64,000 nt of DNA from Podarcis tiliguerta (Eukaryota), in assembly GCA_965153285.1 (NCBI GenBank), contig OZ229113.1, one strand, 5' to 3'. The position numbers and the translations under genes are program-made. Below are positions 1 through 64,000 of this stretch, one piece after another; position 1 is the stretch's first letter, and the number at the start of each line of letters is the position of its first letter. The notes under the pieces were generated by a model. That model had not been told where the DNA came from and did not search any database. It saw only the letters and a program-made list of their open reading frames with translations.

Positions 1-1009
1 ATTGTGCATTACAGATAGCTATATTTTATAACTTTTGTTTAACAGGAAAGTGTTGGTGATATTGAAAGTGAAATTCTGTTTAGATTTTTAATCCTCTGCC
101 TCAATGCTCTTTTAAAAAGATGGCAAACAGTTTTAAGGAAACACTTATTGTTATGCATAAGCCTGCCCCAAATTTCTCATTGTTTAGACTTCTCTGCAGT
201 CTTAGGCAATCTGTTCCTACCTGGAAATTTGATCTTTTGTAATTAAAGTTGTAAATAGGAAATATCTCTCTAAAGTCAGCCTAAAGAAAAGCATGTAACG
301 ATTTTCAGTAGTTCACACAGGATGCAGAATGCAATGCATATCTGCACAAAACAGGGTGGCAAATTATTTGCAGTTTAAAAAGGCATGATGGGAACAGGGA
401 ATAAAGATAAGCTCCTCATACGGACCTTCATACTTTCAAACAATTGTTGGTACTTTACAAATGAACAAAGAATTAGAGCTTAACTCGTTTTGTTTAGTTG
501 CTAACTGACAGCTCCTCTTGTTTCAACAAAGTCCGTTAAAATAAATGAATTACATAAGCTTAAAATTATAGACTTTTGTTAAGACCCCTAATGTGATTAA
601 TAGAATAAACATTTCTTTTTCCTATTATAATAGTTCTGTTTCCTGTTTTCTGACAGCTCTCTCCTCCATTTCCCCTGTTTTAGCCTTGAAAGGGCTCATC
701 AGCCTGTTACACTCCCCTTCCCAGTAATTGCCCCCCTTTCTATAAAGTTATCAAAATTCCAATCATTTCCCCTCAAAGAGCTGCCATTGGCCACAGCAGT
801 ACGTCTGTTGATCACCTACATTTTTCTCACCCAAACTTTCAAACAATACATCTTCTTTCTAATGGTTCCTTTAGCTTTAGAACAGGGATGGGGGACGCAT
901 GACATTCCAGATGTTTCTGGATTACAATCCCACTGTCCTTGACTATGAACCATCTGGGGCTCTCGGGGAGTTGGAGTCCAACACCATCTGAAGAATTTGC
1001 CAGTAGAGG

Positions 1010-1160
1010 GGCCTCTACTAGTGCCAGCTTTTCAACATCGTCCTCATCCTCCTCAGGGGACTGCGGTGGATCTTCCACCACCTTCCACAGGCCCTCACGC
1101 TTGAGGAAGTGTTGCATGCGGTGCTGTAGTTTGTGGCCGTCAGCTTCTCCAGCAACACAC
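1010..1160 (-). pseudogene. gag: Copia gag N-terminal fragment (frameshifted, truncated)
   Basis: EKLTATNYS then, after a frameshift, RMQHFLKREGLWKVVEDPP: typical copia Gag N-terminus, just downstream of the PBS. Confidence 0.75.
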
Positions 1161-1232
1161 CAGCTCTGGACTGCTCCATCCCTGCAGCTCACCTCCAGCA
1201 CCCACGGCTAGATAACTGTCACCTGTACTCTT

Positions 1233-1263
1233 GCACAGTGGAAGCATGCTGGGCCCATAACCC
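1233..1263 (-). promoter_or_regulatory. Primer-binding site complementary to the 5' half of initiator Met tRNA
   Basis: Plus strand gcacagtggaagcatgctgggcccataaccc matches tRNAiMet GCGCAGCGGAAGCGTGCTGGGCCCATAACCC with 3 mismatches, all of CpG-decay type. Confidence 0.85.
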
Positions 1264-1565
1264 TGTTGCGAATTTCTTGCGGCGCCAGGTTCTTTAGTGC
1301 AGTATTTATTATTGTGAGCTAAATATATATACAAATATCTACAGAAGCAGTTCAGACAGAGTAGCTGCACCTTGAGGCAAAGGAAGACTCCACACTCATC
1401 TACACCACTCCACTACCACCACAATTACTATTGGACAGGCTTTACCTTTAAACCGGTGACAGCCAATCACATTACTTCTGAGTCTTTCCACAGAGAGTAT
1501 TGCATCAGCCTGTTGCAAACGGAAGCCTGCAGACTTACTTACACAGCATCCTGTGAATCCCAACA
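1264..1565 (-). mobile_element. Copia (Ty1/copia) 5' LTR
   Basis: TGTTG...CAACA inverted termini; minus-strand AATAAA (plus tttatt ~1305); immediately followed on the minus strand by the copia-type PBS GGGTTATGGGCCCAG. Confidence 0.8.
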
Positions 1566-3101
1566 CACACAGGCTAAATTGTTCTCCCTATCCAAACAAA
1601 CAATTCACTAGCTGAATACCTTGTTGCCAATAGAGCACTGTGTGGCAGGGAAGCTGCACACACCTGACTTCCCAAAATCTGTTTACTGGGACAGAGAGGT
1701 GGCGGAGCAAAGCGGCAAACCCACAGAAAGGAATTCCAAATTGGCATCCTTAACCCTTTCTTTCTCTCTCTCCCTTTCCTGCTTCAGCTCTTGCCATGTT
1801 GCTTTCGCCTTGTTGGATTCCAGATGTTTATGTGTTCCTGCAACTGGAACTAATGGAGGGGTGGGGGTGGGGACAACAGGTGGAGAAAGCCTTAAGCATT
1901 TCTTTCTCCAACACCTTTTCATGAAAAAGCACCTATTCCCAACACTGCTTTTCAGCAAACAAGAGGACTATTGGAATGTTGAGATTGTGTGCAATATTGT
2001 AGTTTCATCTTCAGTTGTGTTTCTTCTTAAAACAAACAGATAATATCTTTCTGTCTTGGCAATTTCTCATAATAGGATGATTAATCCCATTTACTTTCCA
2101 AGTGAGCATCTCTATTTGTTCCAATGTACCACACATAATTCAGTTATTTGTTTTTAAAAGGTTCATCCATTTTATCTGTTTATTATTGATAATTAATGTA
2201 GGTATATATAAAAAAAACAGTTTTGCTGTTTTCATCTGTGTTTTACTGATGATTTTATTACACACACCTTTGATTGCACGGTCTATGAATCTTTCTAAAT
2301 AAAATATATTTTGTCATTGTCAATTTATTTCTATACCATATGCTCCACAAGTAAATCAGAGCTCAAAGTGGTTCTCAAAAAAAAAAAAAATCAGTCTAAA
2401 TTCAGTAATATAACAATAAGAGATAAGATATATAATATCACTGCAACACACACAAAAAAATAAAAATTACTGTTAAAGTTCATTTAACATATATACACAT
2501 TTAACTAAGCATATTGCTTGCTAATAGGTCATGTCAAAATATCCATTATTCAGCTCCCTTATAAGGGCTCCCAAGGCTGGAGAGTGGGCAACATAAATTA
2601 AAGTTACGATCCCCTGATAGCAACCAAAGTCTATCCCCCCTTCCTCTTCTGGAAAGTTTTTTTTATGAAGCCCCCTGGGGCTGTAGGATGGGGCAAGACA
2701 AGTGGGAAAAGTCACCCCCCGATGGCAACAACAGAGGCCTTCTCCCTTTGCCTCAAATATATTTGATACACAAGCAATCAGCATGCTACCTGATATTGCT
2801 TTGCAAATTAAAAATGGGATGTTAATGTTTTTGCATGGCTCATCATGTGAAAATATTAACCAAACATATTTTCATATAGGAAATTAAAACAAATAATTAT
2901 TGACATTTGCAATGAGCCTCAAGCCTGGCTTATTTATTTATTAAATTTATTCACCAACATGCAAAAGACAATAGCTTCCCATGGTGGCTTACAACACTGA
3001 AAATAATTTTAATCCATGTTAAATATCGACAAGATAGCCCCTGTCAGAATAACAGAAGTAAAATTTATCAGTTCAGTATAGCACAAGCACCTATACCTGT
3101 A

Positions 3102-3323
3102 CAGTGGTACCACAGGTTACAGACACTTCAGGTTACAGACGCTTCAGGTTACAGACTCCACTAACCCGGAAGTAGTACCTCGGGTTTGCTTCAGGATGAG
3201 AACAGAAATAGTGCGGTGGTGGCGTGGCTGCAGCAGGACGCCCCATTAGCTAAAGTGGTACGTCAGGTTAAGAACAGAATGTACCTCCAGAACGAATTAA
3301 GTTCTGAACCTGAGGTACCACTG
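3102..3323. mobile_element. Tc1/mariner (Tigger-like) MITE
   Basis: TA|CAGTGGTACC...GGTACCACTG|TA termini; same family as 16613-16852 and 48178-48655. Confidence 0.85.
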
Positions 3324-4933
3324 TATTAGACTAAAAATTGAGGCTACTGTCTCCCAGAGGGGGGTAATTATGTACTGTATTTCTGAGGAAGGGGTTCCAT
3401 TTGCAAGAATTTTCATGGTTCCTCTGTCTTCCATTGCTTAGCTTCTTTTGATCTACAGGTAGACTTCAGTTGAGTCTTAAAGAGGACTTGCGATATCTTG
3501 GTTTGGAATTTCAAGGTCCACAAACAATACGAAATCTTCACACTCATTTTATCAGGAAACTGTGTATTCACATTATTTTATTCATCAATATTATATTTAA
3601 TAGCCAAGAGATAAATATGAATTATAACCAACTCAATCTAAAGAGCAAGACAATTTAAATTTAAGAAGATTTAAAACTGTAGATGTTTTTCATAAATGAC
3701 CATTGAAACAGGTTGGGAGACTTCCACATCTTTGTGAAATATCCTCTTAGGTTGCAATCCTAAGAGTACTGAACAAGAGAATAAGCCACATTGAACACAG
3801 AGGGACTGATGGCCAAATAAAGATGCATACAATTGCAGTGTCATTAATGTGAAGCTTCTCTCATCAGTGGTGTTCATCTCGAAAAGCAGGGTAGTACTCA
3901 TAAACTTTTTTATGGTAGAAGTACCCTAGTCATAACATACATGGCATGCTACCATATAAAAGCACACATCATTTGCAGTACTTTTCACCCCATCTCACAT
4001 TCTGAAATCAATACCGTTTATATTTGTAATTTCAGTGCTGGAAACCCAAGAAAGAAGGTGATCTTCAATCTGATCATTGAGATTTATAGGGATTAGGAAG
4101 CTGGGACCCTCTTGCTGCAGTCAGAAATGCTATAATAGGCTGAAATGTGTTTGCCACTGTGAGTTCTGCAGGTGGCAATAATAGGGTGGTGGCCCAATTT
4201 CCCGGCTTCGAAAGGCAATATTATCCACAGCAACTTTTTAATGATCTTCTGTGTGAAAGAAAATGGATTTTACGGGCTTTTAACTCTACCACTTTGATGC
4301 TTTCTTTCTGTCCCACTTTGGAAATCTCTTGCATTTTCAAAGAGTTAGAAACTGCTTCTCGTTCTTTGAAAGACAGTATTTTGGTACATTCCTCCAACCC
4401 TTCCAAAAATTGCTCAAGTTTTTATGCAAATTGATGCAGCAGATTTCTCTTTGCTTTGTTTCCTGCCACCTTATGGATCTCAAGTCCAGGATCTCCTTTG
4501 AACCTTGATCACGAAAGATCAATGTTCCTTTTATAGCTTTCCAGACTTAAAATATATCTTACCCCTTACTTAACAGTAGATTTATGCACTGGAAAATTTG
4601 TATCCATGTGAAGGTACTGGAGAATGATTGAGTCCACCTAGTTGACCATTCCAGCACACAGCTACATTCTTTGTGTGTTAAAACAATCCTTACCTCTTGT
4701 CAAGATGGCACAGAGAACACTTACAGTTGACCATTTTATTTAATACTTGCAATGTCTCACCAATGGGTTTCATACACACGATGGTGGTATGTCAGGGTTG
4801 TCACTAAGGTGCTCAACCTTGCTGTCACTATAAGTATATCACTTTGCTCCTTGATTCTTAAAATTTTCACTCTGGAAGTGGCAGTGACAGCCTCTTATGA
4901 TTAATGATATGCTATAGCATTTTAAATATAATA

Positions 4934-5185
4934 CAGTCATACCTCATGTTGTGTTTGCTTCAGGTTGAGTGTTTTCAGGTTGCGTCCCACGGCGACCCGG
5001 AAGTACCGGAAAGGGTTACTTCTGGGTTTTGTCGCTCGCGCATACGCAGATGCTCAAAATGACGTCACGCGCATGCGCAGAAGCGGTGAATTGTGACCTG
5101 TGCGTGCGCAGATGCAGGTTGCAGTCTGCTCATGTTGCGAATGGAGCTCCGGAATGGATCCCATTCACAACCAGAGGTACCACTG
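4934..5185. mobile_element. Tc1/mariner MITE (asymmetric TIR family)
   Basis: TA|CAGTCATACCT...AGGTACCACTG|TA; a related copy in the opposite orientation lies at 6712-6952. Confidence 0.75.
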
Positions 5186-5404
5186 TAAATCTGTATTTAA
5201 GTCCCAGGTGGACCATTTCTCCAATATTAACCAAACATATTTCCAACAAAAATATTTCCAATCTTACATCTTATGTAACAAATAAGTTCAAGAATTTGGG
5301 GTGCAATAAAGATGACGGTTTTAAAACATTTAAGTAAAGGACAGCTTACAGAAATGTACTTTCTAAAAAGACAACCTTGGTCTTTACATGGAACTATGAG
5401 ATAT

Positions 5405-5529
5405 GAAGAATTGATGCTTTTGAATTATGGTGCTGGAGGAGACTCTTGAGAGTCCCATGGACTGCAAGAAGATCAAACTTCTCCATTCTTAAGGAAATCA
5501 GCCCTGAGGGCTCACTGGAACGACAGATA
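5405..5529 (+). mobile_element. RTE/BovB LINE fragment
   Basis: gaagaattgatgcttttgaattatggtgctgg...agagtcccatggactgcaagaagatcaaac encodes a RIDAFELWCW-R-LLRVPWTARRSN-type BovB ORF segment. Confidence 0.8.
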
Positions 5530-5534
5530 ATAAT

Positions 5535-5908
5535 AATATTTATTACTTTTCCAACAATTTAAACACTACAAAAAAAAAGCGGGTAAAAAACGAAAAAACA
5601 CACACAATACAATACAAAAACACTACATATCACTAACACATTAAACTAAGAAAACCAAACAAGAACAGTTTAAAACATCTCAAACAATTTCAATATCTTT
5701 CATTCACTTATTTCACCGACCTCCTCACACCTCCCTTTTTGTATTCCACTTCTATCAATTGTTTCAGCAATTCCTTTCCATCTTCCTCTGTTTTCTATCC
5801 TATAATTATCTTAACACATTCTAACGTTTCTACTAAAGCCATATAACTTCATTCCAACATTCTTCTAACATTCATTAATTTTACAGTATTTCTGTAAATA
5901 GTCTTTAA
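5535..5908 (-). mobile_element. L1-like LINE 3' end fragment
   Basis: Shares cattcattaattttacagtatttctgtaaatagtctttaa and gacctcctcacacctccc with the L1 3' end at 10110-10670. Confidence 0.6.
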
Positions 5909-6711
5909 CTGGTCTCCCCAGTTCTAGTCCAGCACTATAACCACTAGACCACACTGACTCTCCACACTGACATTTCAATTGCCCTTTTAACTAAATTGGT
6001 CCATTCCTTTCCATTACTCATTATCAGCATCCTCTTTGCAAAACAAATACATAAATCTGAATGTACTTCATGAATTCTGCAAAGCTGTTTGCAAGACAGA
6101 TATTTTTTTCCGTGGTAAGCAATCAGTGTTCACCCTGAAGCATAAAATTGTGATTACCCTTATCTTTGCTTGCAAAAGGACAACTATTTTTCAGGAAAAG
6201 AATATCAAAACTCTCAATAGCATCAGGCTGGAAAATGACTTCTTTGATTCCAAAGGATATTTTGTTCAATGATCATTGATATCATAATGTGTCCTGTCTT
6301 GAAGCTATGATTCTAAATGTTTACATAGAATTAAGTTCCAATAAGCAAATACGTTTTCAAATTTCTTCCAGCAGAGACTCTGGCCTAAGTTAAAAAGGAA
6401 TAAATGGGTTTGATTAAAAGGCTCCAAACCTGAGTCTACAAGAGTATTTATAACTTACTTGAGAAAATATGTCTCAAGTTTCTGCAATAAGTAGCACTCT
6501 AGGCTCCTACCATTCTACCATGCCTGCTGAAGGAATTTTATTTTATGGTTATGAGATATTTTATAATGTGACCACCACCCTTCTGCTGACTTGGTCACGT
6601 CCTCAGAATGGAAGATGCATGCTTCAGACTCACTCCTTAGCCAACGTGTGGTCAATATATTAATCAATCTTATGAAAGAAATTGCAGCTGTATTTTTTAT
6701 AACGCTCATTA

Positions 6712-6952
6712 CAGTGGAACCTCGGGTTGCGGACATAATCTCTGATGGAGGCACATCTGCATCCCGCAGCGTACACATCCTGAAGCGCCACATCTGCATA
6801 GGCGCTGGCGCGATTTGGTCTTCTGTGCATGCGCAATGGATGATTTAACGCTTCTGTGCATGCGCGAGTGGCATTCCGGTACTTCCGGGTTTCCCACGGT
6901 CTGTTATCCGAAAAAACGTAACCTGAAGTGTCCGTAACATAAGGTATGACTG
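6712..6952. mobile_element. Tc1/mariner MITE
   Basis: TA|CAGTGGAACCT...AGGTATGACTG|TA; related to 4934-5185. Confidence 0.75.
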
Positions 6953-7679
6953 TATTACTTTGGTGCTGGGCACATAAGCTTGGGGAAGGGCTTTAGCTCT
7001 GTGAAAGAGCATCTTTACATGCAGAAGGCACCAACATCTACAGGTACGGCTGGGAGTTAATTTTGCCTGAAATTGTGGAGAGCCACTCCCAGGCACTATA
7101 AACATTCTGATCTAGGTGGACCAATGGCGTGACTCAGTATAACACAGCTTTCTAGGTCCCTGGGTTCTGTAAGAGCGCCAGCAAATGCACACAAATAGTT
7201 CGTCCTTTTCCGGTCAGAAGGGTGTTCGGCTTGTATATTGTACAAACAAGTTTTTCCCCAGCCTGGTGCCCTTTAGTTTGAGATTAGAACTACAAAAACT
7301 CTGACTATTGGCCATGCCGGCTGGAGCTGATGAGTGATGAAGTCCAAAATTCTAGAAATGGCCATTTTGAGAAAGACTGATATACACCAGGTTATGTACG
7401 CCAAACATTCTCTGGCTTGTGAAGCCCCATGTATGCATCGGTATCTGATGCATGCCCTCAAACTCCTTCCAAGACTCGACAATGTATGCTCCAAGTGCTG
7501 TGCTCTGTGTTCAAAGGATCATGGACCTCAGAAGCCTTCGGCGGGGAGTTTATTGGTTTGTTTTGATTTTGTTCTTATTATGCATTTCACATCTTGTTAT
7601 TTATTCTGTGAACTGCCCTGAAATTTACGGATGAAGGATGGTATACAAATCATCATCATCATCATCATCCATTTTTCTT

Positions 7680-8160
7680 TCTTTCTTTGGCGATCACTCG
7701 TAGCCAAGTAAGATTGTCTTCCATAAACACGGTTTTAACAATAAGTTACAATAGTCACAATAAGTGACTATGGAGGCCAATTCTGGATCCACGCGTCCTT
7801 TCACAGTGGGGACATTGGTTTCCAGGTGGGAGTTGATGATGGTGTGGATTTGCCAAGCGTGCCTTCTAGTTATCACATTTCTTCCTTGCCTCCTGAGTTT
7901 GAGCGTCTTCAAAGCCCACGACACCTTTGGTAAAGGCTGTTCTCCAGTTGGAGTGCTCGCAGGCAAGTGTTTCCCAATTGTTGGTGTTTATACTACATTT
8001 TTTTAGATTTGCCTTGAAACAGTCTTTAAACCTCTTTTGTTGACCACCAGCATTGCACTTTCCATTTCAAAGTTTGGAATAGAGTAGTTTCTTTGGGAGA
8101 GGATAATCAGACATCCGCACAACATGACCAGTCCAATGAAGCTGATGTTGAAGAAGCATG
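7680..8160 (-). mobile_element. RTE LINE 3' fragment
   Basis: Minus strand gives LQHQLHWTGHVVRMSDYPLPKKLLYS...GGQQKRFKDCFKANL...NWETLA, the RTE ORF C-terminus, with stops/frameshifts. Confidence 0.8.
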
Positions 8161-9509
8161 CATAGTAGAATATAGAGTAGGATGATTTGATAATTGTTTC
8201 CTCTCCCCAGGATTCTTTTTACCATTGCAACTGCAATAAGTGCCGCGCTAAGTTACTGGTTTGATGCTTGTGTAAATGGGTCTGCCGTTGGACAACAGTG
8301 GCTGTATCCCAACATTCTTAAAAGAAGCACTGCTGAACATAACATAGCAAAGTACTGCTGCACACATAAAATTTAGCTGCATAAGAAAGCATAAGGTAAT
8401 GGTGTTGCACACTATTTTCAGTGACATATTCCATCATTTTATGGCACCCTGGGTTCTTTTATAGGTCTTTTAATTGCTGGGGATTCTTTAATTGCACACA
8501 TGGTAGGCATCAGTTAAAAATGTATATAGGATATCAGGGTATCTTAAAAGGAAACAAAAAGTAATTGAAAAAAAAAGCTGCAACCGCATTACTTTACCAT
8601 TTTTATACAGCCAAGCCTCTATCTGCCTTTTTTTAATGGGAGATGCATGCTGAGCAGCCATCAATTAAAATCCAAAATAGGATGCTTGGGTGTATTAAAA
8701 AAGCAGACAGAAATAGCACAGAAGAAACTGCAGCAACATTTCCTTTGCATATTGTCGATGGTGCCCAGTAATATAGCATTTAGTAATACTTCAAAGTTTC
8801 TTATGTCTTCTTATAGCTTTTATAGACTGAAATGACAGTGTTCCTTTCTCCTGCCCTTAAACACATCAATGCAAAAGGTCTGCTTGTGAATTAAGGTACT
8901 GCTCACCAATTTTCTGCTTACAATCTGGACACCTGAAGCAATTCTCTATGGATTTTCCCACAAATTACTCAGCAGCTGTGCTAAACAAGCCCGTGAGTGT
9001 GCTCCCAGAACTGCTTCAACACTTCAAATCACCCATCAGAGGTGGAAAAAACAGTAAAAGAAAGGCATAAATTTTATGACAAGTAACATAACTTGTATTA
9101 TAAAGCCAACAATAGCAAAAGCTCAAGATTGAAATGGAGATCTGTATCTGATAATATATGCAAAAGAGGATATAAAAGACCTCTTTCTTCCCTCTCCCGC
9201 AGACCATTATTGTATTGTATGTATTCTCAGCAAGGCACCGATCGACCTGTTGCATCTCCAAAGCCAATAAAAACCATAGACCAAGCTAAAGTTGAGAATG
9301 GTTCTGTCAATGTTTTTGCAATCCACTGTTGAGTCCCCTTTCTGAACTAAGCATTGTGGATAAAAATAAATAAGTATTTCTAAATACTATGGGAGGACAT
9401 CTTTTTTATGGGAGTGGCGAAGGCAAAATCATATCAAACCATACCTGTGGTCTAACGTATTTCAGCCCAGCCACAGGTTTTTTCATCTCAGTGAGAACTA
9501 GGTCTATGA

Positions 9510-9643
9510 CAGGCTTCCTCAAACTCGGCCCTCCAGATGTTTTGAGACTACAATTCCCATCATCCCTGACCATCCCTGCTAGCTAGTGATCATGGGAGTT
9601 GTAGGCCAAAAAACATCTGGAGGGCCGAGGTTGAGGAAGCCTG
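9510..9643. mobile_element. hAT-type palindromic MITE
   Basis: Long TIRs CAGGCTTCCTCAA...TTGAGGAAGCCTG with a perfect 8-bp TSD GTCTATGA. Confidence 0.85.
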
Positions 9644-9686
9644 GTCTATGACATTCTACATAAGTCTTTCAAAGAAATTCACCTGA

Positions 9687-10731
9687 TGTCAGGGACTGGC
9701 TGGATGATGCTGAGTCAAAGAGGAGGAAAGCTCAGAGCCCAGGGATTGGTGGGACAGCAAGGAGATGTCAGAGGGGGAAATGGAAGGAGGTGCTGGATGC
9801 TGAAGATACAACCGGGCTTAGTGAGCAGGAGGAACCTGTGATAGAGAGCAGTTCAGACTCCAAGGCTGAAGCAAGTGAAGAATCTTGGGAGTGTCCCTCA
9901 ACCTGCTGCAACAAGTCCCCCCCCCCCCCCCAGTTTCCAAAAAAGTGCAGGATAATGAGAAGAGCAGAACAGAGACCAGAGGCGTGTAGATGCAGTTTGA
10001 AACTACTTGGGAAACATCTGGGAGAGGAGGGGCTTTAGGAGGGGTTGGAGGCAGGGACCTTCAGTCTTGGAAACTGCTCTATGGTGGCAAGGAAATGTTG
10101 CTGAGTTGTATTCTGTTTGTTTTTTTAAAAAGATATTTATTGAAATTTCAACATGTTACAAAAATAAAAAGAGTAAAAAGAAAAAGAAAATACAAAATGA
10201 AAACAGTTAAAAACAAATCAGTCTTTCCATATCTTATCTTTCACTTGCTTGTTTCCCTGACCTCCTCACACCTCCCTTTCTTGTATTCCAGTTCAGTTAG
10301 TTAAATCAGCAAATCCTTTCCCTCTTTGATTTTATCTTAATCTTTTATCTTAATATATTGTAACTTTAGATTATCACCTATTAACAGTCCATTTTTACAT
10401 ATTCCTTTATAACATTGCTGCTTAAAAAACCACTTAACTTCAATCCAACATCATTCTAACACTCATTAATTTTGCAATATTTCTGTAAATAGTCTTTAAA
10501 TTTTTTCCAATCTTCTTCCACCGACTCTTCTCCCTAGTCTCGGATTCTGCCGGTCATTTCCGCCAATTCCATGTAGTCCATCACCTTCATCTGCCATTCT
10601 TCCAGAGTGGGTAAATCTTGTGTCTTCCATTACTTTGCAATAAGTATTCTTGCTGCTGTTGTAGCATGCATTGTGTTTCCTTGAATAAAGAGTTACTGAG
10701 AACTAGCTCTGCCTGACCTCCAGCCCTGACA
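9687..10731 (+). mobile_element. Solo LTR interrupted by an L1 insertion
   Basis: TGTCAGGG...CCCTGACA termini; AATAAA at 10684; no clean TSD. Confidence 0.6.
10110..10670 (-). mobile_element. L1 LINE 3' end (ORF2 C-terminus + 3' UTR)
   Basis: Minus strand ATTAARILIAK*WKTQDLPTLEEWQMKVMDYMELAEMT...EDWKKFKDYL; AATAAA and A-rich tail at the left end. Confidence 0.8.
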
Positions 10732-11209
10732 CCCACTTCCCATCAATCCAAAGGAGATGTTCAAGTTTAAATTGAACGTTTTCTGCACTTAATACTGAAC
10801 AATTTCTAGCCAAGCAGGAAGTGCCACTACATTTTGCCACATCTGAGGAATTTGATGGAAGAAAGATGAGTTAGATTAAGACTAGTGACATTTATTGAAG
10901 CGGGCAATGAGTGTTCCACACATCACTATTGACACACGCTACCAAAGATTCAAATAAAGTGAAAAGCCAAGCAAAGTGTGGGATACATTGTGATGCAAAA
11001 TATCTGAGAAACTGCAAGACAATAGCCAAAAATGCTAGAGAAGCCCTCCAAACATCTTCAGGAGAGCTTTGTATATCACTGGATTTCCTTGAGAGCTTGT
11101 TTGGAGCAAAATCAAAGATAATCTGAAGGGCTGAAACATGAAGAAAAGGCAAACTAATTTTAATAAGCAAAATATTCTCAGCAGGCTTCTGCCCAGGCAG
11201 GCACATTAT

Positions 11210-11830
11210 GTGACCCATGAGAGCAGCAAAATAACCAGACTGTACAACGGTGGTGGGATAAAATCAGGCCAAATGTTTATTGACAGCAGCAGGCAGGGCA
11301 AGCGTTGGCATGGCATTGGACCCCAGGATCAGTTCATCATTCCATAAGCCCTGTGGATCCGCTGGGGTTGGACCGCTCCAAACCTGTATGACAGGAGTCG
11401 GCCAGTGTTGAACCTTGCCATGGCGTAAGCCAAGCAAGCAAGGTATCACTGGGGGACCGGGGTGTAGATTCCAACCAGGCAGATACCGAACCCACACTTG
11501 GGTTTGCTGTGGTCAATCATCCCCTCTGGCCCCTTATGGCCCCCTCCCTATACTATGTTGAACCTGACCAATGCCATCTCCGTTCTCACATTCTTCTGCC
11601 TAACAAAGGAAAGACCTGATTTCAAGGAGGAAAAGCAGGGGGGGACCAACCAAATGCCAATCAGGTTGAGGGGGGGAAGAAATTCATTTCTGACCCCGTC
11701 ATTCAACAACCCAAAATTGCTCAGTGATGGCTCTAACTCAAGGGTGGGTGGGTAGGTGGGTGGGAAGCTCTCAAAGCAAAATGGCTGTGAGTTCCTAGGG
11801 AAGCAGCCTTACATAGGCTTTCCCCTTCCC
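11210..11830 (-). mobile_element. Old, diverged Ngaro-type solo A-spacer-B relic (boundaries approximate)
   Basis: Minus-strand motifs in the expected order: cccacccaccc, gaaatgaatttcttccc...attggc, ccaatgcca, caataaacatttggcc (cf. caataaagttgtggcc). Confidence 0.5.
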
Positions 11831-12150
11831 TCTGGAACAAGAATTCACAGGACAGCTTTTTCCCAGGAGCAGTGCCGGATTTACATATAAGCTAAACAAG
11901 CTATAGCTTAGGGCCCCACTGTCTTGCCCCCCCCCATACTTTTTCTTAATTATATTTCACTATTAATATACTTCTTCTTAATTGTATTTCATTTCAACAA
12001 TTACTTTGATAAAATACATATTTTGTTGTGTGCAAATGGCTTTAGATACCTATGAGGTCCATAAATTACCATATAGCATATATTAAACACAGAAAGCAGC
12101 GACAATTTGTTGTTGACAAAGGACAGCTGGACATAAAGGGCCCCATTACC

Positions 12151-12617
12151 CACTGGTGGAGGAAGAGGAGTGCGGGGAGAAGAAGAAGAAGAAGAAGAAG
12201 AAGAAGAAGAAGAGTAGTAGTTTGGATTTGATATCCCGCCTTTCACTTCCTTTAAGCAGTCTCAAAGCGGCTAACATTCTCCTTTCCCTTCCTCCCCCAC
12301 AACAAACACTCTGTGAGGTGAGTGGGGCTGAGAGACTTCAGAGAAGTGTGACTAGCTCAAGGTCACCCAGCAGCTGCATGTGGAGGAGCGGAGACGCGAA
12401 CCCGGTTCACCAGATTACGTGACTAGCGCTCTTAACCACTACACCATACTGGCTCTCCCCCAGCAGCGCGATCCCCAGGGTGCCATCGCAGCTGTCCCCC
12501 CATCCACGCTGGGCACCACATCCCCGCAGGCTGTGCGCCACGCCCCCAGGACGTGTGCCAGCCCCACCACCGCCTGCTCTCTGCCCCCCAATGCCAGGGC
12601 ATGAAGCTCCGCCACTG
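12151..12617. mobile_element. Second hAT MITE nested in 11870-12666
   Basis: CACTGGTGGAG...CTCCGCCACTG termini; 8-bp TSD CCATTACC (12143-12150, 12618-12625). Confidence 0.8.
12178..12458 (-). mobile_element. tRNA-derived squamate SINE (Squam3/MIR-like) with simple-repeat tail
   Basis: Minus strand begins gagagccagtatggtgtagtggttaagagc (A box)...gggttcgcgtctcc (B box); ends in (TTC)n. Confidence 0.75.
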
Positions 12618-12744
12618 CCATTACCTTCAGTAACTTAGGGCCTCAACTAACCTAAATCTGGCCCTGCCCAGGAGCCTATCACACAGAGAAGGTACTGAGC
12701 AAAACCCTTGCCCAGTATTTTGCTGCAATCTATGGGCTACAGTA

Positions 12745-13117
12745 CATTTCCGAGCACAATTCAAATTGTTGGTGCTGACCTTTAAAGCCCTAAATGGCCT
12801 CGGTCCTGTATACCTGGAGGAGCGTCTCCACCTCCATCGTTCTGCCTGGACACTGAGATCCAGCGCCAAGGGCCTTCTGGTGGTTCCCTCACTGCGAGAA
12901 GTGAGGTTACAGGGAACCAGGCAGAGAGCCTTCTCGGTAGTGGCACCCGCCCTGTGGAACGCCCTCCCACCAGATGTCAAAGAGAAAAACAACTACCAGA
13001 CTTTTAGAAGACAGCCCTGTTTAGGGAAGCTTTTAACGTTTAACAGACTATTGTATTTTAATATTCTGTTGGAAGCCGCCCAGAGTGGCTGGGGAAACCC
13101 AGCCAGATGGGAGGGGT

Positions 13118-13156
<39 letters not shown>

Positions 13157-13157
13157 T
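12745..13157 (+). mobile_element. L2 LINE 3' fragment with (TAA)n tail
   Basis: FKLLVLTFKALNGLGPVYL...RAFSVVAPALWNALP, the L2 ORF2 C-terminus, then 3' UTR and (TAA)n. Confidence 0.85.
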
Positions 13158-13734
13158 ACAGTGCCTCCAGGCAAAGGTGTCTTGTGCTTATTGGGCACAG
13201 AACGGAGCTTACCTTTCCCTATTGTTCATTGTGATCCTATGCATGTTTACTCAAATGTACAGTCCCACTGAGTCCAGCGCATAGATTCCCCCCTTAAGTG
13301 TATGAGATCACAGCCTGAGGCTATTCTTGAGGAATAAGGCTTTCTGTCTCCTACTCCAACAGAAGAAATAAGTAAAACATCACAGGAAATCACTTCAAAA
13401 ACCTGGCACATGAAACTACTTAGCGCAGACAAACTCAAAAGAACAAAAACAAAGTAAATAAAACACCAAAAAAGTAAAATGAAAAATACAAGCCTCTTAC
13501 AATTGAAGCACTTTTTTTAAAAAAAATATTTCTCTTTACTAAATCAAGGAATACATGTATTTTTATAATATTGTATCAATGTGAGTAAAATGGTTGCTTT
13601 CAGTCAAGCATAAATACTCAGACTTAAGGCAGAAAAAAATACCATGTATAAAATTCTACAAATAGCCAGGAGGAGACATTACAAGACAGGCACTTAAACA
13701 GCATGCTATTTTTAAGTGCCCTTGAGTCAAGGTT

Positions 13735-13930
13735 GATGGCAGATCCATTTGAATTAAATACGAAAGATTACCTCTTACTGGTGAGCCACTACTCAAATTA
13801 TTTTCAAATTGAACCCTTGCCGAAGACATCAAGTAGAAATGTAATAACACACTGTAAATCACAGTTTGATCACTACAGTATTCCATATGAGTTAATAACA
13901 GACAAGAGCTCCCAACTCATAAGTGCTTAG
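13735..13930 (+). pseudogene. Gypsy-type integrase core fragment
   Basis: ADPFELNTKDYLLLVSHYSNYFQIEPLPKTSSRNVITHCKSQFDHYSIPYELITDKSSQLIS resembles the rve core (YLLxVDYYS...FxRxGIPxxLxTDNGPQF), degenerate. Confidence 0.7.
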
Positions 13931-14274
13931 TATTGACAATGCAGCCCAGCATTAAACTGCTATAATGCCAAAAGAAGGAGAGAGATGGCTTTAATAGAAA
14001 AGGATTTCATAATGAAAGCTTTCTTCGAAGTCTCTGTGTTTAGCATCATCATAATGTAGCGGGAACACAACCATATTATTAGTAAGGATATTTCAGGATT
14101 ACTTGGGGTGTTTTTTAGAATTCATGGTCAGAAGGGCAAAAATATTCCCCCCAATGTCGCATTCCATTTTTTATTTGGCAAAGGGCCGTAGCTCTGTGCT
14201 TTGCCTGAAGAAGGCCTGAGGTTTAACCCCCGGGATCTCTGTCTGAAATTCTGGGGATCTGTTGCTAGCCAATA

Positions 14275-14552
14275 CAGTGGTGCCTCGCAAGACGAAATTA
14301 ATCCGTTTCGCGAGTCTCTTCGTCTTGCAGTTTTTTCGTCTTGCGAAGCACGCCTATTAGCGGCTTAGCGGCTATTAATGGCTTGGCGGCTTTAAGAAAA
14401 AGGAAACAAACTTGCAAGAACTCGCAAGACGTTCGTCTTGCAAAGCAAGCCCATAGGGAAATTCGTCTTGCGGAACGACTCAAAAAACGGAAAAAACTTT
14501 CGTCTAGCGAGTTTTTCGTCTTGCGAGGCATTCATCTTGCGGGGCACCACTG
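14275..14552. mobile_element. Tc1/mariner MITE
   Basis: TA|CAGTGGTGCCTCGCAAGA...TCTTGCGGGGCACCACTG|TA; internal repeats of ttcgtcttgcg. Confidence 0.85.
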
Positions 14553-16612
14553 TATAGAGAGCTAAATTGACCAGTGATCTGTCTCAGTATAGGACAGCCT
14601 CCTAGGTTCCTAAATGTAAGCAGATTCAAAATAATTTTGGAGCATACATCTCATAAGAAGGGGGAAGGAATGACTGATGAAAAATAACTCAAAGAAAGAG
14701 GAGCTGCATTGATAAAGTGCGTTCTCCTTCATAGAGAGCACATGTTGCGGTGGGGGCTGACAAGACACCCCACTCTTGCTGGGCGGGTAAAATTGAGTTG
14801 GCCACTGTTGCGATTGGGCTCCTCTTGTTGTGGGGGAGATTTTAATGTTGCCATTTTCAGCTAGAAATGAGATCAAAGGTAACTTTTTGAGACTGTTAAA
14901 GTTCAAACTCAGCCAGCAACATTCTTGTATTTAAACAACTATTTGGAGAAAGGTACTTGGGCTTTGTGTAAAACAAAACAATATGTCAAAGAAAGAGAAA
15001 AAATTGTGCTGGTTTCTCGCTAGCTGACATCTTGTAACATCTTAGTAAACACCACACTTGCTAATCTGGGTTTTAATGTGCAGTCCACTGGATAAACCAT
15101 AGCCAATGAAAAGTATTACAGATATGGGATTGTAAGTGAAACAGATTATTCCAAGGTTCATGGATAAATAAGGTATAATAGGAGAGGAATGACAGGATTA
15201 GATTATACTAGAAACATAAAAGAAAATGCATGGAAATAATATTGTTGGTTTACATGAATGATATAATGTATTGAGAAAACAATATCCCCCCAAAATGTCA
15301 TAAGAATGCCATTGGCAAAACAATCAATTAGAGCAATTGGCATAAGAACCCTAGACTTGCATTTTGCCATCACAATTCTCCAGCCACCTAGTTTGAAAAG
15401 TTTCTGCGTTCCCTAATCCTTTTATACTGCCTTGTATTGTGGAATACCCTTACAATGCAGTAGGTCGAAGTAGCCTGCTGTCTCCAGAGATACAAACAAA
15501 CAAACAAACAAACAAACAAGAGGAGTGAATGTGCAGATAGTAATCAAGAATAGATCGATAGATCGATAGATAGACCAGCCAGGACCAGATGTCTTCATTA
15601 TCTGCATCATCTTTCATCCCTTGTGAAATTTTTGGAACTGGGCTCTGCAAGTAGGCAAAATGATATTTCCAACTTCCAAATGTGTGCTTAATCGGTTTAG
15701 TGGGAAATGTCACTGGTACCTGGCTCTTGGTTATTATCTTCATGCAAGTCACATGCTCACATTTCATACCAGCATCTTCTTCAAAACATACTATGTTATG
15801 ATTATGTGTCTTATCAGGTTGTCTGCTTTTTTCGTCTTTAGCATTGGTCCAGATTCCAGCCTCACGTTGAATTTTTTGCTGAAGCAAATCAGCAGCCAAA
15901 CAGCATCAGGATTTCTCCATTGGTATCAATTCATTGTAGCCCATCATGGATGGCTGTTGTGTTTGCTGAATGAGATAGTTCCTTGACTTAGCAGGAACAG
16001 GCTGGCAACACTCGCCTCTTTATGTTAAATTCTCTTATGCCTAAAGGACAACAGCCCAGTGTCATATTATTCAAGCCAATGTTAATTGTTTCCCAGTGTC
16101 CAGTTTTAAAGGGCAAGTAATTTAGATTTAGCAAATGAGAGCTCCCATGCTATTGTCTAAGCTAACGGTCATTTCATTTAAAAGTAAATTTTCTCATTGC
16201 TGGTCATTCAGAAACGCATCACACAATTTAATACCCTTTTTACACCACGATGGTTCAAGGGAGATAGTTAACACATTTTACCGAACAATTCACTCACTGA
16301 GGTAAACAGGGGTGGTTAAGATGGACTGTGAACTCCTAATTCAAAATTAATAAATAAAACTAAGCTGTTGCAGGGGAGACTGGGTCATTCTCTTTTACTT
16401 CTCTTTTAGCTTCTTTTACAGAGGTGAAACAAAGCTGCAATTTGCCTTAACAAAGACCCAGTTGTAATATCAAAATACATGTTTGGAAATATAGCATCAT
16501 CAGAAGCTATATGCATTCATTGCATGCCTCTTCTTAACAGTGACTCGTATGACCTTTAACCTGCAAAGCTTTTTTTTAAAAAACAACAACAACAACCTGT
16601 TCTTATTCAGTA

Positions 16613-16852
16613 CAGTGGTACCGGGTTACATACACTTCAGGTTACATATGCTTCAGGTTACAGACTCCACTAACCCAGAAATATTACCTCGGGTTAAGAA
16701 CTTTGCTTCAGTATGAGAACGGAAATTGTGCTCTGGCGGCGCGGCAGCAATGGGAGGCCCCATTAGCTAAAGTGGTGCTTCAGGTTAAGAACAGTTTCAG
16801 GTTAAGTACGGACCTCCAGAACGAATTAAGTACTTAACCCGAGGTACCACTG
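16613..16852. mobile_element. Tc1/mariner (Tigger-like) MITE
   Basis: TA|CAGTGGTACC...GGTACCACTG|TA; aligns with 3102-3323. Confidence 0.85.
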
Positions 16853-18062
16853 TACTAACAATAATTTTTTGGTCCTCCTGTTAAGAGGTCATTTATATTA
16901 AAGAAACAGTTGTCATTGTTGCTGCTGCTGCTGTCATTATGTAACTTTCTGTACTTCCATGTGACAAAAGTGCCCCCCCCCCAATATACAATACGAAGAC
17001 ACCTAGGTTTAATTTTGGCAGTCATTCAGTGACAACAAATTTGTCCTGATGGTAAAGACAACAGATATAACACTGAACTTGTAGCGTGTAAGACTGGTGA
17101 GAAGAACTGGGACATTACTTCATTTGCACCCATCTATTGTCATGCTGAAAAGTGAGTGTGTGTGCCCAAGCAGGCAAGTAGCCTAGGCAGGCCTCCCCAC
17201 ACTCCACTCCATTGCTGCTGGGCCACTGGGATTGAAGAGGACACAGTATTTTTCTCCTTCATCCACCCTGACCCCCATTGCAAGCAGGTGGGGCAAGCAG
17301 ATGGCCCAAGCAGGCCTTCTGCAGTTGGTGGCAGCAGCAGAGAGAGGCATGCTTAATCCCAGAGAAAGGGGTATTTTGCAGGCACAATGGGGAGACTTAG
17401 GCTGGATCCTAAGCCCATTCATATCAGTCACACAACCTGGCATAAATCACTCTGGCAAAAAGCTTGATGTAAAATACTATTTTAAAAGCTTGTTTTCCCT
17501 CTGCCAGGCTCAGGTATCACCACCAGCAGACCTGGCACTGAACAGCTTGCGTTCTGGTGCAACTTTACACCGGCTTACACTGGCTTGCTTTATGCCAGCT
17601 TCTGGTGCATACGATTGCCCCCTCAGGGTATCAAAAAAAGGAAGTATATATAACCTTTTAACAGTTAAGGGGGGGGGCTTTTAACAGTTTTATTAATAGT
17701 CTTGTGTTATGTTTAGGGGTACATGACATTTACATTTTCCAGCCTACCTAAATTTTATTCATTGCATCAGCTCATTCTGACATTTGATGCAGAAGTGCTT
17801 GAATACCAAATGCAGGGATTTTCATTGTTGGTATTTTTCATTCCTGGTCTTCAATTAAGGCGAGATGAAAGAAAACAAAAGAACTCCAGTGTGTTCTACT
17901 TTTCTAATACTGAGAAGCCATTTATTTGTTCAAAGTCATCTTGCTGCAACAGATATTAGCAAGATATTCCGGTATGGTATATAATGCTCAGTTCATGTAG
18001 CAATGTATTCCATGCATCGTATAGTGTTGAGTGTAAAGATCTACATGGAATTACAATAAATA

Positions 18063-18912
18063 CAGGTGAAACTCGGAAAATTAGAATATTGTGGAAAAGT
18101 TCATTTATTTCAGTAATTCAACTTAAAAAGTGAAACTAATATATGAAATAGACTTGTGACATGCAAAGTGAGATATGTCAAGCCTTTATTTGTTATAATT
18201 GTGATGATCATGGCGTACAGCTGATGAAAACCCCAAATTAACAATCTCACAAAATTAGAATATAAAATGAAATCAGCAAAACAAGGACTGCAAATAGAGC
18301 AATATTGGACCTCTGAGAAGTAGAAGCATGCATATGTACTCAATACTTGGTCTGAGCCCCTTTTGCATCAATTACTGCCTCAGTGTGGCGTGGCATGGAT
18401 GCTATCAGCCTGTGGCACTGCTGAAGTGTTATGGAAGACCAGGAAGCTTCAATAGCAGCCTTCAGCTCTTCTGCATTGCTCGGTCTCATGTCTCTCATTT
18501 TTCTCTTGGCAGTGCCCCATAGATTCTCTATGGGGTTCATGTCAGGTGAGTTTGCTGTCCAATCAAGCACAGTAATCCCATGGACATTTAACCAGGTTTT
18601 GGTACTTTTGGCAGTGTGGGCAGGTGCCAAAGTCCAGCTGGAAAATGAAGTCAGCATCCCCATAAAGCTCGGCTGCGGAAGGAAGAATGAAGTGCTCCAA
18701 AATCTCCTGGTAGATGGCTGCGTTGACCCTGGACTTAATGAAGCACAGTGGACCAACACCAGCTGATGACATGGCTCCCCAAATCAACACAGACTGTGGA
18801 AACTTCACACTCGACTTCAAGCATCTGACATTGTGTGCCTCCCCATTCTTCCTCCAGACTCTGGGTCCTTGGTTTCCAAATGAGATGCAAAAGCTGCTCT
18901 GATCAGAAAAGA
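18063..18912 (-). mobile_element. Tc1-family DNA transposon, truncated: one TIR plus frameshifted transposase catalytic domain
   Basis: TA|CAGGTGAAACTC terminus; minus-strand LFSDQSSF...VLIWGAMSSAGVGPL...FIFQLD / LAPAHTAK...WTANSPDMNPIENLW...AVIDAKGAQTKY (DD34E layout) split by a frameshift near 18630. Confidence 0.92.
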
Positions 18913-21131
18913 GATTTGGTACATGGGTGGTATCCAACGCATCTGTTCTGTTCACAAATGGATATCAGTATTCACCACCCTTTCTTATCCCCTCACATGT
19001 CCTTCATCCTCTCCAAATCTGCCCCGGAGGATTGGGGGGGGGGACCCAGAACAGATTTAGAGGGTACACCGGGGTGCACAGGAAGACGAGAAGGTGGGGA
19101 AGTCCTGTTGCACAGCCAAAAGTCCTTGTGCTTACTGAACAAGTTCATTCAATACTTTGCCATCTAACCAACTGAGCCATTTAGCCAGTACTCCACAACC
19201 CATTTAATCTAGAGATAGTTCATTGATAAGAATCAGGCTATTGTAGGGTAAAACAATTGCAGACTGGGAATGTTTCTCTCCTTTTTAGCTTCTATCATCA
19301 CTATTCTTCAAGGGGCAAAAAGAGAATAAACATAGAAGCACTTCTAAAATTGCAGGCTATGGTAACCCTCTTGTAAATGATATGGTATTAAACAGCAATG
19401 AAAAACGTAAGCCTAAATGAAAAGAACGGTAATGGTCTTAAGTAACGGTACATGAGATAAAAAAGCCCCAACACATTCCCTCTTCTTAACAGAAATGTTT
19501 TCTTCAGGAAGTAAAAATTAAATCACTTATTCATAAAGCTCATTTAAACCTATACTTTTGTCTCTTTCCGTGAGTGATTGCATTTCCTTTTTAGATTTTG
19601 AAAGTGTGAAATGTTCCGTAAATAGACTCATAAATTTGCTTGGGTTAAAAGCCATTTTCTTAAGGTATATTTACAGTATTTGGGTAATATGTATGTACAT
19701 TCAATAAATCTTTTAGCATAATGTGCATCTTTTTCAAATAAGTTACTCCTCTGTGGCTTTATTCATAACTATAAAACTCAGTGTGGTTCACATTGCTGGC
19801 CAACTACGGTAGCAGACTAATCAGGTATGACTGAACACTCAAACGCTTACTTGATTGCTAAATGAAATATTTTAGCATCCTCTAGATGGTGCTCATTAAA
19901 TTCTCCTGACACCCAAACATTGCCAGATTATATTTGCTTAAAGTGCCTGCATAAAGTTTACAGTAGGTTGTTCTGGGTTTCTATTTTTCTAAGTTGTACA
20001 TTTTGTAACGAACATTCAAGTCATTCTTTGCTTTGTATAGTAGTGTGGAGCTCTTTCTCTAGGTCAAATAGCTGGAGAGTTCAGGCAAACTCTTTAACAA
20101 AAGAATCATCTTGGAAGCACATTCCACCAGAATCCATTTTCCCCTGGAAATATTTCTAATATTTTATTTTTCCGCATCTCCCCCTCCCAAAGAAGCCAAT
20201 AGTAAAATTTTATCTGAATTTTCTCCATCTTCTCCTCGCCCTCACATTGCAGCCACCATTTCCCCTCACCAGAAGGCCCTAGAGCGGCACTAGGTCTGGG
20301 GCATTGGGGGGGATGCAAAATGGCAGCCAGGCAGCCAACACAATTGCTGTTCATGTCACTTATGGCAGCTGCAGCAGCAAAGAAACCTGTAGGGGAGGAA
20401 AGAAAAGAAAGACTATCCCTGCTTATGTTGATCTTCACCCTCGAGAAACAGATGAGTAATTTCTTCTCTCCTCCACTTCCAGAGAAATTCAATGAAACGG
20501 CCCCCTCCCCAATTTATTAGCCCACAAATAGAGCAAAGGATGTGGATAGGCCTTCTTCACACAGCGCTGCATACCAATGTAAAATATGCTGATTTCTTGA
20601 TGTCACGTCTAGTGAGTTCTGTGCAATGTAATTCAAAAACCGGACAGGAGCGAATGATTAATTTTGAGAGCGATGTGGAGAAACTACATCTCACACAGTA
20701 TATTTTGGTTTAATTTTTTTTAAAAAAAGCATTAGTAATTTCCGCTCACTCTATTTCTGCCAGCAGAAATTTTAAAAATAGTGAATGACACCTGTCTGAA
20801 TATCCATGACAGAAATAATTGAGCAGCTAGGGTCTTCGAGTAGAAATGGAGGCACAGCTTCTCCATACCTTATGAGATGTATGAATTTGTAAACATAGAG
20901 CTTCCTCACCTTATCACATTATGGATACATTTCCTTTGTTGTTTTAAGATTCAGATACATATTACGAACTGACAAACACACAAATATTTAATAAAACAAA
21001 TTTTATTAAATATTTCTTAGTTTACAAAAATGCATGCATTGTCTCTTTTCTCAAGTTGTGTTTTCTACAGATCAGTTGCATTTGCTGTGAGATATTAGTG
21101 TTGCATGCAGTATTGGGTAATAATAACAATA

Positions 21132-21355
21132 CAGTGGTACCTCGGTTTACAAACTTAATCCGTTCCAGAAGTCCGTTCTTAAACCAAAACTGTTCTTTCC
21201 CTAATGAGTCCTCCCGCCGCCAGTACCCTTCCAACATTCGGATTCCGTTCTCAGACCAAGGTAAAGTTCGCAAACTGGGACACTACTTCCGGTTTTGTGG
21301 AGTTCGTAAACAAAATCATTCATAAACAGGACTGTTCTTAAAACAAGGACCACTG
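21132..21355. mobile_element. Tc1/mariner MITE
   Basis: TA|CAGTGGTACCT...AGGACCACTG|TA. Confidence 0.75.
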
Positions 21356-21681
21356 TAATCATCATCATCATCATCATCATGTTCATCATTTATACCCCAG
21401 CCACTCTGGGCTACTCCCAACAGAATACTAAAAACACGATAAAACACCAAACATTTAAAACTTACCTAAACAGGGCTTCCATCAAATTCCTCCTATCTGC
21501 AGCAAAGGACACCTGCCTTGTTTTCATTCCCAAATATATCAAGAAGCACTTCAGCCTTTATATTTTTTGACTAATAGGAAATATCCACACATAGTTAAGC
21601 CTTTTTCATCTCAAATCTTATTTAAGGAATACCTTCATTGTATTTTATTACCATTCATTTACTTCCAGAGCTATGTGGTAG

Positions 21682-21910
21682 AGACTCTCCTCTTTGAAAG
21701 AGAGGGGAGTGGTTGTGGGCGGGAGCCCGAGCTCCGCCCCTAGCAGGGGGCAACCGCCCCCTGCTTAATTAATTAGCTTACCTGGCTGGCGCGCCCCCGC
21801 CCACCAGCCGGCACCCAATCGGGTGCCGGTGGGGGGCGTGTCCAGCGTGCTTTAAAATAGAGCGCCAGCCCTCCTCCCGGCCTCTTTCTTCCTCGTCCCT
21901 CCGAGAGTCA
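21682..21910 (+). repeat. Split direct repeat A1 (229 bp)
   Basis: Identical by eye to A2 at 28891-29119. Confidence 0.95.
21716..21890 (+). promoter_or_regulatory. Putative Pol II promoter in repeat A
   Basis: GC boxes; CCAAT inside the palindrome ccggcacccaatcgggtgccgg; TATA-like TTTAAAA at 21851-21857; pyrimidine initiator CCTCTTTC about 30 nt later. TATA + CTCTTT spacing recurs in the solo relics. Confidence 0.6.
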
Positions 21911-23886
21911 GCTGGGGCATCCCGTTGCGTGTCGGAGTCAGGGAAGTATTTGCGGCTTGCTTCGCGTTCTATCTGTCGTTCTTTGTCTGTGTGGTGTGTG
22001 TGTGCCTGTCTGTTGTGTGTATCCTCGGGTTTAATTTACGTATTGTGAAGTCGGCAAGGTGCGCGTGTGGGTGCTTGTGCGATTGTAAGCTGCGCTTCGC
22101 GTTTTCGACCGTGCGTCTTCGCTCTCCCCCACGCCCCTTCGTGAGAGCGCTTTTGGGGATTTTGCGAGTTTGCGCTGTGTGTTGCTTGCGCGAGTGTGCG
22201 TCCTCGCCCCCCCCCCCTTTGCGTGAGCTCTTTTCGTTGGTTCCCTTTCTGAGTCCAGCCCCAAACTAAAATCATCTCGCCCCTAAATCTTGCGATCGCG
22301 CACAGCTGGGAATTAGAAAAAATTGCTTTTCGGCGTTCCCACGTGGTCACAGCCGCATTATCCGCCCCCCCCCCCTTTTCAATCTTTTCAGTCTGATTCC
22401 CCTGGGGGATCTCAGGGAAGGTATAGATCGGCGGTCTTACAACAAATCCACACCGGGACCGCGTGCAGGCGGCTACAAGTCCGTGGTGACTGCCCGGCTT
22501 GCTCATTTTATTTCCCTGTGCGTGTCTCGCCGCCCGCTGTAAGGCATACCTGGCTATCTACATATTTGAAGGGAATATTTAGCACCCTAGCTTCCCTTTG
22601 CGCTATCCGTTTGCCCTTCCAGCGCACCTTCCCACATTTTGCTTATTACTTGGTTCCTTCTTTCGCCTTCCCTTTTCCTACGATCAGAATTCCGCTTCAT
22701 TTTACTTCTCTGCTACTGGTAACTCTACCCTTAGTCACTTCACTCCCTGTTACGTTGGCTCCTATTTGCGTGGTTCCCCCTGCATTCTAGACCCACTTAA
22801 TCTACCCTTTATTGGGAATTTAAAATAGGCTGGCCTACTGGTCTATTTGATTCTAAAATAGCGCTGGCTTATCGTCTAATTGATTTCAAAATACTGCGGG
22901 TCTGGCAGTGATCTCTTAATAGTCAGAATATAGAAACTGCTGAGCCACCAACCCCCCCCCCCAAGCTCTATCGTGACTCATTGAAATAGTGCCGGTTAAG
23001 AACTACTCCCCCCCCCCCACTACAAGAGGCCCCTGCTGGCTCCCATCGTCTTTGTTTACCACGAACGACCCTTAATCGCCGTCATTGTTCAGGCTAGTGC
23101 TGAACCATTAGTCTGGCTGCCACAATAGTAGGGTGATCAGCAGCTTCCAGCCACCTATTGTCTGGGTCTCAATTGCTCTGCCGAGGCCAGCAGCCTATTG
23201 TTCGCGTCAATTTGCCCTGCATCGGTCATCTGTTGAGTTACAACTCTTTCAGAGGCGGTGATTCGCCGCCCCCTACTGGTGTTTTCTTGTGTGACACTTT
23301 TCAAGATAAACTTTTGCTGTCTTTAGTTGACCGCAGTAGGGCATTAAATTCAGGGAACCCAATAAGTTAATAGAACAAGTGAAGGAGGAAATTCATAGAT
23401 AGTAAACTTAATAGATACGACAATAGAAGCATTGTACAGGCACAGGTACAGATATATAATTATACGTTAATTCATTAGTAGTTAATCACAGATACACATA
23501 TATAATTATACGTCAATTTATTAGTAGTTAATACTGATAAATTTTAATTTTAACTTTTAATTTTAATTTTTAATTTTAATTTTAATTTTTAATTTTAATT
23601 TTAATTTTAATTTTTTTTTTTTTCCCCCTCCCACACCTACCTTTCTCTACACACCTACCTTCCTCAATTACTTTCTTGGATAGATACAAACTCATATATA
23701 TAGAAATAAATATAAATAAATAATACAAAATAAAACAAAATAAACAAAATAAATAAATAAAATAAAATTAAAATAAAATATATAAATAAATAATAAGAAA
23801 TAAGCAATCTAATAAATAAATAAATAAGTAATAAAGAAATATAAACAATCAAGCAGGCAATTGCAAAGGGTTCCCTAAGCCGTATC

Positions 23887-25356
23887 ATGGCCCCTAAGAG
23901 GAAGCGCGCACCTGAAGCACGCAAGACAGCCGCCAAACCATCCCGCGGGCCACAGGGTAAGAATAACAATCAAAAGCCGATCACTCATTTATTAAAAGCC
24001 TTTAGGTCCTTTCTTGACGATTACGAACAGCGCTTTCCCGAGGAAGACCCTAGCCCTCCCTCATCCCCCGACGCTATCCCGGATACTCAGGTGATACCAG
24101 AAAGCCCCCGGCCTTCTCAATTTGATGAAATCCCCGGTACCTCCGCGGCCCTCTTTGAAAGTTCACAGTTGGGTAGGGCGTCCACGAGCGGGCGGTCCGA
24201 ACCAGTGCGTACTAGATCACGATCTGGTGCAAACACATCTCGTGCTAAAGGGGATAAGGCAACTGCTAAATCTTCTGCTTCTAATAACACTGTTGCGCCC
24301 AGTTCTTCCAAGCGCACGCAGGACAAGCGGGTGCAGCCCCCGGAGTCATCGTCTTCGTCGGCGGAGGAAGGGGAGGAGCATGAGTCAGAGGAGTCCCCTG
24401 ACGTGCCGTCAGGAGAAAAACCATCCGGTAAGAGGCGTGAGAAGAAGAAGCATACCTGCAAGAGAAGCAAGTCAAGGAAGAGCGACTCGGATGAGACAGG
24501 TAGCTCTTCGTCAGACTATGATAGTGATGCGTCGCTGGGGTCATACTGGGGTCGAGGGGAGGAGATCTCGGGTCTCCCAGACTGGGCTCTGGATAGGAGG
24601 GCTTACAGCCACCGCAAAAAGTTTGGGGGGACCCAGGAGTGGAAGGACGGGGCCCTCGTTAAAGAGGCAACCGTATCGACCTACTCTACCTCGGATGTGA
24701 TTCCAGGGGACCACCTTTCTCCCAAGTTGCGCTCCAAAATTTTGAATGGCGAATTCGTAGACATGTTCAAGCTAGTTCCTCCAGCGGAGGAGCTGGGCCG
24801 GGGGGAGAAGAGGTCGTCCCATGGAAAACGGAAGAGCAGATTTCCGCCGGTTCCTAGGACGTTTGAGAATTGGTTGGACGGCTTTCAGGCCTTTATGGGA
24901 ACGATAGTGGCCGCGTATCCTAAGAGAGCAGTCCATTTGGTCGCCTATCTATCACACATCCGGACTGCCTATGCGCTCGCGGGTGAATTTGCTGCCATAG
25001 ATTACGATAAAAAGTTCCGGAGAAAAGCCTCTAGGATACCGTCGGCACGCTGGGACCAAATTGAGAACGGCATCTGGTCCGTAGCTGTGGGCCCGTATGT
25101 AGAGAAAAGGCAAGGGGACCCCTATCGTTTAGCCAGGGCGGAGCCTAGGAAGGACCTTAGGCGGAGAGTGTGTTGGGAGTACAACAAGGGGACCTGTCAA
25201 AGGGCTGCGTGTAAGTACTCTCATGAATGCGAGAGGTGTGCTGGGGCCCACCCGGTGGCGACATGCTTCAAAGGGAGTAAACAGCCCTTTCGAGGCGGCC
25301 GGGGGTTCCATCAAGGTAGTTCCAGGGGAGCCCCCGGAGCCGGGAACAGAAGGTGA
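23887..25356 (+). CDS. gag: Gag-like ORF1 (489 aa)
   Basis: Basic N-terminus (PKRKR), Ser/Glu-rich linker, core HLSPKLRSKILNGEFVDM...FENWLDGF, C-terminal CWEYNKGTCQRAACKYSHECERCAGAHPVATC zinc-finger motif. Confidence 0.9.
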   Translation: MAPKRKRAPEARKTAAKPSRGPQGKNNNQKPITHLLKAFRSFLDDYEQRFPEEDPSPPSSPDAIPDTQVIPESPRPSQFDEIPGTSAALFESSQLGRASTSGRSEPVRTRSRSGANTSRAKGDKATAKSSASNNTVAPSSSKRTQDKRVQPPESSSSSAEEGEEHESEESPDVPSGEKPSGKRREKKKHTCKRSKSRKSDSDETGSSSSDYDSDASLGSYWGRGEEISGLPDWALDRRAYSHRKKFGGTQEWKDGALVKEATVSTYSTSDVIPGDHLSPKLRSKILNGEFVDMFKLVPPAEELGRGEKRSSHGKRKSRFPPVPRTFENWLDGFQAFMGTIVAAYPKRAVHLVAYLSHIRTAYALAGEFAAIDYDKKFRRKASRIPSARWDQIENGIWSVAVGPYVEKRQGDPYRLARAEPRKDLRRRVCWEYNKGTCQRAACKYSHECERCAGAHPVATCFKGSKQPFRGGRGFHQGSSRGAPGAGNRR

Positions 25357-26965
25357 TCTAAACTTGCAGATGGCCACCACTCCTATCAGATTAGCCCCTC
25401 TCTGTGATTTGTTATCGCTTTACCCGGATAAACAGGCAGCATCGTACCTTAGGGAGGGTTTTTCTATTGGCTTTCGTATCCCAGTAGCAGGTCCGCTAAT
25501 AGCAAAGGAGTCCCCCAACCAAAAATCTGTCAGGGAGAGACCAGAAGTGGCCGAAAAGAAGATTGCCAAAGAAGTACGCGCGGGCAGGGTCGCGGGCCCC
25601 TTCGCCAGCCCCCCCTTCCCGAATTTGCACGTCTCACCTTTGGGCATAGTCCCTAAGAAAAATCCGGGGGAATTTCGGCTTATACATAACTTGTCCTATC
25701 CGGGGGGAGGCTCGGTAAATGATGCCATTCCCCCGGAGTTATGCTCGGTCAAGTACGCCACCTTCGACCATGCAGTTAAATTAATCAGGGGTTTTGGTCC
25801 GGAGGCCCTCCTGGCAAAGTGTGACATCGAGTCGGCCTTCCGCCTTTTGCCAGTGCATCCTGGGGATTTTTGGTTGTTGGGATTCAAATTTCAGGGTAGA
25901 TATTATGTGGACAAGGCTATGCCGATGGGCTGCTCCGTAGCTTGCTCGGCTTTCGAAACTTTTAGTACATTTTTGGATTGGGCCATAAGATTCAAGACAA
26001 ACGCTAGTGGGGTCACGCACTATTTAGACGACTTTCTTTTTGTGGGAAGGGCTGATTCCGGGGAATGCGTCTCACTGTTGGAAGCCTTTTCAGCCTTAGC
26101 AAAGGACCTGGGCGTTCCTTTAGCAGCAGAGAAAACAGAGGGCCCCGCAACCTGTCTCACTTACCTGGGGATCGAACTGGACACGATTGCCCAATCCTCC
26201 CGCTTGCCCAAGGAAAAAATCGACACCCTTAAGGAGTTAATTCAGGCCACCCTTCTGCTCAGGAAGATCACCCTCAGACAGATTCAGGCCCTGTTAGGCC
26301 ATTTCAACTTTGCCTGCAGGGTAGTCTCCCCGGGACGCCCCTTCTGTGCCCGCCTAGCCAGGCTTTCTGCGGGCCTAAAACACCCACACCATAGGGTTAG
26401 ACTGCCTAAGTCGGTCAAGGCAGATTTGGAGGTTTGGTTGAGTTTCTTAGCCAACTATAATGGAGTCTCGCTATGGCAGGATGTGCTTAACCTAACCTCG
26501 GACTTCCAGGTCCAATCGGACGCGGCTGGATCGCTAGGCTTTGGCGTGTACTTTAGGGGGCACTGGTGCGCCCAGCACTGGCCGGAGGGTTGGAAGGATG
26601 AGGGCATCACGCGGGATCTGACTTTTCTCGAGTTTTTTCCAATAGTAGTTGCGGTGCATATCTGGACGTCGCAATTTCAAAATCGTCGAGTGTGCTTCAA
26701 AACCGACAACCAGGCGGTGGTAAAAATTCTGGAAAGGCAGTCTTCCCGATCTTCAAGGGTGGCGGCCCTCCTGCGGTCATTTGTCCTACGGTGCCTTCGG
26801 TACAACATAATCTTTTCTGCCAAATTTGTACCAGGAGTCAATAATAATATTGCGGACGCCTTGTCTCGCTTTCAGATGTCCCGCTTCCGGTCGCTGGCAC
26901 CTGGAGCGCAACCGTTGCCCGAACACTTTCCGGAGCACCTGTGGAGCGTTGGAGACGCAAAGTGA
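25223..26965 (+). CDS. pol: Reverse transcriptase / RNase H (probable ATG at 25370)
   Basis: LGIVPKK-FRLIHNLS, KCDIESAF, MPMGC, YLDDFLF, YLGIELD; RNase H QSDAAGSLGFG, FLEFFPIV, TDNQAVV, NNIADALSR. No protease or DDE integrase. Confidence 0.96.
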   Translation: MNARGVLGPTRWRHASKGVNSPFEAAGGSIKVVPGEPPEPGTEGDLNLQMATTPIRLAPLCDLLSLYPDKQAASYLREGFSIGFRIPVAGPLIAKESPNQKSVRERPEVAEKKIAKEVRAGRVAGPFASPPFPNLHVSPLGIVPKKNPGEFRLIHNLSYPGGGSVNDAIPPELCSVKYATFDHAVKLIRGFGPEALLAKCDIESAFRLLPVHPGDFWLLGFKFQGRYYVDKAMPMGCSVACSAFETFSTFLDWAIRFKTNASGVTHYLDDFLFVGRADSGECVSLLEAFSALAKDLGVPLAAEKTEGPATCLTYLGIELDTIAQSSRLPKEKIDTLKELIQATLLLRKITLRQIQALLGHFNFACRVVSPGRPFCARLARLSAGLKHPHHRVRLPKSVKADLEVWLSFLANYNGVSLWQDVLNLTSDFQVQSDAAGSLGFGVYFRGHWCAQHWPEGWKDEGITRDLTFLEFFPIVVAVHIWTSQFQNRRVCFKTDNQAVVKILERQSSRSSRVAALLRSFVLRCLRYNIIFSAKFVPGVNNNIADALSRFQMSRFRSLAPGAQPLPEHFPEHLWSVGDAK

Positions 26966-27846
26966 TTCAGGGAGTATTGGCGTCCGTCGCACCCTCCACG
27001 CTTAGATCTTATAAGAAGGCTTGGTGCGATTTCCTGGCCTTCAGGTCCGGGTGTTCGGGAATTGCCCCTAGTGTGCCGCCGTCCACCGACGACGTCTTAA
27101 GTTATTTGTCACACTTGGATGACCTAGGGCGGGCTACTAAAACCTTGAAGATACACGTGGCCGCCATTAGTTTCTTCTCTAAGGCCACTTTCTCATCCGA
27201 CCCCTGCAGCGACTTCTTAGTCCGAAGGGCAATCGAGGGCTGGAGTAGGATGCAACCTCCGAGGGTCGGGGGTCGCAAGCCGATCTCCTACGGCCTACTG
27301 GCCAGGATCCGCACGGTATTGAGGTCCATCTGTTGGTCCAAGTACGAGGCCCGCATGTTTTCCGCCGCCTACGCAATAGCATTTTTTGGCGCCTTGCGTG
27401 TTGGCGAAGTAGTTGCCGAGGTTTGCGCAAATGGCTTGACGCGCGGACTCTTATTGGAGGACGTGCAGCTGGCCGAATCGTCCTTAACAGTCCGGATTCG
27501 CCAGTCTAAAACCGATCAGGCGGGGAGGGGGGCTTTTATCAAGCTAGTAGCATCAGGGGAGTCGGGTCCATGCCCAGTAAAGGACACCAGACGGTTCCTT
27601 TATCTCCGGCCTACCGGCCCGGGCCCGCTTTTGGTTCATAGGGACGGGTCTCCTTTGCTGAGACACCAATTCATGAGGATGCTCCGCAGGGCCATTGACG
27701 CTTGCGGGTTACCCTCCCAGGACTACGCAGCACACTCGTTTCGGATTGGTGCGGCAACAACGGCTGCTCGTCTTGGCCTGCCGGCTGATAGGATTAAGGA
27801 GATGGGTCGTTGGAAATCAGATGCATATAAGGCTTATATCCGTTAG
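26941..27846 (+). CDS. Tyrosine recombinase (true 5' end probably supplied by splicing)
   Basis: FFGALRVGE (R), SKTDQ (K), HSFRIGAAT (HxxR), GRWKSDAYKAY (W...Y): full catalytic set. Track start is GTG; the first ATG is about 100 codons in. Confidence 0.95.
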   Translation: MERWRRKVIQGVLASVAPSTLRSYKKAWCDFLAFRSGCSGIAPSVPPSTDDVLSYLSHLDDLGRATKTLKIHVAAISFFSKATFSSDPCSDFLVRRAIEGWSRMQPPRVGGRKPISYGLLARIRTVLRSICWSKYEARMFSAAYAIAFFGALRVGEVVAEVCANGLTRGLLLEDVQLAESSLTVRIRQSKTDQAGRGAFIKLVASGESGPCPVKDTRRFLYLRPTGPGPLLVHRDGSPLLRHQFMRMLRRAIDACGLPSQDYAAHSFRIGAATTAARLGLPADRIKEMGRWKSDAYKAYIR

Positions 27847-27917
27847 ACGGCGTTACCCCCATGACCCTTTACCCCCATGACCCGGCTCACCTTGGCTTCT
27901 CCTTCTTTCATCCGCAG

Positions 27918-28492
27918 CTTTTACCAGAAAGATCGTATGGATTTGCGGCCATAGTATCGTCCATTGGGCCCGTGCGAGGGCGTGTAGTTCCGGTCTCACT
28001 GCTAACCTCGGCCTATACCCTGGAGCACGTTGTTTCTGGTTCTCGAGAAGAGGCATGCGCTGGCAGGAACTTATGCCTTTATTGCGGGAGAAAGTGGCCT
28101 TGTTTGGCCCCCCCGACATCCTTATTATTCAACTGGGGGAGAATGACCTGGTTACCAGAGGAACTGCGGACTTATCATGGAGCATAAGAAATGATTTGGG
28201 CGAGATTGCTGCCTTGTGCCCCGAGACTACTGTGTTTTGGTCCTCCCTCCTAAAAAGAATTGTTTGGCGCGGGGCGCTGAGTTGTGTGGCTGTTGAGAAA
28301 ACCAGGAAGATGCTAAACCGGGCCGTGTCCCGTCGAGTCCGATACTTGAATGGCCAGGTTATCTCGCATGACCGTATCCGGGTGGGCAACAAAGCCCTGT
28401 ACCGGGATGATGGGGTCCATCTCTCTGACCATGGAAACGATTTGTGGCTTGAAAGTATTATCAGTAGTGTGAGGGATTGGTTGCAGCGGTGA
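27918..28492 (+). CDS. SGNH/GDSL hydrolase (esterase/lipase-like)
   Basis: Frame of ORF 28055-28492 is open upstream to 27881 and reads RKIVWICGHSIVHWA (block I Ser), RRGMRW (block II Gly), IQLGENDL (block III), RDDGVHLS (block V). Confidence 0.88.
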
Positions 28493-28525
28493 GGGTATTG
28501 GCGGCGAGCCTTCGGCTCGGGTGGC

Positions 28526-28890
28526 GGTTAGGCATTGGATTATTGCGTGATGGTGTGTGGGAAGGCTAGGTGTGGCCATCACCTAAGCCTTCAATTTTGG
28601 GTATTCCGTTAAAGGAATTCGGGGGTCGTGTATTCCGTCCGATGCCTGCTTGGCGGGAGGCCATGGCACGACCCCTGGTGGCATCAGGGGAGAGCCTATA
28701 GTTGTATTATCATCAACAGGCTCCGCCCCCTGATGATTCAACCCCTGTGGTGGACATCCAATGCCTAAGCCAATACCTTTTCACTGCTGTAACCAATAAA
28801 GTTGTGGCCTTTCTTTGCCCATAAACCATATATCTCGTGTCCTTGTCTATTCATTTCCACGGTACGGGGGTCGGGGTCCTCGCACCACAA
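28526..28890 (+). repeat. Split direct repeat B1 (365 bp) with AATAAA
   Basis: Matches B2 (29290-29654) with one visible mismatch (A28581/G29345). Confidence 0.95.
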
Positions 28891-29119
28891 AGACTCTCCT
28901 CTTTGAAAGAGAGGGGAGTGGTTGTGGGCGGGAGCCCGAGCTCCGCCCCTAGCAGGGGGCAACCGCCCCCTGCTTAATTAATTAGCTTACCTGGCTGGCG
29001 CGCCCCCGCCCACCAGCCGGCACCCAATCGGGTGCCGGTGGGGGGCGTGTCCAGCGTGCTTTAAAATAGAGCGCCAGCCCTCCTCCCGGCCTCTTTCTTC
29101 CTCGTCCCTCCGAGAGTCA
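28891..29119 (+). repeat. Split direct repeat A2
   Basis: Copy of 21682-21910 directly abutting B1. Confidence 0.95.
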
Positions 29120-29200
29120 CCCACCCGCCACTCCCTTTAGCTTAGGGTCTTGGCCTTGCTATGGACCTTAGGTTGGTCGCCCTGGTTAGTCGGGGGGCCT

Positions 29201-29250
29201 GGTAGGAGTTTTTCCACTTGGCAGTAGGCCAAGGGGTTTTTTCGCCTGCC
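29201..29250 (+). other. ENE-like RNA element (U-rich internal loop hairpin)
   Basis: GGUAGG-AG-UUUUU-CCACUUGGC-aguag-GCCAAGGGG-UUUUUU-CG-CCUGCC; covarying homologues at 42884-42922, 45848-45903 and 63286-63341(-). Confidence 0.7.
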
Positions 29251-29289
29251 TCGTAGCAATCGTCACAACTTTTGTGGTATTGGTGGGTA

Positions 29290-29654
29290 GGTTAGGCATT
29301 GGATTATTGCGTGATGGTGTGTGGGAAGGCTAGGTGTGGCCATCGCCTAAGCCTTCAATTTTGGGTATTCCGTTAAAGGAATTCGGGGGTCGTGTATTCC
29401 GTCCGATGCCTGCTTGGCGGGAGGCCATGGCACGACCCCTGGTGGCATCAGGGGAGAGCCTATAGTTGTATTATCATCAACAGGCTCCGCCCCCTGATGA
29501 TTCAACCCCTGTGGTGGACATCCAATGCCTAAGCCAATACCTTTTCACTGCTGTAACCAATAAAGTTGTGGCCTTTCTTTGCCCATAAACCATATATCTC
29601 GTGTCCTTGTCTATTCATTTCCACGGTACGGGGGTCGGGGTCCTCGCACCACAA
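29290..29654 (+). repeat. Split direct repeat B2
   Basis: Copy of B1; the element ends ...cgcaccacaa. Confidence 0.95.
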
Positions 29655-31053
29655 TTATGGTTTTGTAACTACTGAATGACCTGCTAAGTTTCTAGCTGCT
29701 GCTTTATACAACAAAGCAATCAATACCCAAAATTTACTAGAAGCATATAGAGCTTATGGGATAATAAGTACAACAACCATTATGCCAGGAAGAAAATGAA
29801 AGCTTGGGTTGGTATTGGAGAAAGAGAGTATAAGAAAGCCCTCAATCAATAAAATACAGTAGCAGTAAAGCAGGGATTCCTCTCTCTGAAAAGAAAACTT
29901 GTCAGAGGTTATACCGGTAATTTTCAGGCAAAACACCTGAAACAGAGCCACAGTGGACGTAGAGAATAACTAGACCTTGACACAAGCCATATGAGAATCA
30001 ACTTTGGATTCTGTCCCATGAAGATGCAATGTATGGATAAGGTAGCAATGGGAGAGGGGCATTTTTTCTCACTTGAGGAGCATCTAATGGAAATGGAGAT
30101 TTCCCATCAGTTCAGTATATCTTATGCTATTCAAATGAACACAGCTGTGTGGAACTATGAAATTGTAGCTTTCATGTGGCTCAATGAGGACACAACGTAG
30201 GCCTCAAGAATAAGTGGATTTGGAATATAGTAATAATACATGAGTGCACTTATTTGTGTGGCTGCATTCAGAAAGGGGGGGGGTATTGCTTTAGGTTTAG
30301 TGGTTATAATGTTAGTCCTGTTGTGTTATGGCTTTTTAATCACTATATTGCCATGCTAAATTTTAAATGGCTGGAAAGAACTGCATGCCAGGATACTATC
30401 CCAAATTCTGCTACATGAGCAATGGCGGTATGATCGCAAAAACTGCAGGGAAATGGCAACACAAAACTCTTGTAATTTTCCAAGCGAATGTGGTTGAAAA
30501 CTCTCCCCCCCGCCCCCCCCCCCGGAAACAATTAACATTGTGCTCAATTTCCACTAGATTTACAGAAGTGGCTTTTAAATCTTATGAAAGGTGTAAAATG
30601 CAAAGATTATCAGGTAAGGAAATGCCAGGAAGAAAGAACCAATTTCAAAAGAACACTACTGAACCTAACGCAGAACCACATAAATAGAGTGTACTTACAT
30701 TTACACCACAATCTAGTGTCTTCATGGGTGGGAGATGCACTGTACATTGGTATTCATGTTTTCATATTAATATTTCATATTCAGAAGCAAGTCCCACTGT
30801 GTTCAGTGTGGTATGTTTCCGAGTAAGTATGCATGTCTTGAGAATTTCAACAAAATCCACATTGAGGAGCTGTTTGATAACATGCTGACATCATTAGACT
30901 ATGTAATCTGGAACCAATAACTAGAAGCAAGAAAGAATTCAAAATAGCAAGCATGAGCAAAATAAATGATATCATGCCAACTTAATTTGCTAGGCTCATA
31001 TAGGTCACAGTTTTGGATTACAATTTTTATACTATTTCTATTTAAGAATACAC

Positions 31054-31413
31054 GGGACGCGGGTGGCGCTGTGGGTAAAAGCCTCAGCGCCTAGGGCTTG
31101 CCGATCGAAAGGTCAGCGGTTCGAATCCCCGCGGCGGGGTGCGCTCCCGTTGTTTGGTCCCAGCGCCTGCCAACCTAGCAGTTCGAAAGCACCCCTGGGT
31201 GCAAGTAGATAAATAGGGACCGCTTACTAGCGGGAAGGTAAACGGCGTTTCCGTGTGCGGCTCTGGCTCGCCAGAGCAGCGATGTCACGCTGGCCACGTG
31301 ACCCGGAAGTGTCTGCGGACAGCGCTGGCCCCCGGCCTCTTGAGTGAGATGGGCGCACAACCCTAGAGTCTGTCAAGACTGGCCCGTACGGACAGGGGTA
31401 CCTTTACCTTTAC
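31054..31413 (+). mobile_element. Sauria SINE, full length
   Basis: GGGACGCGGGTGGCGCTGTGGG tRNA-like head, GGTTCGAATCC B box, (ACCTTT)n tail; perfect 16-bp TSD CTATTTAAGAATACAC. Confidence 0.92.
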
Positions 31414-34400
31414 CTATTTAAGAATACACACAGCTCTATGCAGAAAGTATTTCATTCATTTTATGAAGCTTTACTTTTTCCAATAGGTTGCTATTCTCAA
31501 TCATATTGGTCAGTGTTACAGACCTTTTTCAATTGAACAATATGACATAGAAAAAACATTTTTTTAAATTAAGCTGCTATGTCCACTAATATTTTTTTCC
31601 CTTCAGAACCATCACTCTTTTTAAAAATAAAAATACATTTCTCCTTAATGTAAAAAGCAGTAGAGCAGTGACCCTCAGTGTAATCCACAGAAATTAAGAC
31701 CACATGGAGAAGGTTAAGATCAAATGACTCCTACTGAACGAGCCACCAAGAGTATTCTCTCAAAACAAAGGGAAAATCAGACAGAGGTGATTATTTGCTA
31801 CTGAGCTTGCTGACAATGCTCAATGTGGGCTCACCTCTAGGGGCTGCAAAGTCAGGAGTAGAATTGGGTTACATTTTATGCTCACAACATGAGAGCAGCC
31901 CAGCTCAAAAGAGAACGCCAAAAGCTGGAAGAGGTCTCAGTCAAATACACAGGGAAGAATGACCTACATTGCCACAATATTATTTTCTCAACAGCTAGGG
32001 CTGTACAGCTGTATAACACAAAATAAAGTCTACAAAATTATGCCAGTGTGATATAACTGAGCCAGAGTACGTTCAGGCTCAACAACATCATTCACCAACA
32101 AAGTCTATTGTACTGCCTTGCATACATGGTTTGTAGGCAGCACAGAAGTGTCACATAGAAAGAAATCTGAAAGGCTTGTGCTATTGCTGTCCTTTAGGTA
32201 AGTTCAGGCTGTTGAAGTTCTGTGGCCTTCTCACCTTGTCAGGCTGCATCTCACAGTTCTGTTTCATCGTGACAGTGTTGATTGTGACCAGCATAAACTC
32301 ACATGTTGGCTGGCAAAAACATTTTCTATTTCTAATATTTGGATATGCAAAGGTTTCCGATTTCTTGAGAAAGCGGTAAGAGCCAACAGAGAGAGCGTGG
32401 AAGGGAAGGCATAGAGGTTAAGAGATGGAAGGAATAAGGGCAATAACCCTTCCTACAGTGTGTAAGTGGTGAAAGACTTACCACTGCTCTTGTTCAAGGA
32501 TGCTACTACCCAATGTTGACCCACCCATGAGACAAATTGAGGCAGGATCCATTGTAGCAGTGACAACCTCCTCAGCAGCCCTACCCCAATGCGGCCTCTA
32601 CAGTGGCCCCTTGGTGAATAGGAGGCACTGCCAATCTCTTCCCACCTGTGCTTCCTTGGTCCCACCGTTTATTGTTCCCCCAGTGTTTCTGATGTTTCAC
32701 CCTTCTCTGCTGGGGGGAGAGACACCATTTTGTGGTTCGCCTCAGGTGCTAACACCAGTTCCCTCAATTTCAATGGCACCTAAGATGGCTAGCAAGACTG
32801 CCACCCTAAATAGCACAGCCTCAAATGCAGACCAACAAATAGTCTATCATTTTTTATATCCTGGCCAATAACTGTCACCCAGTCATGTACAATTTATCTT
32901 GTATGGTAGGGGCTGTCAATTCCACCCCTCCCATGCTCAACAAACCCAAAAGAAGTTTACAATTGAGTAAAGTCGAGCTACAATGTCATTCCCTCAAAAC
33001 CTATGGGACAACCACCTCTTCTTTCAATCCAGTGAGTGTTATATCTCAGAGAAATAAAACGGACACTTACAGAACCATCTGGTGATATTTCAACACCCCC
33101 TCTGAGTGTTTTGCTCTCATGTTACATGTCCTATGGGCAAGGGATAAAATCTTTGCACAGAACAGCATCACAGAAAACCGCTGCAGACAAAATGGTTGAC
33201 ATCTGGACATTTGACATTAACTGAGTTTGAAAAAAAAGATAAAAAGATAAGGCTTCTGTAAAAATATTCAGAGAAGAATAGATTTGGCTGTAAAGGGCCT
33301 TATGTTATCTGCTTTGAGAGAATAATGTAAGATTGCATGTGTTTATATACATAATGGTCAAATATATGGAACACAGGAGAGTCCCAATCAGTATCCTTTT
33401 TTAACACTCAAAAGCAGCAAATGCGGGAGGTTGACTGCCCCCTCCCTCAATCCAGTTCTTCCTTCTTCCTCAATCCAGTTACCCCCTGGGGTAGCCTTTA
33501 GGCTTGTTTGGGACAGGTACAATATGGGTTCCAGTCTTCCTTTTCCACATCATGCCCAATATGAAATCTGTGAGGTAGTGTATATGTTGAAAATGGTGCA
33601 GAGGGAAAGGTCTGAATCCCTTCTCCCTCAGCACAACAGGCCCCATCCAGTTTGGATGTCCTCGCGGCTTCCGTGAAATGGTAAAATAATTGCTAATCCA
33701 ACAAGGACGGTCATAGGTGAGTCTCCACTACCTCTTTTCTTTGGAAATGCCTTTTGTTCACGCACTGTTATGCAATCCAGAAGACGTAGGTCCTGATCTG
33801 TCATATAGCCATGGTGGTTTTTTTTACTCCCCTCTCCAATGTTTTGAGACCTCGGTTGTGATGATTTTTCTTAGGTTTAATGCATGTGCATCACTAGCCA
33901 GTCCAGTGCAGTCAAGCCATACTCTTAGGATGTGCTTTGGGAATACCGATGCTTTAAAAGACTCATGGTTTCTAACTAATTACTTCTACTTTCCTTGTGG
34001 CTAAAGAAAAACAAAACCTGAATGAGCAATAGGTCAGGCCGTAAAGAGGGCAAAAAGATGGAGGAGGGATGATTGACTGGGATTGGGTAGAGACTGACAG
34101 CTCAAGGGGCTCTTTGGGTGGGTTGGTAGGTACATTCTCTCTGAGGTTGCCTGAGACAACAAGAAGCCCCACACTCCCCTGGGGAGCTTTTCTTCCAGTA
34201 GCTCCATTGCAGTATTTGTTTAGCTCCCCTTGCGATTCCTCTGCCCTTCTAGGGTGGAGTAACCCAGTTTTTCAATCTTCATATACAGGGCCAGCCCAAG
34301 ACATTTTGGCACCTGAGGTGAATCACAAAAGGACACCCTCTCCCCACCAGGGAAGAGTGAGTGAGTGAGTGAAGATCTAAAGATTTACAACAGGATCTGT

Positions 34401-34490
34401 TGCCCCTGTGGATCTTGCCACCTGAGGCAGTTTGCCTCATCTAGCCTCATGATGGTGCAGTCCTGTTTATATACATTGCCATGCAACGAC

Positions 34491-34887
34491 CAGTGCTGGA
34501 TTTACGTATAAGTTAAACAAGCTATAGCTTAAGGCCTCACTCTCTTGGGGGCCCCCAAATAATGTAAAGGGGGAAAAACACCTGGATGTACATTTCCAAA
34601 ACAAAAAAAAAAAGAAAGAAAGAAAAAGAAAAACCTACATACAACAACAGTGTTTTGTGTTGTGTAGGCTCCTATGATGTAAGTAATGGGCCCCGCCTGC
34701 TAGCCTGCTCCCTAAAATATCACTGGTTAGATACCCATTAGGTCCATAAATTACCATTTAGCATATATTCAACACACACACACACAAAAACAGTGACAAT
34801 CTGTTATTGACAAAGGACAGCTGGACATATAAAGGGCCTCATTACCTTCAGTAGCTATGGGCCTCATCGAACCTAAATCCGGTCCTG
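34491..34887. mobile_element. hAT non-autonomous element (uninterrupted sister of 11870-12666)
   Basis: CAGTGCTGGATTTA...TAAATCCGGTCCTG; internal sequence aligns with the 11870 copy. Confidence 0.8.
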
Positions 34888-48655: not shown

Positions 48656-51103
48656 TACTCACCTACACGGGAACACATTTCACTTGCTAATGTCAATACA
48701 GCATAATGCTAAAAAAAGGGGGCTTTTTTGTTGTGGTTAAGTGAGTCAGGAATTATTATATGCTAATATAATAGGTTGTTTTGTGAAATTTAGCTTTTTT
48801 AGTATTTTTTGTTAATTATTTAGTGTATAGTTGTTGTTTTTATAACATGTTTATTCATTTTGAGTTGCATCAAGCTACATTTTACTTAGAGCAGACCCAT
48901 TGAAGTTGAAGTACCCAGGATAGTTATGTCAGCTAATTTCCATGGATGTAATCTGAGTAGAATAAGCACAGGATGCAACCCTTTGTCCTCTTCTGTACGA
49001 CCTGGGCTTTCAGCAATAAATTTGATTGATTGTTTCTTTTTCCCTATGTTGCACTATTTTCCCTTTATATGTTTATAGCATTGAAACATACCGTAAGAAA
49101 CCCTCTACCAAAAATAAGGATTATCACTGGAGACCATTAAGACTAATTTTAGCACTACTTAGTGCCCAATAAGCTGCCACAGAGTCGATCAACCAGCATC
49201 TGTTGCTGGCCATGCACAAACAGAATGCCATGAAACACAGAGACCTGTTGTAAATTAAACCAAAGGCTATAATTTTAAATCTGGTTTATGGTACAGCAAT
49301 TAATTCTTGGTGGCTCTTTGGCCCACCTGTTATACATAAATGATCTGCATTTAAGACAATGCCTGTGCTTTTATTATGTATTGTACATACTCATGTGTTT
49401 CCATGTCATTAAAGAAACATCTGAGGAAATAAGCTTAGAAGAGAAAACATGAGAGTGTTCCTATAACAGACATCTCAAAGTAAATGGATTAGCTTTGCTT
49501 TTCTTTTTTTTACTTATGCATTTTTAAAATGAGCATCTCATCTTTTTTTACACAGCGCCAGTACACAAACTGGCTTAGGATAAACCTAAAATATGAAAAA
49601 GCATTGCCCCTCCTCTCAATATTACTATGTGTGTCACTCCATCCCTTCATCTCCTCCCCACTTTTGCCAACAGTTAATGCAGAGAATTGATGAACACAAT
49701 TTCTGCCTCTTGTACCTATTATTATTATTTTTTGAAGACCTTGAAACATGTCACAATCCTTTTCTTTTGACTCCCACTCTTGGAACCACTGTGATTTCTG
49801 TTGCCTTTGATGAAGATCCTAAGGTACAAAATGAGAAACCTCTGGCTCAAGGGAAGAATTAGGTCTTCCAGGGGTTCTGATTTGACCTTTGGAGACATTT
49901 TCACCCACCTGGCCCTGACATCACATGACTTCAGGTGTGGGGCAGATAAAGCTATGGCTGCAAAGGAACAACCCAGAGTTTGGAGGTGCACTGTCAATTG
50001 TTTCTCAGCAATCTCAATGCAAATGTAAAGCCCCATTGTGATTGGTTTCACCAAGATTCTCCCTTTGCAACCCTGGTTTAAAGAAAGACTCCTAGCATCA
50101 TATGATAACAGCTGATTGGTAGGTGGGGCCCACCTATCAAAAGTGGCCCATGGAGGGTGGGCCAGTTACCCTACTGACCTGTATGATCCGAGTCACGGCA
50201 CCAAATGAAGCACGTGACGGTATAGCAGGTACCCACTTAGTGTGAATAAGGATCAGGCAGACGCAGCAATGGAGAAAAGAAGTCGAGGTTTTATTATAAG
50301 GACCCAGTTGGAATCTCTTCCAAAAGGACTGGGACCTCGAATGACAGAAATCCTGAGGTCTTTATACCTGAGCAAATCACAGCAAATCACAGATCATGAG
50401 ACAATCATTGGACAGTCACGAATCGCCAGCGAAAATTAGCCAATTAGCGTGCTTCTTGCCAGGTTTACAGCTCCTGGTCAAGCGCAGAGTTCTACTTCTG
50501 CTTTCCGTTGCCTGCAGTGATGCGCTGTCTAACCTCTCCCCTAGTTATGACAGGACAGGGAGTTTTGGAATTTTTGTGGTTTAGCTCTTCCTGTTCTGTG
50601 GATTAATTTAGCCTGTGTTTGAGGGGATTTTGTACCAGTGTCTCTGATTCATGTCTTCCCCTTGTTCAAGGTACACGGATGTTTCTAGGGGAAAGGTCGG
50701 CTCTAAGTGCTGTTTCAAGCAGTTTGCAGTTAGCTAAGGCAAAGCTTCCCTTTGATTCAAAATGGATTATAAAAATACTGTAAGCCCTGATTATGTGTGA
50801 GCATATATGAATACATTGATATATTGATATGAATATATTGATTACTGAAAACTGATTATATGAATAGCATAAGGGTAGCCCTTCTTTCCTTGCCTCACCA
50901 TATATATATATGAGTAATCTATGTACGTAGGGGAAAGCTACATAATGAGCTGGATCCTTTCTCACAGCATTTCACATTGCCAAAAACAAAATATATTGGT
51001 GTCACAGTACAGTTCTTAAAACTGCTTGCCTTTTCAGCAGTAAGGGGCTGTCATATGATTCCCACCCCCTATTTAGTTATTACTAATCACTATGAACCGT
51101 GGT

Positions 51104-51448
51104 GGGACGCGGGTAGCGCTGTGGGTTAAATCACAGAGCCTAGGACTTGCCAATCAGAAGGTCGGCGGTTCAAATCCCCGCGACGGGGTGAGCTCCCGTT
51201 GTTCGGTCCCTTCTCCTGCCAACCTAGCAGTTTGAAAGCACGTCAGAGTGCAAGTAGATAAATAGGTACCGCTCCGGCGGAAAGGTAAACGGTGTTTCCG
51301 TGCGCTGCTCTGGTTCGCCAAAAGCGGCTTAGTCATGCTGGCCACGCCAGCTCCCTCAGCTAATAAAGCGAAATGAGCACCGTAACCCCAGAGTCGGCCA
51401 CGACTGGACCTAATAGTCAGGGGTCCCTTTATCTTTACCTTTACCTTT
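51104..51448 (+). mobile_element. Sauria SINE (second subfamily)
   Basis: Same head, (ACCTTT)n tail; 13-bp TSD TATGAACCRTGGT. Confidence 0.9.
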
Positions 51449-51544
51449 TATGAACCATGGTATGCTCTTTGTCAAAGTATCAACAGCATTTCTCCATATC
51501 TAGAACCTTACAAAACTGCTATGGGAAGATTGTTCTTTTGTGAA

Positions 51545-51579
<35 letters not shown>

Positions 51580-52206
51580 AACTTGAGTTTTATCACCCAT
51601 TAATAGCCTTTGGCAAAGGCTGGCAAGACAGGGAATTTTATACGTGATATAACATATACACACAGACACACATAATATTAAGATTTTTTTATAGGTTGGT
51701 GAAGAGTTTCAGGAACATTGGTTTCTTGCGGATATATGAAAAGCAATAACACTACTGTTTTAAGTGACTATGATCTGATCACAAAAGAACCATTTATTTA
51801 ATTTATTCCTTCCTTGTTTACTAATAATTAAGATGTGTCTACTGTGGCACTGGCTTTATGAGCCAGTTAAGTGCCAACTAATGGGAGGGAAATGAAATTA
51901 CTGTCTAATAAGGAAAGCCATGTCCACTATTTTGTACCAAAAACAAGATGCCACTGAGCTTTCAGATATTAGACTTCAAAACATATTTTTCTTCCCCCCT
52001 GGCATTATAGAATCACTGCAGCAAACCTGCTATACAAAGAACACGAAGAAAACATTTTTATACCATGTGCCCAGCATCCTTGGTAAGAAATAAATACTTG
52101 TTTTCAAAAGAATGGAGTTTAATGAAAAGGTTGCATATTTCCCCCCAATGGATGCATATATAATATTTAGATCTGCAACTATAATCAATTAATCAAATCA
52201 ATTTAC

Positions 52207-52641
52207 CGTACATTTCTGTGTATAAGATTAGGTTTTTTCCTTAGAAATCATGCTAAAATGTTGGGGTCGCCTTATACATGGGTGGACGTTTGGTTGGTTG
52301 GTGCTGCAGCTATTGTGCGTGTTATTGGTTGCTGCGTCAATGGGTGGTGTTGATTGGCCAACACTGTGGCAATAGGGCGGTCAATTATCAGCTTTTGCCG
52401 GTGAGTGGACAGATGGGAGACAGATTTTGTGTCGCATGTGGGTGAGCAGTTTTTGGCATTCTCCCCCCCAAAAAAAGCTCAACAACCCTCGGTAATCCCC
52501 CCCACAAAGCTCAAGAACTCCGCAAGAAAGCTCAACAATTTGTGGCATTTCCCCCCATTTTCTTAAATTTCAACCCCCCATGAGGGGACTGAAGAATTTC
52601 AGTATTATACATGAGCGCGTCTTATAGACAGAAAAGTACGG
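52207..52641. mobile_element. pogo/mariner-like MITE
   Basis: CCGTACATTTCTGTGTATAAG...CTTATAGACAGAAAAGTACGG inverted termini. Confidence 0.6.
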
Positions 52642-53093
52642 TGAAGCTGTGTTGCTAGATTAAAATTACAAGCTCATTTAATTTGGAGTTGACTCAAAAC
52701 CAACTGTTTCCTGACTATACTACTCTGTTCTTTTGGATAGCTGGAAGTCACATCTGTGGTTCTTAAGCAGGTTAGTGCTCCCTCCTCCATTTTGCCACCC
52801 TATTTGCTTACGGTAGAAACGTGTGGGATTTCATTGATGTCATGGGGTGGAAGAGTGCAATTTTTTCAAAAGATTTCAGGGAGGCTCAGTTTGGGTGGAA
52901 GCTGTGCAAGTTTTCTTTTTTTCTGCTTTGGCATTACCACCGGTTGCAGAGGTAGCAATGTTGGAGCCACTGAGAAATCTGTCCATGCAATACAGTCTTT
53001 TTTGCCAGAAAGGCTTGGTTTGAAAGGAGAAATCAGGTTGGAAGTTACTTGTCATCATCTCCCACCTCCAAATACTCCAGGAACAATCCTACA

Positions 53094-53153
53094 CCCTTCC
53101 TTCCTTCCTTCCTTCCTTCCTTCCTTCCTTCCTTCCTTCCTTCCTTCCTTCCT
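53094..53153. repeat. (CCTT)n microsatellite
   Basis: Direct inspection. Confidence 0.95.
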
Positions 53154-54578
53154 TTTCTGACTTTGTCTTTTCCCTGAGCCAAGTAGTGGGGCTTCCTGCA
53201 AAGCTGCATGATGAGGTTCCCGATTCTCTCTCTCTCTCCTCTTTTAGAACTTGTCACCAAGCAGCTACAGATAGACAGGTCTGCAGCATAAAAACAGCAC
53301 AAGGCCTTCAATGTTGACAGTTACATTCTGACATCAACAGAGGGCACAGAAATCTTTCCCAAAGCATAAACAGACAGACATACGCAGCATTTCTCCTCAA
53401 CCTGCAAAAGAGCAAGAAGCACAAGAGACCAAGGTTATTTCGTTACTTCAACATCCTTTCTGAAAATCCCTGGGATAGCAGAGCCCAGTTAAAATCATTC
53501 CATCTGATTGTAAGTTAAGACTTACCACTGACAAGAGAGATTTTCCTGTCCTCCTCCCCACATGGTGTTTGATCTCCCTTCCCCTCTCACTCCTCCCTCG
53601 CATTTTCCTTCCTTAAGAGATATTAGTTTCCCATGGTTCCAGATGCCTTGTCACATCACACCAAGCATCCCACTTTGTCATGGAGAATCCTGGGAACTGT
53701 AGTTTGTTAAGACTGCTGAGAACTGTAGCTCTGTGAGGTCAGCACTTGTAACAAACTACAGCTCTCACAATTCTTTGGTGAAAGACATGGCTTTCAGTGC
53801 GTTATAAGAGTGCTTTAAATGTACGGTGCAGATGTGACCACTGGTTTCTCAAGCAAGCACAGAATCCCTCCGAGGTCTCCTGCCTTGGTTCATAAATGCA
53901 ACATAAAGCGCTTCTTCTGTCCCGTTGGCCTGATCTACATGGTTTCTCTGGCAATGTTACCAAATTTAAAAGCCACAGGTAATAAGATGTCCATGTGTAC
54001 TATTTTACAAAGAAATGGTCCTATATTTGAAGGGCAATCCAAGGGCAGCCCTCCTTTCGAAAAAGTCCTGTATTTCAAAGGCTGTATAGCCCACAGATGG
54101 AGAGCAGGGACCTTGAAATTGCACCTGGACAGCAGATTCAGCAGGTGACACATGTCACACAGACACAGGCTCACCATAGTGTGTATTGTGTTTCCATTTA
54201 AATTACAGTAATTATTTCAAAATTTGCATCTAAGCACATTTAATGGCATGTGCAGTGTTTATGCAAACTGCAGTGATGCAGTTCCTCTTTTTTTGGTATA
54301 AGTGGCAACTTTAACAGGTGATCGAATCATGTGTTTCTTGCAATTGCATGTGACTTGGCCCTAAGCCAAACGTAATTTAGGAATAATTGTATTGCAGTTG
54401 CATCTCGGAACCTTATATTTCCTGGCCTCTTTTTGTGAAGTCAACTATTTTTGAGAATACTAAGGTGGAATCTAGAAACATATAAAAACTGCTCTGAAAA
54501 TGCTTTTTTAAAAATACATTGAATTTTCCATAATGCTCACCATTGCCATCTAATGTGACATTGCATATTGCACTTAAA

Positions 54579-54935
54579 AAAGGTAAAGGTACCCCTGCCC
54601 GTATGGGCCAGTCTTGACAGACTCTAGGGTTGTGCGCTCATCTCACTCTAGAGGCTGGGAGCCAGCGCTGTCCGCAGACACTTCCGGGTCACGTGGCCAG
54701 CGTGACAAGCTGCATCTGGCGAGCCAGCACAGCACACGGAAACGCCGTTTACCTTCCCGCTAGTAAGCGGTCCCTATTTACCTACTTGCACCCGAGGGTG
54801 CTTTTGAACTGCTAGGTTGGCAGGCGCTGGGACCGAGCAACGGGAGCGCACCCCGCCGCAGGGATTTGAACCGCCGACCTGACGATCGGCAAGTCCTAGG
54901 CGCTGAGGTTTTACCCACAGCGCCACCCGCGTCCC
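54579..54935 (-). mobile_element. Sauria SINE, full length
   Basis: Reverse complement of the 31054 subfamily; 15-bp TSD CATATTGCACTTAAA. Confidence 0.92.
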
Positions 54936-56534
54936 TTCATATTGCACTTAAAGCACACTTTAAACGTTTTATTTGCAGCTGTATAGCTGAGTCCTAAGAG
55001 TGGTATTCAATGAAGTCCTCCCGTGTGCAAGAACATTCATCTGCACAGGAGAGCTTACACTTTCTGTCATCTAAATGCTATGAAATACTTTATGTTGGGG
55101 TGGGGGTAGGGTTTCCTCCTACCCTGCGGAGCACATAGGAATAAAGAAGAAAAGTTCTATTGCACAAGTGGAAGTCCTTTTGTGAATGAGTCAATTCTGC
55201 TGAATGCAACCTTAAGTTTTAATGTACAAGATCCTTTGCAGCAGAGATGTTCAAGAGCTTCCAGAGAAATGCCACTGATTCTTTCAATTTGTCTCCAAAG
55301 AACAGAGCACTCCAAATTTGTCTCAAAGTGTACATTAGGCAGAATCTGGTATCAACTTAAAGGTACTTGAAAGCCCCTTGAGAAATATCCCTGATATTAA
55401 TGCGATTCTTTTTAACTTCTTCCAATATCTTTGCCTAGATATTCTTCACTTATGCAGGACCCTTTAAAAAAGTGCATCAAATTTTGCTTTCTGTAAACTA
55501 CAGTAAGAACTCAACTTTGTACTAATTGGATTAGTTTTGTCCATGCAGAGATGATTTAAGCCTTCAGTGAGAAACGTTTCATTATGTTTCACATTTCCTG
55601 AGCGTTCGGGAACATCACATTGAAAGAACGAGTTTCTCCAATTTATTATTGCATTTTTCTGGAGGCAATTTTCTGATTGAAATGACACTGAGTCCACTGG
55701 GAAGCAGAAACCATGGACTTTATAAATATGCAACTGATATCTCTCAGATCAGGCATTTGACGATACTGCTATGACTGTCATATGAAGAAGAAATCTCATG
55801 GGGTGGACAGGCTTGGAATTCATTAGGTTAGAGCATGTTTAGCATCCCACCCAAACTAATAAGTCTATAGTTTTTCCAGTATGTCACAGACAATATTTAT
55901 TATTGCTACTTAATATAATGTAAAGGAGGTAATTTGAGCTCTCTCTCCCCCCCCCCCATTTATTCCTTTAACTTCTGGTGCAGGTTAGTTGTTTACACAT
56001 TCTATGAAATGATAATGATGGGGTTTTCTTAGCTGGATCTAATGTTTTTTTCTTTTGCCTGTGGGTCATCAGCAACACATTTCAATGTACATATTTTTTT
56101 TTGGGGGGGGGGCGTTGCTTGTGTGTCATACACCAAATTCCACAGACTATGCAAAGAGCATGCTGGGACTTGTGGCACCATGCACAGTGAATGAAACCAA
56201 AGAATCCTGTAACATTCTCATTCAGAGTCATTAGGAATTCAGCCTAGAAGAAAGTCATTGGCCAGTCAAAACCTCCACTAACAAACTCTTAGAGTTGACT
56301 CAGCCAAATGAAGAAAATGTTTCATAGCCAAATGAACAAGAAACTCTGCTGAAAATAAAAGCTCATCACATTTCCTCATGTAGTTGAGGTGCTATGTTCA
56401 TTTTAAATCATATTGATCAATAAATAAATATTGTCCACATGTCTTCTGGCTCAATGAGAGGTAGTATATGTTCCACAGTCTATGGCTCAGTACAAACATG
56501 TAAAGTGCATATTGGCCCTGCCTATTTGCGGGAA

Positions 56535-56888
56535 GGGATGCGGGTGGCGCTGTGGGTTAAACCACAGAACTTAGGACTTGCCAATCAGAAGGTCGGCAGT
56601 TCGAATCCCTGCGACGGGGTGAGCTCCCGTTGCTCAGCCCCTGCTCCTGCCAACCTAGCAGTTCGAAAGCAAGTCAAAGTGCAAGTAGATAAATAGGTAC
56701 TGCTCTGGTGGGAAGGTAAACGGCATTTCCATGCGTTGCTCTGGTTCGCCAGAAGCGGCTTAGTCATGCTGGCCACATGACCCGGAAGCTGTACGCTGGC
56801 TCCCTCGGGCCAATAAAGCAGAATGAGCGCCGCAATCCCAGAGTCGGCCACGACTGGACCTAATGGTCAGGGGTCCTTTTACCTTTAC
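56535..56888 (+). mobile_element. Sauria SINE (second subfamily)
   Basis: Aligns with 51104-51448; ends gggtccttttacctttac. Confidence 0.9.
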
Positions 56889-57169
56889 TCACACTGGGCT
56901 CTAGTCAGCCAAGGGCATGGGATGAACCTATCAGGACTGGGTCTGGAATAGGAGAACTAGGGCACATTGACAAAGAGTTCAGTCCCACCTATAAAAAAGG
57001 GAACTCCACGGGAGAAAAGAGACACTTGGGGACTATGCATCAAAGGCTAGGGTGATGAAGTGTATCATCAGGACTCACCGAAAAACATCTAATGAAGTCG
57101 CCAGATGCACATCTGTGGGAAAAACTTAGCGGCTGCCACAGAGAATGGCAAGAGGGTCTAATGTCCAAG

Positions 57170-57320
57170 AAGGTGTGTAAAGAAGGCAGTCGTTCAGATA
57201 TTTGGGGCTTGAGGCTTTAAACACTGACACAAGCACCTTGAATTGGGCATGGAAATCAACTGGCAACCAATGCAGCTGTTTTAAAAGAGGGGTTATCTGT
57301 GATCTAAATGGAACCCAAGC
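57170..57320 (-). mobile_element. Old L2 fragment
   Basis: QITPLLKQLHWLPVDFHAQFKVLVSVFKA, an L2 ORF2 C-terminal motif. Confidence 0.75.
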
Positions 57321-60300
57321 CAAGAATCTGGGGCCAAAGTTTCTGAATCATCTTCAAGCACATTGCAAGAATCCACTCTGGAAGTTACCTAGGAAGTGGA
57401 CCAGAGGGAAAATGTTGCCACCACAAGACCCTGTTCCTAGAAGCTATCTGGCACTGCCCTTTGGCACTGTTGTGGGTCCTAGAGCCACAGCATAGCTGGA
57501 GACCAACCAGAGTAGGAAGTCACCATTTACACCCACACCCACACACCCACACCCACACACTCAGATTCAATTTTCCCTTCTTGACCTCCAGCATGACATG
57601 CACAAAGATGAACCCACAGTAAGTAGGGCTCGGCATAATACTGTACTGCTCAATGCATTGTAAATCACTCTGTCACTCCACAAAACAGATAAGCTTCATT
57701 CATTAATTTTTTAAAGCAAGCTGCTCCTTGTCTCTCCTTTTAACAAAACAGAGTGAACCTCCAAGTGCAGTTTTATGCTAATGAAAACATTGTAATCCTT
57801 TTGTCTCCAGTCTCTCTAAAGGTGTAATGACAACGTTCTGCTTAGTGTAATGTTAAAAAAAGAGGACTTACGAGATGAAGACAAGGCAGATGTTCTGTAT
57901 ATTCAATGTAGAATTATTCAATGTAGAATTAAATATTAATAGAGTATGGGAGTTTATTCTTTTAATAGGAAGGTCAAACGTTTTAGTTTTGCTAATGCCA
58001 AAAAGTAACAAGGGAACCCAAATCCCGGAGGGGAATGATAACAAGGGTGGCGGTGGCAGTGGGTTGGGTAGGGGACATCAGAAATCCTAATTTATACTTA
58101 ACTGACCGAATAGAAAGTAGGGCAACTTCTCAGCAGATGTAAGCATGCACATTTAACATAAATTACATAAAGTTTTAAGCATAACCACTCTCCCGTAGTG
58201 GAATGCCCAGCTTGACTGGAATGTTTGGGCTATGTACTGCTGACCACTTCCTCAAGCACATTTCTGAATACCCTGTGTGCCTAACCTGCCCCAGTTGGGG
58301 GAGAGGGCAGGTTAGTCATATGGAGCTCCTCTGTAATGAATGTGGAATCCCTTGCTTACATGAGGCCTAAATGGCTCTATTTGTGAATGAGAGCGCTGGC
58401 AGGAAAAGAATAGGGAAGACCATTTACTGAATAGCAATTTACGATGGTGTGCATTTAAATGCACTTGGTGAATGGTTGTTGATAGTCCCATTCACATCTC
58501 GGAGCTATTGCTGCTGCTGTTGCTGTTATTTATTAAATTTATATACCCATGGGCTACTTTCCCATGTTCGCGATCCCATGCCATTGCAGTGTGTGTGACT
58601 ACCCAAAGTGAGGCCAGTTACGTAGGTTTTTCCATCCAAATATCATGTGCCATTGTGTGGCAGAAATTCACACGATTTGTTCTGGTACTGGCACACGCAT
58701 GCTGGGCATACATGTGAATTTGGCCTGTATTCACTCCCCCACCCAGTGCGGAAGTGTGATAAAAATTATTCTCACCATTTGGCAGGATAATGAAGACAGA
58801 CAACTGCATGCACGCCGTGGTAAATTCCCACATAGTAAATTCTACAAACACTTATTTGGGAAACTCAGTGGAATGTAAATGCTTTGCATCTGTAAATGCA
58901 CAGTTAAAAAGGAATGGGGGTAGGAGCTTGGTTTGAACACTGGACTGGATCCAAAGGTGTGATAGCAGAATAAATGCTGGCAGTGGCAGTGTTTCATGAA
59001 CTGTTCTGCACAAGCTAGAGAAGGACATTCAGGATTTAATTCTTTTTTTTCTTTTCTTCTGACAAGGATCTTCTTTTAAGATCAAACCAAAATGCTTAAT
59101 AGCACAAAACACTGCATGTCTACTCAGAAGTCACCTCGGGAAGTGTGTACAGGATTGTCACATAGTTTGATACTTTTTTTTTTTAATCTCCTCTTTCCAG
59201 ATCCTTCAGTGAAGTTCACTAAATATTGCTTGTTCATTTATTTTTGAGAAAGAAGTGTTAAGACAATAAGCATTAATCAATACTATGTAATAAGACAGCC
59301 AAGACAAACTACAATGGGGTGGGGTGGGTGACTTTGTTGAAAACTAGATCTCTCTTTCCTTCAGGTCAAGAAGGTCCTCATAGCCCTGTAGTGGGAGCTG
59401 GGTGATGCCACCACAACAGGAACCCCAGGAGCTACAAGGTGGGCAGCTCTCCAGGCAATCCTGTCTCCTCCCATTCCTCTCCTCAGGGCAAGTGGTTTTT
59501 GAGTAGTCCTTTGGAGGCAGCTGGAGAAGGGAGAGGCCACCTCATCTGAGAGCCAGAGCAAGTTGAATAGTGCTGAACCTTGCAAAGTGCACATCTCTGG
59601 CCACAGTTAGCTGTTACAGCAGCCTATATTTCTCCATAGCTTTCTTACTTTTTGCCTGGTAAGCCATTGAATCCCATCAAATGGGATTGAGCTCCCTCTC
59701 CATCTCCCCACAGCAGATGTTTCCCTAGCAATAGTTGTCATTGAAAAGGCAGGAAGGTTTCAAATTAGATAGCTTTTGCTCTAGTCCCAGACCTCCTGCC
59801 TTAGGAAAAGAGTGCCTGGTTGTCTCAAGCTACCCTAAAACGTTAGCTGAAAATATGTAAGTTTTGCATAACTAAGAATGCAAAACTGCATACCTGGCAA
59901 CGAAACCTTGGAGAGTACCTCTTGCTTGATTCCCATTATACACAGTGGAGCTCATTAAGCATACATTATATTCTCAGTGTGGGGATGTTTGTCGGGGTCT
60001 TTAAAAAATGGATTTTTGAATTGACACCACACTTTATTTTTTTTATTTACCGGTACTTATTTGTTAAACTTGTACCCCGTCTTTCCAACAAGTGGTGCTC
60101 AAGGTGCCTAACAATAATACAACAAATAGAATAAAATCAAGCAGCAATAATACAAGATAAAAAAACAAGGAGAGTATCAATACAAACATAAAACTACTCT
60201 CCACACATTTCCAGTGCAACTTATGGACCACTTGTGCAGGAGGTTAGGTTGAGAAAAAGTGACCAGCCCAAGATGAACCTGGTGGGGCTTTGCACTAAGG

Positions 60301-60640
60301 TCTCCCAGTCCTAGTTAAAATACTCTAAACATTATATCACACTGACTTTACCACAATTCATAGATATGTTTGTCTTTTTACAGTCTCAGAAAGTGTTTTC
60401 CACAGCAAGAGAACAACCCCAGAAGCACAACATGCCACTAACATAGGAACCTTTTCTGATCTACTGCACCCACGCTGAATCGGGAGTAGAGGTCTCATGT
60501 GTATTCTGTTAGTCCAATGGATCTAGAGTAGAATAAAGTGTGGCAGGAAAGGGGAGCATGCAGAAGTTGCTAGAGGTGAGATCCACAGGGCATATCTATG
60601 CTACAAACTTCTATCAGTTTTTTTTAAATATACTGTTTTA

Positions 60641-60849
60641 ACCTAAACATTAGGAAGAACTTCCTGACAGTAAGAGCTGTTTGACAGTGGAATTTGCTGC
60701 CAAGGAGTGTGGTGGAGTCTCCTTCTTTGGAGGTCTTTAAGCAGAGGCTTGACAACCATATGTCAGGAGTGCTCTGATGGTGTTTCCTACTTGGCAGGGG
60801 GTTGGACTCGATGGCCCTTGTGGTCTATTCCAACTCTATGATTCTATGA
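60641..60849 (+). mobile_element. CR1 LINE 3' end
   Basis: LNIRKNFLTVRAV*QWNLLPRSVVESPSLEVFKQRLD, then 3' UTR ending ttccaactctatgattctatga (CR1 octamer tail). Confidence 0.9.
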
Positions 60850-62827
60850 ACTGTTGTAGTTCCTTCCAAGGAATCCTGGGAACTGCACTTTGATGAGGTG
60901 CTGTAAAATCTTTGTTAGATCCATAATGCCCAGTTCTGAACTGAGTGTAAATGTGCCCAGAGAATTTTATTCCTGCAGGAAAACTCCTCTGGTAGGCAAT
61001 GCATATTTGAAGCTGTGTTCAGGTCAAGAAACTGAGTACAGTGCCCCCCCCCCCCCCCGCCATGCAGAGCCTGTGACTCACACTTCAAGCAATTGAACAA
61101 GTACATTGGAAATCAAAATTTCAGGCCATCCATATAATAGCAACTAACCACTAATTTATAGTTGCAATTAAGAATTATCTGCCAATAGGAAAATAGCCAC
61201 ATTGCAATAGTATTACTGAAAACACCCACTTTTTGCACGGTTTTATAAATCTTTGAAGGACTGACTGCAAGCTGTTTGTATATTCAGTGACCTTCGATTT
61301 TTGTGGCAGTTATAGGTCCAGAAGGCTAAGAATAGCATTCGGTCTAAACAGCTTCTGAATACTAAATATATAGACCGGGTGACCGGGAATTCAAATACTC
61401 CATTTCTGTGGCTTCTTATTACGCTATAAAAGTGCAGAAACTTCTATTGTTTTCTTGCAATGGGAAAAATATGTTCAGAAGCTGTGATGTAGAAGCCTTG
61501 CATCTCAACAACACAACCTGCTGTCTCACCAGTAATTTGCCCTGTGCCATTCAGAAATGGGGCAAAAGCTTTAAATTCCTAGGTCACTGGGTTAGTGTGT
61601 GGTGCAGCTGCCACCAGTTTATGGGCTCAGCATAAGGCAAGCAAATGCATTCTGAGTGATATGATCAGCATAAGGGTAATTAACCAGTGCATGGAAAATA
61701 CTAAGTCTTCATTCTGAGCTCATTTTGAAATGCACAATATGTTAAGGATTGTTACTTGTTTACACCCGTTTGATTTATTTTACTTTTTAGATGACTGGCT
61801 TTTATTAATACTTTACACACATTCATTCTTATAATCAGTTAAAAACATTTATATTTTAGACCATTGGTTTTCTAGCTGTGTTCTGGGAAATTCTCAGGTT
61901 CTAACTCAACTGGAAGATTAGTAATGGTGAGCAAGCATTCTTGAAAGTATTCAAGACTGTACTATTGAGATATACAGAGGAAAAGCGAGAGTCAGCAACT
62001 GACTACCCCATGTAGTGAGCTATGTTGCTGCAGTTTCTTAAACGTGCAAGCACTTCATTTAGGAGGAAAAAATGTTGCAGGTAACCCATTTTCATATACT
62101 GTATACTACCCTCCACCGGAAGAGCTCAGGGTGGTTTACAAGATAAAAATACAGGATAAAAGCACAAAATAAATAGTTAAAACAAAAACAATACAATACA
62201 CCCAACCACACATTTAGGCCATAGAATATTAATCAGCAAATTATGTGTAGTTACGAAAGTGCATAAAAAACATTCTTATCTCCTCCAGCCTCTGTGTCCC
62301 TCTGTTACGCAGCTGGAATCCTAAAGTCATTTGTCTGGGAGTAAGGCCCATTGAATTCAATAGGACTTTCAGTGTAAACCCGTGCAAGATCAGAGGCGTA
62401 ATGTTTCACCCTTTTGTTTAGATCTTTCCAAGCATCGTCTCAGCATGACAGAAGACTTAAAGAATATGTAAATTTTCTTGTCCTTTTCTGTCACAGAAAA
62501 CAAAGACATCAGAAGCAAACTATGCATTAACAATGCAAAACAAAAGTCTCTTAAAACCAACAAACTGGTTAGGTAGATTGCAGCAGCTTTGAAAAGATAT
62601 TTTTAAACAATATTGCCCAACCAGGCAGATGTTTGCGAGTGGGGAATCTGGTCCTGATATGGTAGCAAAGCCCTTTCCCCATGAAAGCCCATTCTTAGAA
62701 GCTCTTTAACACTGAATCAGAAGAAACAGCAATTTGGGTTTCTGCAGATTACCATTTGCTCCAATTCCTTGCTTTTTGGTCCTGACGTGTGGCTTGTTCT
62801 CCAGAGCTGCCTTTTTAGTTTGCCCTT

Positions 62828-63632
62828 TTGCGTGTCGAGGTCCTCCAAGCCACCCCTAAATAATTCACACTTCACACATAATTTTTGTTTAAGGTTTTTG
62901 GCATAATTTTGGCCACAACTTTATTAAAATACATAAATGTGAGTGGTTGCTTAGGCATTGGTTATGACTATCTGTCTCCACGCCCAGGGACAGAACTGAC
63001 TTCTGGATTCCAGTGAAAGCCAGTGAGGGAAAACAATATTGGGGAGAGCATGGAGCCGGGAACCAGACCCTCATCCCCCCCTCATGCTCTCGGGGGCTTG
63101 CACAGCCCTAAGCCCCATTCAGGGGTACGGACGAAAGCATGGCGAGCCCCTGGATTCCTTTAATGGAGTTCCCTTGCAGCAGCAGCATTGGAGGGGCAGG
63201 CACCACCTGTCCTTACCCTTCCATCAACCAATTTTTTAAACCAATGCTTAAGCGCAACCTTACAAGTTGTGACAATTTGCTACACAGTAGGCAAAAGCGA
63301 AATGGCACCAGCCAATCAGCCAATTGGACAAAATTCCTACCAGGCCCCAAAAGCAGTCGACCCCATGACAGGCATAGCATGGTCAACGCAATAGCCCTAT
63401 ATTAGGGAGGGTGGGCGAGTGATCCGATGCATGCAGCAAAAGAGCCCAGTCAGTGCTGTGTGACTTGATTTTATAAACTTTGGTCCGTCCTCCTAAATGG
63501 CAACGCCAAAATTTGCCCAGCAACCGAACCGCCCAATCACTGTGGATGGTCATCCAAACAAACCCGCCCAGCAACAGAGGAGTGGCCTGCCAGACCCCAC
63601 CACAACACGTGCTCTCCATGAAAGAGAACATG
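62828..63632 (-). mobile_element. Ngaro-type solo A-spacer-B relic (closest to 45543-46328)
   Basis: Minus strand: tttataaaa...ctcttttg, cgcccaccctccct, ttgaccatgctatg, ENE-like hairpin, gtagcaaattgtcacaactt, tccattaaaggaatcc, ccaatgcctaagc, aataaagttgtggcc, ends gacacgcaa. Confidence 0.88.
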
Positions 63633-64000
63633 CTTTGTCCTGATTGCCCTTTGGTTTGAACTCCTGGTTCCTGACTCACTGGACTGCTTCCTACAGCCCA
63701 GCCCTGAGAGAGGGACCGAAAAGGGTTGACATTCCCCAGTGAGGATTGAGTTTCAAGCCTAGAACATAGTCCAGAATTTTTGCCATGGAACCCCGGTGCC
63801 CCACAGATTATCTCCCACTTTTAGTTTGGGGACTACTGGGAAGACCTACTGGGCGGCAGTAATGCCTTGTGTGAGCTAAAAAATAGTCCCCCAAACCCCC
63901 TGTACCTGTTCACTGCAGGGGAAGATTAGCTTTACATCAAAACCTCTCCACTGTTATGGATTTCCTCCATGAAAATCTGCTGACGAGCTTCCCAGAAACC

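What the first reader, a model, noticed from the sequence alone, without database searches (positions are those of the whole stretch)
29201..29250. ENE-like poly(A) triple-helix element placed only in the A2-B2 spacer
Seen: stem GGUAGG/CCUGCC, U5 and U6 tracts facing across an internal loop, upper stem CUUGGC/GCCAAG. Diverged relics keep the architecture with changed pairs: GGAAAGG-AA-UUUU-CCUGC-auug-GCAGG-UUUU-G-CCUUUCC (42884-42922), GGCAGG-AA-UUUUU-CCCA...UGGG-UUUU-G-CCUGCU (45848-45903), GGUAGG-AA-UUUU...UUUU-G-CCUACU (63286-63341, minus). Known: this is the layout of the KSHV PAN and MALAT1 ENEs, which clamp poly(A) in U-A.U triples and block decay; ENEs are reported in plant and fungal transposons. 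Inference: B1 and B2 both carry AATAAA but only RNA reading through to B2 contains the ENE, so it would selectively stabilise the replication-competent full-length RNA. I know of no description in vertebrate YR retrotransposons.
Basis: partly seen in the sequence, partly recalled or inferred. Interest (0 to 1): 0.9.

Follow-up and report, generated by a model that had tools for sequence, protein, structure and literature searches.

The report
Poly(A)-clamp-like hairpin in lizard retrotransposon
A young tyrosine-recombinase (Ngaro-type) retrotransposon in a lizard genome carries, in a unique spacer near its 3' end, a conserved RNA hairpin whose two facing U tracts look like the known "ENE" elements that grip a poly(A) tail, and a second conserved helix would fold the tail back next to it. 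No RNA or binding data could be obtained to prove this.

Summary
At 29201-29250 (+) there is a hairpin with a 6-bp lower stem, U5 facing U6 across an internal loop, and an upper stem-loop. It lies in a 170-nt unique spacer (29120-29289) between repeats A2 and B2 of a young Ngaro-type retrotransposon that encodes RT, a tyrosine recombinase and a GDSL hydrolase.

Three diverged copies (42884-42922, 45847-45904, 63285-63342 minus) keep the architecture. They have compensatory changes in the lower stem and, in one copy, a rebuilt upper stem. A strict descriptor finds 3 hits in the window against 0.07-0.1 expected by chance.

Two things are new here:
- The hairpin is one arm of a junction closed by a conserved helix.
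- The conserved box just 3' of it starts a long-range duplex with the poly(A)-signal region of B (z -3.7 to -5.5 in all four copies). This duplex would put the poly(A) tail beside the U loop.

An ENE-like poly(A) clamp is my best reading (about 0.55). A packaging or RT-initiation signal is the main rival.

There is no RNA evidence and no Rfam match. The motif is absent from 80 distant recombinase-retroelement loci. Other first-stage notes flagged the same motif on other pieces of this genome. I class it as a new member of a known kind.

The parts
21682..21910 (+). Repeat A1 (5' terminal repeat, promoter-like; same TATA-like motif as in A2)
   Evidence: 100% identical over 229 nt to 28891-29119; sequence
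23887..28492 (+). Coding region. ORF1 23887-25356, RT 25223-26965, tyrosine recombinase 26941-27846, GDSL/SGNH hydrolase 27861-28187 plus 28055-28492 (two frames)
   Evidence: ORF list. Pfam RVT_1 3.7e-11, Phage_integrase and SAM-like (both below Pfam's cutoff), Lipase_GDSL_2 3.7e-6. The recombinase is 80% identical to Podarcis muralis proteins
28526..28890 (+). Repeat B1 with AATAAA at 28795-28800
   Evidence: 99.7% identical over 365 nt to B2; sequence
28891..29119 (+). Repeat A2. It has a palindromic start and TTTAAAATAG at 29060-29069, about 50 nt before the end of A
29120..29289 (+). Unique spacer between A2 and B2 that holds the structured RNA domain
   Evidence: No copy after A1. Homologous spacers are in the three diverged copies
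29152..29264 (+). Junction domain. An outer helix GGC/GUC and helix P0 (UUGCUAUG 29156-29163 with CGUAGCAA 29252-29259) enclose small hairpins and the U-loop hairpin
   Evidence: The window copy and copy 45797-45918 give the same MFE architecture independently, with z -2.27 and -3.09. A covariance model built from 3 copies finds the 4th at E 1.9e-4. 95.7% of cells are paired, against 27-61% with slid partners
29201..29250 (+). ENE-like hairpin: lower stem, U5 (29209-13) facing U6 (29237-42), upper stem-loop
   Evidence: Family copies in the laid contigs show no variant of >=10% in either U tract, and 29248 G>A (98% of depth) makes the lower stem fully Watson-Crick
29262..29303 (+). 5' arm of the long-range duplex: invariant box GUCACAACUUU 29262-29272, GGUAUUGG 29276-29283, and the first 14 nt of B2
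29520..29573 (+). 3' arm of the long-range duplex inside B2. It ends with the last AAA of AAUAAA (29559-29564) plus GUUGUGGCC. Likely cleavage is at CA 29585 or 29592
   Evidence: Duplex -46.2 kcal/mol, z -5.3 against shuffles. AATAAAGTTGTGGCC is almost invariant in the 4 copies, with one G>T in c3
42846..42936 (+). Diverged copy c2 of the domain (hairpin 42884-42922: 7-bp lower stem, U4/U4, a rebuilt 5-bp upper stem). Box at 42934, AAUAAA at 43284
45797..45918 (+). Diverged copy c3 (hairpin 45847-45904, U5/U4). It is a solo A-spacer-B unit with its own TATA-like motif near 45706. Box at 45916, AAUAAA at 46232
63271..63388 (-). Diverged copy c4 (hairpin 63285-63342, U4/U4, weak upper stem). 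It is a solo A-spacer-B unit with TATAAAA near 63478. Box at 63273, AAUAAA at 62925

Best explanation
The hairpin is an ENE-like element in the 3' untranslated part of the read-through (genomic) RNA of a lacertid-lizard Ngaro retrotransposon. Transcription would start in A1, pass the poly(A) signal in B1, copy A2 and the spacer, and end at the poly(A) site in B2.

In that RNA, the spacer tail and the first nucleotides of B2 pair with the B2 segment that ends in the poly(A) signal. This loops out about 200 nt. The poly(A) tail then emerges 12-19 nt from the same helix end where the junction domain sits, 11 nt away on the other strand.

The tail can then enter the U-rich internal loop from below and form U-A.U triples, with one U tract pairing Watson-Crick and the other Hoogsteen. 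This would slow deadenylation and decay. RNAs that end in B1 lack the element.

Shown: the anatomy, its conservation with compensatory change, and the long-range complementarity.
Inferred: transcription, polyadenylation, triplex formation and stabilisation.
For: - Architecture read directly from the sequence. It is the MFE or near-MFE fold in isolation and within the domain.
- Three strict descriptor hits against 0.07-0.1 expected, all on the sense strand at homologous places.
- Lower stem 96% paired; 3 of 7 pairs changed on both sides; covariation 0.595 against 0.294 in shuffles, reached by 6 of 500.
- G.U pairs in the lower stem and in P0 fit sense-strand RNA only.
- Copy c2 closes the U loop with a different 5-bp stem built from other nucleotides.
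- No variant of >=10% in either U tract among many family contigs. The window copy's two odd positions are normal in most copies: 29248 G>A restores U-A, and 29208 G>A gives AA as in the relics.
- A subfamily seen in related species replaces CAAGG with UUUUU. This makes a second U-rich loop while the ENE-type fold remains the MFE.
- Long-range duplex of -32 to -46 kcal/mol in all four copies, z -3.7 to -5.5, with compensatory differences: GGCAUUGGAU/AUCCAAUGCC in c1 against GGCUCUGGUUCA/UGAACCAGAGCC in c3, and GGUAUUGG/CCAAUACC against GGUUGC/GCAACC.
- AAUAAA is conserved in all four copies.
- A review defines the class as a stem-loop with a U-rich internal loop next to G-C pairs. About 10 predicted elements were tested and confirmed in reporters (PMC7583470).
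- A retrotransposon ENE has been shown to act this way in Arabidopsis Evade (PMC12501189).
Against: - No RNA-level evidence. The runs found were contigs of uncertain kind and showed no poly(A) ends.
- The U tracts are separated from the lower G-C stem by AA/G (AG/CG in this copy). The G-C pairs for A-minor contacts are therefore not directly adjacent on the lower side.
- The relics have only U4/U4.
- No Rfam family matches, even at E<=10.
- Neither the descriptor nor the covariance model finds anything in 80 distant recombinase-retroelement loci, so this is not a general Ngaro/DIRS feature.
- The hairpin alone is not unusually stable (z -1.28).
- The long-range helix covers half of AAUAAA and could instead regulate polyadenylation.
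- Only four independent sequences were available, so covariation statistics are weak.
Confidence: 0.55

Rival explanations
1. The junction domain, including the U-loop hairpin, is a recognition signal for the element's own proteins. It could be a packaging signal bound by the ORF1 (Gag-like) protein, or the site where the reverse transcriptase assembles near the RNA 3' end. It marks only the read-through RNA as the replication template. The U tracts would be protein contacts, not a poly(A) clamp.
For: - The same 'present only in full-length RNA' logic applies.
- The hairpin is embedded in a larger conserved multi-helix domain.
- The string UUGGC in the upper hairpin is invariant in all four copies even where its pairing role differs, which suggests sequence-specific recognition.
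- The long-range helix ties the domain to the 3' end, where cDNA synthesis must start.
- The primer and initiation site of DIRS-type elements are unknown (PMC7192593).
Against: - It does not explain why two U tracts face each other between G-C-closed stems, which is the specific ENE layout.
- It does not explain why a subfamily gained a second U-rich loop.
- No protein-binding data exist.
Confidence: 0.22
2. The spacer mainly regulates poly(A)-site choice. The box GUCACAACUUU and the sequence after it pair with AAAGUUGUGGC at the poly(A) signal of B1 (masking it and favouring read-through) or of B2. The U-loop hairpin would be an accessory or unrelated structure.
For: - The duplex includes the last three A of AAUAAA and the invariant GUUGUGGCC.
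- The unique spacer tail pairs equally well with B1 and B2, at -29.8 kcal/mol.
- The B poly(A) region is the best or near-best partner of the box in 3 of 4 copies.
Against: - The box is transcribed about 450 nt after the B1 signal, so masking would have to outrun cleavage.
- This gives no role to the conserved U tracts or the covarying lower stem.
- It is not exclusive with the ENE reading.
Confidence: 0.13
3. The resemblance is fortuitous. The hairpin is inherited sequence of no function, kept in the relics only by shared ancestry.
For: - Only four sequences are available and three are dead relics.
- Related sequences can exceed the shuffle controls without any structure (tool caveat).
- The hairpin's own z-score is weak.
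Against: - The copies are only about 68-70% identical overall, yet they keep both U tracts, the lower stem with double changes, and a rebuilt upper stem in c2.
- The descriptor expectation is 0.07-0.1 per window.
- The U tracts are invariant across many family contigs.
Confidence: 0.1

Closest known systems
KSHV PAN RNA ENE (single-domain element for nuclear expression)
   Same: A stem-loop with two facing U tracts of about 5 nt between a G-C-rich lower stem and an upper stem-loop, on a polyadenylated RNA. There are extra nucleotides at the base of the U loop, and PAN has an AU bulge there (PMC13541005).
   Different: - Here the extra nucleotides are AA on the 5' strand and G (or CG) on the 3' strand, so the lower G-C pairs are offset from the U tracts on both strands.
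- The hairpin is one arm of a junction closed by a further helix.
- It lies about 335 nt from the poly(A) site, bridged by a long-range duplex.
- It is in a retrotransposon, not a viral lncRNA.
- There is no Rfam match and no shared sequence.
ENEs and double ENEs of plant and fungal transposable elements (TWIFB1; Arabidopsis Evade/Copia93)
   Same: - A retroelement RNA with a U-rich internal-loop hairpin in a spacer between coding region and terminal repeat. Evade's ENE also sits in an unusually long spacer before the 3' LTR and protects against deadenylation (PMC12501189).
- A subfamily here has two U-rich loops separated by a 3-bp helix, which recalls double ENEs.
   Different: - The host is a vertebrate, and the element is a tyrosine-recombinase (Ngaro) retrotransposon with split direct repeats, not an LTR or hAT element.
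- The pocket motif and adenosine triad of double ENEs were not examined.
- No function has been tested.
MALAT1 / MEN-beta triple helix and the MALAT1-like 'TripHelMasc' copies reported in anole lizards and fish (Zhang 2017, cited in PMC10869381)
   Same: U-rich internal-loop hairpin near an RNA 3' end in a lizard genome.
   Different: - There is no genomically encoded A-rich tract after the hairpin.
- There is no tRNA-like mascRNA (ARAGORN finds none; no Rfam mascRNA hit).
- No C/G interruptions in the U tracts of the window copy.
- The predicted partner is a normal poly(A) tail.
Ngaro retrotransposons (A1-[ORFs]-B1A2B2)
   Same: RT, tyrosine recombinase, split direct repeats, no target-site duplication, and the hydrolase ORF seen in vertebrate members (PMC8547959; PMC7192593).
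   Different: A 170-nt unique, structured spacer separates A2 from B2, whereas the textbook outline writes B1A2B2 as contiguous. I found no description of RNA structure in that spacer.

Membership tests
ENE (triple-helix poly(A)-binding stability element) | Stem-loop with a U-rich internal loop: two U tracts facing each other | tested here: met
   U5/U6 in the window copy; U4/U4, U5/U4 and U4/U4 in the diverged copies. No variant of >=10% in either tract among family contigs.
ENE (triple-helix poly(A)-binding stability element) | G-C base pairs adjacent to the U-rich loop (A-minor platform) | tested here: inconclusive
   On the upper side, C-G and C-G pairs sit directly next to the loop in c1-c3. 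On the lower side, the G-C pairs are two in a row but are separated from the U tracts by AA/G (AG/CG in the window copy).
ENE (triple-helix poly(A)-binding stability element) | Resides in an RNA that ends in a poly(A) tail or A-rich tract within reach of the loop | tested here: inconclusive
   A conserved AAUAAA lies 297-350 nt downstream in all four copies. A conserved long-range duplex would bring the tail to within about 12-19 nt of the domain. No reads show a poly(A) end.
ENE (triple-helix poly(A)-binding stability element) | Binds oligo(A) as U-A.U triples and raises RNA abundance in a U-dependent way | not testable with these tools
   Needs melting or gel-shift assays and reporter assays.
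ENE (triple-helix poly(A)-binding stability element) | Structure supported by covariation | tested here: met
   Lower stem: 3 of 7 pairs with double changes and 96% paired. Whole domain: 95.7% paired against 27-61% with slid partners. Power is low because there are only 4 sequences.
Curated Rfam RNA families (any ENE or triple-helix model the library holds) | Score against a covariance model | tested here: not met
   No relevant hit at gathering threshold in the window, or at E<=10 in 28800-29700. I could not check which ENE models Rfam 15 contains.
MALAT1-like triple helix | Downstream genomic A-rich tract plus a tRNA-like structure processed by RNase P | tested here: not met
   There is no A-rich tract after the hairpin, no tRNA-like gene and no mascRNA hit.
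Ngaro (tyrosine-recombinase retrotransposon) | RT plus tyrosine recombinase, with split direct repeats A1...B1 A2 B2 | tested here: met
   Pfam RVT_1; Phage_integrase and SAM-like hits (both below Pfam's cutoff) backed by strong homologues named integrase/recombinase XerD homolog in lizards. A1=A2 at 100% and B1=B2 at 99.7%.

The most novel reading that the evidence does not exclude
The A-spacer-B module is a self-contained unit, both at the 3' end of each full element and in each solo unit such as 45.5-46.3 kb and 62.9-63.7 kb. Its parts are a promoter in A, an ENE-bearing junction domain, a long-range tether to the poly(A) signal, and the poly(A) site in B.

It would do two things. First, it would give the read-through genomic RNA a stability advantage over B1-terminated mRNA, which amounts to quality control of poly(A)-site choice by RNA decay. 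Second, it would let A2 and the solo units produce an abundant PAN-like polyadenylated non-coding RNA of about 0.5 kb.

This would be the first triple-helix stability element described in a vertebrate tyrosine-recombinase retrotransposon. It would also be the first ENE I know of that reaches its tail through a conserved long-range helix rather than by being close to it.
Probability: 0.25. Interest if true: 0.75.

Novelty: new member of a known kind. Interest (0 to 1): 0.58.

Why it matters
If the hairpin clamps poly(A), triple-helix RNA stabilisation extends to vertebrate tyrosine-recombinase retrotransposons. The papers I could search document it in herpesvirus lncRNAs, MALAT1/NEAT1, dicistroviruses and mostly plant and fungal transposons.

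It would also give a concrete, testable answer to how a split-repeat element favours its replication-competent read-through RNA over RNA that stops at the first poly(A) signal.

The long-range tether is a new design feature. It suggests that searches restricted to the last 100-200 nt of transcripts may miss ENEs.

The 3' module is short (about 460 nt, from 29120 to 29585), so reporter and binding tests are easy. If the rival reading is right, the domain would instead be a candidate packaging or initiation signal for a class of elements whose priming mechanism is still unknown.

Tried and rejected
- Rfam, whole window at gathering threshold and the region at E<=10: nothing relevant.
The planned cross-species covariation set therefore could not be built.
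- Viral contigs searched by protein: no relative found.
- Metagenome contigs: 80 loci with recombinases 27-42% identical. They gave no strict descriptor hit. A relaxed descriptor gave 3 sense and 2 antisense hits, none in a 3' position. The covariance model gave no hit. Only roughly 30 of these loci extend more than 1 kb past the recombinase gene.
- Exact-pattern scans for the conserved box: none in viral contigs. Two hits in bacterial MAGs have no hairpin upstream and are chance matches.
- Sequencing runs: no run is on record as RNA. All four laid runs were contigs, so they cannot show expression, starts, ends or tails.
- tRNA-like or MALAT1-type reading: rejected.
- Primer-binding-site reading of the spacer tail: the TGGTAT start in the window copy is not conserved in the other copies. 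Rejected.
- RNAalifold on the MAFFT alignment missed the lower stem because one copy was shifted by a column. I fixed this by aligning from the stem ends and by fitting to a model.
- Tycowski 2012 and 2016 and Zhang 2017 are not held in the library.

Full report
**What is there**

The region 21682-29654 (+) is one young retrotransposon.
- BLAST of its 3' end against the window shows A1 21682-21910 = A2 28891-29119 (229 nt, 100%) and B1 28526-28890 = B2 29290-29654 (365 nt, 99.7%).
- Between the repeats lie ORF1, an RVT_1 reverse transcriptase, a phage-integrase-type tyrosine recombinase and a GDSL hydrolase.
- The best homologues of the recombinase are lacertid-lizard proteins: Podarcis muralis 80%, then Lacerta, Zootoca and geckos.
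- This is the Ngaro outline A1-[ORFs]-B1A2B2 (PMC8547959), with one difference. A 170-nt unique spacer, 29120-29289, separates A2 from B2, and the sequence after A1 is unrelated to it.
- A carries a TATA-like motif about 50 nt before its end (29060-29069).
- B carries AATAAA (28795-28800 and 29559-29564), followed by CA dinucleotides 21 and 28 nt later and a U/GU-rich stretch.

**The observation**

The hairpin reads exactly as reported:
- lower stem GGUAGG with CCUGCC (29201-06 / 29245-50)
- AG
- U5
- CC with GG, an A.G mismatch, then CUUGGC with GCCAAG
- a 5-nt loop
- U6
- CG

In the isolated 62-nt stretch the ENE-type fold is within 0.3 kcal/mol of the MFE. In the 117-nt domain it is part of the MFE. 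The hairpin alone is not unusually stable (z -1.28), which is expected for a stem with a large internal loop.

I wrote a descriptor that requires two U>=4 tracts, a closing upper stem, and a lower stem of >=5 bp with >=3 G-C pairs at an offset of 0-2 nt.
- It finds 3 hits in the whole window on both strands: the reported site, 42884-42922 and 45847-45904.
- Dinucleotide shuffles give 0.07-0.10.
- The fourth copy (63285-63342, minus) appears with relaxed settings.

**Homology and conservation**

- The four copies share the downstream box, which occurs nowhere else in the window, and B-like tails.
- They are only about 68-70% identical to each other.
- No coding sequence accompanies the three diverged copies.
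- Copies c3 and c4 have an A-like part upstream, with a palindromic start and a TATA-like motif. They are solo A-spacer-B units, the counterpart of the isolated AB repeats described for Ngaro.
- Aligned from the stem ends, the lower stem is 96% paired. Three of seven pairs changed on both sides (U.G, U-A, C-G and A-U at one position). Covariation is 0.595 against 0.294 in shuffles (reached by 6 of 500), and slid controls pair at 35-68%.
- Several pairs are G.U, which fits RNA of the sense strand only.
- In c2 the long upper hairpin is gone, and a different 5-bp stem (CCUGC/GCAGG) closes the U loop.

Contigs of a run that holds the family at high depth, and of runs from two other coded organisms, add three points:
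- Neither U tract shows a variant at >=10%.
- 29248 G>A (98% of depth) makes the lower stem perfect, and 29208 G>A (84%) gives the AA seen in the relics.
- Most variation falls in the upper hairpin.

One common subfamily replaces CAAGG with UUUUU. That creates a second U-rich loop above a 3-bp helix, and the ENE-type fold is still its MFE.

**New findings around the hairpin**

First, the hairpin is one arm of a junction.
- UUGCUAUG (29156-63) pairs with CGUAGCAA (29252-59).
- GGC (29152-54) pairs with GUC (29262-64).
- The window copy and c3 fold into the same architecture independently, with z -2.27 and -3.09.
- A covariance model built from three copies recovers the fourth at E 1.9e-4 and nothing else credible.
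- On the fitted alignment 95.7% of cells pair, against 27-61% when partners are slid.

Second, a long-range duplex starts directly after the junction.
- The invariant box GUCACAACUUU (29262-72) is complementary to AAAGUUGUGGC (29562-72). That stretch is the last three A of the poly(A) signal plus the invariant sequence behind it.
- The pairing continues. GGUAUUGG (29276-83) pairs with CCAAUACC (29534-41), and the first 14 nt of B2 pair with 29520-35.
- The duplex energies are -46.2, -37.1, -44.0 and -32.5 kcal/mol in the four copies. The z-scores are -5.3, -3.7, -5.5 and -5.0 against shuffled partners.
- In all four copies it beats every other natural window nearby.
- The arms differ between copies in a compensatory way: GGCAUUGGAU/AUCCAAUGCC in c1 against GGCUCUGGUUCA/UGAACCAGAGCC in c3, and GGUAUUGG/CCAAUACC against GGUUGC/GCAACC.

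**How it most likely works**

- The RNA that can regenerate the element must start in A1 and read through B1 into B2, because only that RNA carries a complete B-A junction. This follows from the repeat structure and the accepted models for split-repeat elements. Only that RNA contains the spacer.
- In it, the long-range duplex loops out about 200 nt of B2. The junction domain lies 11 nt 5' of one strand of the duplex. The cleavage site lies 12-19 nt 3' of the other strand, at the same end of the helix.
- A poly(A) tail would therefore emerge at the foot of the domain. It could run upward into the U loop with its 5' end at the lower stem. As I recall the PAN ENE-oligo(A) structure, that is the same polarity (my recollection, not tested here).
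- U-A.U triples would then hinder deadenylases, as shown for PAN and for the Evade retrotransposon.

All steps after the anatomy are inference. My confidence in the poly(A)-clamp reading is about 0.55. My confidence that it specifically favours B2-terminated over B1-terminated RNA is lower, about 0.35-0.4.

**Rivals**

- A packaging or RT-initiation signal fits the 'only in genomic RNA' logic, the larger domain, the invariant UUGGC string and the tether to the 3' end. The primer of DIRS-type elements is unknown. However, it does not predict two facing U tracts or the gain of a second U loop.
- A poly(A)-site regulator fits the masking of half of AAUAAA, and the unique spacer tail pairs equally with B1 and B2. 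However, it gives the U loop no role. It is compatible with the ENE reading.
- Pure chance or inheritance is unlikely given the counts above, but it cannot be excluded statistically with four sequences.

**Comparison with what is known**

- The class definition in a review is a stem-loop with a U-rich internal loop next to G-C pairs (PMC7583470). This is met on the upper side. On the lower side the G-C pairs are offset by AA/G. Bulges at the base of the loop are common in ENEs, for example the AU bulge in PAN (PMC13541005).
- It is not MALAT1-like. It has no A-rich tract, no tRNA-like element and no Rfam hit.
- MALAT1-like modules have been reported as multiple copies in anole lizards, but they are a different thing.
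- ENEs in transposable elements are known mainly from plants and fungi. One review also mentions slime mold and stickleback 'retroviruses'.
- I found no paper linking ENEs with Ngaro or DIRS elements. The key survey (Tycowski 2016) was not readable here, so prior mention cannot be ruled out.
- Neither the descriptor nor the model finds the element in 80 distant recombinase-retroelement loci from metagenomes. It therefore looks lineage-restricted.

**Limits**

No lizard, gecko or amphibian loci could be fetched, so the comparative set is four copies plus variant tables from contigs.
- No run on record as RNA holds the sequence, and contigs cannot show ends or tails.
- At least five first-stage notes on other pieces of this genome flagged ENE-like U-loop hairpins in lizard mobile elements. 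Only their titles were visible. They are the same kind of unaided reading and are not independent support.

**Verdict**

The feature is real and conserved. It is best read as an ENE-like poly(A) clamp with a long-range tether, in a lizard Ngaro retrotransposon. I class it as a new member of a known kind, with interest 0.58.

Noticed in passing
window 29262-29303 with 29520-29573; also c2 42934/43284, c3 45916/46232, c4 63273/62925: A conserved long-range RNA duplex joins the spacer tail (plus the start of B) to the stretch that ends in the poly(A) signal. It half-covers AAUAAA. It could regulate polyadenylation independently of any ENE role.
   Followed up: yes
window 45540-46300 (+) and 62850-63650 (-): The two 'relics' are solo A-spacer-B units. 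Each has its own palindromic A start, a TATA-like motif, the structured spacer and a poly(A) signal. Each could therefore be a small stand-alone transcription unit of about 0.5 kb.
   Followed up: partly
window 28893-28920 (start of A2; same at 21684-21711); similar at about 45548-45565 and about 63610-63630 (-): There is a near-palindrome (CTCTTT-G-AAAGAG core) right at the B1|A2 junction, which is the element's end-to-end joint. It is a candidate core site for the tyrosine recombinase.
   Followed up: no
read-derived variant of 29217-29234 (runs X1, X2 and some X7 contigs): A common subfamily, also present in two other coded organisms, has CAAGG replaced by UUUUU. This gives two U-rich loops separated by a 3-bp CCA/UGG helix, which resembles a double ENE.
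   Followed up: partly
window 23440-23860: An AT-rich microsatellite block (TTAATTTT-type and AAATAAAT-type repeats forming inverted repeats) lies inside the roughly 2-kb leader between A1 and ORF1. It is probably a secondary expansion or insertion.
   Followed up: no
window 27861-28492: The hydrolase region is read in two overlapping frames (27861-28187 and 28055-28492). This is either a frameshift in this copy or a programmed arrangement. Only the second part hits Lipase_GDSL_2.
   Followed up: no
window 37910-38064 (-): A fragment matches the 3' end of eukaryotic SSU rRNA (Rfam RF01960, 79.7 bits, model positions 1667-1823). It is an isolated rDNA-derived piece.
   Followed up: no
window 63495-63629 (-) and 14721-14856: A 137-nt stretch just upstream of copy c4 is 74% identical to a stretch at 14.7-14.9 kb on the other strand. 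This is another dispersed repeat.
   Followed up: no
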